Source: Acidobacteriota bacterium (lineage in GTDB: Bacteria > Acidobacteriota > CAIWXX01). Taken from it: a stretch of DNA of 64,000 nt. Position numbers and translations under genes: made by a program. The DNA lies in NCBI GenBank assembly GCA_040755995.1, contig JBFMAF010000032.1, positions 225,306-289,305 on the forward strand, in the 5' to 3' direction. Each line of letters opens with the position of its first letter. The first letter of the stretch is position 1. Positions 1 through 64,000 of this stretch are shown piece by piece. The notes under the pieces were generated by a model that saw nothing but the letters and a program-made list of their open reading frames with translations, was not told where the DNA came from and did not search any database.

Positions 1-1
1 C

Positions 2-2101
2 GGCCGCACGCCGCTGGCGCTCATCCGGAATGACCGGTACGGCGACGAGCGGCCGCCTGTGCTGCCGATCGAGCGAGGCACAGAACGGCTGGCATCGGTG
101 TTCACAGAGTCCGTGTCGGTGCGGTCGCCGCGCATGCCGGCCGGCGAAGAGAGTCTCTTCCCGAACAAGTTTGCGAAGATGCTTTCGCCCCGCTACGAGG
201 AATCCACGTCGCAGGCGGCGGCGCTCTCGCACGAAGCGCAGTTTGTCGGGCGGCTGTTGATGAAGAGTCCGGAGCGGGTGGTGCGCGAGGCCGGGAGAAG
301 CCTCGACGAGTTCGGCAAGTCCTACGTTGTGGCGCTGATGGACAGCGGCGCCGGGGCACGGCAGAACGGGACGCTGGTCGTGCCCGAGAGGGACGTGGCT
401 ACGAAGGGCTCCAAACAGGGGTTGCGCGACCTCGAGCCGCTGCGGACCGGCATCCGGTACGATACGGAGTCTTTCGCGGACTACGCACTGGCGAGCAGGA
501 TGTACGTGGACGCCCCGGGCAAGAGGATCGAGGATGCACAGGGGGTCCTCCTCTTGCAGCGGAAGATCCTCGATCGTTTCGGCGAAGCCGGCTACGTGCC
601 CGAGAGCTTCGAGGCGTTTGTCGACGGCGATGGTACTGCGGTCACGGTCTTGCCGTCTTCCGAGAAGGCGCGCAAGATGGCCGTGGCCAAGCTTGCAGCG
701 GTTTTCACCGAAGCCTCGATCAAGAAGGCGCTCGAGCCGGAAGGCGAGCCGCTGATTTCCGAGGATCTGCTGTTCTTGGCCATGAAGCCTGAGCTGGCGA
801 AGTACTTCCAGAACGAACTGCGGGCTGTCGTGGACCGCGATGAACGGGGAGCGTGGGAGATCGCGGCTGATGTGGTGGCGCGCCGGCTTCTGGGCTTTGA
901 CCCGAGCGACTCGATGAAGAAGCTGCTCGATGTTTGGGACGCGGACGTGGCCTTGCCGCCGGGCGAGCCGCCCGCCACATCCAGCATCGGGCCGGTGCTG
1001 CGCTATGATCCGCCGGCTCTGCTCCTCTACCTGCTCGCACGGCACGACGCGAACGACTTCAGGTTCAGGCGCACATTGAGTCTCTTCGGCACGCTCATCG
1101 AGAGCGAATGGAGCCTGAGATGGGAGAAGACCCACGCGATGCTGCCTCCGTCAGAGTTCTGGCTGCTGAAGGAGGGACCGAAGAGCAGGCCCGAGGACGG
1201 CGATCTCGTCACGTTCGGTGTGCGGGTCGAGAACCGGTGCCCAGTGGCCGAAGCGCGGGCGCATGACATCCCGGCGCTTCTGTTGAAGGCCGAGTTCCTG
1301 CCGTCGCCGTTGTACGCGGGCACCGAGCCGGCCGAGGGCCTGAACGTCCTGAAGGAGTTCCTGTGGTCGTACCGGGACTTCGTGGAAGGCGACCTGTTGA
1401 GCTACCGGTACCAGGTGCTCCTGCCGAGGGACCTGCGCGGAAGATACGTCGAGGGCAGGCTGTGGGCGCGGGGCTACTCGGGATACGAGCAGTTCGGCCC
1501 TGACAGCGCCGCGGGCCTCCTGTGCGAAGACGTGGATCCGGTCGAGCTACTGCCGATTGTGCCGTTGAAGCCGATCCAGGCTATCGTCTATCACGACGTC
1601 AACGTCAACGGCATCCTAGACGCCGGCGAACGCGGGATCCCGGGAATCGCGTTCAAGGACACGCTCGGGCGAGTCTACCTGAGCGACGCCGAAGGACGGT
1701 TCGATGTCGCGGCGGGCGACCAGCACGTGGGCCTACAGATCGAGCTCAAGTCGGTGCACGCGACATACGTGCTCACGACCGCTCCCACCCGTCTGCTGAA
1801 CCGCGACACCGGGGGTCCAGTGCAGTTCGGCATGGTCTCCTGCGTGACGCTGCGCGGAGTAGTCTACGAGGACGCCAATGACAACGGCGTGTACGACGAC
1901 GGCGAGCCGAGGCCGCAGGGTGCGGTGCTAAAAGCCGGCGAGAAGCACGCGGTGACCGGACCGGGCGGCACATTCGAGCTCAGGAACCTGCCAGAGGCGT
2001 GGATAGACACTCTCGACATCGACTCGCGCCAGCCGTTCCTGCATGCCGCACTGGGCAAGCTGAGGATCGTGACGAGCGAGCTTGTCGGGGCCCGGGATTA
2101 G
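2..2101 (+). CDS. Large protein with C-terminal SdrD B-like (Cna-B) domains; 5' end outside the window
   Basis: Frame is open from the window edge. Two SdrD-B signature segments: VYHDVNVNGILDAGERGIPG and VYEDANDNGVYDDGEPRPQG. Confidence 0.7.
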   Translation, partial: GRTPLALIRNDRYGDERPPVLPIERGTERLASVFTESVSVRSPRMPAGEESLFPNKFAKMLSPRYEESTSQAAALSHEAQFVGRLLMKSPERVVREAGRSLDEFGKSYVVALMDSGAGARQNGTLVVPERDVATKGSKQGLRDLEPLRTGIRYDTESFADYALASRMYVDAPGKRIEDAQGVLLLQRKILDRFGEAGYVPESFEAFVDGDGTAVTVLPSSEKARKMAVAKLAAVFTEASIKKALEPEGEPLISEDLLFLAMKPELAKYFQNELRAVVDRDERGAWEIAADVVARRLLGFDPSDSMKKLLDVWDADVALPPGEPPATSSIGPVLRYDPPALLLYLLARHDANDFRFRRTLSLFGTLIESEWSLRWEKTHAMLPPSEFWLLKEGPKSRPEDGDLVTFGVRVENRCPVAEARAHDIPALLLKAEFLPSPLYAGTEPAEGLNVLKEFLWSYRDFVEGDLLSYRYQVLLPRDLRGRYVEGRLWARGYSGYEQFGPDSAAGLLCEDVDPVELLPIVPLKPIQAIVYHDVNVNGILDAGERGIPGIAFKDTLGRVYLSDAEGRFDVAAGDQHVGLQIELKSVHATYVLTTAPTRLLNRDTGGPVQFGMVSCVTLRGVVYEDANDNGVYDDGEPRPQGAVLKAGEKHAVTGPGGTFELRNLPEAWIDTLDIDSRQPFLHAALGKLRIVTSELVGARD
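1628..1712 (+). repeat. 85-bp degenerate direct repeat, copy 1 (copy 2 at 7644-7728)
   Basis: Ungapped manual alignment, 10 mismatches in 85 bp. Confidence 0.9.
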
Positions 2102-2409
2102 CAGCGGCTGACTTCATCTGATATCTCAGCAGACTCCAGTCGAGATTCTGAAAACTGAAGAAAAGGCGTCACAGCCTGATGAGCCTGACGAATCTGCCAA
2201 TGGGCCAGCGTCTGGCCGTTTTCCAGGAAGTGGATGAACGATTCGATCTTTGCAGCGTCCGCCTTCGACCCCGGCGTGCAGAACTGCTGGAAGCTCTGCA
2301 CCCATTTGACGTAGTAAGGTGCCTGGTTTTCCGGGACCAATCGGCGGCTTCTCAGATGGTTCTGAAATTGCTGGAGAAGCTCATCTTGCCGCGTAAGAAT
2401 CACCGCCAT
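2098..2409 (-). pseudogene. intI: Truncated integron-integrase-like gene: N-terminal phage-integrase SAM-like domain only, no catalytic domain
   Basis: LQQFQNHLRSRRLVPENQAPYYVKWVQSF...WQIRQAHQAV resembles the N-terminal extension of long IntI proteins. Divergent from attI and the cassette array. No tyrosine-recombinase R-H-R-Y motifs follow. Confidence 0.65.
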
Positions 2410-2528
2410 TGCTGGGCCAGCCTCAATACGCCGACCACCGCATACCACAGTATCGAAGAGTGGTCCTCAATCCGTCCACCGGCCGAACGGATCGAAAGCA
2501 GGAATCCAGAGAAACACTCAATTGAACG

Positions 2529-2557
2529 TTGACAGAACGCTGTCCCCGAACTACGAT
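2529..2557 (+). promoter_or_regulatory. Sigma70-type promoter, candidate cassette promoter Pc
   Basis: TTGACA-17 bp-TACGAT, about 105 bp upstream of the attI-like site and facing the array. Confidence 0.7.
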
Positions 2558-2652
2558 CCCAGCAGATCAGCGGGACGAGCTGGGATAGGAGGAACTCCTC
2601 GAGACGAGCGACACCGTTCGATAGGGGCCAACATGGGAAAGCCGGGGCTTCC

Positions 2653-2670
2653 GTCTAATAATTGTTAGCC
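2653..2670 (+). mobile_element. attI: attI-like recombination site
   Basis: GTCTAATAATT-GTTAGCC with a GTTRRRY core at 2664-2670. 2664-2674 is the exact reverse complement of 3145-3155 at the left end of the first attC. Confidence 0.7.
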
Positions 2671-2691
2671 CTCATCGGAAGGAAGAGACCA

Positions 2692-3135
2692 ATGATCCAG
2701 AAGAGGAACGCCAAGAAGCAGGCAGCGAAGAAGCCCGCCGCGCAGAAGGCGAGCCCGGAGTCACCCTCCGGGCTGATCGAGGCCAGGATCAAAGAGCTGG
2801 GCGACTGGCGGAGCAAAGCTCTCTCCCGCGTCCGCGCTCTCATCAAGCAGGCCGACCCAGATGTGGTCGAGGAGTTGAAGTGGAGAAAGCCATCCAACCC
2901 GATGGGGGTCCCAGTGTGGTCTCACGACGGGATCATCTGCACCGGTGAAATATACAAGGGCCGCGTCAAGCTGACCTTCGCCAAGGGCGCCGCGCTCAAG
3001 GACCCTTTCCGCCTCTTCAAATCGAGCCTGGAGGGCAACGCCAGGCGGGCCATCGACATCCGCGAATGCGACAAGATCGACGAGGAGGCGTTCAAAGCAC
3101 TGGTCCGCGCCGCCGTGGTCCTTAATACATCGTGA
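2692..3135 (+). CDS. Cassette 1: DUF1801 (YdhG-like) protein
   Basis: LGDWR...RVRALIKQADPDVVEELKW...GVPVWSHDGIICTGE.YK..VKLTFAKGAALKDP. Confidence 0.85.
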   Translation: MIQKRNAKKQAAKKPAAQKASPESPSGLIEARIKELGDWRSKALSRVRALIKQADPDVVEELKWRKPSNPMGVPVWSHDGIICTGEIYKGRVKLTFAKGAALKDPFRLFKSSLEGNARRAIDIRECDKIDEEAFKALVRAAVVLNTS

Positions 3136-3148
3136 GTTGGGCGGTGAG

Positions 3149-3220
3149 GGCTAACAACGGGTTCCAGCCGACGGTCCTCGCGCTGCACGCTCGGCCTGTG
3201 GCTGAACCCGAGCGTTAGGC
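3149..3220 (+). mobile_element. attC: attC site 1 (72 bp)
   Basis: GGCTAAC ... GTTAGGC, with inner imperfect palindrome CGGGTTCCAGCC / GGCTGAACCCG. Confidence 0.92.
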
Positions 3221-3347
3221 GCCCAGGGGGCGAGCAATGGCCACTAGCAAGCGGAAATCGGCTGGGTCGTGTCCCTCTTGCAAGTGCGCTTACTGAACGG
3301 ACGCCCGCGAACGACATTTGAAGCAGATCTAGGGTTCGGAGTACACG

Positions 3348-3773
3348 ATGGCGAAGAACTCACAATGGGACTGGCGCGCAATTGGGTTCGGAGTCCTCAT
3401 CGCTGTCGGTGTGTTGGGCTTCATCGCGGCGACCGCTTGGAGTATCTATCGCGCTTACGCTAAACCCGAAGCAGCTCAATCATCCGGTGTTACGAATGTA
3501 ATCCTAGTCGTGGCGGGTTTGCTAGTAACCGCGTGGGCGCTACTTTCCACAATCGCGTCTGCGGTGCGGTGGATTCGGCGTTGGCGTTGGCAGTCGCGAT
3601 GGAGAGCGCAAAAGCACAAGGAAAACCTCAGTAGGGCGATCCATGGCGAGGGAACTGTCCTTGTGTCATGCCCAGGCTGTGGGAAGTTCCTCAATCATTA
3701 TCGCGAGATTGTGTGGAAGGATGGCACCCCGTGCGTCAAATGCGAATGCGGCCAACTCGTTCGCGCCTGGTGA
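3348..3773 (+). CDS. Cassette 2: two-TM membrane protein with C-terminal zinc ribbon
   Basis: Two hydrophobic segments, then CPGC...CECG. Confidence 0.7.
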   Translation: MAKNSQWDWRAIGFGVLIAVGVLGFIAATAWSIYRAYAKPEAAQSSGVTNVILVVAGLLVTAWALLSTIASAVRWIRRWRWQSRWRAQKHKENLSRAIHGEGTVLVSCPGCGKFLNHYREIVWKDGTPCVKCECGQLVRAW

Positions 3774-3857
3774 AAGTGCCTGCACTCAGTCGCCCACGGT
3801 TCAGCGTCGTCTACCATCGGGACGCTTCGACGCACTGCGACGGCGTCGTGGCTGGGC

Positions 3858-3936
3858 GCCTAACACGTCGTTTCAGCGGACGTCAGGTCTGGCCTGCGGC
3901 CAGCCCTGCCGCCGCTGAACTCCATAGCCGTTGGGC
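3858..3936 (+). mobile_element. attC: attC site 2 (79 bp)
   Basis: GCCTAAC...TTCAGCGG...CCGCTGAA...GTTGGGC. 3852-3864 is complementary to 3214-3226. Confidence 0.92.
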
Positions 3937-3956
3937 GGATGCGAACCGGAGGTGCT

Positions 3957-4523
3957 ATGTCAGCCCGATCGATAGGCTCCTGTGACGCGCGGCTGTCCTG
4001 GAGCCTCCTATTGGCGGCCGCGTTGGCGGCAATCGGCCTGCTTAGGCTTTTCAGCGATTTTCTTACGGACATCGACCCGACTTGGGTGTCGATCCTCGGC
4101 GACTCGCCCATACATTTCTTGGCACGCACCACCGACGGCTCGCTTGCAGGCAACCTCAATGTCCAGTACTTCAAGGTGATGGCGATCCCTTGCGGACTAG
4201 CCGTTCTCTTCCTTGTCAACGGCGGCCTGACCGGCGGTATTGCCGCGGCGGAGCAACGGTGGGCAAGTCCTCGGTTTCGCTGGACCTGCATTTTCGCCTT
4301 GGCAGCGGTGTGTGCATTTTGCGAAGTCGAGAAGGCCACGCACCTCCTGGGCCTCCCGACCGGGGTCGTGGAGGGCGAGCGAGCCTGGCTAAACCACGTG
4401 GTTCATACCGTTGGAGGTATCTTGTCCTACCCGCTGTCATTTCTGTTTCGGTATCGCGTGCGAACAACCGCGGAGACCCCAGTTCTTTCAGTCCAGAATG
4501 ACCCAGAGTGCCCTGGGAACTAA
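3957..4523 (+). CDS. Cassette 3: hypothetical membrane protein
   Basis: GGAGG RBS before ATG 3957, about four hydrophobic segments, fills the cassette. Confidence 0.65.
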   Translation: MSARSIGSCDARLSWSLLLAAALAAIGLLRLFSDFLTDIDPTWVSILGDSPIHFLARTTDGSLAGNLNVQYFKVMAIPCGLAVLFLVNGGLTGGIAAAEQRWASPRFRWTCIFALAAVCAFCEVEKATHLLGLPTGVVEGERAWLNHVVHTVGGILSYPLSFLFRYRVRTTAETPVLSVQNDPECPGN

Positions 4524-4562
4524 CCCCCACTCCAGAAGTGTAGGCCCGGAAGGAAGGGCACC

Positions 4563-4743
4563 GCCCAACAACTCGTTCGAGCGGACGCCTCCTGCACCTC
4601 GCTTGGTCATGCCGCCTGCAATCATTCTTTCGGCATCGTTGTAGGAACAGTTCCTTCTGCTATCATGGTTGAGCCGGGCCAGGTGAGCAAGGGGCACGCC
4701 CTCGCTCGGCGCAGATCGGCGCCGCTCAACTCGGGCATTGGGC
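4563..4743 (+). mobile_element. attC: attC site 3, long (181 bp), with R' core ATT instead of GTT
   Basis: GCCCAAC-AACTCGTTCGAGCGG ... CCGCTCAACTCGGGC-ATTGGGC. 4561-4569 is complementary to 3930-3938. Confidence 0.8.
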
Positions 4744-4823
4744 GGACCCGCTTCCCGGGCCGCCGCGTGTGAATATGAGGGGAGCTATAGCTTCGGTACC
4801 GGTTGTGGAGGCAAGATGAGGTA

Positions 4824-5282
4824 ATGAAGCCCAGGGTCTACGTAGACGCGTCAGTTGTCGGCGGGTGCGAAGACGACGAGTTTTCCGAGCATTCCAGGCG
4901 GCTGATGGAGTGCTTTACCAAGGGGGACTTCGACCTCGTGGTGTCCACTCTCACAATACAGGAGCTGGCGGGCGCTCCGGACGAGATGCGAAGGCACCTG
5001 TCGTCAGTGCCCGAGGAGAATATCGAGACCCTCCAGCTCAACGCCGAGGCAAGTGAACTCGCCGATGCCTACATCGCCGCAGGGGTGATCACGATCGCGA
5101 TGCGGGCCGATGCCCAGCACATTGCAATGGCCACTGTGGCCCGCGTCGACGTGCTGGTGAGCTGGAACTTCAAGCACATCGTGAACCTCTTCCGGATCCA
5201 CGGGTTCAACTCCGTGAATCTGCGGAGAGGATATCCTACGCTCGAGATTCGAGCGCCGTGGGAGGTATTGCCCGATGAGTAG
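4824..5282 (+). CDS. Cassette 4: PIN-domain (VapC-like) toxin
   Basis: VYVDASV...TIQEL...DAQHIAMAT...DVLVSWNFKHIVN. Confidence 0.85.
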   Translation: MKPRVYVDASVVGGCEDDEFSEHSRRLMECFTKGDFDLVVSTLTIQELAGAPDEMRRHLSSVPEENIETLQLNAEASELADAYIAAGVITIAMRADAQHIAMATVARVDVLVSWNFKHIVNLFRIHGFNSVNLRRGYPTLEIRAPWEVLPDE

Positions 5283-5481
5283 AACCGAGAAGAAGTTCGA
5301 CGCTGTTGCCATGATGCGGTCGGCTCGAGACAGAATCTCGGCCGAGATCGAAGGCATGACGCTAGACCAAGAGCTTGCGTGGTTCCCATCGCAGGAGATC
5401 AAGGATCCCTTCTTGAGGCGGCTTCGAGAAAGGGCTGCCCAACAAACCGATTCAGCGGCTCGGCCTTCGGCCGGCCGCTGA
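5275..5481 (+). CDS. Cassette 4: small putative antitoxin downstream of the PIN gene
   Basis: 68 aa, overlaps the PIN stop, KKFDAVAMMRSARDRIS motif. The C-terminus is encoded inside attC4. Confidence 0.7.
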   Translation: MSRTEKKFDAVAMMRSARDRISAEIEGMTLDQELAWFPSQEIKDPFLRRLRERAAQQTDSAARPSAGR

Positions 5482-5498
5482 TCGGCAGGGCGTTGGGC
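5437..5498 (+). mobile_element. attC: attC site 4 (62 bp)
   Basis: GCCCAAC-AAACCGATTCAGCGG...CCGCTGATCGG...GTTGGGC. Confidence 0.9.
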
Positions 5499-5650
5499 GA
5501 CCTGAATCATCATTGTCGGCGTAGCATGCATGCAATCTTGACAGCACTTGGTCTCGTGGGCATCGTTTTAGATCCATCTCTTGCTTCGAACCCTGCCGGC
5601 ATTCGGAACGCCGACAGGGAAGGAGCCTCCGGACCAAGGAGGGTTGGGAA

Positions 5651-6472
5651 ATGAACAAGCTCGATTCCGTGATTGGCCTTCTTGCTGTGTCTGCGCTTAC
5701 GGTCCCTGCGCTGCCAGGCAATGTTTCAGCTCAACAAACCGGCAAGATCACCGAAACCGTCGAGTCTCAAACGGCAATGATCCCGGCGGGTTCGTTCCTC
5801 ATGGGCCGGGAGAGAAGCGCCCTCCCTGCGTATGTTGACGATTCGCCGCACAAGGTGGTACTCGACTCCTTCTACATGGATAAGGTGGAAGTCACCAACG
5901 CTAGGTATCAGAGCTTTTGTCAGGCCACCGGGCACAGGCTTCCGATCTTCTGGGGGATGAAGGAGTTTCACAGCGGCCCCGATTTTCCCGATTATCCGGT
6001 GGTCGGTGTCTCGCATGCCGACGCCGAAGCCTACGCTCAATGGCGGGGATGCCGCCTGCCCACCGAGGCTGAGTGGGAATACGCCGCCCGCGGCGGACTG
6101 AACGGCAAAGACTTTCCCGGCGGCGATTCGCTGGAAACCAAGGACGCCAACATCGGTCATGAGAGCACGGGAACAGCCAGGGTCGCCGGCTACGCGGCCA
6201 ACGGTTACCGATTGTTCGACATGGCCGGCAATGTCGGCGAGTGGGTGGCGGACTACTACGACAGGGACTACTATCGCAGCAGCCCGGAGAAGAACCCACC
6301 CGGACCGGCGGTTGGCCGCTTCCGGGTCGTCCGCGGCGGTGGTTGGTACTCAGGAAAAAGCTGCAATGCCGTTCACTACCGGAACGCTCTGCCGGCGAGC
6401 TGGGTCGATTTCAACGTCGGTTTTCGTTGCGCATGCGACGCCGGCCGACCGGACAACACCGGTCAAGAGTGA
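5651..6472 (+). CDS. Cassette 5: secreted FGE-sulfatase (SUMF1/EgtB C-terminal-like) domain protein
   Basis: Signal peptide, IPAGSFLMG, EVTN, RLPTEAEWEYAARGG, DMAGNVGEWV, RVVRGGGW, VGFRC. Confidence 0.9.
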   Translation: MNKLDSVIGLLAVSALTVPALPGNVSAQQTGKITETVESQTAMIPAGSFLMGRERSALPAYVDDSPHKVVLDSFYMDKVEVTNARYQSFCQATGHRLPIFWGMKEFHSGPDFPDYPVVGVSHADAEAYAQWRGCRLPTEAEWEYAARGGLNGKDFPGGDSLETKDANIGHESTGTARVAGYAANGYRLFDMAGNVGEWVADYYDRDYYRSSPEKNPPGPAVGRFRVVRGGGWYSGKSCNAVHYRNALPASWVDFNVGFRCACDAGRPDNTGQE

Positions 6473-6551
6473 CGAAGAAATATATGCTGCCTCCAAGCGA
6501 GCTCTTTCCGACTCAAGAAGACGAGATGGACGCGAACGAGTAGCACAGGTC

Positions 6552-6713
6552 GCCCAACATGTCGTTCAAGCGGACAGCGCCTGCGGATCGGCTCTGAATC
6601 ATTCATTTCAGTTGTGTGTCCTTTCGGCTATCATTGGTGATTGGCCGGGGCAGGTGAGCAAGCGCGGCGCCTTCGGTCGTGCGCAGCGCTGCCGCTCAAC
6701 TCCGGCGTTGGGC
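6552..6713 (+). mobile_element. attC: attC site 5, long (162 bp)
   Basis: GCCCAAC-ATGTCGTTCAAGCGG...CCGCTCAACTCCGGC-GTTGGGC. 6546-6558 is complementary to 5492-5504. Confidence 0.88.
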
Positions 6714-6770
6714 AGACAAGAGGGCCAGTCGAGTGGATCAGTGTCGAGCGACGCCACCAGGAGGGGACGC

Positions 6771-7301
6771 GTGGCACTCGTGGTTCTTCTGAGAGGGATC
6801 AACGTCGGCGGTCACAGGACCTTCCGACCCTCCATATTGGCCGAACAACTGAAGCACCTCGATGTCGTCAACATCGGCGCGGCGGGCACCTTCGTGATCC
6901 GGCGGCCAGTGACCCGCGCGCAGCTCCGCGCAGAATTGGCCCGCAGGCTTCCCTTTACCGCCGAGATCATGATCTGCCAGGGCCGCGAGATTGTCAGGCT
7001 GACGTCTCAGAATCATTTCGTGGACCAGACCCCACGAAACGACATCGGCCGCTTCGTGAGCGTCCTATCCAAACGCCCCCGCTCGATGCCATCGACACCC
7101 ATGAGCTTTCCCGCCAGCGGCAAGTGGCTGCTGAAGATCCTCGGGACGGACAACCGCTTCGTCTTCGGCGTGTACCGACGCCAGATGAAGGTCATCAGCT
7201 ACCTCGGTACGTTCGACCGGATCTTTGGAGTCCCGGTCACCACGCGCAACTGGAATACCATCACCGCGATCGCCAGGGTGCTGGGGAACGAAGGGTCCTG
7301 A
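6771..7301 (+). CDS. Cassette 6: DUF1697 family protein
   Basis: GTG start after GAGGGG, LLRGINVGG at the N-terminus and TTRNWNT at the C-terminus. Confidence 0.88.
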   Translation: MALVVLLRGINVGGHRTFRPSILAEQLKHLDVVNIGAAGTFVIRRPVTRAQLRAELARRLPFTAEIMICQGREIVRLTSQNHFVDQTPRNDIGRFVSVLSKRPRSMPSTPMSFPASGKWLLKILGTDNRFVFGVYRRQMKVISYLGTFDRIFGVPVTTRNWNTITAIARVLGNEGS

Positions 7302-7315
7302 TGGCGGGGGCTGCT

Positions 7316-7350
7316 GCCCAACAACCGCCGGCAGGCGACGGCGGGCGGGT
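7316..7350 (+). mobile_element. attC: Left half of attC site 6; right half deleted
   Basis: CTGCCCAAC (7314-7322) is complementary to the cassette start GTTGGGCAG (6707-6715). It is followed by AACCGCCGGCAGGCGACGG, with no matching right arm. Confidence 0.65.
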
Positions 7351-7360
7351 CGGGAGTTGC

Positions 7361-7603
7361 GCCGAGGTGGACCTTCTACTCGAGCAACATGGGGAGCTCA
7401 AGTTGGCTGTCGAAATCAAGGGCAAGAAGCGCGTGAGCGGCGCAGACCTCTCCGGCCTTCGATCGTTCGCAGAGGCGCACCTCAGTGTCCCACGATATGT
7501 CGTAGCGGAGGTACCGGAGGGGTTCGAGATCGAGGGCTGCCGAGTTCTACCGTTTCGGGTATGGCTGAGTGAGATCGGCTCGGTGCTACGACGGTCGCGC
7601 TGA
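7361..7603 (+). pseudogene. C-terminal fragment of an AAA_14/DUF4143 ATP-binding protein
   Basis: AEVDLLLE...AVEIKG...DLSGLRSF PD-(D/E)xK-like tail, with no start codon or ATPase domain. Confidence 0.7.
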
Positions 7604-7643
7604 CCGGGTCCTCCTGACGCAGTACATGCAGCAGATCCGTCCT

Positions 7644-7728
7644 GAACGCGGGATCCCGGGGACCGCGTTCAAGGACACGCTCGCGAGAGTCTGCCTCAGC
7701 AACGCCCAAGGACGGCTCGATCTCGCGG
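7644..7728 (+). repeat. 85-bp degenerate direct repeat, copy 2 (fragment of the SdrD-B coding sequence)
   Basis: Translates ERGIPGTAFKDTLARVCLSNAQGRLDLA versus ERGIPGIAFKDTLGRVYLSDAEGRFDVA in copy 1. Confidence 0.9.
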
Positions 7729-7772
7729 ATCTTGCCACCGAGAATCCGCCCAGTTCCACACTTCTCCGCCTG

Positions 7773-7801
7773 TTGACATCAACGCACCCAAGGGCTATTC
7801 T
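7773..7801 (+). promoter_or_regulatory. Sigma70-type promoter
   Basis: TTGACA-17 bp-TATTCT upstream of 7978. Confidence 0.65.
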
Positions 7802-7977
7802 CCGGTCGTGATCGACGGCCGATCTCCACAACTTCGCTGTCGAGCGCACCTCTCCTCCCTCCCTCAGGACGGAGGGCGGGACGATGTGCCTCCACTTCCA
7901 TGTTGGATTTTCTACTTCTGTAGTAGTTCCGAGGCGCAGTCCGAAAAGCAACTTCTTATCTCTCATCGGAGGAATCC

Positions 7978-8487
7978 GTGAAGCCGGGAGTACTGCGAGC
8001 GTCGCTATTCGCCTTCATATCGGCACTGGTCGTTGCGGGCATCTGGTTCCAGTCCTCGTTCGGCCCGAGCGGCCTGCGCGTGAGCGCAGCGCCAGAATCC
8101 CCAGGAGCGCCCCAGAACACTGGCAACCATCCGGCGTCTCCGCGGCTGGGACAGGGTTACAACGTCCGGGCCTGGTACGATGAGAAGGATGATCACGATG
8201 CAGAGCTCCACTGCGTTGTGACAAAGGACGGAGTGCCTGTCGCCGGCACTCTCATCGAGTTCGGAGTGCTCTCGGGTCCTCACAGAGGAGAGTGGACCGC
8301 GAGTGCCGTGACGAATTCCAAGGGGGAAGCGGTCGTATTGTTCAAGGGGGACGGCAAACAGGGTCTGGACACGTGTTACTTCTACCCGAAGGACTTGGGG
8401 ATCGATTCAGTGGAGAGAACTGTCGACTGGACCAAGATACTGACGGGCAACCCCTACCGGAGGTATGAACCCAGCAGTTGTGGCTAG
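7978..8487 (+). CDS. Exported protein with Ig-like (Big-1-like) domain
   Basis: GGAGG RBS, N-terminal TM/signal, DGVPVAG.LIEF...VTNSKGEA pattern. Confidence 0.6.
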   Translation: MKPGVLRASLFAFISALVVAGIWFQSSFGPSGLRVSAAPESPGAPQNTGNHPASPRLGQGYNVRAWYDEKDDHDAELHCVVTKDGVPVAGTLIEFGVLSGPHRGEWTASAVTNSKGEAVVLFKGDGKQGLDTCYFYPKDLGIDSVERTVDWTKILTGNPYRRYEPSSCG

Positions 8488-8524
8488 AGAGCGGCAGTGG
8501 GGATTATCGCCCGGCCATTGACGT

Positions 8525-8560
8525 TCAGAAGCTACACCGCGGTCAGAAGCCACACCGCGG
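8525..8560 (+). repeat. 18-bp tandem duplication before an RBS
   Basis: TCAGAAGCTACACCGCGG followed by TCAGAAGCCACACCGCGG. Confidence 0.75.
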
Positions 8561-8575
8561 AAGGAGAGGAGCACC

Positions 8576-9883
8576 ATGCGCTACTTCAAGTCTGACCCCG
8601 GAGTGACACGAAAGCGGCCACGTGCGATTCATGTTGTCTTGGTCTTCTCCTTCATGGCTGCACTGGTCTTCGCCAACGCGCTTGTGAAGCCTCGCACGAC
8701 GGATGTCGTCAAGACCGCCGTTAGCATTTCGGCCGACAAGACCATCAACTTCGACTTGCCGAACGGCTACCTCGTCTCCGGCAATGTCAAGAATTCTGCG
8801 GGAAACCCCGTTCGTGGCGCCGTGATCCAGGCGACGTGCTCAGATGGCAACCCCAGCCAGCGCACGATCACGAACAGCTCCGGCGGCTTTCAACTCGCGG
8901 TCCGGTCCGGGACGCATCGAGTCGATATCTGGCCGCCGCCGACCAACAGCATCGATCCGACCACGTATCCAAAGCTGGTGCCGGCGAGCGCCGGCACCTA
9001 TGACGTGACGAGGGACACGTCCATCGGTTCGGTCACTCTGCCTGATGGGAATATCGTCAGCGGCGAGCTCAAGGCGGCGTCCGGCAATCTCTGGTACGTG
9101 GCGGGCTTCATCTTTGCGATACCCGCAGGCGGCGGTTACACGGGCCCACCAATCATGGCCACTCAGGGTGCAGATCCCAACACGACAAAGTACGCCGCGG
9201 CACTTCCAGCGGGCAAGTTCACCATTCTCGCGACTGGAATCCAGGGGTTCTCGCGCGAATCGGACCACGTCGATGCGGCATGGGACCTGCTGCCTTGCAC
9301 TTCTTTCTACGCCCGCCGCGTGAACATCACAAAGTCCATGGCCCTCAATCTGAAACTGCCAAGCGGGGGAATGCTCAGTGGCAGCGTCAGGGACACCACC
9401 GGCCAGCCGCTACATGGCTATCTCTTCATCCAGAAACAGAATGGCAACCCGATGAAGGATGGCCAGATGACTTTCATGCCGGTTGCGAACGGGAGCTTCA
9501 TAGGGCATCTGCCGGCGGGACGATTCGACGCCACCTTTGTCCCGGAGATGCCGGCATCCTACAAGGGCCGCGCCACCAAGACTCATGTCGCGTTGGCGAT
9601 GACTTCGGTGGACAAGACTCTGAACATCGTTGCCGAGAACGGGGTCGTGCTGACCGGGCGGATCGCCGCCGTGGGAGGCGCGGCCTTCAAGGCATCCTCG
9701 GCGATTTTCACTCTGAGCGGGGCGACCCCTGGCTCAGCCGACGCCCTGCCACTCGGCGCGAAGTCAGATGACGCCGGGAAGTACCGCCTGTGCGTGCCGC
9801 CTGGGACATACGACATCCAGGCGCTGCCATCGGGTTTCGGGTTCCTTAGCTATCTCGAGAGGCTGGCGAAACGCGCGGGCTGA
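8576..9883 (+). CDS. Exported protein with repeated carboxypeptidase-regulatory-like (prealbumin-fold) domains
   Basis: Repeated SG.V....G.P..G and G.Y...vppG.Y patterns, N-terminal hydrophobic segment. Confidence 0.7.
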   Translation: MRYFKSDPGVTRKRPRAIHVVLVFSFMAALVFANALVKPRTTDVVKTAVSISADKTINFDLPNGYLVSGNVKNSAGNPVRGAVIQATCSDGNPSQRTITNSSGGFQLAVRSGTHRVDIWPPPTNSIDPTTYPKLVPASAGTYDVTRDTSIGSVTLPDGNIVSGELKAASGNLWYVAGFIFAIPAGGGYTGPPIMATQGADPNTTKYAAALPAGKFTILATGIQGFSRESDHVDAAWDLLPCTSFYARRVNITKSMALNLKLPSGGMLSGSVRDTTGQPLHGYLFIQKQNGNPMKDGQMTFMPVANGSFIGHLPAGRFDATFVPEMPASYKGRATKTHVALAMTSVDKTLNIVAENGVVLTGRIAAVGGAAFKASSAIFTLSGATPGSADALPLGAKSDDAGKYRLCVPPGTYDIQALPSGFGFLSYLERLAKRAG

Positions 9884-10760
9884 GTCGCCCTGAGAGCAAC
9901 ATTCCCGATCCGAGCGCAACGAAGACGCTCACGATCTGGCTCGCGGAGAGCCAGAAACAGGAGGACGCCGTCGGGCTGTGTGACAGGTACTCGCTGAGAC
10001 TCATGTCGATCCACAGAGCGCGGTATCGAGTGCCCTGGTCGATGATGATGAGCAACTGGCCGCGCGGATCGTCGCGTAGCGTCTCGATGCCGAAGCGCCA
10101 GATTGCGTATGCAATCAAGAATCCGAAGAAGATCGCTCCGTCCCGGCGACTCGTGCGACGAAGGACCGCTGAAAGCACGATGAACATGACAACGCCGAAG
10201 AGTGATTCATAGAGCTGCGTTGGATGCCTGAAAACACCGGCGACATCAGTCGGTCCGAATCCCCGAAACATTCGCCAGTCCGCGAAGGGGTCGGTCACGA
10301 ACCTGGGAAAGAGCACTCCCCAGGGCATCGACGTGGGCGCGCCGTAGCAACATCCCGCCGCGAAGCACCCGATTCGATAGATGCAGATCGCCAGCGCGAT
10401 GGATGGCGCCGCCACGTCAGCCACGTGCCAGACGGGCGCGTGAAGGCGTCTGAGGTACCAGATACCTGTCGGGATCGCCAACAGGGCCCCGTAACCTACA
10501 AGGCCGCCTTGCCAGAGGGCGAGGACCAGCCACGGGTGTGCCATGAAGGTTCGGATGTTGACCAGAACGTGAAGCAGCCTGGCACCTATGAAGCACGACG
10601 TGAGAAGGAGCGGGGCGAGTGCGAAGAGCCGCCTCGCATCCAGGCCCTCCCGGTAGGCTCGCCTGTACCCGACCACGAAAGCGCACAGAAACGCCACGCT
10701 TGCGACGGCGTAATACGTGCTGATCGAGACTGTTCCGAAAGTGATCAGAACCGGGTACAT
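9846..10760 (-). CDS. lgt: Prolipoprotein diacylglyceryl transferase family protein
   Basis: MYPVL, GARL, WQGGLVGYG, RIGCF..GCCYG, HPTQLYES, RF.IE.LR.D. Confidence 0.85.
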   Translation of the reverse strand: MYPVLITFGTVSISTYYAVASVAFLCAFVVGYRRAYREGLDARRLFALAPLLLTSCFIGARLLHVLVNIRTFMAHPWLVLALWQGGLVGYGALLAIPTGIWYLRRLHAPVWHVADVAAPSIALAICIYRIGCFAAGCCYGAPTSMPWGVLFPRFVTDPFADWRMFRGFGPTDVAGVFRHPTQLYESLFGVVMFIVLSAVLRRTSRRDGAIFFGFLIAYAIWRFGIETLRDDPRGQLLIIIDQGTRYRALWIDMSLSEYLSHSPTASSCFWLSASQIVSVFVALGSGMLLSGRLSPRVSPASRDS

Positions 10761-10828
10761 CTGTCTTCTGCGCCGCGTATCCTCGGCCACATCATATCAC
10801 CGCTCCCCACAGCGACGGAGACGTGCAC

Positions 10829-12334
10829 GTGAGGGTCCTGCTCATTTCGATGCCCGATTCGATCTGTCTCTATCGATGGGCACAGGCCTTCATGCCCAAC
10901 CTGGGCATCAGCTCGATAGCCGCCAATGTCGATCGGACCGTCTTCGAGGTGCGACTCCTGGATCTCCTGATGGAACCCTACGGAGTTCGGCGGACCGTGA
11001 AACAGATTGTCGAAGAATACCGGCCCCACATCGTCGGCTTGACGGCGATGAGCTTCCAGATGCGGTCGGCAGTACAAATCGCCGGACTGGCGAAGTCCAT
11101 CGACACGTCGATTGTGACCGTCCTGGGGGGCTATCACGCGACATTGGCCTACGAGGATATTGCCCCGGGGAGCTTCGATTTTCTCGTCCGCGGCGAAGGC
11201 GAAGCCACAGCGCGAGAGCTGTTTGAGATGGTGGAGTCCGGGGGACGCGCATTCGAGCAGATCGCGGGGTTGTCGTTCAGGTCGGAGGAACGCTGGGTCC
11301 ATAATCGCCCGCGCGCCCTCCTGGATCCGTCCTCTATTGCACTTCCTGACCGCGAGTCACGAGTATTCGGGCACCGCGACGGCCTCAACGGCAACATCGA
11401 CTCGATCGAAACCTCCCGAGGCTGCCGGCTGGCGTGCAGCTTCTGCTGCATCAGGCAGATGTACGGGCAGAGCTTCCGTACGTTTCCGATTCCACGCGTG
11501 ATCGAAGACATTCGCCGTGCGAGATCCCTCGGGGCGCATCGCATCTTCTTCTCAGACGACAACATCACGACGGATGTGGAGCGATTCAAGTCGCTGTGCC
11601 AGGCGATCGTCGACACCGGGCTGAACAACATCCGCTACTCGACTCAGGCCAGCGTGCTCGGCATCTCATCAAGCGAAGATCTGGTTCGGATGATGCGCGA
11701 CGCCAACTTCACGCTCGTCTTCATCGGGATCGAGGGATTGAGCGAGCAGAAGCTGAGATTCGTCAAGAAAGGGAACATACTGGATCGATCGCTCCGGGCG
11801 ATCGAGCTGCTCCACAAGCACGGTATCCAGATCATGGCGGGCTTCATCACGGGGCTTCCCGATGACCGCCCCGAGGACGTGCGTGATGTGTTTCGCTTCG
11901 TTCAGCGGAATCGGATCGCAGTTCCCTACGTGCTGTGCTCGACACCCTACCCGAAGACTCCGTTTGGAGATGAGCTCGTCCGGGAGAGACTCGTCATCGA
12001 TCGTGACAACTACGACCTCTACAACTGCTGGGCCACCAATGTCCGGACGCGCCACATGTCCCGGCTACGGCTCAGCTTCGAACGGAGCCTGGGATACTTC
12101 AAGTTCGTTTTCAGAACTGCGGTGTTGGGGGACAATCACTACGTTCGGAAGATCAGAGAAGAGGACTACTTCGCCATGGTCCTCTACCGCCTTGCCTCGA
12201 TCGTTGTCTTCTGCAGGCTGATCACGGGAACGTGGCAGACCGTTCGCGGCACCCACTTCTATTCGTGGTGGGAGTGGCCGCGGGCTCTACATGATCGTCT
12301 GGGCGGTGTGTTCCGGCGCACAACGACGGAGTAG
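10829..12334 (+). CDS. Cobalamin-binding radical SAM protein (BchE-like/class B family)
   Basis: N-terminal B12-binding domain (PNLGISSIAA, VLGGYHAT, RGEGE), then ETSRGCRLACSFC, DDN, GIE. Confidence 0.88.
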   Translation: MRVLLISMPDSICLYRWAQAFMPNLGISSIAANVDRTVFEVRLLDLLMEPYGVRRTVKQIVEEYRPHIVGLTAMSFQMRSAVQIAGLAKSIDTSIVTVLGGYHATLAYEDIAPGSFDFLVRGEGEATARELFEMVESGGRAFEQIAGLSFRSEERWVHNRPRALLDPSSIALPDRESRVFGHRDGLNGNIDSIETSRGCRLACSFCCIRQMYGQSFRTFPIPRVIEDIRRARSLGAHRIFFSDDNITTDVERFKSLCQAIVDTGLNNIRYSTQASVLGISSSEDLVRMMRDANFTLVFIGIEGLSEQKLRFVKKGNILDRSLRAIELLHKHGIQIMAGFITGLPDDRPEDVRDVFRFVQRNRIAVPYVLCSTPYPKTPFGDELVRERLVIDRDNYDLYNCWATNVRTRHMSRLRLSFERSLGYFKFVFRTAVLGDNHYVRKIREEDYFAMVLYRLASIVVFCRLITGTWQTVRGTHFYSWWEWPRALHDRLGGVFRRTTTE

Positions 12335-12463
12335 CCGCAGAGGCACGCTATCCCAGACGACACTCTGCATTATGATCTGCCCTGACAGCGCAAGGGCGAC
12401 GGAGCCGCGGCGGGTGTCGAGGGAGGAGCCGTGCTGGCAGCCAGCCGCCAATTGAGAACTCCC

Positions 12464-13792
12464 TCACGAACCGGATCGTTCGCAGAGCGGAGCGGTGCGC
12501 ACGGTGAGCGGAAGTCGTCTCGCCTTGGTAGGCATGTGAGTGACGGCCAGGCTTGAGGCGCGGCATTCGAGATCGCGGACAGTCATCTCGATTGGGGCCG
12601 AACCGCCTTGGACTCTGGTGTAGAGCTTGGGGCATGCGGTCAACTCGCCCGTGAAGGAATGCAGTGTGAAGGTGATCTTGTTTCCGCTGAGCACCCCGGC
12701 GGTGATGAACCCTCCGCCTGGAATCGCGCGGACGGCCTGTGCGCTCCCCAAGATAGCGGGTCCGCTGTAGATCCTCTGCCATATGGCCGTCCCGTCGTCC
12801 GCGATCTTGAGTAGCCATGGGCGGAACCAGCTCTCGAAGGAGGATGTTGTGCCTGCGAGAACGAAGGCTCCGGTATCCGCCTGATCGAGCGAGAATAGCC
12901 AGTCCTCCGACCGCCCTCCGACCAATGTCTGCCACTGGGGATTGCCTGAAGGATCGAGCTTCAAGATCACCCCGTCGGCAACTTCGCCCACACGACTCAG
13001 GTTTTCCCCCCAGACAAGATAGCCGCCTTCCTTTGTCTTGCGAATCCCCCTGAATACCTCGAGTCCCGGTCCATCATACCTCCTCGCCCAGGTGATCTCC
13101 CCGTGACCATCGACCCTGAGCACCCTGTTCGTTGCGACAACCACGAAACCTCCATCCGCGCCCAAATCCACGCACCGGCCTTCGCCGGCATCGAGATACA
13201 CCTTGCTCCACAGGGGCTCGCCTGAGGTGTCCAATTGCACAAGCCATACCTCCATCACCTCGATATTCTCAGTCGCGTCGAGATTCTGGCTGTACACCGT
13301 ACCACCAGTCAAGACAAGTCGGCCGCCATCCACCACCTTCACATCTTCGAACCCACCGCACTCCCCGACGCTATAGCCTCTCTGCCATTCGATAGCCCCG
13401 CCGGGGGCGATCTTCATTACCCATCCGTGCGACAGGTCCGATTCTCCGACGTTGGCAAGACCGGCAACCACCGCACCGCCGTCCCGCGTCTCCTGCAACC
13501 CTCGAACATTGTAAGCGTGCCCTCCGTCCCCGTACATGGCGCGCCACTGCGTTCCGCCGAAGGCGTCTAGCTTCATGCACCACGCCCGCTCATGGTAGGC
13601 CTTGCCGATGCTGCCTGCCAGAAGAAAGCCCCCATCCGCGGCCTTCTCCATGAGCACTGATTCTGACAACCCGGGCCTCAACGAAAACCGCAGTGCGATC
13701 TCATCTGCAGAGACGCTGCGCGCTGCACTGGTCACACAGCAGACCATCATCGCACACACGATCACCGCTCCACCACCTCGCCTCATCATCAT
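12464..13792 (-). CDS. Secreted beta-propeller-like repeat protein
   Basis: Signal peptide and repeated DGG...aG...W..K.D..G...W...YG units. Confidence 0.75.
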   Translation of the reverse strand: MMMRRGGGAVIVCAMMVCCVTSAARSVSADEIALRFSLRPGLSESVLMEKAADGGFLLAGSIGKAYHERAWCMKLDAFGGTQWRAMYGDGGHAYNVRGLQETRDGGAVVAGLANVGESDLSHGWVMKIAPGGAIEWQRGYSVGECGGFEDVKVVDGGRLVLTGGTVYSQNLDATENIEVMEVWLVQLDTSGEPLWSKVYLDAGEGRCVDLGADGGFVVVATNRVLRVDGHGEITWARRYDGPGLEVFRGIRKTKEGGYLVWGENLSRVGEVADGVILKLDPSGNPQWQTLVGGRSEDWLFSLDQADTGAFVLAGTTSSFESWFRPWLLKIADDGTAIWQRIYSGPAILGSAQAVRAIPGGGFITAGVLSGNKITFTLHSFTGELTACPKLYTRVQGGSAPIEMTVRDLECRASSLAVTHMPTKARRLPLTVRTAPLCERSGS

Positions 13793-13823
13793 GCCTCCTG
13801 AAAAGTCGGGTCCTGCTATCTAT

Positions 13824-13839
13824 TGCAACCGACGTGCCA
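13824..13839 (-). promoter_or_regulatory. Sigma54 (-24/-12) promoter
   Basis: Minus strand TGGCAC-GTCGG-TTGCA, about 30 bp upstream of ATG 13792. Confidence 0.7.
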
Positions 13840-14009
13840 ATTGTCGCGTTGTTTGGAACTTGTTGAATTCTCTGGATTGTCGTGTGCACCGGGCGCCACT
13901 CATCCTGGTAATGCTGTCCGTCCCAGGGGACAGTCGTCGTAGCAGGAGTAGGCACAGAGCCCGTCGGTCCTCTGGGCCTGGTCTGGTTCGACCTCGATGC
14001 GGCGGCCCG

Positions 14010-15377
14010 TCAGCTTGGTGGTGCGCTCTTTCGCGCGAGCAGAGCCCAAGCCCGTTCCTGCAGTTCTTCCTGGGTCATGTGGTAGCGCGCGCGGAGAGCT
14101 TCATCGAAGGGTACTCCGTCGCCGAGCATCCTCAGGAGCCGCGTCATCTCAGTCATCCCGTACGCATCGAGCAGAGTCGTGACGAGGAGCAGTGACTCGG
14201 AGTAGGCCACCGTCGCTACAGCACCTGAGAGCTGCTGGAAGGAGGACGCCAGACTGCTGAGCGGGATCAGGCCCGAGTAGGCCTTCTGCGCGGCCAGTTC
14301 CGGGATCCGTTGGTCGAGCGACTCCCCGGAAAGATGCATGGCCAGCCCCTCGTTCAGCCAGATCGGTATGTTTCTCTTGGTGAGGGAGTGGATGAAGGAG
14401 TGCGCGAGCTCATGCCGAACGATCCGCTCCACCACGTCGTCTACGACGACGAGCCCGCCGATAGGCAGGTAGATTCTTCCGTCGTTCGTCCCGCCGGCCC
14501 ACTCGGGGGCGCCTGTTATGTCGAAGAAGTTCCTCTCGGACGTGAGAGTCACCAGGATGTCCTGTGGGGGCGCGTGTCCGAGGGCCCGCTGGTCCTCGTC
14601 GTAGGCGCGCACAAGAAGCTCCATGATGTCGTTGACAACCTTCTCTCCCTGAGGCGCGTCCGATTTCAAGACGAAGTGGGACCAGCGTTTCACATCGCCC
14701 TTCAGTGCCCCTGCCTGTCGCTCCAGCCGCTCCAGCCTCTCCTTCGCATCTGCAGGCCCGTTCAACTCAACCGACTTCCTGAACGAGCGAATGGCCCACT
14801 CGTCGTTGCCAAGGTTGTACTGGCAGAGTCCGATCGCATAGTGCAACGTCGCGTCATCGTCGCGGCTCGACTCGAGAGGCTGCAGTGCGGCGAGCGCAGC
14901 CTTCCACTCCTGCAGTCGCACGCGGGCGTAGCCTAGGGCGAGCCGTGCCTCGTCGTCGTTCTCCTTGAGCGTCTCGAGAATCTCCGCTGCCTTCCTGTAG
15001 TCGCCGCTCTCCAAGGCGGCGTTGGCTTCCTTGTACATGGGAGCCCTCAGAAGCGCCGGGGGTTCGGGGAGTGGGGAGGCGACGGTAGGAGAACTCCCGC
15101 GAGACTGTGCCTGAGGGGCTGCGACCTTCGTTTCCGGTGGCGGCGTCTTCTTCTCGATGCGATCTACCACCGACTTGGGGAACCCGAGCACACCGCCATC
15201 GATCTTGTAGTAGACCATGTCATCCTTGATCCAGGCATCCAGACACTCGATAGTCCTGCCGCTCTTCAGATGGATCACATCGGCGACGGCAAAATGCGCC
15301 ATGCCTGCCAGCGCGGCGGCGCAGATGAGCACACTGCGAACGCAGTTCCACTCAAACTCGAAGCTACCTTCTCGCAT
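14010..15377 (-). CDS. TPR + peptidase MA-like (gluzincin) protein
   Basis: TPR helices, RHELAHSF...WLNEGLA. The ATG overlaps the upstream TGA (TGATG). Confidence 0.8.
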   Translation of the reverse strand: MREGSFEFEWNCVRSVLICAAALAGMAHFAVADVIHLKSGRTIECLDAWIKDDMVYYKIDGGVLGFPKSVVDRIEKKTPPPETKVAAPQAQSRGSSPTVASPLPEPPALLRAPMYKEANAALESGDYRKAAEILETLKENDDEARLALGYARVRLQEWKAALAALQPLESSRDDDATLHYAIGLCQYNLGNDEWAIRSFRKSVELNGPADAKERLERLERQAGALKGDVKRWSHFVLKSDAPQGEKVVNDIMELLVRAYDEDQRALGHAPPQDILVTLTSERNFFDITGAPEWAGGTNDGRIYLPIGGLVVVDDVVERIVRHELAHSFIHSLTKRNIPIWLNEGLAMHLSGESLDQRIPELAAQKAYSGLIPLSSLASSFQQLSGAVATVAYSESLLLVTTLLDAYGMTEMTRLLRMLGDGVPFDEALRARYHMTQEELQERAWALLARKSAPPS

Positions 15378-17530
15378 CACAGAGGGGGAAGGATCCATCG
15401 GTGGGGCGGGATGCTCGACGGCCGCTCCTGCGCCCCGGCAGCGCGCAGAATCCATCTTGGAACATCAGCCTTTCCACGGATTTCATTGTTACGCCTGGAG
15501 ATCATGTTGGTGGGGTAGGAAACGCCGTTCTCTGAGTATGGGCAGATGTTGAAGAAGCTCGGGCTAAGCCAATAGTTGCCCGTGAATCTGATGTCGCCGT
15601 ACGTTCTGCAACCGCCTCTGTCGCTGCCGTACGGGATGCCGTTGAAAGCGCTGGGGATGGGTGAGTAAGGTAGCGGATCACCGGCTCGAGGAGGCGGGCC
15701 GAAGTCGGTGACTCCCACGGGATTGTCGACGGAAACATTGCTATTCAGCTCGATGTAGCGACTTCCTCCATCGGTGTAGAAGGTGTTGCCGCCGGCCGTC
15801 GCGCGTTTCCCTGTCGCGACGTTGCCTTCTATCAGGAGTCCTTCGTCCAATGAGGTTCCCTGGTGACCGGTCGTGTAGATCGCACCGCCGTCCCAGAGCT
15901 CGCCCAGGAAAGCGTGTATGCGGTTGTTGAGTATCTTGTTCTGGCCGTTGGGCGTCGGTTTGTCGTAGACACCCCACTCTCCTCTTTGCGCGTTCGGCAC
16001 TCCAGGGAAGCCACCTGGATCGAGCAGGCCCCAGCCCCAGCCCACGGCGATTCCGGACCAAGGGACATCGACGATCGTGTTGTGGCTGATGGTCGTTCGC
16101 CGGGTGAAGCCTACGAAGATCCCGGCTGCGTCAACATACTCCCGCCCGGCCATTCGTACGAGGTTGTTCAGGATCACGTTGTCGCGCGTGACCTGTCCCC
16201 GACGATCAGGGTGATGATCGATCCGGGAGACTCCACCGAGCTCGATTGCGGCCGATGAAATGTCCTCGAACAGATTGCTCTCGATCGTGTTGCCCTGGCT
16301 CCCAGTATCGAAATCGAGAGCCACTCCCCCGAGGTGCTCGAAGATGTTGCCGGATAATGTGATCTCTCTGGCGAATCGAAAGCGTACATTGCCGGCTGTG
16401 CGCACGACATTCTTGTCGTGACCTATGATGTTGGGGGCGTGATCGGCGCCGACGAGGTGGAAGCCGCTCTGGTCCGATACGTATCCATCGCTGCCGGAGG
16501 GGCCGAGCCATGTCGAGTAAGAGAAGGTCAGATCCTCGAAGCGGATACTCGACACCGGACGCGAGATTTCCCCGCGCCCATCCACCAGCACCTCCAGAAT
16601 CGGCAGCTCCACCTCGGCCGTGGCCAGGTCTTCGCCATGACGCGGAATGTAGTAAAGCCATCCGGTGGCTTCGTTCAAGTACCATTCACCGGGTTCGTTC
16701 AGGAACTCGTATGCGTTCTCGAACCGCGTCACCTGCCAGAAGCTCCATATGCCCGGCTCGATCGTCAAACTATCGAAGTAGACGTTCGCGTTTGGCCAGC
16801 CGGGTTCTTGGAGCATCAGCAGTCCGGTCTTGAAGGACGGATCGAGCGGATCCAGAGTGTAACCTGGATATGGAATAACGGAGTCCAGGGGGACACTCAT
16901 CATCTTCCATTGCGTGACGATCACTGCTTCGATGTCTCGCGGGCTAGTCCACGTGGAAGGATCCCTCCACTCGGCCGGGTTCAGGTTGGTGGGTATGAAA
17001 GCAATGCCGCCCTTGAAGGGAATGCCAAAGATCTCGAAATAGAGCGGAAGGAACCCTGCGGGATAGGGTTCGGTTCGCGCCCGCGTAGCGCGGTTTCCGT
17101 TTACATACAGCTGGCGTGACTCGACCTGGCCGACGTGGGCCTTGTAGATGCCCGAGCCCCCATCGTGCAGCGACCAGTCGCGCACCGGAATCGATCCGGA
17201 GATCACAGGATGCTCGCCCGGCGCGGCGCGGTATACCACATCGCCGCCGTTCCGCCCGGAGTCACGCCAATCGAGCAGGAGGGGCTGCTCGAGCCTGTAC
17301 GTGCCGTCGTTGAGATAGACGACGATGTCCGTGCCAGCCTCCTGCTTGCCATTAACGGCGCGCACCGCGTCCCGCGCCCGCTCCAGCGTGCGGAACGGTT
17401 CAGTCCGCGTCCCCTTCGAGGCATCGCTGCCATCCGGCGAAATCCAGAAGGTCGTGGGCGAACAGTAGGCGAGCGGCGAGCGTGCGAATGACAAGCCGAT
17501 CACAAGCAAGACGATAAGAATGCGATGCAC
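15377..17530 (-). CDS. Secreted right-handed beta-helix protein (GH141/pectin-lyase-like fold)
   Basis: Signal peptide, SPDGSD..GT...PFRTLERARDAVR, N..EFL.EPGEWY, DGGAIYT and beta-helix repeats. Start is uncertain (ORF open to 17584). Confidence 0.8.
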   Translation of the reverse strand: MHRILIVLLVIGLSFARSPLAYCSPTTFWISPDGSDASKGTRTEPFRTLERARDAVRAVNGKQEAGTDIVVYLNDGTYRLEQPLLLDWRDSGRNGGDVVYRAAPGEHPVISGSIPVRDWSLHDGGSGIYKAHVGQVESRQLYVNGNRATRARTEPYPAGFLPLYFEIFGIPFKGGIAFIPTNLNPAEWRDPSTWTSPRDIEAVIVTQWKMMSVPLDSVIPYPGYTLDPLDPSFKTGLLMLQEPGWPNANVYFDSLTIEPGIWSFWQVTRFENAYEFLNEPGEWYLNEATGWLYYIPRHGEDLATAEVELPILEVLVDGRGEISRPVSSIRFEDLTFSYSTWLGPSGSDGYVSDQSGFHLVGADHAPNIIGHDKNVVRTAGNVRFRFAREITLSGNIFEHLGGVALDFDTGSQGNTIESNLFEDISSAAIELGGVSRIDHHPDRRGQVTRDNVILNNLVRMAGREYVDAAGIFVGFTRRTTISHNTIVDVPWSGIAVGWGWGLLDPGGFPGVPNAQRGEWGVYDKPTPNGQNKILNNRIHAFLGELWDGGAIYTTGHQGTSLDEGLLIEGNVATGKRATAGGNTFYTDGGSRYIELNSNVSVDNPVGVTDFGPPPRAGDPLPYSPIPSAFNGIPYGSDRGGCRTYGDIRFTGNYWLSPSFFNICPYSENGVSYPTNMISRRNNEIRGKADVPRWILRAAGAQERPSSIPPHRWILPPL

Positions 17531-17705
17531 TATGCCTTTGTACCACAGGCCGACACCCAGTGGAACCTCTCCGATTCGCGCCACCCGATGCGGCCTCGGC
17601 CGACCTGATCTGCGTAGCGCTTTCTTCGTTCGAATTCCGGGCCATCCCGCACCTGGTTGACACTGCGGCCGCGCAAGGTAAGTATCAGGCTTGGGGGTGA
17701 GATGT

Positions 17706-20180
17706 ATGCGAGAGCTGCCGGTGCTACCACATCATCGCCGCTCTCCGGCCGCGCTCCTTGTGCCGCTCTGCCTCCTGCTCTGGACTCCGGCCCGAGGTCC
17801 AGTAGCAATGCCAGTCAGACCGGCCGGAGCGGATCACCACCAATTCGGCGAGGGGTTTCTCGTGTGGGAATCGAACCGATCAGGGACGTGGCGGATCTGG
17901 ACGGCCCGGCTCGACGGGACCGGTCTGAGGCAGCTCAGCCCGAACGAGCCCCGTTCACGGCACTGCTGCCCGCATATCTCGCCTGACGGCAGCAGAGTCG
18001 CTTACGTGAGCTTCCCGCAGAACGTGGATCCATACGCGGACACCACGGCCGCCGGGAGGCTCCGCCTGATCACCGCAGGCGGTTCGCGCGACGAAGTCAT
18101 TGCCGGGGCCGCGAGAACCTACGGCGAGGGCGACCGCGCTGCCGTCTGGCGAAGCCCAAACGAGATCATCTTCATCGCGGGAGACGGCCACACGCAGCTG
18201 CTCGACCTGAAGTCACGGAACGCGACGCGTCTCACGAAAGCGCCGGCCGCCGCTAATGGGTGGCTGTTGAACGCGACTCTGGACCATGCCACGACGGGCG
18301 TGCCGACCTTCTCGCTCTACGATCGCGACCGGCGGACCATCGTCGAGCGCCAGCGGCAGGGCGGCTGCGAACCGTACTTCTCGCACGACGGGCGGTGGGG
18401 ATACTGGATCGCCGGCGCCGGCGGCCCCCTGGACAGGATCGATCTGGCGACTGGCCGTGTGTCGACGATGATCGAGAAGAACGATGCGCGACTGCCTGCC
18501 GGCATCCGCTACATGTATTTCCCGATGCTCTCGCGCTGCGGCTTGCTGCTCGCCTACGGGGCTTCCGCCAACCAGCACGACCACTCCCGATCCGACTACG
18601 AAATCTTCGTCGTCGAAACCGACCCGCGGACACTCGAGCTCATCGGCCCGCCCGTACGACTGACGCACGATCCTGCGACCGATCGGTACCCCGACGTGTA
18701 CTTGGCTCCCCTGCCGCTCGGCAGGCACTTCGGCGAGGTGCCGTTCACGGTCAGATTCCCTGGAGCCACGGGAGAAGCGGAATGCGACTTCGGCGACGGG
18801 TGTCGAGAACGATCTTCGACTCATACGTACACGCGGCCCGGCACTTTTGCCGTACTGGTGCGACAGGGATCGAGCGAGCTGCGCGGAATGGTGAATGCGT
18901 ATGCGGCGCAGTGTCCGCGCCCGCTGGACGTGTCGGTCCGCGGAAACCGTCAGATCATCGTGACGTTCGACGAGCCGGTGGATGTCTCAACAGCCAGGCT
19001 GAAGCTGGAATCCGGAGCAGCTCTGAGCACACCGTCCGCCGGCGAGTCGGACCGGACTCTGGTTGCGACGGTCGCGCGTGACATCAGCACAGGCGACTGG
19101 CTGCTGATCGAAGGCGTGAGAGACCGCGCGCAGCGCCCCAACACGATGGCGCCCGCACGCCTCAGGGTGCCGCCGCCGACGTGGCCGTCCGTCCGCAACG
19201 ATCTCGTGTTTCTGTGGGAGAATGCGAAGCAGCCCAACCTGGTGACCGATGAGGAAGGAAGCACTGAACGGGCCTGCTCGGTGACGGCGCACGGGCCGGC
19301 TCGCTACGACCGCAACTACGCAATGCAACCCGCCGGAGGCTCATTCGATGTGCCGGCGGCTCTCGTCGAGCGTGTCCTCGATGCCTGCGCAAGAGCGAAC
19401 CAGTTGAGCTTCGAAGCCACGATCTGCACGCATTCTGCCGCGCAGCGCGCAGCGATGGTGGAACTGACGGCCGGGAGCGGCGCGCGCAAGCTCGACGTCT
19501 TCCAGGACGGCGACGCCCTCTTTGTGCATCTCCGCACGACCGGGCGCGGGCCGGATCAGGAGCCACTCTTCGGCGGAAAGCTGCGCGCAGGTACGCCTCT
19601 GCATGTCGTCGTGACGTACGCCCCCGGGCAGTTGGTAGTCTATGTCGACGGAGAGAAGGCAGCCGAGAGATCGCTCGTGCGCGGAGATCTCTCGGGCTGG
19701 AAGTCGGGCACGTTGGTGTTCGGAGGCGCGAGGATGCCCGGGTGGAAGGGGACGATCGAGGGCGTGGCCGTGTACAGCCGCGTGCTCGACGCCACAATCG
19801 TCAGGGAGAGCGCGCTGCGGTACTCGACCAAACTGAAAGCGCGCCCACAGGTAAACCAACTCCAGCTCCAGGCGCACCTCGTGGCGAAGTCGAGGATTCC
19901 GACGCTCGATGAGATCTCGCCCTACCGCCAGGCACTCGCCGTCTACGAGTACAAGGTCGAACGAGTAGCTTTGGGAATGTATGATCGCCCGACGATCCGC
20001 ATTGCTCACTGGGTCGTGCTCGACGGCGCGGCCCTGCCGGCAAGCCGGCTGCGCGAAGGCGAGTCGTCACGACTCAGGCTCGAGCCATTCCAATCCAACC
20101 CCCAGCTCGAGAGCGTCTATATCTCGGACACGCTTCCGGCTGATTACGAACAGCCGCTGTTCTTCGACACAGCGGAGTAG
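17706..20180 (+). CDS. Multidomain exported protein: TolB/PD40 propeller, PKD, Ig-like, LamG and a C-terminal beta domain
   Basis: ESNRSG.W.IW, P.ISPDG.RVAY, DFGDG...HTY..PG, TFDEPVD, HVVVTY...VYVDG...IEGVAVY. Confidence 0.75.
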   Translation: MRELPVLPHHRRSPAALLVPLCLLLWTPARGPVAMPVRPAGADHHQFGEGFLVWESNRSGTWRIWTARLDGTGLRQLSPNEPRSRHCCPHISPDGSRVAYVSFPQNVDPYADTTAAGRLRLITAGGSRDEVIAGAARTYGEGDRAAVWRSPNEIIFIAGDGHTQLLDLKSRNATRLTKAPAAANGWLLNATLDHATTGVPTFSLYDRDRRTIVERQRQGGCEPYFSHDGRWGYWIAGAGGPLDRIDLATGRVSTMIEKNDARLPAGIRYMYFPMLSRCGLLLAYGASANQHDHSRSDYEIFVVETDPRTLELIGPPVRLTHDPATDRYPDVYLAPLPLGRHFGEVPFTVRFPGATGEAECDFGDGCRERSSTHTYTRPGTFAVLVRQGSSELRGMVNAYAAQCPRPLDVSVRGNRQIIVTFDEPVDVSTARLKLESGAALSTPSAGESDRTLVATVARDISTGDWLLIEGVRDRAQRPNTMAPARLRVPPPTWPSVRNDLVFLWENAKQPNLVTDEEGSTERACSVTAHGPARYDRNYAMQPAGGSFDVPAALVERVLDACARANQLSFEATICTHSAAQRAAMVELTAGSGARKLDVFQDGDALFVHLRTTGRGPDQEPLFGGKLRAGTPLHVVVTYAPGQLVVYVDGEKAAERSLVRGDLSGWKSGTLVFGGARMPGWKGTIEGVAVYSRVLDATIVRESALRYSTKLKARPQVNQLQLQAHLVAKSRIPTLDEISPYRQALAVYEYKVERVALGMYDRPTIRIAHWVVLDGAALPASRLREGESSRLRLEPFQSNPQLESVYISDTLPADYEQPLFFDTAE

Positions 20181-20230
20181 GCAGAAGCTTCGTCTGATGT
20201 GAGCGACGGAACTCAGCTCGCTCGCAGGCG

Positions 20231-20581
20231 CTATCGTTCGTGCGCGTTCAAACTGTCGCCAGAGGCCGGTTCGACAATGGCACAGACGGGACGGCCCGGA
20301 CCGAAAACGGTCTGGCCGTTCTCACCGTGGGACCGGCCGAACATGAAGAACCAGGCGGCTACGGCGAACACTACGAGGAGGAAGAAGAGTGCAAAGAACA
20401 CGATGGCGAAAGTGAAGAAGGGCCGGAAGAACACGCGCCAGTACTGGGCGGCCTGGCCGGGCGTGGGCGCCGGGCGGCCGAACAATGCCGGCGCGGGCGC
20501 CGGCGTCAAAGAATGGCCGCAGGCGCGGCAGAAACGATCGCCTTCACCGACATCGGCCCGGCACGACGGGCAATAGACCAT
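20231..20581 (-). CDS. Zinc-ribbon membrane protein
   Basis: YCPSC...FCRACG followed by a Phe-rich TM helix. Confidence 0.75.
   Translation of the reverse strand: MVYCPSCRADVGEGDRFCRACGHSLTPAPAPALFGRPAPTPGQAAQYWRVFFRPFFTFAIVFFALFFLLVVFAVAAWFFMFGRSHGENGQTVFGPGRPVCAIVEPASGDSLNAHER
20233..20302 (+). repeat. 70-bp degenerate direct repeat, copy 1 (copy 2 at 22879-22948)
   Basis: Ungapped alignment, 16 mismatches in 70 bp, shared exact core GAGGCCGGTTCGAC. Confidence 0.75.
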
Positions 20582-20730
20582 GAGGCAACACCTCCCGCAG
20601 CGGTCGTCCTTGCAACCGCCACGCGGGCGATTCTACCACGTCCGGCGATCGACCGGACTCTGCCATTCGGCTTGTCGGCTCGGGCTGCATCGATGAAACG
20701 TGGGGGGCTTCAAGGTGACGGGCCGGAGGA

Positions 20731-20834
20731 TAATCCGCAGATCGCGCGGATTCATGGAGATTTCGTAGATGAGGATTGGTGTTCAGGGTTTGTATGATCC
20801 GCGAAATCCGTTTGATCCGCGCAATGTGCGGTTA
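20731..20834. repeat. Imperfect inverted repeat built from 9-mer units
   Basis: TAATCCGCAGATCGCGCGGATT...GATTTCGTAGAT versus ATCCGCGAAATCCG...ATCCGCGCAATGTGCGGTTA. Confidence 0.7.
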
Positions 20835-20962
20835 GGCCAGCCAACCGTAAGTATCAAGGCCGGATCACGTCCGCTGCTCTCAATCCCACAATCCGTGGAT
20901 GCACCGTTAGGCTCGCTGTGGATCCGCCGGCTGACCCGCGCGGCCGCCTCCCGAAGCTGTGG

Positions 20963-22387
20963 TTATGCTCCTGCGTTGACGCCTACTGCCCGGCTGACCC
21001 AATCGACTTCGGTGCGCATATAGTCAGGGTGAAATCCGGTAATGATGCGCTCCCCCTTATCTTCGCGGAAAACGACCCCGCCGTGATCCGTGGCGGGAAA
21101 TACCACGACATCGAGAGGCTTGCCCTTCTTCTTGAGGACGTCCAGACGCGCGAGTGTCTCCCGGTTTGGGGCTTCCCGATCCTCGCCGCCGAGGAGCCAC
21201 AGCATGGGGACCTGGACCTTCTCGAGGACAGGCCTCGGGTCGTAATCCCAGCTCAGCCCATACAGCAGTATGCGGTTCCGGGCGAAGATGCGCAGGCACC
21301 AGCCGGGCCACTTGATGAAGGCTTCGGTGATCCCACCGTCCATGTGTTTCATCCAAGGTTCGTTCCGACATTCCTTTTTCACGGCTTCGAGTTCATCCCA
21401 ACCGCCCTTGAGGCCTTGGCGGATGACTTCCTGCGTCGCCCCGATCACACGGCGGGCTCTGGCAAGGTCCGCGTCCTTATACCCTAGGTCGCGCAGGGCA
21501 TTGAGCGTCTCTTCCCTGTCCTCGTCGAACGGCGAATCAGCGAGGCCGAAACCGACGTGCACGAAGCGGATGTCGCTCCTCTGTGAAGCCGCGAGTGGGC
21601 CGATCCAGCCACCCTGGCTGTATCCGCCCACGCCGATCCGGTCCGGGTCGATGGCCTTGTGCTGCTTGAGACATTCCACAGCCGCACACATATCGGCCGC
21701 CAGTTTGTAGAAGTCCATGGTGAACTTGCCTTGCGAGCTTCCGACACCTCGCTTGTCGTAGCAGAAGGCAGCTATGCCGTTGGCGGCGAACAGGTAGCCA
21801 CTGCCGTTGTAATCCTTCCAGGAATCATGCTCCGAGCCCTGGTGGAGCACGATCGCCGGGTGGGGGCCCGGTTCTTGCGGCAGGTAAAGGCACCCGGTCA
21901 GCCTGATTCCCTCGCTCTCGAATTCCACGGTTTCGGATTCGATGGGCATACGCCTGCCTTTGACGGGCGCCTTACCGGCTTCCTCGAAGCTGATCGTGGG
22001 CGCGATCGCGGCGGCCCTGTGGAGCTCCACGAAGAGCACGGCAGGTTCCTTCACGGACCAGCCGTCTCCAGTCTGGTATCGGACCGTGGCTGCATCCAGG
22101 TTCGCGCCTGCCACGGGATAGAGCCTGCGGCTCAGACCGTTCGCGGTGTTGTAGAGGCGCAGCGTGTTTTTCTCCGCGCTCGGTACGATGACCAGGACTT
22201 CGCCGTTGTCCAGCTTGTAGGCCCCATAGAAGTCTGTGCGCGGCTTGTCACCACAAGCGACCGTACAGAGAACCAGGCAGACGAGAAGGCATGCGGAGAG
22301 AAGGCGTCCGTACACGGAGTACGAGCCCCCTGGAGGGGAGGCCCGCAAGCGGGAAACGGCGTGCTCTTGGCGCAGATGACGAATCAT
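20963..22387 (-). CDS. Lipoprotein alpha/beta hydrolase (S9/S15-like)
   Basis: TVAC lipobox-like motif, YDKRGVG.S, GYSQGG nucleophile elbow, GGED, DHG. Confidence 0.85.
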   Translation of the reverse strand: MIRHLRQEHAVSRLRASPPGGSYSVYGRLLSACLLVCLVLCTVACGDKPRTDFYGAYKLDNGEVLVIVPSAEKNTLRLYNTANGLSRRLYPVAGANLDAATVRYQTGDGWSVKEPAVLFVELHRAAAIAPTISFEEAGKAPVKGRRMPIESETVEFESEGIRLTGCLYLPQEPGPHPAIVLHQGSEHDSWKDYNGSGYLFAANGIAAFCYDKRGVGSSQGKFTMDFYKLAADMCAAVECLKQHKAIDPDRIGVGGYSQGGWIGPLAASQRSDIRFVHVGFGLADSPFDEDREETLNALRDLGYKDADLARARRVIGATQEVIRQGLKGGWDELEAVKKECRNEPWMKHMDGGITEAFIKWPGWCLRIFARNRILLYGLSWDYDPRPVLEKVQVPMLWLLGGEDREAPNRETLARLDVLKKKGKPLDVVVFPATDHGGVVFREDKGERIITGFHPDYMRTEVDWVSRAVGVNAGA

Positions 22388-22878
22388 GAGCTCGGATCTC
22401 CTTTCTCACCCGGGCAGACAGTGGCGCCGCAAGCGCCCGACTCCGGGTCTGGCTGACAAATATGAATGCGCTATCCGATCGCTTTGGACGCGGGCGGCAG
22501 CCGCCATTCTGAGCGTCGCCCCATCCAGGGGCTGGACGCTCGAGACGCCCTGCAGCCCCGACGCACATACGAACCCTCCAAGTATCCATCTTCGCAATCA
22601 ACTCAACAGAGTCATCCATTCTCATCGCCTAGGACGGAAATCGAGGCCGGAATGTTCCCTTCGGAGCCGGATTCGGGCCGTGGTGTTGTGGCCCTTGCGC
22701 GCCACCGAGAGACTCAGTGGATCGGAAGCCCGCCGCTCCCACGATCCCGGCGCCTTTGCGCCTTCGACTTCAATCTGTAATTGTGCCTCATATGGCGCAT
22801 CGCGTCATTCATTCCCCCCAGAGGACTCGCCCGGCCTGCGCTTGTCGAGCGTCAGAGTCCTGCCCGGCAGGACGCGCG

Positions 22879-22948
22879 ATCGCCCGTGCGCGATCAGACG
22901 CCCGGCCGAGGCCGGTTCGACTACGGCGCTGACGGGACGGTCCGCGCC
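22879..22948 (+). repeat. 70-bp degenerate direct repeat, copy 2
   Basis: Aligns with 20233-20302. Confidence 0.75.
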
Positions 22949-22979
22949 GGGCACTGCCCGTCCGGTCTCCCCGGTGGTC

Positions 22980-24116
22980 TCACACCGAGATCAAATGGTC
23001 TTCGAGGTAGGACATGAGGGGATATGTCGAATTGTAGTGTTTCTGCATGAACATTGGGGAGCGCTTCCTGAAAAGCCTCTCCCCTAGCCGATCGACGATC
23101 GGGGTCAACACGCGCTCGCTCTCGCAGAGAGCCGGTGACACGCGCTCGATTGAGCCAGTAGCCTGCCAGTTCAGGCAGGCACAGCGGTGTTCACAGCGAG
23201 ACCGGATCGCGCAATCGCTGCACTGCTCATCCTCGGCCTGCGAAAGCTCGTATAGCTCTCGCTGACGGGCTGAATCGATGCCGCTCCAAACGTCCCCGAT
23301 CGCATAGGCCGTGTTACAGATTCCATCCTGGACGAACTGGACACACGGATAGATAGCGCCGTCCGGACCGACGGAGATCTGGCGGACACCCAGGTGGCAC
23401 TGCGAACAGAGTGCCTTCTCTCCGTGGATGTAGGTGGCGAATTTCTTCTCGAACGGGCTGAAGTAGAATTTCTCTTCGGCAAGCGTCTTCCGCTCGTACC
23501 AGCTGCTGAGTCGCCTATATTGAGTCCTCAGTCGCTTCATGTGATCATCAGTCCAACGGCCGCCGTAGTTCAGCGAAGCGATGATGTACCGGAAGCCTTT
23601 GTCGAAGAGAAAGCTAACGGATTCGGCATATCCGTCGACGGCCTCCGGCGCCACAGTCATGAATACACTGGCATATGGCTGCGCTTGCAAGAGCGGCCCG
23701 ATCTTCGGCTCAACGAGAGCAAAAGTGCCTTGCGCCGTGGCGGAGCGGCGATGCAGATCGTGGCTCGCCTGAACTCCATCAAAGCTGAGTGCAATCCGCA
23801 CGTGCTCTCTGGCCGCGAAACTGAGGAATTGCGCATCCAGAAGTAACCCATTAGTGGTTGCCTTGAAGTGAAAGCTTGCAGGGACTCGCCTCTCGTGCTC
23901 GCGACAGAAGCGGACCGTGTGGACAATCAGGTCCTTCATGAGCAGCGGCTCGCCTCCGAAGAAGATGATCCCGGTGTTGCCCGAAGACTTGGACCCGAGG
24001 ACGACAGCCCGCTCGCATATCTCCTCGGTCATGTCCAGATTCCGGGCGGCTGCCGGCGCATAGCAGTAGCCGCATCGCATGTTGCAGCGATTGGTGAGAT
24101 GCAGCGTGATATGCAA
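22980..24116 (-). CDS. Radical SAM/SPASM domain protein
   Basis: CNMRCGYC, FFGGEPLL, TTNG, SFDG; SPASM cysteines C.LG...DG.IYPC and CSDC.....C...CAC...C. Confidence 0.92.
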   Translation of the reverse strand: MHITLHLTNRCNMRCGYCYAPAAARNLDMTEEICERAVVLGSKSSGNTGIIFFGGEPLLMKDLIVHTVRFCREHERRVPASFHFKATTNGLLLDAQFLSFAAREHVRIALSFDGVQASHDLHRRSATAQGTFALVEPKIGPLLQAQPYASVFMTVAPEAVDGYAESVSFLFDKGFRYIIASLNYGGRWTDDHMKRLRTQYRRLSSWYERKTLAEEKFYFSPFEKKFATYIHGEKALCSQCHLGVRQISVGPDGAIYPCVQFVQDGICNTAYAIGDVWSGIDSARQRELYELSQAEDEQCSDCAIRSRCEHRCACLNWQATGSIERVSPALCESERVLTPIVDRLGERLFRKRSPMFMQKHYNSTYPLMSYLEDHLISV

Positions 24117-24124
24117 CCGGAGGT

Positions 24125-25585
24125 CTACCGTGCCTGCTTACGCAGGCAATAAATGCCCCACTCGGCGTAGGCCCGAACGCGACTGTCGGGACTGGCGAGC
24201 TCCGTTTGGAGGAGTGGAATCAGGCCTTGGTCTCCAGTCTTCACCATGACTTTAATAGCGCCGGGCTTGACGTAGGTTGGCAGGCTCTTGAACGTGTCAA
24301 CCAATTGCTGGCAAAGCGACGGTGAATCAAGCTCGTCCATGGCGCTCACCACAGATGCCATGACCCAGGCTTTGTCTTCCCCCATCTTCAGGCTCCTATC
24401 GAGCTGCCGGCACAGAGCCTCGCGCACCCTCGGGTCAGAGCAGTGTGCGAGAATCTCGAGTACGCCTCCAGTTTGATATTGCGAGCATTGATCCAACAGG
24501 GACAGCCCGAGATCCACGACTTCGGGGGCGTCCACTTGCTGCAGGCGACCTAGTACTTCCAGGCGGACCCACGAGTCAGGATTCTTCCACGCCTCCATGA
24601 GAAGAGGCACGGCTGCGTCCGCAGGCAACCTCCGGACGGCATCGAGGCACGGCAAGACCGCGGCGGCATCGCAAGACTTCATGAGAGTGCTGACCAGGGA
24701 TGGGTTCGGCGAAACGCCAATGGAGACCAGGGCATCCAACGCTGCCGCACGGATCTTGGGCTTGCGGCGCTCGTCCGGGACCACCTGAACGAGAGCGGGT
24801 GCTGCTCCCTTGATCTGAAATGCCTTCACCAGGCCGATCGTGTCTTCATCCATTGCGCTGGTCAGGCGAGGCCCAAGTCGTCTCACGGCATCCAGCGCGC
24901 ATCGCGCCCGGCGCCATTCCGGGTCTATCTGGTCCAGTGCTTCCACGCACTCTCCCTGACTGTACGACTCCGCGGCCAGGAGCCTCTCGACTATGAGCGG
25001 CACAGCGCGCGGGTCCTTTGAGGTGGCGAGGTGTTCCATGGCATTCGAGTGGAAGCCGCTGCACCCATCGGACTCCCCAATCCGATTCTCCAGAATCCCG
25101 AACGCGACCTCTTTGGCTTGAACCGGGAACAGCTCGAAGAGCGCAAGCAGCGAGTAGAAGCGGTCACCCCAGTCGGCCTTTGAAGCGAGGAAGGCTTCGA
25201 GGAACCGCGGATAGGTGTGGGTGACCTCATTCCTGCTCCTCCAGTCCAGATCGATGCGGCCTAGTGCCCTGGAGCCGGAATAGCAGTCTTGGGGTCTGCT
25301 CAGCAAGTGTTCCATGATAGCCGGGATGGCCTCTCGTTGTCTCAACCTGCCCAGAGCCTCGAGTACTCCTCGCTTGTCACATCCCGGATCCTTCAAAGCC
25401 TCCAGCAGAACGGGCAGTCCACGCTTCTCTCCGGTCAGGCCTATCTCTTCCACCACCAGATTGCGGTCCCGATGGTCCTTCCACATCTGCGCCAGGCGCT
25501 CGAAGCGCGATGGATCCACTCCAGACGGGCCCGAAGAAGCGGGTGGAGGCGCGAGAAGCAATGCCAGTACAAGCCCGATTCTCAT
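24125..25585 (-). CDS. Exported HEAT-repeat protein
   Basis: Signal peptide and repeated ALG.L...A.P.L / D..VR..A helical units. Confidence 0.8.
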   Translation of the reverse strand: MRIGLVLALLLAPPPASSGPSGVDPSRFERLAQMWKDHRDRNLVVEEIGLTGEKRGLPVLLEALKDPGCDKRGVLEALGRLRQREAIPAIMEHLLSRPQDCYSGSRALGRIDLDWRSRNEVTHTYPRFLEAFLASKADWGDRFYSLLALFELFPVQAKEVAFGILENRIGESDGCSGFHSNAMEHLATSKDPRAVPLIVERLLAAESYSQGECVEALDQIDPEWRRARCALDAVRRLGPRLTSAMDEDTIGLVKAFQIKGAAPALVQVVPDERRKPKIRAAALDALVSIGVSPNPSLVSTLMKSCDAAAVLPCLDAVRRLPADAAVPLLMEAWKNPDSWVRLEVLGRLQQVDAPEVVDLGLSLLDQCSQYQTGGVLEILAHCSDPRVREALCRQLDRSLKMGEDKAWVMASVVSAMDELDSPSLCQQLVDTFKSLPTYVKPGAIKVMVKTGDQGLIPLLQTELASPDSRVRAYAEWGIYCLRKQAR

Positions 25586-25591
25586 CTGATA

Positions 25592-26413
25592 TCACTCCTG
25601 CGCGGATTCCCGTCGGGACCACTCGACGAAATCCCGGACTTGCTCCTTGAGTAGCTCCCTCGCCTCCGCCTCGCATTCACCACGACGGCAGCCATCTCTC
25701 TGGATAATGGGATCATAGAATACAACCGCCGACACCGGCTCCCCTGCTAGACGTTCCCGTATTTCCTGAGCAACCGCGACCATGTCGTAGCTCATTACAG
25801 TGGAGTCTGACGATGGTCCGCCGAGCTTCTCGTAGTTCTCAGAGGACACGAACTTGAATCCGATTCCACGGTTGCTATCGTAGCCATCCAGGTAGAACAG
25901 ATGTTTCTGACCCTTCTCATATTCGGCAGCGCGGCCTGCCTGCAGTCGATCGCGGTCGTATTTCTCCCTCCTTTCTTCCGTAAGGACGCCATCGAGGAGC
26001 AACGGCTTGTCGGAAGGTGAGAATCCCGAATTCCTCAATTCGTTGATGATGAGATCGATCGCCTCGTCCTCGGAGAGAAACACCGGCGGTGTCACCACCA
26101 CGCAACCAGTGGCGCCGTGGCCATCTCCGTGAATGAAGAGCGGTGGCATCTTGAACTCGTGAGCGCGGCCCTCATGCCGGGCCTGATGATCGAGCGAGCT
26201 CGGATCGCGTTTCGTCTGTGGCCCGCCCCCCTGAGTTGCCGCGTGCCAGCCCTGGTCGCATGACCCTACCAACATCAGCAGGGTTCCAGTCGTCAGGCCC
26301 TTCTTCAGCCATCGTTGGGGAACAGCTCCGTTGATCAGTTGGGGATTCGAACGGAGTGTCGACCGGTCGGGATAGTTCGCGTTGCGATACTTCTTGACCG
26401 ACTTCAATTTCAT
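25592..26413 (-). CDS. Uncharacterised lipoprotein-like protein with N-terminal extension; first gene of the rSAM operon
   Basis: GGAGG RBS. MKLKSVKKYRNANYP...PQRW precedes LLMLVGSC; internal PLFIHGDGHGATGCVVVTPPVFLSEDEA. Confidence 0.7.
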   Translation of the reverse strand: MKLKSVKKYRNANYPDRSTLRSNPQLINGAVPQRWLKKGLTTGTLLMLVGSCDQGWHAATQGGGPQTKRDPSSLDHQARHEGRAHEFKMPPLFIHGDGHGATGCVVVTPPVFLSEDEAIDLIINELRNSGFSPSDKPLLLDGVLTEERREKYDRDRLQAGRAAEYEKGQKHLFYLDGYDSNRGIGFKFVSSENYEKLGGPSSDSTVMSYDMVAVAQEIRERLAGEPVSAVVFYDPIIQRDGCRRGECEAEARELLKEQVRDFVEWSRRESAQE

Positions 26414-26583
26414 GGCTGCCTCCGTGACATCCAACCGTACATTCGCACTCCGGTCAATGTGTCAGGGAACGTTGCTGTTCCCCGGGTCAGGCCTGGTGAG
26501 TCGGGGACGCAGGTATCCGAAAACCTCGAGCGCCCCATAGAGAAGTCTAGGCGCCGGAAAGAGGAGAGTCAAGCCCGAGCCGG

Positions 26584-28191
26584 CTAGTCGCGCGCGGCCC
26601 GGCGGCGTTCCAAGAATAGCGCCAGCGCGATGAGAACGGCGGCTGACGCGAGATATGGGAGCGGCACGGCCAGTCGCTGTTCCGGCGTGCTGATGCCGCA
26701 GAAGTCGACGGCCTTCACCTTCTGAAGCGAAGCGTACCAGAGGCCGACGTAGATCCCCGAGAAGAGCTTTCCGCCTCGAGTGAGCGCTCCGGCCCCGGTG
26801 GCGAACGCAGCCACGAAGAGAAGGCCGACGAGGAACACCAGGCCGCGCTGCGGGGAGGAAAGAGCGGCCCTCATGGCGGCCGGCAGACCGAGGACAACGA
26901 CGAAGAGCATCGTCGAGAAGAGCTTCCAGATGACCGTCGATGACGGAACGGCGGGCTGGCAGTGGACAAGAGCCCGCGTCCCCGTGAGCTCCTCGCGCGC
27001 CGCGACTTCCGAGAGCAGCGGTGCCAGAAGAATGAGGAGGGCGGCGGCAGCTCCGTTGATTTCGCCGGCCGGGATGACGGCAGCCAGCACCGCCGAACCC
27101 AACAGTGGCCACTTCAGGAATGATCCGCTGTCCCAGATCATGCGGGCCTCCGCTGCTACCGCTCTCCACCTCGCCGGCGAAACCGCAACGGGTGCGAGGC
27201 GCACGGCAGAGGGAGATTCGCCGAGCGTGCCGTTCTCTTCGACGTCGCGCCGGAAGCGCTTTGCCAGGCGTGCGAATGCGCCCGGCCGGTCCGCCCGCCT
27301 CTTCTGTCGTGCCGGATCGAACCGGTCAAAGAAGAAGACCGCCAGTGCGAACGGTGCGAGCAGCCAGAGCAGGGAGGCAACGCGCACAAATAGGAGCCCA
27401 CCGAACAAGGGAACCCCCTCCCACATGACTCTACGAAAGGGTTTGTCCGAGTATTCGAGCCCGACATTCACTGAATGAGCCTTGGCCTCTGGAACGTGCC
27501 GCTCGATGATGCTGGTGACCGCCCCGATTCCGGCGGGATCGTCGATGGGATACCCGGCCACGTTGATGGGCATGAAAAGCGGCGGCAGTACGAGCACAAA
27601 GGACCAGAAGAAGAACCAGAGTATGAGCCCCCCGCGGCTCCGAAGCCCCGGCGTGACGTCGAAGAGGAGCGCGCAGGCGGCGGTAATGGCCAACCCTGGA
27701 ATCGCGAGCAGGAGCGACGGTGCGACAAAGCGCAGCACACCAAACGAGCCCGTTCCGTATCGCAGGAAGACCGCGAACCCCGAGACCAGGCACAGCAGGG
27801 AGAGCACCAGCAGGTACGCGAAGTGCGCGGTTAGCTTGCCGAGGAGGTAGCTGGTCTTCGACATCTGAGTGGCGGCGAGAATGGCTCCCACCCCTTTTTC
27901 GCGATCCTTCCGCACGGAACCCGCGATCAGATAGAAGCCGACGAGCGTCAGGAAGCTCGAGACGAGGATGCCGATGGCGAGCCCGAGGTAGGCCGAATTG
28001 TAGGCGCCTGAGGTGCGCACGCCGTCAACGGAGGTCCACGAAACCGACGCGACGTTCTTCTTGGGATCGGGAAGCCAGAGAAACGACAGGACGATCGATG
28101 CCAGCACCGTCAGGACGGTTGCTGGGGCCCGAAGCCGTTCGGTGAGCTCCACCTCCACCTGCGCGCGCACCAGGTGCCAGAGCGCGCTCAT
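26584..28191 (-). CDS. ABC-2-type transporter permease
   Basis: Multi-TM protein with DRE.GV..IL.AT..S...YLLGK motif, overlapping the ATPase gene. Confidence 0.8.
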   Translation of the reverse strand: MSALWHLVRAQVEVELTERLRAPATVLTVLASIVLSFLWLPDPKKNVASVSWTSVDGVRTSGAYNSAYLGLAIGILVSSFLTLVGFYLIAGSVRKDREKGVGAILAATQMSKTSYLLGKLTAHFAYLLVLSLLCLVSGFAVFLRYGTGSFGVLRFVAPSLLLAIPGLAITAACALLFDVTPGLRSRGGLILWFFFWSFVLVLPPLFMPINVAGYPIDDPAGIGAVTSIIERHVPEAKAHSVNVGLEYSDKPFRRVMWEGVPLFGGLLFVRVASLLWLLAPFALAVFFFDRFDPARQKRRADRPGAFARLAKRFRRDVEENGTLGESPSAVRLAPVAVSPARWRAVAAEARMIWDSGSFLKWPLLGSAVLAAVIPAGEINGAAAALLILLAPLLSEVAAREELTGTRALVHCQPAVPSSTVIWKLFSTMLFVVVLGLPAAMRAALSSPQRGLVFLVGLLFVAAFATGAGALTRGGKLFSGIYVGLWYASLQKVKAVDFCGISTPEQRLAVPLPYLASAAVLIALALFLERRRAARD

Positions 28192-29069
28192 GCGGCCTGT
28201 CCCGCGTCGAGGTTGGTGACGAGATAGGCGTCTTCGAGATTCGCCTCGGCCTCAAGCGCGGCTGAAAGGGCCGCTCCGTCGCCGACGTATCGAACGTGCA
28301 CCCCATCGGCTCTTCGCACAATCGACGACACGGCCACGCGCTTCTGGAGGCCGGCGAGTTCGGCGGATGGGACAACAGCTGTGAAGACTCGTCCTTCAGC
28401 CTTCTTGAGAAGCTCATCGGGTGTGGAGTGCGCCACCAGGCGCCCGCGCCGGATTATCGCGATCTTCCCGGCGACGGCCTCGACGTCCGAGACGATGTGG
28501 GTCGAGAGAATCACGATCCGCCCGTGCGCGATCTCCGAAAGCAGATTGCGGAACCGGACGCGCTCCTCAGGATCCAGCCCGACCGTGGGCTCGTCGACGA
28601 TTACGAGCCTGGGGTTGCCCAGCAGCGCCTGGGCGATCCCGATACGTTGCCGCATCCCGCCGGAGTAGCCTCCGAGCCGGCGATCGGCTGCATGATGGAG
28701 ATTCACGAGATCGAGCATCTCGCGCACGCGTCGTTCGAGATCCCTGCCCGAGAGCCCCTTGAGGCGCCCGAGATAGCGAAGAAACTCCCGCCCGCTCAGA
28801 CGGTCGTATACGCCGAAGTCTTGTGGGAGATAGCCCAGTTCGCGCCGCACAACGAGCGGCTCGGCAACGCCGTCCCGGCCATCCCACAAAAACGTGCCGC
28901 CCGTCGGCGACGTGATCGTTGCGAGCATGGACATGAGCGTCGTCTTCCCGGCACCATTGGGGCCGAGCAATCCCAAGACCCCTTCTTCGACTGACAGCGA
29001 GAAGTCTCGAAGCGCCTCCGTGCCGTCCGAGTACCGCTTCGTCAGATTTCGGATATCGAGCATGGCCAC
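28188..29069 (-). CDS. ABC transporter ATP-binding protein
   Basis: GPNGAGKT, YSGGMRQR, IVDEPT, STH. Confidence 0.95.
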   Translation of the reverse strand: MAMLDIRNLTKRYSDGTEALRDFSLSVEEGVLGLLGPNGAGKTTLMSMLATITSPTGGTFLWDGRDGVAEPLVVRRELGYLPQDFGVYDRLSGREFLRYLGRLKGLSGRDLERRVREMLDLVNLHHAADRRLGGYSGGMRQRIGIAQALLGNPRLVIVDEPTVGLDPEERVRFRNLLSEIAHGRIVILSTHIVSDVEAVAGKIAIIRRGRLVAHSTPDELLKKAEGRVFTAVVPSAELAGLQKRVAVSSIVRRADGVHVRYVGDGAALSAALEAEANLEDAYLVTNLDAGQAA

Positions 29070-29260
29070 ACCTCTTCGTCATTCTACGACGACCGCGGGC
29101 GTGAAGTTCCGGCAAGTACAATGCAAAGGGCACACACGTGGACTGGTAGCGCACGCGTACGCGCCTTGAACCGCCGTCTTCCTGCGGGTACAATGTGTCT
29201 ATTGCAAGGTGCAGCCGAAAGGGCACAAGGATTGATTTGGACTCTACAAGGGAGGCAGCG

Positions 29261-29662
29261 ATGCGCAGAGCAATACTGATCACCGTCATCCTCGCAGCCG
29301 TGAGCATTAGCGCGGTAGAGGCCGGTCAGACTCAGAACGGATACGCTTACGACCCTGCGGGCCGGCGTGATCCGTTCACGTCTGCGGCGGTCCCTCCGGG
29401 CAAGCCGGGATGTAGTCTGGGCCTGGCCTGCGTCGAGGTGTCGCAGGCCGCTCTGATGGGGATCGCGAAGGACTCGATCGGCTGGATGGCAATGCTGAGA
29501 GGGCCGGATGGCACGGTCTACCTCGCTCGCGTTGGGGCGAGGCTCTTTGACGGCTGCATTCTTGCCGTCAACGAAGACAGCGTGATATTCCGCGTCAAGG
29601 TCCAGGATGCTTTTTCGCCCAACAAAGAGCGAGATGTCACAAGGGCGTTGCTGCGAGGATAG
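29261..29662 (+). CDS. pilP: PilP-like pilus assembly protein (orphan)
   Basis: Signal peptide, YDPAGRRDPF, L.GI...AML..PDG..Y..RVG..L..G.I. Confidence 0.7.
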   Translation: MRRAILITVILAAVSISAVEAGQTQNGYAYDPAGRRDPFTSAAVPPGKPGCSLGLACVEVSQAALMGIAKDSIGWMAMLRGPDGTVYLARVGARLFDGCILAVNEDSVIFRVKVQDAFSPNKERDVTRALLRG

Positions 29663-29828
29663 ACGGTATACAGGACCCGCATAGAGCCGTCCAGCTCCCC
29701 ACCGGCCGACATGATCTCACTGCGACAAGAGGGAGTCTGCGGACCTCGATCGCTCTCGATCAGATTCAACCCCACTGGAGCGAGCTCTGTCGACGCCGGC
29801 CACGAGCTCCAACCAAACAGCAAGGACC

Positions 29829-30773
29829 ATGAACATGGACCTGTTTCAAGAAACCATCCGGTTCCTCAAACCCGACTGCACGCGCCCGGGTCACTTCCTC
29901 CTGACTGAACCGCACCTGCTCTATCTGTCGGACGACCAGGCGGACGCCTACCTCGATGCAATGAAGAGCGAGGCTTACAGCTCATCATTTCACGGGCCGA
30001 CGGTCCAGATCATCAAGTCGAACCTCGCAGCCATCTTCTCGGACATCGGAGCCGGTGTGTCATTGATAGACCTTGGGCCCGGCTATCCAGACAAGAGTCT
30101 GCCCATGGTGCGGTTTCTGAAGGACAAGGCGGTGCCATGCAGATATGTGCCGATTGACATCAGCCAGCCGTTTCTGGATCTCGCAGTGAGCCACATCGAA
30201 CCCTTTGTGGAGCGGGCCTACCCTGTACATGAACCATTCGAGACATGTGCCGGCCAGATCCCTGCAGAGATCTATCAGCACACCACCTACTGCATGATAG
30301 GATTGACCTTCATGAATTTCCCGCCCGAATCGCTGCTGCCTCTGTTGAAGCGCATTGCGGGCGACCGCGGGCGCGTTATCATCGCGAGTGAGTTGCTCAC
30401 CGCACAGAAGACCTCAGAGGCTGTCTTGATGTCGTATCGGACGAAGGAGGCCCAGGCCGTGGGCTTCGGACCACTGAGACACCTCGGCATCCGCGAGAAC
30501 GATGTGACGTATCGACCCATATTTGCGAACGGCCGTGTGGAGCTTCATTACAGGCTGGAGCGGGAGCCAGACCGGGCCCTGCAGGCTGCGGGTCTGACGT
30601 CCGGGCACACCATCGTGACTGCCGTGTCCTACCGCTATACCCATGAACAGCTCGAACAGCTGCTCGGGCAGTACTTCGATTCGTACAAGGTGTTTCCGTT
30701 CCATGACGGAGGCGAGGCGGTTGCCGTGGGTCAGAACCAGGCGAGACGCGGCCTCGGACCGGCCAGCTCCTGA
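29829..30773 (+). CDS. EgtD-like (Methyltransf_33) SAM-dependent methyltransferase
   Basis: LIDLGPG..DK, YVPIDIS..FL, G.TF.NF, T..SYRY. Confidence 0.7.
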   Translation: MNMDLFQETIRFLKPDCTRPGHFLLTEPHLLYLSDDQADAYLDAMKSEAYSSSFHGPTVQIIKSNLAAIFSDIGAGVSLIDLGPGYPDKSLPMVRFLKDKAVPCRYVPIDISQPFLDLAVSHIEPFVERAYPVHEPFETCAGQIPAEIYQHTTYCMIGLTFMNFPPESLLPLLKRIAGDRGRVIIASELLTAQKTSEAVLMSYRTKEAQAVGFGPLRHLGIRENDVTYRPIFANGRVELHYRLEREPDRALQAAGLTSGHTIVTAVSYRYTHEQLEQLLGQYFDSYKVFPFHDGGEAVAVGQNQARRGLGPASS

Positions 30774-31022
30774 CGCACCCGTGCCCGGGCCGCAGGCCGG
30801 TGCGCACACCCGGGCCCCCCGACAGTGGCCGCACGCCGGAACGGGTGCGCGCCCCCCGTTGGATACGGCCTTGAGGCACTGCTCCAACAACACGACTCAA
30901 TCGCGGCACGTTCTTCGCCTCAAGCCGCCTGGCTACGAATTGCCATCTCGGTGTGTCTAAATGTGGTAGAGACGACTGTCAGAAGGTGCAAAGCGATGGA
31001 ATCGAAACTCGGGTAGCGCGCA

Positions 31023-32522
31023 ATGGTATTCAGCTCGCAGCTCTTCGTCTTCTGCTTCCTGCCGCTGGCGCTTTGCGTGTACTACGCGTTGCCGGCGCGC
31101 GGCCGGCAGGCCGCGCTGACAATCCTGAGCTACATCTTCTACGGTTGGTCGAATCCCGCGTTTCTCCTCCTGCTGATGTTCTCCACGGTGCTCGACTACA
31201 CCGGCGGACTCGTCATCTCACAGAACGGTCTGCGATGGCCCTCGCTGCCTCCGCGCCAGCTCGACTCCGCCACCAAACAAAGCCGGCTCCAGCGATGGAC
31301 GTTGATTGCGTGCATGACGGGCAACCTGTGCCTTCTCGGTTTCTTCAAGTACTTCAACTTCGCCGTCGACAACTATAACGCTCTACTGGCCGCCCTCGGG
31401 TTCGCCGGCCTGCGCTTCGACGACGTCTTGCGCGTGACGCTGCCTCTCGGGATCAGCTTCTACACGTTTCAGACGATGAGCTACACGATCGACGTCTACC
31501 GCGGCAAGGCCTGTGCAATCCGCAACTTCGTCGACTTCGCCTGCTTCGTGTCGATGTTCCCGCAGCTTGTGGCCGGACCGATCGTGCGCTTCACGGATGT
31601 TTCCGATCAGCTGCGGCACCGATCGCACACGCTCGAAAGATTCGCGCGCGGCGCGGCGATGTTCTCGGTCGGGATGGCCAAGAAGATTCTGCTGGCGAAT
31701 CCGTGTGGAAAGGTGGCGGACACGGTTTTCAGCGCCGGATCGATCACCTCCTTCGACGCGTGGTACGGTGTCGTCGCTTACTCGTTTCAGATCTACTTCG
31801 ACTTCAGCGCCTATTCCGACATGGCCATCGGGCTTGGGCTGATGTTCGGGTTCGTCTTCCCCAAGAACTTCGACTCGCCGTACCGGTCGGAATCCATAAC
31901 CGAATTCTGGCGCCGGTGGCACATCTCGCTCTCGACCTGGCTCCGCGACTATCTCTTCCTGCCGGTCTCGTACGCGATCCTACGGCGAGTCCAGGGCGAC
32001 CGCGTCCTGCGGTTCTTCAAGACCGAGTCGTTCGCGTACACCAGCGCGACCATGCTCACGATGTTCCTCGGCGGCCTCTGGCACGGCGCCGCATGGCACT
32101 TCGTGCTGTGGGGTGCCATGCACGGCGTGTGGCTGGCTATTGACCGGATGGCCCTGAAGCGGAGCGCCTACCGCAGGGTGCCACGGCCCTTCAGGGTTGG
32201 CATCACTTTTCTGCTCGTCATGATCTCGTGGGTCTTTTTTCGCGCAGACAGCATCGCACACGCGGCGCAGTACTGCATGCGGATGGTGGGGGCCGGTGAA
32301 TGCGGCCCGGGGGCAGTCATGGTAGGCGGCATCATCCACAACCCCTACTACCTGTCCACACTGATCATCGCAGCAGCCGTGACCTGGACGTGCCCTCAGA
32401 CGTGGGATTGGACTCGCAATCTGAGCTGGCAGAAGGCGCTCCTGTCAATCATCCTCCTCTCGCTCTCGCTGGGGATCATGACGACACAGGCTTACAACCC
32501 GTTCATATATTTCATCTTCTGA
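31023..32522 (+). CDS. algI: MBOAT O-acyltransferase, AlgI/DltB-like
   Basis: MVFSS..F...FLP, LPLGISFYTFQ, FPQLVAGPI, FWRRWHISLS, GLWHGA. Confidence 0.9.
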   Translation: MVFSSQLFVFCFLPLALCVYYALPARGRQAALTILSYIFYGWSNPAFLLLLMFSTVLDYTGGLVISQNGLRWPSLPPRQLDSATKQSRLQRWTLIACMTGNLCLLGFFKYFNFAVDNYNALLAALGFAGLRFDDVLRVTLPLGISFYTFQTMSYTIDVYRGKACAIRNFVDFACFVSMFPQLVAGPIVRFTDVSDQLRHRSHTLERFARGAAMFSVGMAKKILLANPCGKVADTVFSAGSITSFDAWYGVVAYSFQIYFDFSAYSDMAIGLGLMFGFVFPKNFDSPYRSESITEFWRRWHISLSTWLRDYLFLPVSYAILRRVQGDRVLRFFKTESFAYTSATMLTMFLGGLWHGAAWHFVLWGAMHGVWLAIDRMALKRSAYRRVPRPFRVGITFLLVMISWVFFRADSIAHAAQYCMRMVGAGECGPGAVMVGGIIHNPYYLSTLIIAAAVTWTCPQTWDWTRNLSWQKALLSIILLSLSLGIMTTQAYNPFIYFIF

Positions 32523-32531
32523 AGGTAGACC

Positions 32532-34166
32532 ATGCGACGAGGACTGAACGTGAGCCGCGCCGAGACCGCAGCCGTCGAGCTCGGGCACACCTTTATCCGT
32601 AAGCATACCGCCTGGGCGCTCATCGTGGCGTTTCTGACGACGATTCTCTCGCTGCCGCTGGCCTCCGCGGTGCTAAACGGATTACCGGGGCGGGGTACGG
32701 TCCGTGCCGCAGCAGAGCGATTCGTCGAGCTGCGACGAGCCTTCGCGGATTCGCCCGTGAGCGGGAACAACATGCTGCTCGCGCAGCTGCGCGGCTTCGA
32801 AGACCGGCTCGACCGGGGCTCTGTGCTGGCGCAAAGCCTCGTGCCACCCGTCCAGTGGATCCTGACCGCGGTCATGGGACTGGGCAATGAGCGGGCATAC
32901 GATGGAAGGGGGGGGTGGCTGTACTATCGACCCGACGTGGAGTACGTTACCGGTCCCGGCTTCCTGGACGGAGAGGTCCAGGCGGCGCGCGCTCTCTCTG
33001 GAGACTCCTGGCGCGCTCCGATACAGCCGGACCCCGTACGCGCCATAGAGGACTTCGCCGAAGAACTGTCGCGCCGCGGCATCCACCTCATCGTGATGCC
33101 TACGCCGGTCAAGCCTGTCATTGAACCGGAGCACTTCGCCAGGAGAGCGACCGCGCCGTTGCAAAACGCTTCCTTTGACCGCTTCTGCGCCCTGCTTCGA
33201 GATGCGAAGATCGAGGTATTCGATGCGACGGATGCGCTGATGCGGTCGAGAAGCCGAGGGCCACAGTTCCTGCGAACCGATTCGCATTGGACGCCTGAGG
33301 CAATGGAGGTCACGGCGGGCGAGCTGGCGAGGCGGGTACAGAGCGGATTCGCCCGTGTCGTGGAGTACGAGATGACCACCGTCACGGTGCGGAACCGCGG
33401 TGATCTTGCCATCATGCTCGGGCTGCCCGAGTCACGTAACCCCTTCACGTTCGAAGAAGTGCAATTGCATCGCGTTCGCATGCCCGGCGGGGCGCCGTGG
33501 GAGCCCGATCGCAACGCGGACGTGCTGCTGCTCGGCGACAGTTTTGCCAACGTCTACTCGCAGGAGGCGCTCGGCTGGGGCGTCTCGGCCGGGCTCGCCG
33601 AGCAGCTCAGCTACTTCCTCAGGCGCCCGATCGACCGCATCGCGATCAACGACGATGGCGCTTTCGCCACTCGACTGGAGCTCGCAAGAGAGCTCGCGCG
33701 CGGCGAAGACCGCCTGGCGGGGAAGTGCCTCGTCATCTATCAGTTCGCAGTCCGCGAACTGACGTCCGGCGACTGGAGGATGGTCGATCTCGCACCGGTG
33801 CGTAAGACGGTGGAAGCTCCGGCAGCAGCCGGAGAGAGCGTTCTGTGCAGCGGAGTCGTGCGCGAGCTCACACCGCTCCCGGCGCCCGGCCGAACCCCCT
33901 ATCGCGACTGCGTGATCTCGATTCGCCTCGCCGACCTCCAAGTCGAACGCGGCGCGATAGCCGATTCGGAGATACTGGTCTACGCGATGGGGATGCGCGA
34001 CGCTGTACTCACTGACGCATCGCGGCTCATGCCAGGGCAGCGCATCCGGGTGCGCCTGGTCCCGTGGGAGCGAGTTGCCCCGGCGTATGAGGGCTACCAG
34101 AGACTGGAGCTGCCGGGCGACGACGCCTTCTTGCTGCCGGCGTACTGGATGGAGGCGATCTTATGA
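32532..34166 (+). CDS. AlgJ/AlgX-like SGNH O-acetyltransferase with extra C-terminal domain
   Basis: G..GWLYY, P.K, TDSHWT, LLGDSF. Confidence 0.85.
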   Translation: MRRGLNVSRAETAAVELGHTFIRKHTAWALIVAFLTTILSLPLASAVLNGLPGRGTVRAAAERFVELRRAFADSPVSGNNMLLAQLRGFEDRLDRGSVLAQSLVPPVQWILTAVMGLGNERAYDGRGGWLYYRPDVEYVTGPGFLDGEVQAARALSGDSWRAPIQPDPVRAIEDFAEELSRRGIHLIVMPTPVKPVIEPEHFARRATAPLQNASFDRFCALLRDAKIEVFDATDALMRSRSRGPQFLRTDSHWTPEAMEVTAGELARRVQSGFARVVEYEMTTVTVRNRGDLAIMLGLPESRNPFTFEEVQLHRVRMPGGAPWEPDRNADVLLLGDSFANVYSQEALGWGVSAGLAEQLSYFLRRPIDRIAINDDGAFATRLELARELARGEDRLAGKCLVIYQFAVRELTSGDWRMVDLAPVRKTVEAPAAAGESVLCSGVVRELTPLPAPGRTPYRDCVISIRLADLQVERGAIADSEILVYAMGMRDAVLTDASRLMPGQRIRVRLVPWERVAPAYEGYQRLELPGDDAFLLPAYWMEAIL

Positions 34167-35221
34167 CGCGCAGGGACATGCTGTGGCGAATGGCATGTGC
34201 ACTCCTCGGAATGCGGGCGTATGCAAACCCGCCGGCGCCGGATGAGTCCCTCGCCGCAGCTTTCCTCCAGGAGATGGCGGAGAGGAGTCGCGGGGCAACC
34301 GGGAGTGTCGTCGCGGGCAAGAACGGGTATCTGTTCTTCGTGCCGGAGCTGCGCCACCTCGGAGTTGGGCAGTTCTGGGGCGACGCGGCACTCCGCGTCA
34401 GCCGTGCGCCAGACCCCAATGACGCCGATCCGCTTCCAGCCATCCTGGACTTTCAGACGCAGCTGGCGAGGGCGGGAATCGAGCTCCTCTTCGTCCCTGT
34501 CCCGGCGAAGGCCATCGTCTACCCGGACATGATCTCGGATCGAGTGAAGATCGCCGGTGATCGCGCGCCCAGGCTCGACATTTGTCACCAGGCTTTCTAC
34601 CGGCTGCTTGGGGAACGCGGCGTCCACGTGCTGGATCTGACCGGCGAATTCCTCGAGAGACGCCGGAACACACAAGGCAGCCTGTACTGCCAGCAGGACA
34701 CCCACTGGTCCGGGCTCGCATGCTCGGTGGCGGCCGAAGCGATCGCGGCGCGGATTCTGCAGAAGGCCGGCCCGATAGCTCCGTCGATCGCGAGACGCTA
34801 CACGACCAAACCGCTCGTCGTCGAGATCACCGGCGATCTCTGGCGCGACCTTGCCGAACCGCGGCCGCCGCGCGAGAAGCTCCAGGTGCTGCAAGTCGGA
34901 TTGGCGACTCCGGACGGTTGGGTGCCAGTCGAGTCCTGGCGGCAGAGCCCCGTGCTGCTGCTGGGCGACAGCCACGATCTCGTGTTCCACGGAGGTGACG
35001 ACATGCACGCGCAGTCGGCCGGGCTGGCCGACCACCTCGCGCTCCACCTCGGCTTCCCCGCCGACCTCCTCGCCGTCCGCGGCTCGGGCGCGACGCCGTC
35101 GCGTGTGAATCTGCTACGCCGCGCCGACAACCTCGCCGGCAAGAGGGTCGTTATCTGGTGCATGAGCGTCCGCGAGTTCACGGAGGGCAGCGGGTGGAAG
35201 AAGGTGCCGGTGGTGAGGTAG
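34163..35221 (+). CDS. AlgJ/AlgX-like SGNH O-acetyltransferase with Tat-like signal
   Basis: MTRRD, GKNGYLF, PVPAK, DTHWS, LLGDS. Confidence 0.85.
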   Translation: MTRRDMLWRMACALLGMRAYANPPAPDESLAAAFLQEMAERSRGATGSVVAGKNGYLFFVPELRHLGVGQFWGDAALRVSRAPDPNDADPLPAILDFQTQLARAGIELLFVPVPAKAIVYPDMISDRVKIAGDRAPRLDICHQAFYRLLGERGVHVLDLTGEFLERRRNTQGSLYCQQDTHWSGLACSVAAEAIAARILQKAGPIAPSIARRYTTKPLVVEITGDLWRDLAEPRPPREKLQVLQVGLATPDGWVPVESWRQSPVLLLGDSHDLVFHGGDDMHAQSAGLADHLALHLGFPADLLAVRGSGATPSRVNLLRRADNLAGKRVVIWCMSVREFTEGSGWKKVPVVR

Positions 35222-35257
35222 CAGTTGGCAGTTGACGGTTGTCAGTTGACAGTTGTC
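35222..35257 (+). repeat. Heptamer tandem repeat CAGTTGN x5
   Basis: CAGTTGG CAGTTGA CGGTTGT CAGTTGA CAGTTGT directly after the stop codon. Confidence 0.85.
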
Positions 35258-35274
35258 GGACTAGACATCGGCCG

Positions 35275-35322
35275 TCAGCCACATCGCGCGGCCTCAGAAG
35301 TCATCGCCTGCTTGATCACCAC
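35275..35322 (-). pseudogene. Remnant of a MazF/PemK-like toxin start (MVIKQ)
   Basis: GTG GTG ATC AAG CAG overlaps the antitoxin TGG TGA, as in intact pairs. The frame closes after 15 codons. Confidence 0.55.
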
Positions 35323-35573
35323 GGTTCCGCCTCCTCGTGGCGGCGGCGGACACGCCGGATTCCTCGAAGCACCCTCCGTTCCTCCCGATCGACTCCGTCC
35401 GAGGAGACCCTGTTCAACTTCTCGAACAACCTGCAGTTGCGACGCCGCTCCAAGTACTCCCGGATGGCTTCGGCGTAGAGTCTGCTCCGGCTCACCCGCA
35501 ATTCTCGAGCGGTGCGTTCCGCTTGCTCATAAAGCGTTTCATCAAGCGGGATGACAGTCTTAATCGTACTCAT
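35316..35573 (-). CDS. RHH antitoxin (ChpI/MazE-like)
   Basis: KT.I.L...LYEQAE..A.EL.VSRS.LY.EAIREYL, ending in W. Confidence 0.75.
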   Translation of the reverse strand: MSTIKTVIPLDETLYEQAERTARELRVSRSRLYAEAIREYLERRRNCRLFEKLNRVSSDGVDREERRVLRGIRRVRRRHEEAEPW

Positions 35574-35727
35574 TGTCGCACCTTGACACTCAGGCTAAGT
35601 ATAGCATTGTAGCCGCATGTGAACCCGGACGGATCTGGAATGGGGCAGCTTCTGACGACCGGCGCCATTTTGAATCTTGCGGCTTTTGTGCGAGAATGTA
35701 GGGCTTTGCTGAGTCATGGGAGGGGCA

Positions 35728-36126
35728 GTGGGACAAGGTCGGAGACCGTTGAGGACGGGTGAGGTGGTCCAGCACGAGCTGATGCGGCTGATCCAGCGGG
35801 AGATGCACGACCCGCGGCTCGGCTTCGTTACCGTGACGGAGGTTCGCATGAGCCCGGACCTGCGGTCGGCGCGCGTGTACGTGAGCGTGATGGGCGAGGA
35901 GGAGAAGCAGAAGGAGACGCTCTCGGTGCTTCAGCACGCCGAAGGTTTCCTGCGCAACGGGCTTTCGAAGGTGCTGCAGATGCGCTTCACACCCGAGCTG
36001 CACTTCGTGCTCGACAGGTCCATCGAGCGGTCGATCCGAATCGAGGAGCTGCTGCACGAGGATGAAAAGCAGGTGGTCGAGAACCACGAAGATGAGAAGC
36101 ACGAGGATGAGAAGAAGGAGGAATGA
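35728..36126 (+). CDS. rbfA: Ribosome-binding factor A
   Basis: DPRLGFVTVTEV.MSPDL..A.VYVS...R.TPEL.F..D.S. Confidence 0.95.
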   Translation: MGQGRRPLRTGEVVQHELMRLIQREMHDPRLGFVTVTEVRMSPDLRSARVYVSVMGEEEKQKETLSVLQHAEGFLRNGLSKVLQMRFTPELHFVLDRSIERSIRIEELLHEDEKQVVENHEDEKHEDEKKEE

Positions 36127-37115
36127 TCCAGGTGCTGGACCAGATCGCTGAGGTGATGAGGCGGGGAAGCCGTTTCATGTTGACATCGCACCGGCGGCCC
36201 GACGGCGATTCGATAGGCTCGGAGCTGGCCATCGCCTTCACGCTCGAGCAGCTCGGCAAGGAGGCGGTCATCCGCAATCGCGACCCGCACCCGTCGGCCT
36301 ACCGGCGCATCCCGGGTGTCGACCGTATTCTCGTTGGTGATTGTCCGGAAGGCGAAGTCTTCGATGCCGTGTTCGTGATCGAATGCACCGAGGTCGAACG
36401 GCCCGGGCTCTCGCACCTCGACCGGTATTTCCTCATCAACATCGACCATCACTCCAAGAACCGCATGTTTGCCAACTTGAATTGGGTGGACACGGCCGCC
36501 TGCGCCGTGGGCGAGATGATCTACCGGCTGGTGAGGCACCTGGGCGTACGCCTGACACCGGAGATCGCCACGGCACTCTACGTGTCTATCTCGACCGACA
36601 CGGGCTTTTTCCATTTCAGCAACACGAACGCCCGGACTTTCGAGGTTTGCGCGGAGCTCGCCAAGGCGGGCGCCGACCCGGCATACGTCGCCGATGCGCT
36701 GACCGATCACAACCGCCCCGGTCAGATCCAGCTGCTCGGCCGCTGCCTCTCACGATTGGAGCTCCACTGGGATCTGCGCGCCGCTACGATCGCACTCTTC
36801 CTGAGCGACCTCGCTGAGATCGAGGTGACCGAAGGCGACACCGAGAACATCATCAACTACCCGCGCTCCATCGATGGGATCGACGTGGCGGTTTTCTACA
36901 AAGAGATAGCTCCCGGCGACTTCCGCGTGGGCTTCAGATCGAAGACGGACTTCGATGTAGCCGCGCTGGCGGCGGAATTCGGAGGCGGCGGCCACGCCCA
37001 GGCATCGGGATGCAGCGTGAGCGGCTCCTACGAAGAGGTGCGACGCAAGGTTCTGGGGGCGCTCAGAAAGCGCCTGGGCATGCCGCAGGCCGTCGCGGCC
37101 GACCCCGCCGCCTGA
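36123..37115 (+). CDS. nrnA: DHH/DHHA1 nanoRNase/pAp phosphatase
   Basis: H..PDGD..GS, IDHH, TDTG.F, GGGGH..ASG. Confidence 0.92.
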   Translation: MIQVLDQIAEVMRRGSRFMLTSHRRPDGDSIGSELAIAFTLEQLGKEAVIRNRDPHPSAYRRIPGVDRILVGDCPEGEVFDAVFVIECTEVERPGLSHLDRYFLINIDHHSKNRMFANLNWVDTAACAVGEMIYRLVRHLGVRLTPEIATALYVSISTDTGFFHFSNTNARTFEVCAELAKAGADPAYVADALTDHNRPGQIQLLGRCLSRLELHWDLRAATIALFLSDLAEIEVTEGDTENIINYPRSIDGIDVAVFYKEIAPGDFRVGFRSKTDFDVAALAAEFGGGGHAQASGCSVSGSYEEVRRKVLGALRKRLGMPQAVAADPAA

Positions 37116-37136
37116 CGTCGTGCCCGCCCCCACGAG

Positions 37137-38048
37137 ATGGCGATGAGCAGGTTGAACGGCGTGCTCCTGGTCGACAAGGGTCCCGGTCCGACCTCGCACG
37201 ACGTCGTCGTGTCCTGCCGGAGAATACTCAAAGAGAAACGCATCGGACACCTTGGGACTCTGGACCCCATCGCCGGCGGCCTGCTGCCGCTGGCCGTCGG
37301 CCAGGCCACCCGCCTCACCCGTTTCTTCCTGATGGAACGGAAGAGCTACGAGGGGACCATCCGGCTCGGCTACTCGACCGATACCTTCGACCGTACCGGC
37401 CAGCGGACCTCGGAGGAGGCGGCGTCGCTGCCGTCAAAGGAAGAAGTGCTGCGCGAGGCGCAGGCTTTCCAAGGCGTCATAAGGCACATGACGCCCCCGT
37501 ACAGCGCGCGGAAGGTCGCCGGCAAGAAGCTTTACGAGCGGGCTCGCCAGGGCGAGATGATCACGACAGAGACGAAGCAGATCGAGATCTTCGCGTTCGA
37601 CGTGCGGCGTGTCGAAGGGAACTGCGTCGAGTTCTTCGTCGACTGTTCGACAGGCACGTATGTTCGTTCGCTTGCCCACGAGCTGGGCATCAAGTTGGGG
37701 TGTGGAGGCCATCTGGAGTCGCTGCGCCGGCTGAGCGTCGGCGAGTTCACGATCGAGAAGGCGGCGACACCGGAGCAGCTGCGCCAGGCGCGCGCGGATG
37801 GGCGCGAGGAGGCATTCCTCATCCCGATGCCGGAGCTGCTCCCGGAGTTCGACACCTTTCTGCTTTCCACTGCCGACCTGTGGGAGATCGCGCACGGGAA
37901 GAACCTGCTTCGCAAGGTCGATGCGCCGCCGCGATCCCGCTACGTCAAGCTCGTGGACGCCGCGCGAACGCTCGCGGCCATCGGCGAGATCGTGGACCAG
38001 CACGCCTGCATCGTGACGGTCCACCCAAGGGTCGTGCTCGTCCGCTGA
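37137..38048 (+). CDS. truB: tRNA pseudouridine(55) synthase
   Basis: DK..G.TSHD, GHLGTLDP, PP.YSA.K..G..LYE.AR, GTYVRSL. Confidence 0.95.
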   Translation: MAMSRLNGVLLVDKGPGPTSHDVVVSCRRILKEKRIGHLGTLDPIAGGLLPLAVGQATRLTRFFLMERKSYEGTIRLGYSTDTFDRTGQRTSEEAASLPSKEEVLREAQAFQGVIRHMTPPYSARKVAGKKLYERARQGEMITTETKQIEIFAFDVRRVEGNCVEFFVDCSTGTYVRSLAHELGIKLGCGGHLESLRRLSVGEFTIEKAATPEQLRQARADGREEAFLIPMPELLPEFDTFLLSTADLWEIAHGKNLLRKVDAPPRSRYVKLVDAARTLAAIGEIVDQHACIVTVHPRVVLVR

Positions 38049-38070
38049 TCGGTCCCGCAGGGCGGGCACA

Positions 38071-38215
38071 AGGCGAAAGGGGAAACGGGCCGGGCGAGAG
38101 GCGAAAGGCCAAAGGGTCAAGGGGTAGGCGATCTTGCGGGCATGTCGACCGCGTGCTACCTTCCTCCATGAGATGATTGAGCTGCGCTTCTCCCTTTCCC
38201 CTTTCCCTTTTCGCT
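38071..38215. repeat. Inverted heptamer-repeat arms (GAAAGGG-like / CCCTTTC-like) between truB and uvrB
   Basis: AAGGCGAAAGGGGAAA...GGCGAAAGGCCAAAGGGTCAAGGGG versus CTCCCTTTCCCCTTTCCCTTTTCGC. Confidence 0.7.
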
Positions 38216-38234
38216 CGTACGTCCCGGGGCCGAC

Positions 38235-40256
38235 ATGAGTCGACTGATGGCGGCCCACCGGCCTCTTCCGGGGCAGTTTGTCCTCGAGTCGGCGTTCGCG
38301 CCGTGCGGCGATCAGCCGAGGGCGATCGCGCAGCTTCTCGACGGCATCCGCGCGGGGACTCCGCTGCAGGTCCTCATGGGGGTGACCGGGTCGGGCAAGA
38401 CGTTCACCATGGCCAAGGTCGTCGAAGCAGTGAACCGCCCGACACTGGTCATCGCGCACAACAAGACGCTCGGCGCGCAGCTCTTCCAGGAGTTCCGGAC
38501 GTTCTTCCCGCGGAACGCGGTCGAGTATTTCGTCTCGTACTATGACTACTACCAGCCGGAAGCGTATATCCCGTCGAGCGACACGTACATCGCCAAGGAG
38601 GCGACGATCAACGAGGAGCTCGATCGTATGCGGCTGGCTGCCACACGGTCGTTGTTCGAGCGGCGCGACGTGATCATCGTGGCGTCCGTCTCGTGCATCT
38701 ACGGCCTGGGTTCGCCCGATTCGTTCTACTCGATGATGCTCTTCCTCGATCGCGGGCAGACGATCCGGCGCCGGCAGCTGCTCGAACGCCTGGTGCAGCT
38801 GCAGTACGAGCGATCGGATCTGGAGTTCAGGCGGGGCACCTTCAGGGTGCGCGGCGACACGGTCGAGATTTACCCGACGTACGAGGATCTGCCGATTCGA
38901 GTCGAGCTCGAGGGCGAGCGCATCGAGCAGCTCGCGCTCTTCGACCCGCTCCGCTCGCGCGTCGTGCAGAGCTACGAGACGGTGCCGATCTATCCCCGCA
39001 CGCATTTCGTTACGCCGCCCGACCGCCTCGCGCGGGCAATCGAGACGATTCAGGTGGAGCTGGAGGAGCGGAAGAGGGAGCTCGAGGAGGCGGGGAAGCG
39101 CGTCGAGGCGCAGCGGCTGTCGGAGAGAACGCTGTACGACCTGGAGATGCTCAGGCAGATCGGCTACTGCTACGGAATCGAGAACTACTCGCGCCATCTG
39201 GACGGGCGTGCCCCGGGCACGCCTCCGGCGACGCTCATCGACTATCTCCCGGAGAACGCGCTCCTGATCATCGACGAGAGCCACCAGACCGTGCCCCAGC
39301 TCAGGGGGATGTACGAGGGGGACCAGTCCAGAAAAACTACGCTTGTAGAATACGGCTTCCGCCTCCCGTCGGCCCTCGACAACCGGCCGCTCAATTTCGA
39401 GGAATTCCGGAAACGGATGCCGCAGGCCATCTGCGTCTCGGCTACGCCGGGCCCGTACGAGCTGGAGCGGACCGGAGGGGTGGTGGCTGAGCAGGTCATC
39501 CGCCCCACGGGGCTGGTGGATCCGCCGATCGAGGTCCGGCCTGTGGCCACACAGATCGACGACCTGCTGCGCGAGATCCGGGCCCGAGCCGCCCGGCGCG
39601 AGCGTGTGCTGGTCACGACACTGACGAAGCGCATGGCCGAGCGCCTGACGGATCACTACCTGGCAGAGGGCGTCCGGGCCCGGTATCTCCATTCCGACAT
39701 CGACACTATCGAGCGCGTCCGGATTCTCAGGGACCTGCGGCGAGGCGACTTCGACGTGCTCGTGGGCATCAATCTGCTCCGCGAGGGTCTCGACCTGCCC
39801 GAGGTCTCGCTCGTAGCGATCCTGGACGCGGACAAGGAGGGGTTCCTGCGGTCGAGCGGGTCGCTGATTCAGACAAGCGGCAGGGCGGCGCGCAACGCGA
39901 ACGGGTCGGTCATCATGTACGCCGACACGGTGACCGATTCCATGGGGCTGGCAATCGAGGAGACGAACAGGAGGAGACTGATTCAGGGCGACTACAACCG
40001 CGAGCACGGGATAACGCCCGAGACCATACAGAAGGCGATCCTCGGCGAGCTCGGGCGCGTGTGCGAAGGGGATTATGTGACCGTGCCGCCCGAGCTGGAT
40101 CGAGAGGAGGCGTTCAAGTCGGCGGAGGATCGCCAGAGGAAGATCCAGAAGCTGGAGGCCGCGATGCGAAAGGCGAGCCTGGACCTGCGTTTCGAGGAGG
40201 CCGCGGAGCTGCGCGATAGAATCAAGAGAATCAAGACGGCAGCGCTCATGGATTGA
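38235..40256 (+). CDS. uvrB: Excinuclease ABC subunit B
   Basis: [38 protein letters not shown]-terminal UVR domain. Confidence 0.97.
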
Positions 40257-40281
40257 GCATGTGCGGAGCGTTGGTGGAGCC

Positions 40282-40427
40282 GAACCGGAGAAACGGTGAA
40301 ACGGAGAAGGGAGACATGGTGACGCCGGGAGGCGGAGAGGAGATCGATGCGGCTCCGATGCATCGCGCCAGAGAGTCGCCGGAAAGTGGCTCGACAATCT
40401 GAAATCTGCAATCTGAGATCTGAAATC
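40282..40427. repeat. 8-mer repeat arm (GAAACGGA-like) and 7-mer arm (AATCTGA-like) between uvrB and uvrC
   Basis: GAACCGGA GAAACGGT GAAACGGA, then AATCTGA AATCTGC AATCTGA GATCTGA AATC at 40396-40427. Confidence 0.75.
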
Positions 40428-40431
40428 GACC

Positions 40432-42090
40432 ATGCTTTCGCCGCGTCTGATCGCCAGGCTCGATAGTCTGCCGGATGCGCCGGGCGTCTATCTCTTCAAG
40501 GGCGCCGCGGGCCGGATTATCTATGTCGGCAAGGCGCTGTCGCTCCGAAATCGCGTGCGGCAGTACTTCCAGAGCCACCGCCCGGACGAGAAGGTGTCGT
40601 TTCTGGTCGAGGAAATCGAGGACCTCGAGCTCGTTGTCGTGGACTCGGAGAAAGAGGCGCTGCTGCTCGAAAGCAGCCTGATCCGGCGGTACCATCCCAG
40701 GTACAACACGAACCTGAAGGATGACAAGCAGTATCCGCTGCTGCGACTGACCGACGAGCCCTTCCCGCGGCTCACGCTCGTCAGGAAGGTCCAGAAAGAC
40801 GGCGCGCGCTATTTCGGCCCGTACATCCCCGCGAGTCTGGCGCGGGTCACGCTCAACACGGCTCAGAAGTTCTTCAAGATCCGGTGGTGCGCGGAGAAGA
40901 TGGGGTCGCGCAAGCGCCCCTGCCTCGACTACTACATCCACCGTTGCCTCGGACCCTGCGCCAACCTGACGTCGCGCGAACAGTACGCGGAGGCCGTAGG
41001 ACACTGCGTGCTGTTGCTCGAGGGGAAGCACCAGGAGCTACTCGGGTCGCTCCGAAGCCGGATGGAGAAGGCGGCGGAGGAGGAGCGATTCGAGGAGGCC
41101 GCGGGGCTGCGCGACATGATCCGCGGAGTCGAGGCCCTCAAAGACAGACAGAAGATCATCCTCCCGCTGCTCGTCGACCAGGACATCTTCGGATGCCATC
41201 GAGAAGGCGGGGAGGCCCTGGTCATGGTCTTCAATCGCCGTCGCGGCGTGGTCGTGGACCGTCGCGAGTTCCTGACCGCGGCGCCCTCAGAGGTCGCAGA
41301 CGACGAGTTGCTCTCGGACCTGATCCTCCAGTACTACGAGCAGGCTCAGGTGCCCCAGCAGGTGCTGGTGCCCACACCGGTGCCGAAGTCGCTGGGCGAG
41401 ATCCTTGCGGAGAAGGCCGGACGAAAGGTGCGTGTGCACTGCCCGTCGAGAGGCGAGGCGGCGAGGCTCGTGAAGCTGCTGGCCCGCAACGCGCGGCAGC
41501 GCTTCGAAACGCGGCGCACGCTCGAGCCGCTCCTGCCGGACTTCCTCGCAGATGTCCAGCGCATTCTCTCCCTCCCGTCCCAGCCGCGGCGGATCGAAGG
41601 ATTCGACATCAGCCACCTCGGCGGCACGGGCACGGTGGCTTCGCTGGTCGTGTTCGAGAACGGCTACCCGCTCAAGCGCGATTATCGCCGGTATCACATA
41701 AGGACGGTCACCGGCGCCGACGATTTCAAGTCGATGAAGGAGGTCGTCTTCAGACGGTACCGGCGGGTGATCGAGGAAGACCTGCCGAGGCCGGACCTGA
41801 TTCTGATAGACGGCGGCAAGGGGCAGCTCGGCGCCGCCCTGGAGGCCCTGCGCGACGTCGGCCTGGCCGGTCCCGCCGTGGTGGCCCTGGCGAAGCGGGA
41901 GGAGGAGATCTACGTGCCGACCGCCACGGAGCCGCTCCACTTGCCGCGCGACAGCGCCCCGCTGAAGCTGATGCAGCGCGTCCGCGACGAGGCGCATCGC
42001 TTCGCCGTAACGTTCCAGCGCAAGACGCGCGAAGCGCCGCTCCGGCGCCGGAGGGGCCGGACCGGCAAGCTCACGGACGAGATGAGCTGA
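40432..42090 (+). CDS. uvrC: Excinuclease ABC subunit C lacking the C-terminal HhH domain
   Basis: GVY...YVGKA, Cys cluster, UVR, IEGFDISH, DGGKGQ, RDEAHRFA. The ORF ends about 26 aa after RDEAHRFA. Confidence 0.93.
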   Translation: MLSPRLIARLDSLPDAPGVYLFKGAAGRIIYVGKALSLRNRVRQYFQSHRPDEKVSFLVEEIEDLELVVVDSEKEALLLESSLIRRYHPRYNTNLKDDKQYPLLRLTDEPFPRLTLVRKVQKDGARYFGPYIPASLARVTLNTAQKFFKIRWCAEKMGSRKRPCLDYYIHRCLGPCANLTSREQYAEAVGHCVLLLEGKHQELLGSLRSRMEKAAEEERFEEAAGLRDMIRGVEALKDRQKIILPLLVDQDIFGCHREGGEALVMVFNRRRGVVVDRREFLTAAPSEVADDELLSDLILQYYEQAQVPQQVLVPTPVPKSLGEILAEKAGRKVRVHCPSRGEAARLVKLLARNARQRFETRRTLEPLLPDFLADVQRILSLPSQPRRIEGFDISHLGGTGTVASLVVFENGYPLKRDYRRYHIRTVTGADDFKSMKEVVFRRYRRVIEEDLPRPDLILIDGGKGQLGAALEALRDVGLAGPAVVALAKREEEIYVPTATEPLHLPRDSAPLKLMQRVRDEAHRFAVTFQRKTREAPLRRRRGRTGKLTDEMS

Positions 42091-42109
42091 CACAGCGCTT
42101 TCATTGGCG

Positions 42110-42218
42110 CCGCGGGGATGAATATCTTGCCGTAGTACTCTTTCAGGAGATCCAACAAGCCGATATGAAACAGGAAGAATAGAGGGGAGGTGTCTACAAC
42201 AACCGTCCTGTCAGGCGT
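42110..42218 (-). pseudogene. Truncated DUF3368 (PIN-like) toxin
   Basis: VVVDTSPLFFL..IG.LDLL..YYG.IFIP then breaks off. The expected overlapping ATG reads ACG. Confidence 0.7.
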
Positions 42219-42462
42219 TCGCTGCATCTCGATCCAGCTCCGAAATGCTCTGTGTGAACGGCGACACGTGGTACCTCCCCACCGACATGAGGAGCTCGAC
42301 GCGCGATAGGCCTGCGAGCTGGGCTGCCCTGCCCGACGACAGCTTCTTCAGTTCAAGGAGCTTGACTGCGGCCATGGTTCTGAGTTCGCGGTCAAACTCC
42401 TCCTCGCTCTCCTTGAGAGAGAGCAAGACTTGATCCGGAACATCCAACTCAATGTGGCTCAT
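42211..42462 (-). CDS. UPF0175 family antitoxin
   Basis: AAVKL.E..KLSSGRAAQLAGLSRVE motif, AGGAGG RBS. Confidence 0.85.
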   Translation of the reverse strand: MSHIELDVPDQVLLSLKESEEEFDRELRTMAAVKLLELKKLSSGRAAQLAGLSRVELLMSVGRYHVSPFTQSISELDRDAANA

Positions 42463-42572
42463 GATAGCCTCCTGTTGTCTGACCGGCATCGGGTCCCGGC
42501 GCGCAGCAGAGCCGAGTGCTGGATCTGGCGACAGGCACCTCAGGCGCGTGTTCCATCGCGTCATAACCAACT

Positions 42573-43988
42573 TCACCGGGCCCCGGAATCCAGGGTGTGT
42601 GCATCCTCTGCGGAATAAGCTGCCGGCTGCGAGTACTTGATCAGGACGATGTCCCCTTCGTCACTGAAGAGATGGCTGTTGATTCTCCCCGCTACGAAAA
42701 CGTTGCCGGTTGGATCGACGGCAACGGATGAGGCGGTGTCAAAATGGAAGGGCATGTCGCTGGCGGTGGCGGGTTGGCGCTTCGCCCATATACGCTTGCC
42801 CGTGACGCCGTCTACCTTCAAGGTGCCCACATCGAATTCGATACTGCCACCGGCATAGATATCCCCTTTCGCATCAGTGGCAATCGCATGCGCCTCTGCG
42901 CAGCCATTTGGATTCGAGTACTCCCTCAACCAACCCCCGATTGGGTTGTTGAGTGGTATCTTACACATCAACATTCTCCCAGAACCCTGCCCCGACCCGC
43001 AGAGCCCATCGAACCCCGCGAGAACGACACGGTCGTTTGCTGACAGGGCGATGGCTTCGTAGCCGAGGGTCCCGCTGCTGAGCTCCTCAAACCAATAGCG
43101 GGCGTCTGTGAGATGAAACCCAACCACTCGCGCCGTGGTTCCCAGGTAGCCGTCCCTCCCCCGGCCGCAGACGACCACGTACTTCGAGCGGCTGACGACC
43201 ATGCCTTTGACGGCGTCCCAATCATTGAACGAGTCCGGACGGTCGAGCTTCCACATCCGCGCTCCGTCCAGGCTGTACTGATTTATCACGAGGCGCCCGC
43301 GATAGGTCGACCCCACTGGATCCTCATATAGCCCTGCGACGAAGACGCTGCCGCCGCGCGGATCAAGGGCGATTGCGTTCCCGAGACCCAGCGAGGAGCG
43401 CACCCACTGCTTGTGCCCATCCGAGTCATACTTCAAGGTAATCTGCGTGCGCATGGATCCGCCGGCCTTTTCATGCAGTGTGCCAGCCACGTAGACGTTT
43501 CCCGAGCGATCGACGGCGAGTACATTGCCGAATGCCAGAGACGATCTGCCGCCATCGAAGCGGGCGACCCAGAGCCGATTGCCGTTCGCGTCGTACTTTG
43601 CCGTCACGATACTTGCGTCGCCGACGGATATCAGGTCGGAGAGCCGCTGCGAGGAACCGGTTACATAGACGTTGCCCTGAGCATCGACCGCCATGTCCGC
43701 GAGGTATGCGTCATAGCCATTGGGGTCGCTGTAGCGTTGGACCCACAGCTGGCTCCCTCCGCTGCCGTATTTCAACACGACGTAGTCGATGTGGCCGCTC
43801 TCACCCTGAGAATAGCCTCCGACATACGCGTCGCCCGAACGATCCAGGGCGACGCGCACGCCGACGTCGAGACCGTCCCCCGGTCCTTGATACGTCTGCA
43901 CCCACTCTCTTTGCACGCCCGCGTGGCTGGCTGCTGCCGTGAACAGAATCATAATCAATACGGGCGTCTTACCAGTATGCGTGCTCAT
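42573..43988 (-). CDS. Secreted SBBP/beta-propeller repeat protein
   Basis: Repeated AVD..GNVYV.G...KYD..G...W units and a signal peptide. Confidence 0.8.
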   Translation of the reverse strand: MSTHTGKTPVLIMILFTAAASHAGVQREWVQTYQGPGDGLDVGVRVALDRSGDAYVGGYSQGESGHIDYVVLKYGSGGSQLWVQRYSDPNGYDAYLADMAVDAQGNVYVTGSSQRLSDLISVGDASIVTAKYDANGNRLWVARFDGGRSSLAFGNVLAVDRSGNVYVAGTLHEKAGGSMRTQITLKYDSDGHKQWVRSSLGLGNAIALDPRGGSVFVAGLYEDPVGSTYRGRLVINQYSLDGARMWKLDRPDSFNDWDAVKGMVVSRSKYVVVCGRGRDGYLGTTARVVGFHLTDARYWFEELSSGTLGYEAIALSANDRVVLAGFDGLCGSGQGSGRMLMCKIPLNNPIGGWLREYSNPNGCAEAHAIATDAKGDIYAGGSIEFDVGTLKVDGVTGKRIWAKRQPATASDMPFHFDTASSVAVDPTGNVFVAGRINSHLFSDEGDIVLIKYSQPAAYSAEDAHTLDSGAR

Positions 43989-44178
43989 GAAATACTCCTT
44001 CCGCGGATTGGTGTTGCAGCAATCTCCGCGCGTCTCAACACGAATCGCATTATATACGCTCAGATCCTTCTGTGGGCCCCGCGATAGCTCCCATTCCCAT
44101 TCGATTCCTCGGGAGGCGGCGCATGATGCTCCTGCACAGCGGGTCCTCAGCGCCCATCAGGCCCGCTCCCGGCCGCAG

Positions 44179-44403
44179 TCAGGGCAGCGCATGTCTACCG
44201 AGTGTCCCGATCGGTCTGTTGGCGCTCTCCTCCACGATTGCGCTGGCCGTATCCAATGGAATCACTGCCACCATCTCATCGCTCTGTTTCGACTTGAGGA
44301 TCGCGACGCTTCCACTCATGCTGAGTGTGAGTGCGTCGGCTTCGATTTTAAGGGAAATTTCACCCTCTTTTCCTCCTCGTTGGTACACTAACCAAAGTGC
44401 CAT
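44179..44403 (-). CDS. Small hypothetical protein
   Basis: Strong AAAGGAGGTG Shine-Dalgarno 7 nt before ATG; 74 aa. Confidence 0.5.
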   Translation of the reverse strand: MALWLVYQRGGKEGEISLKIEADALTLSMSGSVAILKSKQSDEMVAVIPLDTASAIVEESANRPIGTLGRHALP

Positions 44404-44562
44404 TCGTCATCACCTCCTTTCAAGCATCTGAGAGTTCGGCGAAAGGCTATTCACTCCTTGTGTGTTGGAGTGCCAATATGCGCCCCTGCAGGGCGGGTGT
44501 CAACATGCGAATGGAGTCCCCTGGCCTCCAGGGCGAGCTGAGTCCGGGCCCGACTGATCTCG

Positions 44563-45022
44563 CTACTTGGTGACGAAATCGAGGTAGTTCTGAGGGCCCA
44601 CGACAGTGTACTCACTGTCCGGATAGGCGTCGTGCCAGCGCCTGGGCGCTGAAGGGTGCTTCTTCGGAGACCACTTGAATTCGTAACCGAACAGCCTGCC
44701 ATCGCGCTCCTCGACGAGATCGACCTCCTGCCTGGTCTGCGATGATCTTCAGCCCCATGCCAACGTTCGGGACGTGCTGCGCTTCGTCCAGAGCGAAGAG
44801 CTGATACCCTTCGACAAACGGGATGATCTTTCGGAAGTCCTGCGAACTGAGCACATGCTGCGTGGGTAGATCATCGCCGGACGCCAACTTGTATTTCAGG
44901 GTACTGCCGGACAACATCGTCCCCAGCAGCGTGGTCTTGCCCGTTCGCCGCGGGCCATAGATGACCAGCACCTTGTTCGGTTGCAGGTAGCGCTCAAGTG
45001 GTTCGTACGCACGTTTTATCAT
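44563..45022 (-). pseudogene. AAA_14/DUF4143 ATP-binding protein with large internal deletion
   Basis: GPRRTGKT and DEAQ are fused out of frame near 44730 to QEVDLVEERDGRLFGYEFKW...YLDFVTK*. Confidence 0.85.
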
Positions 45023-45248
45023 AAATCTAGTGTACTGCCACTCCACACATTTGTCACAATATTAGGAAGATCGATCCCTGTTTTTCGGGGAAATCAGCGA
45101 GTGCGAGATCCGCGATGCGGGTATCTCCTACACCGGGGCGCCCAGTTGTGAATAAGCTGATTGCTTCGACGGGGATTGCGGGCTAGTATGTTTCCGGGCG
45201 CAGCAAGTCTATCAACCCGAGAGGGGTCACGCTCGCAGGAGGAATGAG

Positions 45249-46643
45249 ATGAGTATGAGGCGAGGGGCAACGGCGGCGTGTCTGGCGCTGGGACTGGCAC
45301 TTGTGTGCGGAACCCCCGCTGCGCTCCACGCGGCGCGTGTCGGTTCGTTTCTGTATTTCTGGTTCGATCCGCAGGTGATTTACAACGATGGCCGGAGCGC
45401 AACCAAGCTGCAGATCGTGACAGACAAGAAGGATGTCCGCGAGGTGTACATCATGGGCCCGAGCAGCACGGGCTGGATCGAGCTCTACGACGACGGCACG
45501 CACGGCGATCGCACCGCGGGTGACGGAACATTCACGGTCAACAACCTGACGTCCGATACGCTTGGGCTGACGAGCTACGCGCTGGACTTCGGTGGAACCC
45601 ACATGGAGTACGGCTTCGACACCAGGATCGTGAAGGGGTCGGGGAAGGTGGAGACCAGCTACGAGGTGGGAATCGGGATCGTGGACAAGGGACAGGTTTT
45701 CACCGCGACCAAGCTGGCGGCGGACATCTGGGCGAGCGAATACGCGATGTTCCTCGTCGATCCCAAGGGCAAGGCGCTCGACTCCAAGATCCCGCTGGGC
45801 TCCGTCAAGTGCGGCAAGACCGCATACTACGCCTTCCAGAAGCTTTACTCAGTCTCCCCCGACTCGTTCGACTTCGTCTTCGTGATGCCGGCAGCGCAGA
45901 TCTTCGACCCCTCCAGAGACTACGCTGAAAACGTCCCGTACGAGGTCCCCGTGAAGAACGCAGTCCAACACATCGGGCAGACGATCTTCGACAACACTGC
46001 GAATTTTGGATCGGAGGGTCGACTCCGCGGAATGGTGTACCACAGCTTTGGATACGGAGCCATACTCGATCATGAGATCGGGCATGGCTGGTCGGCGTGG
46101 GGGTTCGGGCAGAGTCTCGGCATCACGGACGGCGTCCATTGGGAGGAGAATACCGACATCGCCGGGCAGATGAGTTTGTATGTCTTCGCGCCGGGCGGAG
46201 TGACCGGTCACCTCTATTCCAACGGGGACGGCACATGGAGAATCGCTCGTGAGCCGGGTGACGACGACCGCTACTCGATGCTCGACCTCTATCTGATGGG
46301 TCTGGTGCCGCAAGGCAAGGTGCCACCAGTCCACAAGCTCATCAATCCGGACTACTCCGATCCCGACCGAGTCACGGCCGACTCCGTGGAGACTTACACG
46401 ATCAAGCAGCTCATGCAAGCGGCCGGAGGCCCGAGAGTCCCGTCGTCGAAGGATTCGCCGAAGAAGTTCAACGTGGCGCTGATCGCCGTGAAGAACAAGG
46501 CCTTCAAGCCGGCTGAAATCGCGTGGTTCTCGCTAGTGGCGAAGTACTTCAGCTCGGAGGCGAAAGGCGACCTCTCACTCACGACGTTCTACACCGCCAC
46601 CGGCAAGCGCGGGACCCTCGACGCCCGGCTGCCCCTGCCATAG
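45249..46643 (+). CDS. Secreted zinc metallopeptidase-like protein with choice-of-anchor X-like motif
   Basis: Signal peptide, LYDDGTHGD..AGDG.FT, HEIGHGW...HW, YS.LDLYLMGL. Confidence 0.75.
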   Translation: MSMRRGATAACLALGLALVCGTPAALHAARVGSFLYFWFDPQVIYNDGRSATKLQIVTDKKDVREVYIMGPSSTGWIELYDDGTHGDRTAGDGTFTVNNLTSDTLGLTSYALDFGGTHMEYGFDTRIVKGSGKVETSYEVGIGIVDKGQVFTATKLAADIWASEYAMFLVDPKGKALDSKIPLGSVKCGKTAYYAFQKLYSVSPDSFDFVFVMPAAQIFDPSRDYAENVPYEVPVKNAVQHIGQTIFDNTANFGSEGRLRGMVYHSFGYGAILDHEIGHGWSAWGFGQSLGITDGVHWEENTDIAGQMSLYVFAPGGVTGHLYSNGDGTWRIAREPGDDDRYSMLDLYLMGLVPQGKVPPVHKLINPDYSDPDRVTADSVETYTIKQLMQAAGGPRVPSSKDSPKKFNVALIAVKNKAFKPAEIAWFSLVAKYFSSEAKGDLSLTTFYTATGKRGTLDARLPLP

Positions 46644-46714
46644 CTGCCAACACGCCACGCCTCCGGCGTCGGCGGCTCTGATTTGACCGGCGTGCCTGCG
46701 TGCGTGAGGAGCCC

Positions 46715-46743
46715 TTGACAGCACCACAACCGGCCGCTACATT
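46715..46743 (+). promoter_or_regulatory. Sigma70-type promoter
   Basis: TTGACA-17 bp-TACATT. Confidence 0.65.
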
Positions 46744-46842
46744 CAGGTCTTGCTTTCGTTGGAAGCAGGACAGGGCAGACGGCAGCTAGCGAACGCCACA
46801 GAGGGAGCAGGGCCGTGCGGCCGCCGGCCTGGAGGAACGACG

Positions 46843-47190
46843 TTGGGAAAAGGGATTACGAAGACCATAGACATCAGCGCGAAGGCGCGCGAGGAGCTCG
46901 TGCGGCTCGATATCAGCCACCAAGACTTTCTGCGCCTGTGGGTGGTCGCGGGAGGGTGCAAGGGGCTGACATACCAGGCCGCGATTGACGACGTGCTTTC
47001 ACCGGAGGACCAGGTCCTTTACCAGGACAGCGACATCAAGGTCGTAGCGGATCCTCAGACTGCCGCGCAGGTCGGGGGATTGCGCATCGATTACTCCGAT
47101 GACCTCATGGCCGGCGGATTCAGGTTCTCGAATCCGAACGCCACTGCGACGTGCGGGTGCGGCGCCAGCTTCTGCGGCAGCGCGCACTAG
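46843..47190 (+). CDS. HesB/IscA/ErpA Fe-S cluster carrier
   Basis: GGC.G..Y, IDY.DDL..GGF.F.NPNA..TCGCG.SF; TTG start after GGAGG. Confidence 0.92.
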   Translation: MGKGITKTIDISAKAREELVRLDISHQDFLRLWVVAGGCKGLTYQAAIDDVLSPEDQVLYQDSDIKVVADPQTAAQVGGLRIDYSDDLMAGGFRFSNPNATATCGCGASFCGSAH

Positions 47191-47205
47191 CCGGGAGCCT
47201 GTCAG

Positions 47206-47466
47206 GTGAAGTCCGAAACGCTCGCCGTGTCGCCTATCGGCGAGTCTCCTCGACGACACAGTTCCCATCGCGGTCTCGACCTGACCGGCGGCGAGTCAGT
47301 CTTCTGCATCAGCCAGAGACAGATGCGGCAGGCGCTGGATCTCTTCGAAGCGCGCGGGCCGGATGACCCGCTGCGCCTCGCGTTCGACGACCTGACGAGC
47401 CGCTTCACAAGGAACGAGCAAGCGGCGCTGGCCTTCCGGCTGATCGAGCAGCTGAACCGAGGCTGA
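47206..47466 (+). CDS. Small hypothetical protein
   Basis: Follows the iscA-like gene by 15 bp, host-like codon usage. Confidence 0.5.
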   Translation: MKSETLAVSPIGESPRRHSSHRGLDLTGGESVFCISQRQMRQALDLFEARGPDDPLRLAFDDLTSRFTRNEQAALAFRLIEQLNRG

Positions 47467-47535
47467 TCGACGCGATATCGTCCGTTCGATGTTCATCCGG
47501 ACGGCGTTTGCGGGCATCATAGCGTGCGAAACGGC

Positions 47536-47565
47536 ACCCCGGGCCGGAGGCCGGCCCGGGGGTTT
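47536..47565. terminator. Hairpin terminator between convergent genes
   Basis: CCCCGGGCCGG-AGG-CCGGCCCGGGG perfect 11-bp stem followed by GTTT. Confidence 0.7.
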
Positions 47566-47578
47566 GGGGTCGTGCCGG

Positions 47579-50473
47579 CTAGAACGAGTAGCGGACGCCG
47601 AAGCGGACGACGCGCGGGTACATCAGGTCCTGCACCTGGTTGGCGCTGCTGCTGTCGAGACGTTCAGCAATCGCGAGAGGGGTGTTCTTGTTGAGGACGT
47701 TGAAAACGTCGAGGTCCAGGCTGACGTTGCCCTTCTCGCCCAGCGAGATGGCCTTCGACACGCGCAGGTCCAACTCGATCACGTTGGGCATCTTCGTCTC
47801 GCCGATCTCTTGCGCCCAGACGTTCTTGCCCGAGGAGCCGGGGTCGACCCTCGACTCGCGCTGGAAGTACACGATCGGGAATCCCTCTCGGGCGATGAGG
47901 TTGCCGGAGGCGCTGAGGCCATATGGTAGCTGGTACATGCCGTTCATCAGCATCTGCCACTTCGGCGTGCCTACCCAGTAGTCGGTCTTGCCGCTGCCTG
48001 AGATGGTGACGAGATTGCCGCCGTCGACAAGGTTGGTCGGGTCTGCCATGCCCGCTGTACCGTCAAAATACTCCCTGTCCGTCTGATAGTTGAAGGATGC
48101 ATTGAGCATCCACTTGTTGCTCAGGCGCTTGGTCGCGAAGAACTCCATGCCCAGGTACTTCTGGCCATAGTCCTCGCGATTGGTGTAAAGGGAATCGATC
48201 CCGGCTCCGGGCAGTTCCGCGCGAGCGTCCCTCAACCCCCAGTACGGCATGTTGTAGGCCGTTCCGTCGGGGAGCGTCCCCGTGACGTTGCCGGCAAGTT
48301 CGTAGTCGCTGAACGTGTAAGGAGCGTTCGGGTTCTTGTAGTCCGTGCCGACCTTCCACGTGAGGTTGTAGGCCTTGCGCCATACGAAGTTGCCGCCCAC
48401 CGAGAAGTTCTGCACGATCTCACGCTCGCCGCCGACGATGAATTCGAGCCGCTTCGGTGCCGTCAGGTCCCCGTCGACGACAGTGGTGGATCGGTTGGAG
48501 GTCGGATCCAGAGGATCGACGTAGTAGATCCCCACCGGGCCGTAGGCCCAGTCGATCTCATTGTCCTGCGCCAGGTGGTCGCCGTTGAGGTCCGTCCAGT
48601 AGTAATCGAGCTCCCCGGGGTAGGTCACCGGGGATAACAGCCAGTAGTCCTTGACTCCGAGCTGGTCCGCATACTGCGCGAAGCTGGCCCTCGCCAGCGT
48701 CTTGCCGTCGCCCGTCAGATCGTACGTAACCCCCAGCCTGGGCGAGATGTTGTTCCAGGTGAAGGGCGCGTCCTGGGTGGGCACGCTGATGGACGGGAGG
48801 ATGGCCGGGTACGCAGCGTTCCCTCGGACGCTGGTGTCCAGTATGGTGCCGGACTGACTGTCGAAGCGAAGCCCGAGGTTCGCGGTCAAACGGCCCTTGG
48901 TGAACGTGTCGCCTGCATAGAACGATGTGTACTGATTCAGGCTGCGGAGGCTCGAGTCGCGCATGATCCAGACAATTCCGTAGTACGCATCAGCGTACAG
49001 CATGTCCCCAGGGATGCGGGTCGAAGACTCGTTGGTGAACCTTCGGTAAGAGAACCCAAACTTGAATTCGTGGCTGCCACCGAGAGCCCGGACGAAGTAG
49101 TTCGTATCGGCTGTGAAGGTGTAAGCTGGCTGCGATGCGTCGAACCGATCATAGGTGCCGTGCCAGACGCCGTCCTCCGTACGGTACCGCTCGGCGTCCA
49201 ACCCGCCCGCGGGAACGAGGTGGTAGACGCTCTTGAGATAACTGAACTTCGCGTTCAGGTAGAGGTCCTGGTTGAAGATGTGGCTGGCCTCCACCTTGTG
49301 AATATCCGTTGGGCCGTCCTGGTTGTACGTGGTCTCGATCGGCCGAGTGGCGCCCGCGCTCCTGCCGCGCTTTATCTTGTCGCCGCGGAAGTAGAAATAC
49401 GTGAGGCTGGTCCCCTCAGTGGCCTGTGCGTTGAACTTGAGGCTGATGTTCTCGAGAAGCGTGTTGTCGGGGGCTCCGTTGATGGCGGTCGTTTGGATGT
49501 CCTGGATGCCGACGGCGCCCCAGTACCAGGCCTTTTCTTTCACGATCGGGCCGCCGATCTCGATTCCGTAGTCGCGCAACTTCGTCAGCGATACCCTCTG
49601 GAACTCCGGGTTCCACTTATAGCCATCGAGCTCGGTGGAGCCGCCGTGTTGCGGCGTAGCAAGGTCCTTTGTGTTGTCGCTCTGGAGCCCCTCGCTGGTC
49701 GTGATGAACCGCGCCGAGCCCTTCGGGATATCGCCGCCGCGCTTGGTGACGAAGTTCAGTCCCAGGCCGCCGGTGGGTTGCGACGGGTCGTTCCCGCCGG
49801 TCGTGATCTCCATCTCCTCGATGGCGTCGAAATCGAAATAGGTCGTCGTGGCTCCCACGGACGCCATGTCGGTGATATTGACCCCGTCCATGTTCCACAT
49901 CGTGTTGTTGCCGCCGACGTCACCGCGACTGGTAAAGGTGGACTGCTGCCCGCCCTCGGATCCGGCGATATTGACTCGATCGACCACCACCCCCGAGATC
50001 ATCGACATCACGACCCAGGGATCGCGAGCCGTCGGGATGTTGGCGAGCATCTCGTTGCTCACGTTCTGGCCGACGCCCGTCTTCTTGGTGTCGAGGATCG
50101 GCTGCTCGGCGGTCACCGTAACCGTCTCCACGACGGCGCTTGGCTTCATCGTGATCCTGAGGTTCACAGCGCTCCCCGTCTGAACCGAAATCTGCTTCTG
50201 GACGTATGTCGCGAAGCCCTGCAGGCCGCACTCCAGATCGTAGTCGCCGGGGGAGAGCCGGATGAAGTGGAACTCGCCGGTGACTCCGGTGGACTGCGTC
50301 ATCGTCCCGATGAGCGTACCGGTAAGATCAACGGTAACGCCTGGTATCACAGCACCCGTGTCGTCGACAACAACCCCGTAGATGTGGCCCGTGTACGTCT
50401 GAGCCAAGGCGAGCCCAGGCAACACCGCAATCAATGCGACTGCCAGCAGAAACAGTGACCCTCGCGACCTCAT
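47579..50473 (-). CDS. TonB-dependent receptor with N-terminal carboxypeptidase-regulatory-like domain (Oar-like)
   Basis: G.I.G.V.D.TGAVIPGVTV, ETVTVTAE, plug region N.VTKRG, C-terminal PR..RFGVRYSF. Confidence 0.92.
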   Translation of the reverse strand: MRSRGSLFLLAVALIAVLPGLALAQTYTGHIYGVVVDDTGAVIPGVTVDLTGTLIGTMTQSTGVTGEFHFIRLSPGDYDLECGLQGFATYVQKQISVQTGSAVNLRITMKPSAVVETVTVTAEQPILDTKKTGVGQNVSNEMLANIPTARDPWVVMSMISGVVVDRVNIAGSEGGQQSTFTSRGDVGGNNTMWNMDGVNITDMASVGATTTYFDFDAIEEMEITTGGNDPSQPTGGLGLNFVTKRGGDIPKGSARFITTSEGLQSDNTKDLATPQHGGSTELDGYKWNPEFQRVSLTKLRDYGIEIGGPIVKEKAWYWGAVGIQDIQTTAINGAPDNTLLENISLKFNAQATEGTSLTYFYFRGDKIKRGRSAGATRPIETTYNQDGPTDIHKVEASHIFNQDLYLNAKFSYLKSVYHLVPAGGLDAERYRTEDGVWHGTYDRFDASQPAYTFTADTNYFVRALGGSHEFKFGFSYRRFTNESSTRIPGDMLYADAYYGIVWIMRDSSLRSLNQYTSFYAGDTFTKGRLTANLGLRFDSQSGTILDTSVRGNAAYPAILPSISVPTQDAPFTWNNISPRLGVTYDLTGDGKTLARASFAQYADQLGVKDYWLLSPVTYPGELDYYWTDLNGDHLAQDNEIDWAYGPVGIYYVDPLDPTSNRSTTVVDGDLTAPKRLEFIVGGEREIVQNFSVGGNFVWRKAYNLTWKVGTDYKNPNAPYTFSDYELAGNVTGTLPDGTAYNMPYWGLRDARAELPGAGIDSLYTNREDYGQKYLGMEFFATKRLSNKWMLNASFNYQTDREYFDGTAGMADPTNLVDGGNLVTISGSGKTDYWVGTPKWQMLMNGMYQLPYGLSASGNLIAREGFPIVYFQRESRVDPGSSGKNVWAQEIGETKMPNVIELDLRVSKAISLGEKGNVSLDLDVFNVLNKNTPLAIAERLDSSSANQVQDLMYPRVVRFGVRYSF

Positions 50474-50648
50474 CCCTTCCTCCTCTTGATGTACAGTTGG
50501 CGTTGGAATCCCCTCGACAAGACAACACGGCAGCCTGACTCGCCCTGCTGCACCCAAACGTGGCCCCAGGCTGACGGCGCTTTCCGAAGCATGATGGCGA
50601 CCAGTCTAGCCAGAGAACGGGGGGCAAGTCAAACCGGGAGTCAGCGAT

Positions 50649-51158
50649 TCAGTGACAGAACGCGCCGGGCGCGTACTTCTCGACTCGCGAACGGTCGGGA
50701 CACTCCGATAGCAGTTCCAGCACAGTCTTGCCGAGCACCGGGTGCACGAAGCTCGGGGCGATCTCGCAGAGAGGCACCAGAACGAAGCGGCGCACGGGAA
50801 GGCGCGGATGAGGGACCGTCAGCGACGGGGTCTCTATGACCTCGCATCCGTGGAACAGCAGATCCAGGTCCAGAGTGCGGGGCTGCCCGGGGCCGGTGCG
50901 AATCCGACCGAGCCCACGCTCTACCGCGAGCATCAGCTCCACGAGCTCCGCTGCGCTCAAGATCGACGATAGCCGCGCGGCGGCGTTCAGGTATTCCGGC
51001 TGCGGGCCGCACTGCCACGGCTCCGTCTGGTAGATCGACGAGACGGCCTCAACCACCGTCGCCTGCGACCGCAGCATCTCCAATCCACGACGGATGTTCT
51101 GCTCCCGGTCCCCCAGGTTCGACCCGACCCCAATGTAGATGCCGGATGCTGCGTTCAT
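50649..51158 (-). CDS. folK: 2-amino-4-hydroxy-6-hydroxymethyldihydropteridine diphosphokinase
   Basis: GSNLGDR, SSIY.TEP, PRTLDLDLL, PHPR...R.FVL.PL.EI. Confidence 0.95.
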   Translation of the reverse strand: MNAASGIYIGVGSNLGDREQNIRRGLEMLRSQATVVEAVSSIYQTEPWQCGPQPEYLNAAARLSSILSAAELVELMLAVERGLGRIRTGPGQPRTLDLDLLFHGCEVIETPSLTVPHPRLPVRRFVLVPLCEIAPSFVHPVLGKTVLELLSECPDRSRVEKYAPGAFCH

Positions 51159-51239
51159 TTCAGAGGATGATTAAACTATAAGCGTCTGGAGAAGATCAAT
51201 CATAGATGGTAAGATTGCTGGAAAGCGAGGTAGGCCGCC

Positions 51240-51719
51240 ATGATCGTGAGGATATCCGGTCTGATATGCATTCCACTAGCCGTCCTGCTCGCCACTGCGC
51301 CAGGCAGAGGCGAGAGCCTGGCCGAGGCGGCGAAGGCGCAGAAGGAATACGAGAAGAAGCTACAGGCTTCGGGCACCAAGGTGCGCACGGTCAGGCTGAC
51401 AGGTCAAGCGCTCCCGGAAGACGTCGGCGCGGTGTCGAAGATGGGGAAGCCCGCCGAGGCGTCCAGGCCGATGCCCGCCGCCGTCACAGGAGAGATCGCC
51501 AAGCAGAAGGCACTCGAGAACACGGTCGGCACGCGCGTTGACTTCATGCGGGCAGAGGTCGACCGACTGCAGAAGGAGGTCGACGAGCTCGCGACCGTCG
51601 ACGGCCGGCATTACGAGTACGGATGGAAGAAGAGCCGCCTGGACCGGCTGAAGAGCGAGCTGTCAGTGCTGGAAGAGGAGGCGCGCAAGCGCGGCCTCCC
51701 GCCGGGCGTTGTGAGGTAG
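51240..51719 (+). CDS. Secreted coiled-coil hypothetical protein
   Basis: Signal peptide, SLAEAAK...EEEARKRGLPPG. Confidence 0.65.
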   Translation: MIVRISGLICIPLAVLLATAPGRGESLAEAAKAQKEYEKKLQASGTKVRTVRLTGQALPEDVGAVSKMGKPAEASRPMPAAVTGEIAKQKALENTVGTRVDFMRAEVDRLQKEVDELATVDGRHYEYGWKKSRLDRLKSELSVLEEEARKRGLPPGVVR

Positions 51720-51752
51720 GATACTATACAGCCCGACATGAGTCGCGCTGTA

Positions 51753-52013
51753 CTAGGAAGCCCTCTTCCTCAGCACTCTGGCGTACACTTCTCGCAGGCG
51801 TTCATCACAGACCATCTTGATCCATGCCTGGCGTGTGATCCCTATGGACCGGCACTCCTGATCGATCAGTCTCAGAAACGGCAGCGGAAAATCGACGTTT
51901 ACGCGTTGCTTTGCCTGGAACTTCCCGCTGAAGTGCGCCGAGACGTCCTCGCCCCGCTGGGCTGCGTCCGCGATGGCTTCGATCCTGTCACGCTTGGCGA
52001 GTTTCTTGTTCAT
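51753..52013 (-). CDS. CopG/BrnA-like antitoxin
   Basis: RVNVDFP...ID.E...IG.TRQ..IK....ERL. Confidence 0.8.
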   Translation of the reverse strand: MNKKLAKRDRIEAIADAAQRGEDVSAHFSGKFQAKQRVNVDFPLPFLRLIDQECRSIGITRQAWIKMVCDERLREVYARVLRKRAS

Positions 52014-52269
52014 ATGCCCGTTTCTCCTGTTTCGTAGACCTCCATGCAGTAACAACCCAGATGAAGCCGCCGGGCTCGTCCTCTCGGTACTCCACGAGGA
52101 AGGTCGTCGTTACACCGCGTGCGAAACCGATGATTCGGTGTTGCCGAGGATCATCGATGAGCTGGTCCTCGATGTATGGCATATCCAGCATGTCATCGAG
52201 GTCGGCGAAGTCGATGCCTCGCCTGCGTAGGACTTCCTCGCGCTTCGCCTCGTCCCACCGTATTCTCAC
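51988..52269 (-). CDS. BrnT-like (RelE-fold) toxin
   Basis: WDEAK.......GIDF...RIIG...VTAWRSTKQEKRAYE, overlapping the antitoxin start. Confidence 0.8.
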   Translation of the reverse strand: MRIRWDEAKREEVLRRRGIDFADLDDMLDMPYIEDQLIDDPRQHRIIGFARGVTTTFLVEYREDEPGGFIWVVTAWRSTKQEKRAYEQETRQA

Positions 52270-52367
52270 AGATACAAATGGTATACTTTCTATCCACTCA
52301 TAGCAAGCCGACACGGGCCGGCAGAAACCCGACCGGCAGCGCTGCTACATGAGGTCAGGCCGATGGC

Positions 52368-52403
52368 CGGTCTCCGTTCTCCGATTCCCGGTTTCCCCGA
52401 TTC
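52368..52403 (+). repeat. Pyrimidine-rich 8-mer repeat arm (TCTCCGAT-like)
   Basis: TCTCCGTTCTCCGATTCCCGGTTTCCCCGATTC, the reverse-complement class of the 40282 arm. Confidence 0.6.
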
Positions 52404-52512
52404 ATCCGGTCAAGAATCCCAGGGCGTCGGGCCAACGGGCATTGCACCCACGATCCGGCAGCCGGTCTGTCCCCCAGTGCGACGCCGCCAGGAAGGTGGT
52501 AACATATGACCG

Positions 52513-53415
52513 ATGAGCGTGCATGGGCATCGATGCGGCAATCGCACGGCGCTTGCCCGGCACCGGCTCGCGATCACGCTCGGCATCACGGCGGCGATCT
52601 GCGTGGCCGAGACCGTGGGCGGCTTCATCTCCGGGAGCCTCGCCCTGTTGTCCGATGCCGGCCACATGCTCACCGACATCCTCTCGCTCCTCCTCAGCCT
52701 CTTCGCCCTCCTGCTCTCGACCCGCCGCGCCGATTCAAAGCGCACCTACGGGTACTACCGCCTTGAGATCATCGCCGCATTCCTGAACGGCATTCTGCTC
52801 TTCTCGCTCTCCGCCGGCCTCCTGTATTCCGCCTGGCTGCGACTCCAGCACCCACGCGAGATCGAAGGCGGCGTCATGATGCTCTTCGCACTGGTCGGGC
52901 TGGCCGGCAACGTCCTCGGCGCGGTGCTCCTCATGGGTTTCCGCGACAACATCAACCTGCGCGCCGCCTTTCTGCACGTGATGAGCGACGGCATCTCGTC
53001 TGCGGGCGTGCTTCTCGGCAGCCTGGTCATCTACAAGTGGCGCCTCTACTGGATCGACGTCGCGCTGGGCGTTCTCATCGCGGCGCTCATTATCTACAGT
53101 TCGCTCCGCGTGCTGCGCGAGGCGACGAGCATTCTCATGGAATCCATCCCGCACGGCCTGGAGCTCACGCGAGTCCGCGAAATGCTCCTCCGCATCCCTG
53201 GCATTCGCTCAGTCCACGACCTCCACGTCTGGTCAATCTCAACGGATATGCCGGCTCTCTCAGCGCACATCGTGGTCGATGACGCCGAGCAGGCCGACAG
53301 CCACAGGCTTCTCGAGGAGATTCACACGAAGCTGGACGATGAGTTCCGCCTCTCGCACACCACGATCCAGATCGAGACCGAGAGCTTTCGCAAGTGCTGC
53401 GCCAGCGACCATTAG
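52513..53415 (+). CDS. Cation diffusion facilitator (CzcD/ZitB-like)
   Basis: SLALLSDAGHMLTD, TYGY.R.E, N.RAAFLHV..D, VHDLHVW, H.TIQIE. Confidence 0.93.
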   Translation: MSVHGHRCGNRTALARHRLAITLGITAAICVAETVGGFISGSLALLSDAGHMLTDILSLLLSLFALLLSTRRADSKRTYGYYRLEIIAAFLNGILLFSLSAGLLYSAWLRLQHPREIEGGVMMLFALVGLAGNVLGAVLLMGFRDNINLRAAFLHVMSDGISSAGVLLGSLVIYKWRLYWIDVALGVLIAALIIYSSLRVLREATSILMESIPHGLELTRVREMLLRIPGIRSVHDLHVWSISTDMPALSAHIVVDDAEQADSHRLLEEIHTKLDDEFRLSHTTIQIETESFRKCCASDH

Positions 53416-53467
53416 CGAAGGTAATCCGGCCGTCCGGTGTTCAGGTGCGCCCGTGCACATCTGGACG

Positions 53468-53510
53468 GACACGGAGACGCGGAGAACGCCAGGTCCGGGT
53501 CTCCGCGTGC
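53468..53510. repeat. Short inverted 8-mer repeat element (GACGCGGA class)
   Basis: GACACGGA GACGCGGA GA ... TCTCCGCGT; same unit as 63580-63654. Confidence 0.65.
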
Positions 53511-53539
53511 GTGGCGAGAGGCAGGGGTCTCCCGCCTGG

Positions 53540-54619
53540 CTAAGGTGTCTTCCAGTACTTCGCCTGGATCTTCCAGATCTCCGGGATGAGGTGATCCTTC
53601 ATCACGCGGATCTCGCCCGTGGGATCGGACGGCTCGTTCACCGACGTCTTCGGCGTCGGTGCCTGGGCTGCGGAAAGCGCATCGAGCACGGCCAGAGTTC
53701 CCTGGCGCAATCCATCCAGACTGTAGCCACCCTCGAGCACGAACACGATCTTCCCGCCCGGGCGGGCCTCGGCCGCCCGGCGCAGCTTCGCGCCCAGCAT
53801 CCCGAATCCGGCGGCGCTCACGTCCATCCCGCCCAAGGGATCATCCTTGTAGATGTCGAATCCGGCGGAGACCAGAACCAGCTCCGGCGCGTACTGCTCC
53901 AGTATCGGGCATATGATTCGATCGTAGACGAGCTCGAATGTCGGGTCGCCGCAGCCGCCCGGGAGCGGCACGTTCACGGTGAACCCGAGTCCAGGCCCTT
54001 TGCCTACTTCGCCCGCAGAGCCCGTGCCTGGGTAGAAGGGGAACCTGTGTGAGGAGATGTACAGGATTTCTCTACGATCGTAGAAAATGTGCTGCGTTCC
54101 GTTCCCATGGTGGACGTCGAAGTCCACGATGGCGACGCGCTTCAGTCCGCGCTCGGCGCTGGCCCACGCCGCCGCCACGGCGACGTTGTTGATCAGGCAG
54201 AATCCCATGGCCCCCTCGGCCTCGGCGTGGTGGCCCGGAGGCCGGGGAAATGCGAAGCCTGTCGAGACTTCGGAATCGAGCACCGCCTTCACCAGCTCGA
54301 TCGATCCGCCCGCCGCCATCCTGGCGACGCGGAAGGAATGGCGCGAGGTGGGGGTGTCGCCGTCGAGAAAGAAGTGGTCCGTGCCCTCCGTCTCGGCCAG
54401 CATGCCGAGATGATGGCGCGTGTGCACTCGAAGCATCTCCGCCTCGGTCGCTTCCCGTGGCTTCACGTAGATTAGTTCCGCCCCGGCCTTGAACGAGTCC
54501 AGGCCCTCCTTGATAGCCTTCAGCCGCTCCGGACGCTCCGGGTGGCCCGACCCCGTGTCGTGCTCGAGAAACACGCGGTCCCAAAGAATGCCGATCCGCC
54601 GAGGCGAAGGTGTCGTCAT
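53540..54619 (-). CDS. Histone deacetylase family (Zn-dependent amidohydrolase)
   Basis: HPERPERL, RPPGHHA, GFC..NN, DFDVHHGNGTQ, SAGFD, LEGGY. Confidence 0.93.
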   Translation of the reverse strand: MTTPSPRRIGILWDRVFLEHDTGSGHPERPERLKAIKEGLDSFKAGAELIYVKPREATEAEMLRVHTRHHLGMLAETEGTDHFFLDGDTPTSRHSFRVARMAAGGSIELVKAVLDSEVSTGFAFPRPPGHHAEAEGAMGFCLINNVAVAAAWASAERGLKRVAIVDFDVHHGNGTQHIFYDRREILYISSHRFPFYPGTGSAGEVGKGPGLGFTVNVPLPGGCGDPTFELVYDRIICPILEQYAPELVLVSAGFDIYKDDPLGGMDVSAAGFGMLGAKLRRAAEARPGGKIVFVLEGGYSLDGLRQGTLAVLDALSAAQAPTPKTSVNEPSDPTGEIRVMKDHLIPEIWKIQAKYWKTP

Positions 54620-54626
54620 GGCTCAC

Positions 54627-55943
54627 CTACGCAGGACGGACCGGCCGGCGCCCGATCGAGTAGTACGTGAATCCCAGCTCTGCCATATGCTGCACCTCGT
54701 AGAGATTGCGGCCGTCGAAGATGACGGGCTTGGCGAGCGACGCCCTGATGCGTTCGAAATCCGGCACGCGGAACTCGTTCCATTCCGTCAGGATGATCAG
54801 GGCATCGGCCCCTGAGAGCGGCTCGTACGCCTTTTCGCAAAGGCGGACTCGGGGACCGAATATGCGACGGGCCGTTGGAGACGCCACCGGATCGAATGCG
54901 GCCACGGCGGCGCCGGCTTCGAGCAGCCGGTTGAGGATGACCAGCGACGGCGCCTCGCGCATGTCGTCGGTACGGGGCTTGAAGGCGAGCCCCCAGACTG
55001 CGAACTTCAACCCGACCAGCTTGCCTCCGAAGTGCACGCGGATCTTGTCGAAGAGCAGCTCCTTCTGGAGCGTGTTCACCTCTTCGACGGCGCGCGTCAC
55101 CTTCATGTCCACACCGTTCTCCTCGCCGGTCTTGCGCAGGGCGCGGATGTCCTTTGGGAAGCAGCTCCCGCCGAACCCCACCCCGGCGAACAGGAACGAC
55201 GGCCCTATGCGGCCATCGCTCCCGAGGCCCCTCCGTATCATCTCGATATCGGCTCCGACCTTCTCGCACAGCTTCGCGAACTCGTTCATCATGGAGATGC
55301 GTGTGGCCAGCATGGTGTTGGCCGCGTACTTCGTCATCTCGGCGCTGGGCGGATCCATCACCAAGATAGGTTTGCCGGTTCGAGTGAAAGGGGCGTAGAC
55401 TTCCTGCATCACCTGCAGCGCCTTCCCGTCGTCGCAGCCCAACACCACCCGGTCCGGCCGCAAGAAGTCATCCATCGCCGTACCTTCCTTCAGGAACTCC
55501 GGATTGCTGACCACCGACATCGGATGGGAGGTCTTCGATCGGATGAGATCGCGGACGCGGCGGTTTGTCCCGACCGGCACCGTCGACTTCAGCACGACGA
55601 TTTTCTCGCCGTTGGCGTGCCGGGCGATCTGCTCGGCCACCGCCAGCACGTGCTGGAGATCCGCCGAACCGTCTTCGTTCTCGGGCGTGCCGACCGCTAT
55701 GAAGATCACGTACGCTTCGCTGATCGCCGTCGCGATATCGGTCGTGAACGTGAGTCGCTCTTCGCGCACACATCTCTCGATGACCTCGCCCAGCCCCGGT
55801 TCGTAGAACGGCACCTGGCCGTTTCTCAGCTTCCCGACTTTCTCCTCGTCGATATCCACCCCGATGCAGCTGTTGCCGGCATCAGCCAGGCAGGCCGCCG
55901 CCACCAACCCCACGTACCCGGTTCCAACCACTGCTATGTTCAT
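54627..55943 (-). CDS. ugd: UDP-glucose 6-dehydrogenase
   Basis: GTGYVGL, KSTVPVGT, NPEFLKEG, GFGGSCFPKD, FKP.TDD.RE. Confidence 0.95.
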   Translation of the reverse strand: MNIAVVGTGYVGLVAAACLADAGNSCIGVDIDEEKVGKLRNGQVPFYEPGLGEVIERCVREERLTFTTDIATAISEAYVIFIAVGTPENEDGSADLQHVLAVAEQIARHANGEKIVVLKSTVPVGTNRRVRDLIRSKTSHPMSVVSNPEFLKEGTAMDDFLRPDRVVLGCDDGKALQVMQEVYAPFTRTGKPILVMDPPSAEMTKYAANTMLATRISMMNEFAKLCEKVGADIEMIRRGLGSDGRIGPSFLFAGVGFGGSCFPKDIRALRKTGEENGVDMKVTRAVEEVNTLQKELLFDKIRVHFGGKLVGLKFAVWGLAFKPRTDDMREAPSLVILNRLLEAGAAVAAFDPVASPTARRIFGPRVRLCEKAYEPLSGADALIILTEWNEFRVPDFERIRASLAKPVIFDGRNLYEVQHMAELGFTYYSIGRRPVRPA

Positions 55944-56017
55944 GTTCGCTCAGTACTCCTTATCGCATTCATGAAACTCGTATTGGTAACACACGGGCGG
56001 TTGGCGGGTCAACACGG

Positions 56018-56046
56018 TTGACGCAGGCGCGTCTTGCCGCCATAAT
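56018..56046 (+). promoter_or_regulatory. Sigma70-type promoter of the OPT gene
   Basis: TTGACG-17 bp-CATAAT. Confidence 0.6.
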
Positions 56047-56164
56047 GACGGCTCTCGCGCAGGACGCTGCGCGAGACGAAGAATGGTATGCCGACGGACG
56101 CAATACCGAACCACCCGCTCATCCCAACCACAGCACGGCACCGATCGAACAGGTGAGGCACACA

Positions 56165-58261
56165 ATGAGTCCATATCAGAGAGAAGAGAAACCCGCCGCC
56201 GGTCGCGAAGACGTCGACGTCCACCTTCCGGAGAACGCCTTCCGTGAGCTGAAAGCCGGGGAGACCTATGAGCCCATTATCAGACCGGAACAGACTGTGC
56301 CCGAGGTCACGCTCAGGTCGGTGGGCCAAGGGATCCTTTGGTCCATCGTCTTCTCCGCAGCGGCCACTTATATTGCTCTGAAGTTGGGGCAGGGGATCGA
56401 ATCGGCTATTCCGATTTCGATTCTGGCGGTGGGGCTCTCGGTCTTTCTGGTGAAATTCTTCGGGAGCCGTGCCTCGACTCTGATCGAGAACGTCAACGTC
56501 CTGGCCGTCGGCGCCACGTCCGGGATCGTCGCCGGCGGTTCGGTGTTCACGATGCCGGCGATCTACATCCTCGGCCTGCAGAACCGGTCGTCATTCTTTC
56601 AGATATTCCTGGTGCCTCTCCTTGGAGCCATTCTCGGGGTCTTCTTCCTCTCGCCCTTCCGCAGGTACTTCGTCCGCGACCTGCACGGAAAGCTGCCGTT
56701 TCCCGAGGGGACGGCCACGACCGAGATTCTCGTGGCAGGCAAGCGAGGCGGCAAGAGCGCCGTGGTGCTCACGTACTCGGCCGCGGTCGCGGCGGCGTTC
56801 GACTTCGTCGGACCGTCGATGCGCGCGTGGGCCGAGAACTTCTCGACTGCGGGCATAGGCGCTCTGAGCGGCTTGACGCACAAGGCGAAGGCGGTTTTCA
56901 ACATGAACACCAGCGCCGCGGTGCTCGGGCTGGGCTACATCATGGGGATCGACTACGCCGCAATCATCATGGCGGGGTCGATGATCTCTTTCTTCGTACT
57001 GGTGCCCGTGTTCGCGTACCTGGGCGCGTTGATACCGGCAGCCATCCCTCCGGGCACGGCGCCTATTGCATCCCTGGACGCCGAGGCGATATTCAGTCTC
57101 TACGTGCAGCCGATCGGGATCGGCGGGATTTTCGCGGCCGGCCTGATTTCGATCTTGAAGATGTCGCCGGTCATCCTGCAGGCTGTCCGGAAGGCGTTCG
57201 GCGAGGTCGCGAGACTCGCCCGGGGCGCGGGCGCTGCGGCCGAGGACGTACGGACCGAGCGATCGCTGCCGATGTCGGCGATCCTGCTCGGGATCGCAGC
57301 CACGGGCCTGCTGGTCTTCCTGTACTTCCGCTTCTCGGTCCTCTCGGCGGAGGCGTCCGCCACATCCGTCTCCCTGCTGGCGGCGCTGATGACGCTTGTG
57401 ATCGGGTTCCTGTTCGCCGCGGTCTCGGCCTGGGCCGTCGCGATCATATCCATCACGCCGGTTTCCGGCATGACCCTGACCACTCTCATCGTGAGCGCCG
57501 TGGCGCTGTCGGCCCTGGGCCTGAGAGGACAGAGCGGCATGCTCCAGACGCTTCTCATCGGCGGTGTCGTCTGCACCTCACTGTCAATGACGGCCTCGCT
57601 GGTGACCCAGTACAAGATAGGGTACTGGCTGGGCGCAACGCCGCGCAAGATCGAGATCTGGAATCTCGCCGGATGCTTCATAGCATCCGCGGCGACGACC
57701 GCCGTGATCATGCTGATGTCCAGCGTCTACGGATTTTCGCCGAGCCCCGAGCACCTGGAACCGCTGGCGGCCCCACAGGCCAATGCGATGGCGGCGGTGC
57801 TTCGAGGCGTGATGGGGTCCGGCGAGGCCTCGTGGTTCCTGTACGGAGTCGGAGCCGTGTTCGCCGTTGCCGCAGAGATGTGCGGTGTCTCCGGCCTGGC
57901 GTTCGGGCTTGGCATGTATCTGCCCATGGAACTGAACTCGCCGCTGGTTCTCGGAGCGGCCGTGTCGTGGCTGCTGCAGCGGTCGTCGAAAGACAAGAAG
58001 CTGGCGAAGACGCGACAGGAGAAGGGCACGCTGATCGCATCGGGCTTCATCGCCGGCGGCGCGCTCGTCGGAGTACTGGCAGCTCTGCTCCGCTTCATCG
58101 AGGACTGGCGCGATGTCACGATCGTTCCCGACCTCACCAAAGTCGCAGCCCTCGACATCGGCGCATGGCTGGACAGCTGGGGAAACTGGATCGGCCTGCT
58201 CATGTTCCTGGGCCTCGCGGGCGGCCTCTACTGGGATTCGTGGCGGGAGAAGGCGGAGTAG
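56165..58261 (+). CDS. OPT family oligopeptide transporter
   Basis: EVT.RS, Y..LK.G, LPFPEGTAT, K.GY.LGATP, APQA..MA, many TM segments. Confidence 0.92.
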   Translation: MSPYQREEKPAAGREDVDVHLPENAFRELKAGETYEPIIRPEQTVPEVTLRSVGQGILWSIVFSAAATYIALKLGQGIESAIPISILAVGLSVFLVKFFGSRASTLIENVNVLAVGATSGIVAGGSVFTMPAIYILGLQNRSSFFQIFLVPLLGAILGVFFLSPFRRYFVRDLHGKLPFPEGTATTEILVAGKRGGKSAVVLTYSAAVAAAFDFVGPSMRAWAENFSTAGIGALSGLTHKAKAVFNMNTSAAVLGLGYIMGIDYAAIIMAGSMISFFVLVPVFAYLGALIPAAIPPGTAPIASLDAEAIFSLYVQPIGIGGIFAAGLISILKMSPVILQAVRKAFGEVARLARGAGAAAEDVRTERSLPMSAILLGIAATGLLVFLYFRFSVLSAEASATSVSLLAALMTLVIGFLFAAVSAWAVAIISITPVSGMTLTTLIVSAVALSALGLRGQSGMLQTLLIGGVVCTSLSMTASLVTQYKIGYWLGATPRKIEIWNLAGCFIASAATTAVIMLMSSVYGFSPSPEHLEPLAAPQANAMAAVLRGVMGSGEASWFLYGVGAVFAVAAEMCGVSGLAFGLGMYLPMELNSPLVLGAAVSWLLQRSSKDKKLAKTRQEKGTLIASGFIAGGALVGVLAALLRFIEDWRDVTIVPDLTKVAALDIGAWLDSWGNWIGLLMFLGLAGGLYWDSWREKAE

Positions 58262-58267
58262 TTTTCA

Positions 58268-58698
58268 CTACCCGTAGCCTACCTCTGGACTGAGAGGGAT
58301 TGTGCTTCGTATGAACGTACCCCGGGCCAGTGGTCGTTGATTACCGTCTCTCAACTTTGTCTCCGCAACGAGCAGGTTCCGAGAGCCGTGTACGAGGCGT
58401 CCGAACGCGATGATGATACCCTCTGCGGCTGGACGAATGTGCACTACGCTGAAGCTGACCGTGAGGACGAAGACATCCTGCACCACAGATTCGCCGCAAA
58501 GAACGCGTCGTCGTCGAGTGCCTTGAAGTACACGGAGCCATGAATAGCATGGGCTGCATGGAAGAAGTCAGGCCTCACCGCGATTGTGACTTCGGCCGGG
58601 CCCTCGGACACCCGCAACGTCGGCGCGAAGTACGCATTGATTGGAGCCGTGCGGTGCATCCGCTCAAGACGCCGGAAGTGCTCTTCAGAACTTGACAT
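58268..58698 (-). pseudogene. Frameshifted PaaI family thioesterase
   Basis: HFRRLERM..TAPIN...HGSVYFKALDD.AFFAAN in one frame continues as VQDVFVLT.SF...LARGTF in another; frameshift near 58490. Confidence 0.85.
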
Positions 58699-58728
58699 GG
58701 CCTTGTCGAGACCCAGGTGATCGGCGCC

Positions 58729-58863
58729 AGCTAACACAGCGTTTGGCCGCCGGGCGCGCCTGCCTGCCCGCCCTCGCTTCTGCCAGTTCCCCCGCTTCGG
58801 CATCCGAGCTGGAGAGTATCGATGTGAGCCTCAGGGACGGTCCGCTGCAGGCGCGGATTCGGC
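58729..58863 (-). mobile_element. attC: Degenerate attC-like site
   Basis: Minus strand GCCGAAT-CCGCGCCTGCAGCGGACC ... GTTAGCT, starting 12 bp after the upstream stop and ending 30 bp before the next ATG. Confidence 0.55.
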
Positions 58864-58875
58864 CCCGCGACGCCC

Positions 58876-59409
58876 CTATTCGCCCTTGGCCTTTTCAAGA
58901 TACATCTCTCTCGGGAAGAAGCGCTTGGGATGCTTGCCCGATGACTCAAGCTCGTGCCGCCGGATTCGCGTGCCTTGCTTGTTAACCAGATCGTGGCCCT
59001 CGGAGAGGAAGTACCGGATCAGCGCTCGTTCGGTCAAAGTCAGGCTCTTAGCAAGTCGTTGGCCTCGCTTGGTAAGAATCTCTCCAGTCAGAACAAAGCG
59101 CCTGCCCGTCTTGGCATTGCGAAGATGCTGCATCAGACGGAGATTGTTGAGGTGATTCTTTACGCGGCCGCGAACGCTGTTGCTCGCCTTTCCGACGTAC
59201 AGCGCCTCGAATTGGGAACCCCACCGACGGCCAAAAATGTAGATACCTGCGCCAGTGCCAACACGGTTGAGGTCTAGAGTGTAGATCATGTTGTCCTTGC
59301 TAGCGTCTCGGAGCTGGATCGGTCGAGACCATTCAACATGCAGCTTCATAAAGGATGCCTTTCCTTCGCGGGCCGAACGGCCGCGCCGCCTTTGCTTATC
59401 TTTCCGCAT
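58876..59409 (-). CDS. GIY-YIG-like nuclease
   Basis: GIYIF...LYVGKA..VRGR..H...E..LI...N; AT-richer than the flanks. Alternative start at 59349. Confidence 0.7.
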   Translation of the reverse strand: MRKDKQRRRGRSAREGKASFMKLHVEWSRPIQLRDASKDNMIYTLDLNRVGTGAGIYIFGRRWGSQFEALYVGKASNSVRGRVKNHLNNLRLMQHLRNAKTGRRFVLTGEILTKRGQRLAKSLTLTERALIRYFLSEGHDLVNKQGTRIRRHELESSGKHPKRFFPREMYLEKAKGE

Positions 59410-59502
59410 AGTACTCCGCGTGGAAGACCCCGTCAACATGGTAGGCGTCAATAGTAGCAATAGCTTGGACAACTCCTCTTGGCCTTCCAGCCTCCTACTA
59501 TT

Positions 59503-59713
59503 AGCGAGGCCCCGCCTCAAACCGACGAGGCGTGGCCTCGCGTTGAAAGTTGAATGTCGAAGGTCGAAATGCTGAATCCGCCGAGTCGGTTCCTAGACTT
59601 CTCGACTTCTCGCTGTCAACCGCTTTCAACATTTGACCTTCAGCCTTCGACGTTGCCTTGTCCGCGCCGGAAAAACTCGTCACATTCGTTCATATTCGCC
59701 GCGGACAAGGCAA
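59503..59713. repeat. Three abutting inverted-repeat structures
   Basis: GCGAGGCCCCGCCTC/GAGGCGTGGCCTCGC; heptamer arms GTYGAAN/TTCRRCN (59541-59652); perfect 14-bp IR TTGCCTTGTCCGCG (59653-59666 and 59700-59713). Confidence 0.8.
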
Positions 59714-59855
59714 CTAGACCGTTTCCGCATAACACGCTGCGGTTCTTTCCTTACAGGGTGTCCGCGGTGCTTCTTATGGTCCGGAATCCCCGATCCACGC
59801 CGAGGAGCGGATTCCATCTGCCTACCGGCCGTGATATCCTAAGTGAAGGAAGAGA

Positions 59856-60116
59856 ATGGGGTTGCGGCGGATGGGTACACAAGTCGACACGCTAGCGGGG
59901 AGCGGCATTTCGAACCGGTCCGGTTCGGGAGATGCCGAGTCAACGGCTGCCGGTGCGTTTCAGCCGAGAACGGACCTGGGCCGTCGCCTCTGGCAGCTGC
60001 GCCAACAGTACATCGCGGGGGGTGGCAGGCTCTATTCAGCCGAGGAGATCCAGGCGGAGATAGACCGGCAGCGCAGCCGCGCTCCAGGCTCGGATGAAGA
60101 CGACGTTCATCGATAG
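59856..60116 (+). CDS. Putative antitoxin (VapB-like)
   Basis: PRT.LGRRL..LR......G..L.S.EEI..E...R; overlaps the PIN gene. Start is uncertain. Confidence 0.65.
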   Translation: MGLRRMGTQVDTLAGSGISNRSGSGDAESTAAGAFQPRTDLGRRLWQLRQQYIAGGGRLYSAEEIQAEIDRQRSRAPGSDEDDVHR

Positions 60117-60516
60117 CGGGGTCCTCATCGCCGCTTTTCGCGGCGAGGAGAAGCTCGCAGAACATGCCTTGCGGATCATCGACGATCCCGAAAGAGCACT
60201 CGTGTCGAGTTCGTTCGTGAGGCTGGAGCTCTTGCCGAAGGCGCGATACCACCGTCGAACGGAGGAAGTGAAGTTCTACGAGGAGTTCTTTGGCCGGGCG
60301 GCTCGGTGGATCGAGCCCAGCTCTGAGCTGGACGCCCTCGCCCTCGAAGAGGGGTCGAAGGCCGGATTGAGTGCGCTCGACTCCTTGCACGTGGCCGCAG
60401 CGCTTCAGGCCGGAGCGGAGGAACTGGCGACTACGGAGCGTCGCGAGAGAGCGATCCACAGGACCCGTAGCATTCGTGTCATCTCTGTTCTTGTGGATCG
60501 CGAAAATGACCAGTAG
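60094..60516 (+). CDS. PIN-domain (VapC-like) toxin
   Basis: FIDSGVLI...RLE...LDSLHVAAA...TTE. Confidence 0.85.
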   Translation: MKTTFIDSGVLIAAFRGEEKLAEHALRIIDDPERALVSSSFVRLELLPKARYHRRTEEVKFYEEFFGRAARWIEPSSELDALALEEGSKAGLSALDSLHVAAALQAGAEELATTERRERAIHRTRSIRVISVLVDRENDQ

Positions 60517-60621
60517 CATTCGTGCCGAATCCAAGTGCGATCGGCGGCGAGATCGGAAAGCTGCCTGAACAGGTCGCATGAGCGGCATGGGCGCAACCGC
60601 GCTCTTGGCCCAGGCTCGCCA

Positions 60622-60645
60622 TTTGCGTTTGCGTTTGCGTTTGCG
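60622..60645 (+). repeat. (TTTGCG)x4 microsatellite just upstream of a -35 box
   Basis: Four perfect hexamer copies. Confidence 0.85.
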
Positions 60646-60654
60646 AGCTGGCGG

Positions 60655-60684
60655 TTGACAGTATGAGACGGCCCGTGCTAGGCT
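60655..60684 (+). promoter_or_regulatory. Sigma70-type promoter
   Basis: TTGACA-18 bp-TAGGCT with a TGn extension. Confidence 0.6.
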
Positions 60685-60729
60685 CGGGACAGGAATTGGC
60701 GATCACTCACAGAGGTCGCGGAGTGTGAG

Positions 60730-61344
60730 ATGAAGAGGCGGCTTCGGTTTCCAGGTGCTCTGGTCGGAATCTGGCTCGCCGGTGTCTCTTGCCAGGGGCG
60801 CATGACGACGTCGGTCGCGCCTGCCAGTCTGACACTCACCCAGCTTGTGGCGATCGACGCGCAGGGGCAGACGCGCCCCACGCTCGACTATGATCTCTGC
60901 GCCCAGACGCCGCAGGGTATTATCCCCAGCCTTCTGGGGCAGGTGAGCGTTTCGAACGGACCTGGAGTCGTCGACGCGAACGGCGTGTCGCTCAACGACG
61001 TGAGGCTCACGCGCTACCGCGTCGAATACACGCGCTACGACGGCCGGTCCACTCCCCTCGTCGACGTACCATTGGCGTTCGAAGCTGGCAATGAGATCAC
61101 CATCGGTGCTGGCGAGACGAAGACGCTCCAGATACTGCTGCTCAGGGCAGTAGCACTCACCGAGCCGCCTCTCCTCCAGTTGGCTGAGGGGATAGGACTG
61201 AAGGAGATCCGCGGCGACATCGTGGTAACGTTCTCCGGGAGTGAGATGTCTGGCCATCCGGTGAGCGTCTCCGGTTCGACCCCGTTCTGGTTCCACTGCG
61301 CGAAGCACCCGAATGCGGAATGCGGAATGCGGAGTGCGGAATAG
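60730..61344 (+). CDS. Putative lipoprotein
   Basis: LAGVSC lipobox-like motif, V.L..Y.VEY.R.DG. The C-terminus runs into heptamer repeats. Confidence 0.7.
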   Translation: MKRRLRFPGALVGIWLAGVSCQGRMTTSVAPASLTLTQLVAIDAQGQTRPTLDYDLCAQTPQGIIPSLLGQVSVSNGPGVVDANGVSLNDVRLTRYRVEYTRYDGRSTPLVDVPLAFEAGNEITIGAGETKTLQILLLRAVALTEPPLLQLAEGIGLKEIRGDIVVTFSGSEMSGHPVSVSGSTPFWFHCAKHPNAECGMRSAE

Positions 61345-61637
61345 GGCAAACTAGCTGACGGTGGTGGGAACCACATAAGGGCGTCCTGCCACTCGGCGTG
61401 AGGCGGAAGACAGCGGCTCTTGACCGCTGGCTGAGGTTGCGGCAGATTCCGCATTCCGCATTCCGAATTCCGCATTATGGCTGCGTGGCCCCGAGACCGG
61501 ACTGAGAGCCTCGGCACGGAAGGCCGAGCAGCGTCTCATCCCGCGGCAGATTCCGCATTCCGCATTCCGAATTCCGCATTATGGCTGCGTGGCCCCGAGA
61601 TCCGACTGAGAGGCTCAGCAAGGAAGGCTGAGCAGCG
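61311..61637. repeat. Heptamer inverted arms plus a 95-bp tandem duplication (period 104)
   Basis: (GAATGCG)n at 61311-61341 versus (ATTCCGC)n; copies at 61439-61533 and 61543-61637. Confidence 0.92.
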
Positions 61638-61658
61638 AATTCTGCTAGAATCGAGCGC

Positions 61659-62273
61659 ATGGAATTCGATCAGGCCAACCGGATCATCCGGACTCTCTAC
61701 GCGGGCATCAACCCATACGAAGTGTCGCACGACGCGCGAGATCTCCTGCCGGCGAAAGATCCTAATCTCGGCTACGGCGAAGTGATGCCGCACGCGTTGC
61801 ACCAGATCCTTCGCGACATGCCTGCCAGAGAAGGAGCAGTGTTCTACGACCTGGGCTCGGGCACCGGCAGGACGCTCATGCTGGCGGCGCTGCTCTTCGA
61901 CTTCCCCAGGCTCGTCGGCATCGAGATTGTCGAAGCTCTTCACCAGACCGCGCTGGCGGCGTTGGACCGGTACAACCACGAGATTCGGCCGGGCCTGCCT
62001 GCGGCGAAGCAGCAGCAGACAATCGAGTTCCGCTGCGCGGATCTCCGCACCGAGGACTTCTCCGACGCAGACGTCGTGTTCGTCCATGCCACCTGCTTCC
62101 GGCCGAAGCTGATGGAGGCGCTCGCCCGACAGCTCGAGAGACTCAGGCCCGGCGCCCGCGTAGCGATCACCAGCAAGGTGATCACGAGCAGCCGGTTCGA
62201 GACGACCCGCATCGAAACATACGAGATGGACTGGGGCGCTACGCCGGTCCTGTTCCTCGAAAGGCGCGCGTAG
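61659..62273 (+). CDS. DOT1-like class I SAM-dependent methyltransferase
   Basis: YGE...FYDLGSGTG...GIEI...D.S.ADVVF..TCF...L.PG. Confidence 0.8.
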   Translation: MEFDQANRIIRTLYAGINPYEVSHDARDLLPAKDPNLGYGEVMPHALHQILRDMPAREGAVFYDLGSGTGRTLMLAALLFDFPRLVGIEIVEALHQTALAALDRYNHEIRPGLPAAKQQQTIEFRCADLRTEDFSDADVVFVHATCFRPKLMEALARQLERLRPGARVAITSKVITSSRFETTRIETYEMDWGATPVLFLERRA

Positions 62274-62338
62274 CAGAGGCTACACGGGCCTGACTACATG
62301 GCGCAGCAAGGCACCGGCACCGCCGCACGGGCGCTGCG

Positions 62339-63538
62339 TCACTCGGCCCGGAGCGCTTCCAGCGGGTCCAGGCGCGCGGCCCGCCGCGCCGGCACGACGC
62401 CGCTCGCGATGCCCACACAGATGCTCACCAGAAGCGACAGCCCCACGTAAAGCACGGGCACCTCCACCGGAAGCGCGGGCACCATGATCCCCAGAAGCTG
62501 CGCGATCACGATGCCCGCCAGGACGCCGAAAACTCCCCCGGTGGTCGACAGCAGCACGGCTTCGCTCAAGAACAGCAGCAGGATCTGCCGGGGCTCCGCA
62601 CCCACCGCCTTCTCCAGGCCGATCTCGCCCACCCGTTCGTTGACCGAGATCCACATCATCGTCAGGATCCCGATGCTCCCGACAACCAGCGAGATGGCCG
62701 CAATCGCGCCGATGGCCATCGTTATCATGTTGAGGATCTTGTTGAGGCTCTCGAGCATCTCGGTCTGCGTGATGATCGTGAAATCCTCCTCGTTGTCGTG
62801 CCGTTCTTTGACCACATGCCGGATGCCCTCCTCGACGAAGTCCGCACGCACGCCGGCCGAGAACAGCACGTCGACCCCCATCAAGCCTTCTTTGTTGAAG
62901 ATCTTCATGGCCAGGGCGACCGGGATGTATGCCGTGTCGTCCAGATCGAGGCCCAACATCTGGCCCTTGGGCTCCATGACACCTACTACCGCGAAACGGC
63001 GGCCGCCGATGTGGACCCGCTCGCCGAGTGCGTTGGCAGTCCCGAACAGCTCGCGCTTGAGCGTCGGGCCCAGCACAGCGACCGGTGCACCTCGGTGCAG
63101 ATCCGTCTGCGGCAGAAACGTGCCTTGCCCGATGTGGAATTGCCAGACGTCAGGCGCGTCCGGACTGACGCCGTAGACCACCACCGATCTCCCGCGCTCA
63201 CCCGCTTCCACCCTCGCCGAGCCGAAGCAGACTGGCGCGATCTTCAGTACGCCCGGGACTCGCAGCAGCGCCAGCGCGTCGTCGAGCGTGACCTTGCGCT
63301 GTGTAGTGGCAACCCCCGGCATTCCGAACGTCTCGGCCTTGCCCGGCTGCAAACTGATGATGTTCGTCCCGAACTGGGTGAACTGGTGCAGGATATATAC
63401 TCGCAGCCCTTCGCCAATCGACGTCAGCAGGATGACTGAGGCCGTGCCGATTGTGATCCCGAGCATCGTGAGGAACGTGCGCAACCTGTGCGCCATCACG
63501 ACGCCGGACGTCAGATGAACGACGTCTCTCAGCTCCAT
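62339..63538 (-). CDS. MacB/FtsX-like ABC transporter permease
   Basis: LRT.LT.LGI.IG, V.ER..EIG..KA.GA, PA.RAA.LDP.EALR.E. Confidence 0.93.
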   Translation of the reverse strand: MELRDVVHLTSGVVMAHRLRTFLTMLGITIGTASVILLTSIGEGLRVYILHQFTQFGTNIISLQPGKAETFGMPGVATTQRKVTLDDALALLRVPGVLKIAPVCFGSARVEAGERGRSVVVYGVSPDAPDVWQFHIGQGTFLPQTDLHRGAPVAVLGPTLKRELFGTANALGERVHIGGRRFAVVGVMEPKGQMLGLDLDDTAYIPVALAMKIFNKEGLMGVDVLFSAGVRADFVEEGIRHVVKERHDNEEDFTIITQTEMLESLNKILNMITMAIGAIAAISLVVGSIGILTMMWISVNERVGEIGLEKAVGAEPRQILLLFLSEAVLLSTTGGVFGVLAGIVIAQLLGIMVPALPVEVPVLYVGLSLLVSICVGIASGVVPARRAARLDPLEALRAE

Positions 63539-63579
63539 GGGACTCTCCGCAAGTCTGGGGGCGGCTGGCCGTCGCCGCA

Positions 63580-63654
63580 GACGCGGATACGCGGAGACAC
63601 GGAGACGCGGAGAAAACGCCGCGCGCGTTCACCGCGTCTCCGCGTCACCGTGTC
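63580..63654. repeat. Inverted 8-mer repeat arms between the two permease genes
   Basis: GACGCGGA TACGCGGA GACACGGA GACGCGGA versus ACCGCGTC TCCGCGTC ACCGTGTC. Confidence 0.85.
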
Positions 63655-63694
63655 ACTGCGCCGGTCGCGCATCGTTCGAATCCTCATGAGACGC

Positions 63695-64000
63695 TCAGCG
63701 CCTCCCCAGGGCAAGGATCGGGTCCAGGCGCGCCGCGCGGCGCGCGGGTAAGACCCCGAACAGTATCCCGACGCCGAGCGCCACAACCAGCGCCGCCAGC
63801 ACGGCCCAGTCTGGCACCTGTGCCGGGAGGGCGGGGAGGAGGCGGACGGAGAGGCGTACGAGGACCCCGGCCGACACAAGGCCTACGACACCGCCGAGGA
63901 CCGAGAGCAGCCCGGCCTCGGCGAGGAAAGCCATGACAACCTGCGACCTGGTGACTCCAACCGCCTTCAGCAGCCCGATTTCGGTTGTTCGCTCCGAGAC
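63695..64000 (-). CDS. MacB/FtsX-like ABC permease, C-terminal part (5' end outside the window)
   Basis: VSERTTEIGLLKAVG...PARRAARLDPI.AL. Confidence 0.9.
   Translation of the reverse strand, partial: VSERTTEIGLLKAVGVTRSQVVMAFLAEAGLLSVLGGVVGLVSAGVLVRLSVRLLPALPAQVPDWAVLAALVVALGVGILFGVLPARRAARLDPILALGRR

What the first reader, a model, noticed from the sequence alone, without database searches (positions are those of the whole stretch)
2098..7603. Frozen six-cassette integron whose integrase is cut down to an N-terminal SAM-like domain
Seen: a Pc-like promoter (2529-2557), an attI-like site (core 2664) and attC sites at 3149, 3858, 4563, 5437, 6552 and 7316 (half). Cassette starts are complementary to the left end of their own attC over 11, 13, 9, 13 and 9 bp for cassettes 1, 2, 3, 5 and 6; cassette 4 matches only at the core. 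Established: this is the footprint of circular cassette integration by IntI. The divergent 103-aa ORF sits where intI should be but lacks the catalytic domain, and its stop overlaps the stop of the neighbouring gene (2098-2101). Inference: the platform (attI plus Pc) is intact and probably expressed, but can only be shuffled by an integrase acting in trans.
Basis: partly seen in the sequence, partly recalled or inferred. Interest (0 to 1): 0.72.

Follow-up and report, generated by a model that had tools for sequence, protein, structure and literature searches.

The report
Dead integron with orphan docking site
This is a real six-cassette gene-capture array (integron) whose integrase gene is cut down to 103 residues; no intact integrase was found elsewhere in the genome assembly, so the array is likely fixed in place while its predicted promoter would still drive the front cassettes, a common kind of decay.

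Summary
Real and mostly ordinary. Promoter, attI, five full attC sites and one half site lie where stated, and each cassette start matches its own attC (11, 13, 9, core only, 13, 9 bp; 3 of 720 permutations score as well). The 103-aa ORF is only the extra first SAM-like domain of a long (423-457 aa) IntI that has two such domains in tandem; the rest of the gene is deleted. The assembly holds no intact IntI: its only full-length copy has an in-frame stop and lacks the catalytic arginine. So the array is likely fixed. It is also decaying (attC3 crossover base changed, attC6 cut). About a third to 46% of intI genes are reported inactive, and a ~120-aa-longer IntI clade was noted in 2008. Less ordinary: the same promoter-attI module occurs at three more integrase-free sites here, and a related attI occurs nine times in another genome with no intact intI. 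The scan noted other decayed integrons and gene-tail remnants in this genome before.

The parts
2..2101 (+). 3' end of a giant (~4,800-codon open frame) host gene, gene A, behind which the integron sits; the gene begins before the window
   Evidence: orthologues in G001 and G002 have no integron behind them
1628..1712 (+). 85-bp stretch of gene A that recurs at the right end of the island
2098..2409 (-). intI remnant, 103 aa: the extra first SAM-like (core-binding-type) domain of a long IntI plus about 10-15 residues of linker or unrelated tail; no second SAM domain, no catalytic domain
2529..2557 (+). predicted Pc promoter (TTGACA, 17 nt, TACGAT)
   Evidence: same hexamers and 17-nt spacing in 4 of 4 sister modules
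2653..2670 (+). attI simple site; crossover between G2664 and T2665
   Evidence: 11-bp match of cassette 1 start to its own attC
2665..3214 (+). cassette 1: DUF1801 protein (2692-3135) with attC1 3149-3220
3215..3930 (+). cassette 2: 141-aa protein of no known family with two hydrophobic stretches and a C-terminal CxxC..CxC (3348-3773), with attC2 3858-3936
3931..4737 (+). cassette 3: 188-aa predicted membrane protein (3957-4523), with long attC3 4563-4743 whose R' reads ATT instead of GTT
4738..5492 (+). cassette 4: PIN-domain gene (4824-5282) plus 68-aa partner (5275-5481), likely a toxin-antitoxin pair, with attC4 5437-5498; a 94.8%-identical copy sits in another array on contig C33
   Evidence: (PF13470 25.2 bits, under the cut-off of 27)
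5493..6707 (+). cassette 5: FGE-sulfatase-domain protein with a signal-peptide-like start (5651-6472), with long attC5 6552-6713
6708..7350 (+). cassette 6: DUF1697 protein (6771-7301), with only the left half of attC6 (from 7316; right boundary approximate)
7346..7603 (+). 3' fragment (last ~82 codons) of an AAA_14/DUF4143 ATPase gene, joined to the cut attC6
   Evidence: 62% identity to residues 304-385 of a 385-aa homologue
7644..7728 (+). decayed 85-bp copy of gene A 1628-1712 (88% identity), marking the right edge of the island

Best explanation
This is a decayed chromosomal integron: a predicted promoter and an attI site head six gene cassettes, the integrase gene beside them is deleted down to its first 103 codons, and the array is likely frozen because no intact integron integrase was found in the assembly. 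Shown by sequence and tools: (a) the six cassettes, the five full attC sites and the match of each cassette start to its own attC; (b) that the ORF is the extra first SAM-like domain of a long IntI and lacks the second SAM domain and the catalytic domain; (c) that every other intI in the assembly is broken; (d) that cassette 4 also occurs, with the same ends, in a second array. Inferred: the long IntI once loaded these cassettes one at a time at attI from circular intermediates. A deletion, or the event that brought the block in behind gene A, then removed about three quarters of intI. Later losses changed attC3 and cut attC6. Pc is likely kept because it still drives the first cassettes. An incoming IntI could likely still excise cassettes between intact attC sites, but loading new ones at this attI would likely need a matching integrase.
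For: Cassette footprints. PF13495 hit. The best long homologue, P0003 (451 aa), aligns at its residues 7-85 with 39% identity. 5 of the 6 hits of 420 aa or more, and the G027 protein, pass the TIGR02249 cut-off, with that model starting at residue 107-146; the 4 of them scanned against Pfam each have two PF13495 stretches. The profile's best PDB match is the N-terminal domain of VchIntI4 (2a3v, E 1.4e-5). The four-helix model has pLDDT 88.9, and its top Foldseek rows are 2a3v and Xer/Cre recombinases, all at E 0.19 or weaker. In the genome only C36:325985 passes the TIGR02249 cut-off; it has a TAA at codon 275 of 412 and Leu where the three intact long IntIs compared have the box-I Arg. C34, C47 and C55 (two) hold fragments, and C33 holds a 3' stub. 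A profile of the first domain finds no strong copy other than the window's. Broken long IntIs are common in the phylum: of the 10 loci other than the window's that carry the first domain, among the 30 fetched, 5 are broken, and G027:C103 keeps only the first domain plus linker, as here. Literature: nearly a third of intI genes are pseudogenes (PMC2426708, passages), 43-46% are inactivated (PMC3108266, passages), and Xanthomonas arrays stabilise after intI loss (bioRxiv 10.1101/2025.06.18.660453, passages).
Against: The assembly is a 56-contig draft (99.84% complete by markers), so an intact intI could lie in a gap or on an unassembled element. Expression was not tested. I found no genome in which this exact attI sits next to an intact long IntI, so the link between the remnant and this attI rests on position alone. 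The attI core is nearly the same as that of the genome's other, co-oriented integron type, so a different IntI may have been the loader. The 103-aa frame has no internal stop and folds well, which leaves a residual function open.
Confidence: 0.8

Rival explanations
1. The promoter-attI module is a dispersed, integrase-free docking station that spreads as a unit and is kept at several sites, to be loaded by an IntI made elsewhere or arriving on a mobile element; the window's intI stub is a leftover of how this copy arrived.
For: A profile of three modules finds 4 strong copies in G000 (C32, C26, C11, C55; E 5e-47 to 4e-12, the first three being the seeds; next hit E 0.07), all with TTGAC(A/G)-17-(T/C)AC(G/A)AT and the attI core conserved while the spacer varies. 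The three others have no intI remnant. Genome G401 has 9 matches to the attI core at up to 1 mismatch (reversed control 0), 8 of them with a shared ~70-nt upstream block. None has an intI piece within 1.5 kb, and that assembly's only clear IntI-type hit is a 57-position stub. G402 and G403 each have 2 such sites away from their one intact intI. In metagenome loci L072/L073 the module follows a half attC with no intI in 2 kb. Cassette 4 is shared between two platform types.
Against: No serving integrase exists in the G000 assembly or was found in G401. The sister modules are old (77-82% identical over their best 77-85 bp) and their arrays are short and decayed. Repeated gain of whole integrons followed by intI loss predicts the same picture. 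The core motif is rare: 2 of 401 phylum genomes including G000, and the G041 hit looks like chance. G401 was found by searching for the motif, so it is not an unbiased sample, and its completeness is not given.
Confidence: 0.12
2. The 103-aa protein is a retained mini-protein that binds attI or Pc, as a repressor or as a blocker of incoming integrases.
For: Open frame with a possible ribosome-binding site; confident four-helix model; 69 of the 150 listed representatives (query included) also end in or just after this first domain.
Against: It is a singleton at 90% identity (1 member). The ends of the homologues form a continuous ladder (model positions 49-427) rather than one shared end, and a library clustered at 50% identity over-represents fragments. 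3 of 4 sister modules lack it. Not found in the two same-family genomes searched.
Confidence: 0.05
3. The features are chance matches in GC-rich DNA and the ORF is an unrelated phage-integrase fragment.
For: The PF13495 score is only just over the cut-off; no Foldseek match reaches E 0.001; my attC heuristic is noisy.
Against: Five same-strand attC folds between genes, the permutation test, a cassette-exact duplicate elsewhere, and homologues that are true IntIs.
Confidence: 0.01

Closest known systems
Sedentary chromosomal integrons with inactivated intI (Xanthomonas ilvD locus; 'pseudo-integrons' of Nemergut et al. 2008, PMC2426708)
   Same: Divergent intI, Pc, attI and an attC-bounded cassette array; intI broken by a large deletion; array left in place.
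   Different: Here the remnant is from a long two-SAM IntI and the locus is not shared with the two same-family genomes checked, so it is not an ancestral genus-wide locus. The genome holds several platforms of two types, all without a working integrase.
[quoted passage not shown] 2016, PMC4889954)
   Same: At least two attC sites with no recognisable full intI nearby; six attC sites against a reported average of five. By the paper's criteria (IntI C-terminal profile and PF00589) this stub would be missed, so the locus would likely be called a CALIN.
   Different: It keeps a predicted Pc, an attI and a 5' intI stub, so its origin by intI loss is visible. That paper found recognisable intI pseudogenes near only 15 of 279 CALINs.
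Long IntI of clade 15 (Deltaproteobacteria), about 120 aa longer through 'a single gene fusion event' (PMC2426708)
   Same: The full-length relatives are 423-457 aa, about 100-140 aa longer than the 315-position IntI model.
   Different: The passages read do not say what the extra piece is. Here it is a second N-terminal SAM-like domain. I did not place these proteins in clade 15 on a tree.
Co-oriented integrons of Treponema type (PMC3607928)
   Same: The genome's second platform type (C33, C34, C36, C55) has intI transcribed toward attI, and its attI core differs from the window's by one base.
   Different: The window's intI stub is divergent, not co-oriented, and belongs to another IntI type.

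Membership tests
Integron (complete, functional) | Full-length IntI tyrosine recombinase with the IntI-specific insertion next to the array | tested here: not met
   103 aa, PF13495 only; no TIGR02249 or PF00589 match at this locus
Integron (complete, functional) | attI site with GTTRRRY core between intI and the first cassette | tested here: met
   2653-2670; conserved in 4 sister modules; cassette 1 footprint of 11 bp. Recombination activity not tested.
Integron (complete, functional) | attC sites with R''/L''/L'/R' boxes that fold as bottom-strand hairpins | tested here: met
   5 sites, z -2.27 to -6.36; boxes align; attC3 R' begins with A; attC6 is half. The standard covariance model was not available.
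Integron (complete, functional) | Co-oriented cassettes whose 5' core matches their own attC (circular-cassette footprint) | tested here: met
   11, 13, 9, 0, 13, 9 bp; 3 of 720 permutations reach the observed score
Integron (complete, functional) | Active Pc promoter transcribing the array | not testable with these tools
   Consensus match and conservation only; no sequencing run was listed
Integron (complete, functional) | LexA box controlling intI (common, not universal) | tested here: not met
   A recalled direct-repeat LexA motif overlaps the -35 box, but it is absent upstream of lexA and of both recA genes, is not enriched genome-wide (241 sites against 224-608 at other spacings) and is not kept in the sister modules
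CALIN | Two or more attC sites and no intact intI nearby | tested here: met
Long (two-SAM) IntI, origin of the remnant | First SAM-like domain with the conserved Trp and W-Q-x-x-Q-A motif ahead of a normal IntI | tested here: met
   W36, Q72 and A79 invariant in 27 sequences; aligns to residues 7-85 of P0003
Clade 15 IntI of Nemergut et al. 2008 | Placement in that clade on an IntI tree | not tested
   No tree was built; length agreement only
Homology-facilitated illegitimate recombination scar (origin of the island) | Leftover diverged allele of the anchor gene's tail at the far end of the island, differing mainly at silent sites | tested here: inconclusive
   An 85-bp remnant is present at 88% identity, but 7 of its 10 changes alter residues (my count) and the relatives resemble the intact copy more, which fits long neutral decay of either a duplicate or a displaced allele

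The most novel reading that the evidence does not exclude
Some environmental bacteria run a distributed integron: many integrase-free promoter-attI docking modules of one sequence family (four here, nine in G401) are spread around the chromosome, share one cassette pool and are reloaded only when a matching IntI visits. Because current tools cannot see non-clinical attI sites, an unknown share of CALINs would then be live expression and capture platforms rather than debris.
Probability: 0.15. Interest if true: 0.65.

Novelty: new member of a known kind. Interest (0 to 1): 0.3.

Why it matters
As a single locus it matters little: integrons with dead integrases are common. It has modest value in three ways. 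It shows a CALIN-like array whose origin by intI deletion is still visible and that standard pseudogene searches (C-terminal profiles) would miss. It defines a non-clinical attI and Pc by four-way conservation inside one genome, which is useful because attI is unknown for most integrons (PMC4889954). It also identifies the extra piece of long IntIs as a tandem SAM-like domain whose role I did not find described in my searches. If orphan promoter-attI modules prove loadable in trans, many 'dead' arrays would need to be read again.

Tried and rejected
LexA control of Pc: rejected. Intact intI elsewhere in G000: not found. C47 is an internally deleted copy, and the C51 contig-end recombinase lacks the IntI-specific stretch. 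Intact intI in the two same-family genomes: 0 of 2 over the cut-off. Word-indexed protein searches found no longer relative and only the query at near length; the HMMER search of representatives found 270 hits. The first metagenome pattern scan found 0. The looser one found 8 stretches, of which L072/L073, L077 and L078 look integron-like and the rest look like chance; none had a long IntI beside the site, and L077 and L078 each have a tyrosine recombinase lacking the IntI-specific stretch nearby. The genome-collection scan found 14 stretches, none with an IntI match within 2.5 kb; L080, L087, L089 and L090 look integron-like and the other 10 look like chance. The module profile found no copy beside long IntIs in 29 relative loci. 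Rfam: 0 matches in the window. Sequencing runs: none was listed, so reads were not checked. The search for related loci could not use alignment A1. No attC covariance model could be calibrated. A second regex scan for attC left halves did not beat its control (19 against 25) and was dropped. PADLOC: 1 of 8 proteins had a weak hit (ATPase fragment to PDC-S01, 22.8 bits), not taken as evidence of defence. The Atlas gave only sub-0.9 leads for cassette 3 and no answer for cassette 2. The C3:151555 and C20:186635 sites were considered as further modules: C3 lacks the promoter spacing and C20 has a promoter but no attI, so neither was counted.
Full report
Observation. The window is G000:C32:225306-289305 of a 7.7-Mb, 56-contig, 62.7% GC assembly. 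A TTGACA-17-TACGAT promoter-like site lies at 2529-2557, an attI-like inverted core at 2653-2670, full attC sites at 3149, 3858, 4563, 5437 and 6552, and a left half at 7316. The bottom strands of the five full sites fold better than shuffles (z -2.27 to -6.36) and their R and L boxes align. Cassette starts match the left end of their own attC over 11, 13, 9, 0, 13 and 9 bases, and only 3 of 720 permutations match as well. This is the footprint expected when circular cassettes enter at G|TT (established integron mechanism; PMC4889954, introduction passage). Independent support: cassette 4 recurs in another array on contig C33 at 94.8% identity apart from a 55-bp gap, and the similarity begins and ends at the cassette borders.

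Cassette cargo. Cassette 1 is DUF1801, cassette 4 a PIN-domain gene (under the Pfam cut-off) with a 68-aa partner, cassette 5 an FGE-sulfatase-domain protein and cassette 6 DUF1697; cassettes 2 and 3 hit no Pfam or NCBIfam family. Neither library called a resistance gene. The array is decaying: R' of attC3 reads ATT where the C33 copy of cassette 4 starts GTT, and attC6 is cut and joined to the last ~82 codons of an AAA_14/DUF4143 ATPase gene.

The 103-aa ORF. It matches PF13495 just over the cut-off. A HMMER search of 1.84 billion representatives gave 270 hits, of which 150 were listed. The six hits of 420 aa or more were scanned: five pass the integron-integrase cut-off TIGR02249, as does the 431-aa protein of relative G027, with that model starting at residue 107-146. 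The four scanned against Pfam each carry two PF13495 stretches. The ORF aligns to residues 7-85 of P0003 (39% identity), that is, to the extra first domain. The profile's best PDB match is the N-terminal domain of VchIntI4 (E 1.4e-5). The AlphaFold model is four helices (pLDDT 88.9), and its top Foldseek rows are VchIntI4 and Xer/Cre recombinases, though none reaches E 0.001. So about three quarters of a long intI is missing, and the cut lies at the stop of the upstream gene. Nemergut et al. 2008 (PMC2426708, passages) reported a group of IntIs about 120 aa longer within a deltaproteobacterial clade, due to a gene fusion; this is probably the same type, but I did not test it on a tree. My searches did not turn up a description of the extra piece as a tandem SAM-like domain; the library misses most subscription papers, and I saw no supplements.

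Is there an integrase in trans? In G000, TIGR02249 gives 28 matches and one over the cut-off, C36:325985. That gene has a TAA at codon 275 of 412 and Leu in place of the box-I Arg found in the three intact long IntIs compared, so two separate lesions mark it as a pseudogene. It is co-oriented with its array, as in Treponema (PMC3607928, passages). Related fragments lie on C34, C47 and C55 (two), and a 3' stub on C33. A profile of the first domain finds only the window's ORF strongly, the ordinary SAM domain of the C36 gene weakly, and a 58-bp scrap on C36. The two same-family genomes also have no IntI over the cut-off. Draft assemblies can hide genes, and no reads were listed. Because attI is reported to be recognised only by its cognate integrase while attC sites accept several (PMC2095811, abstract), a visiting IntI would more likely strip cassettes than add them (inference).

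How common is this? In 401 phylum genomes, 30 match the first-domain profile at E 1e-5 or better. Of the 30 loci fetched, 19 match only from the ordinary part of IntI and one is the window. Of the other 10, five are full length and five are broken. G027:C103 keeps only the first domain and linker in front of a divergent attI and array, as here. Published rates agree: nearly a third (PMC2426708) and 43-46% (PMC3108266, passages) of intI genes are inactive, and Xanthomonas arrays become stable after intI loss (bioRxiv 10.1101/2025.06.18.660453, passages). By IntegronFinder's rules the locus would likely be a CALIN, and those rules look only for the C-terminal part of intI pseudogenes (PMC4889954, passages).

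What is less ordinary. The ~140-bp promoter-attI module recurs at C26:101817, C11:23998 and C55:216266, none with an intI remnant. In 4 of 4 copies both hexamers, their 17-nt spacing and the attI core are kept while the spacer varies, which argues that Pc is or was functional. An exact-pattern scan of the genome collection gave 14 stretches; 4 look integron-like and none has IntI within 2.5 kb. The genome behind L080, G401, has 9 matches to the core at up to one mismatch (control 0), 8 with a shared upstream block, and no intact intI; G402 and G403 have 2 each, away from their intact intI. Against a general system: the core occurs in only 2 of 401 phylum genomes, G401 was selected by the motif, the G000 modules are old, and repeated gain of integrons followed by intI loss gives the same picture. 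I found no paper on multi-copy orphan attI modules in one search. Hybrid cassettes bounded by partial attI sites are described for mobile integrons (PMC12901181, abstract only), and CALIN cassettes are already said to be movable in trans (PMC9668308, passages).

How the block got here. Gene A is a ~4,800-codon gene present in G001 and G002. Neither has an integron behind it, and G001 has a different cargo block there. An 85-bp, 88%-identical copy of gene A 1628-1712 sits at 7644-7728, so the integron block is an island between gene A and a leftover of its tail. My check is inconclusive: 7 of the 10 changes alter residues and the relatives resemble the intact copy more, which shows long decay but not the mechanism. 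The C11 module is flanked by a similar pair, while the C26 and C55 modules are not bracketed by one. Whether intI was cut during this arrival or later cannot be told.

Verdict. A real, clearly readable but ordinary dead integron: new member of a known kind, interest 0.3. The most novel reading not excluded is a distributed set of integrase-free docking modules served by visiting integrases (probability about 0.15).

Noticed in passing
window 7755-7980: A ~220-bp dispersed element just right of the island: TTGACA-17-TANNCT promoter-like site, a GC-rich hairpin and a TTACTAC/GTAGTAA-type palindrome, usually in front of a gene. An iterated profile gave 35 hits in G000, 18 of them longer than 120 bp and 3 of those on C32. 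Nature unknown; worth its own look.
   Followed up: partly
G000 C36:325697-327110 (L001); C33, C34, C47, C55: A second integron type with intI transcribed toward attI and a different N-terminal extension; every copy is broken, and its attI core differs from the window's by one base.
   Followed up: yes
G401 (loci L080, L090, L098, L101-L108): Nine copies of the same attI core, two pairs of them about 2 kb apart in tandem, with no intact intI in that assembly.
   Followed up: partly
window 4563-4743 and 6552-6713: The two long attC sites share an internal stretch with a TATCAT hexamer, also seen in decayed relatives on C52 and C55. It could be a -10 box for the next cassette, but the promoter scan did not call it.
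   Followed up: no
G000 C20:186635-186723: A promoter sharing 14 identical bases with the window's Pc and the same -10 spacing, directly before a gene and with no attI; possibly a module that lost its attI.
   Followed up: partly
G000 C42:23022 upstream (L022): The lexA promoter carries a direct repeat (TTAC, 7 nt, TTAC) over its -35/-10 region, a candidate LexA operator for this lineage; not seen upstream of the two recA genes in the 350 bases printed.
   Followed up: no
window 2-2101 and C32:213001-227406: Gene A is a ~4,800-codon open frame with internal repeats, conserved in both same-family genomes (4,870 and at least 4,306 codons); in G001 it is followed by a different cargo block.
   Followed up: partly
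G000 C36:48991-49048: An isolated 58-bp scrap, 86% identical to the window's intI remnant, with no platform beside it.
   Followed up: yes
window 5275-5481: The partner gene of cassette 4 reads into attC4 and stops inside it.
   Followed up: no
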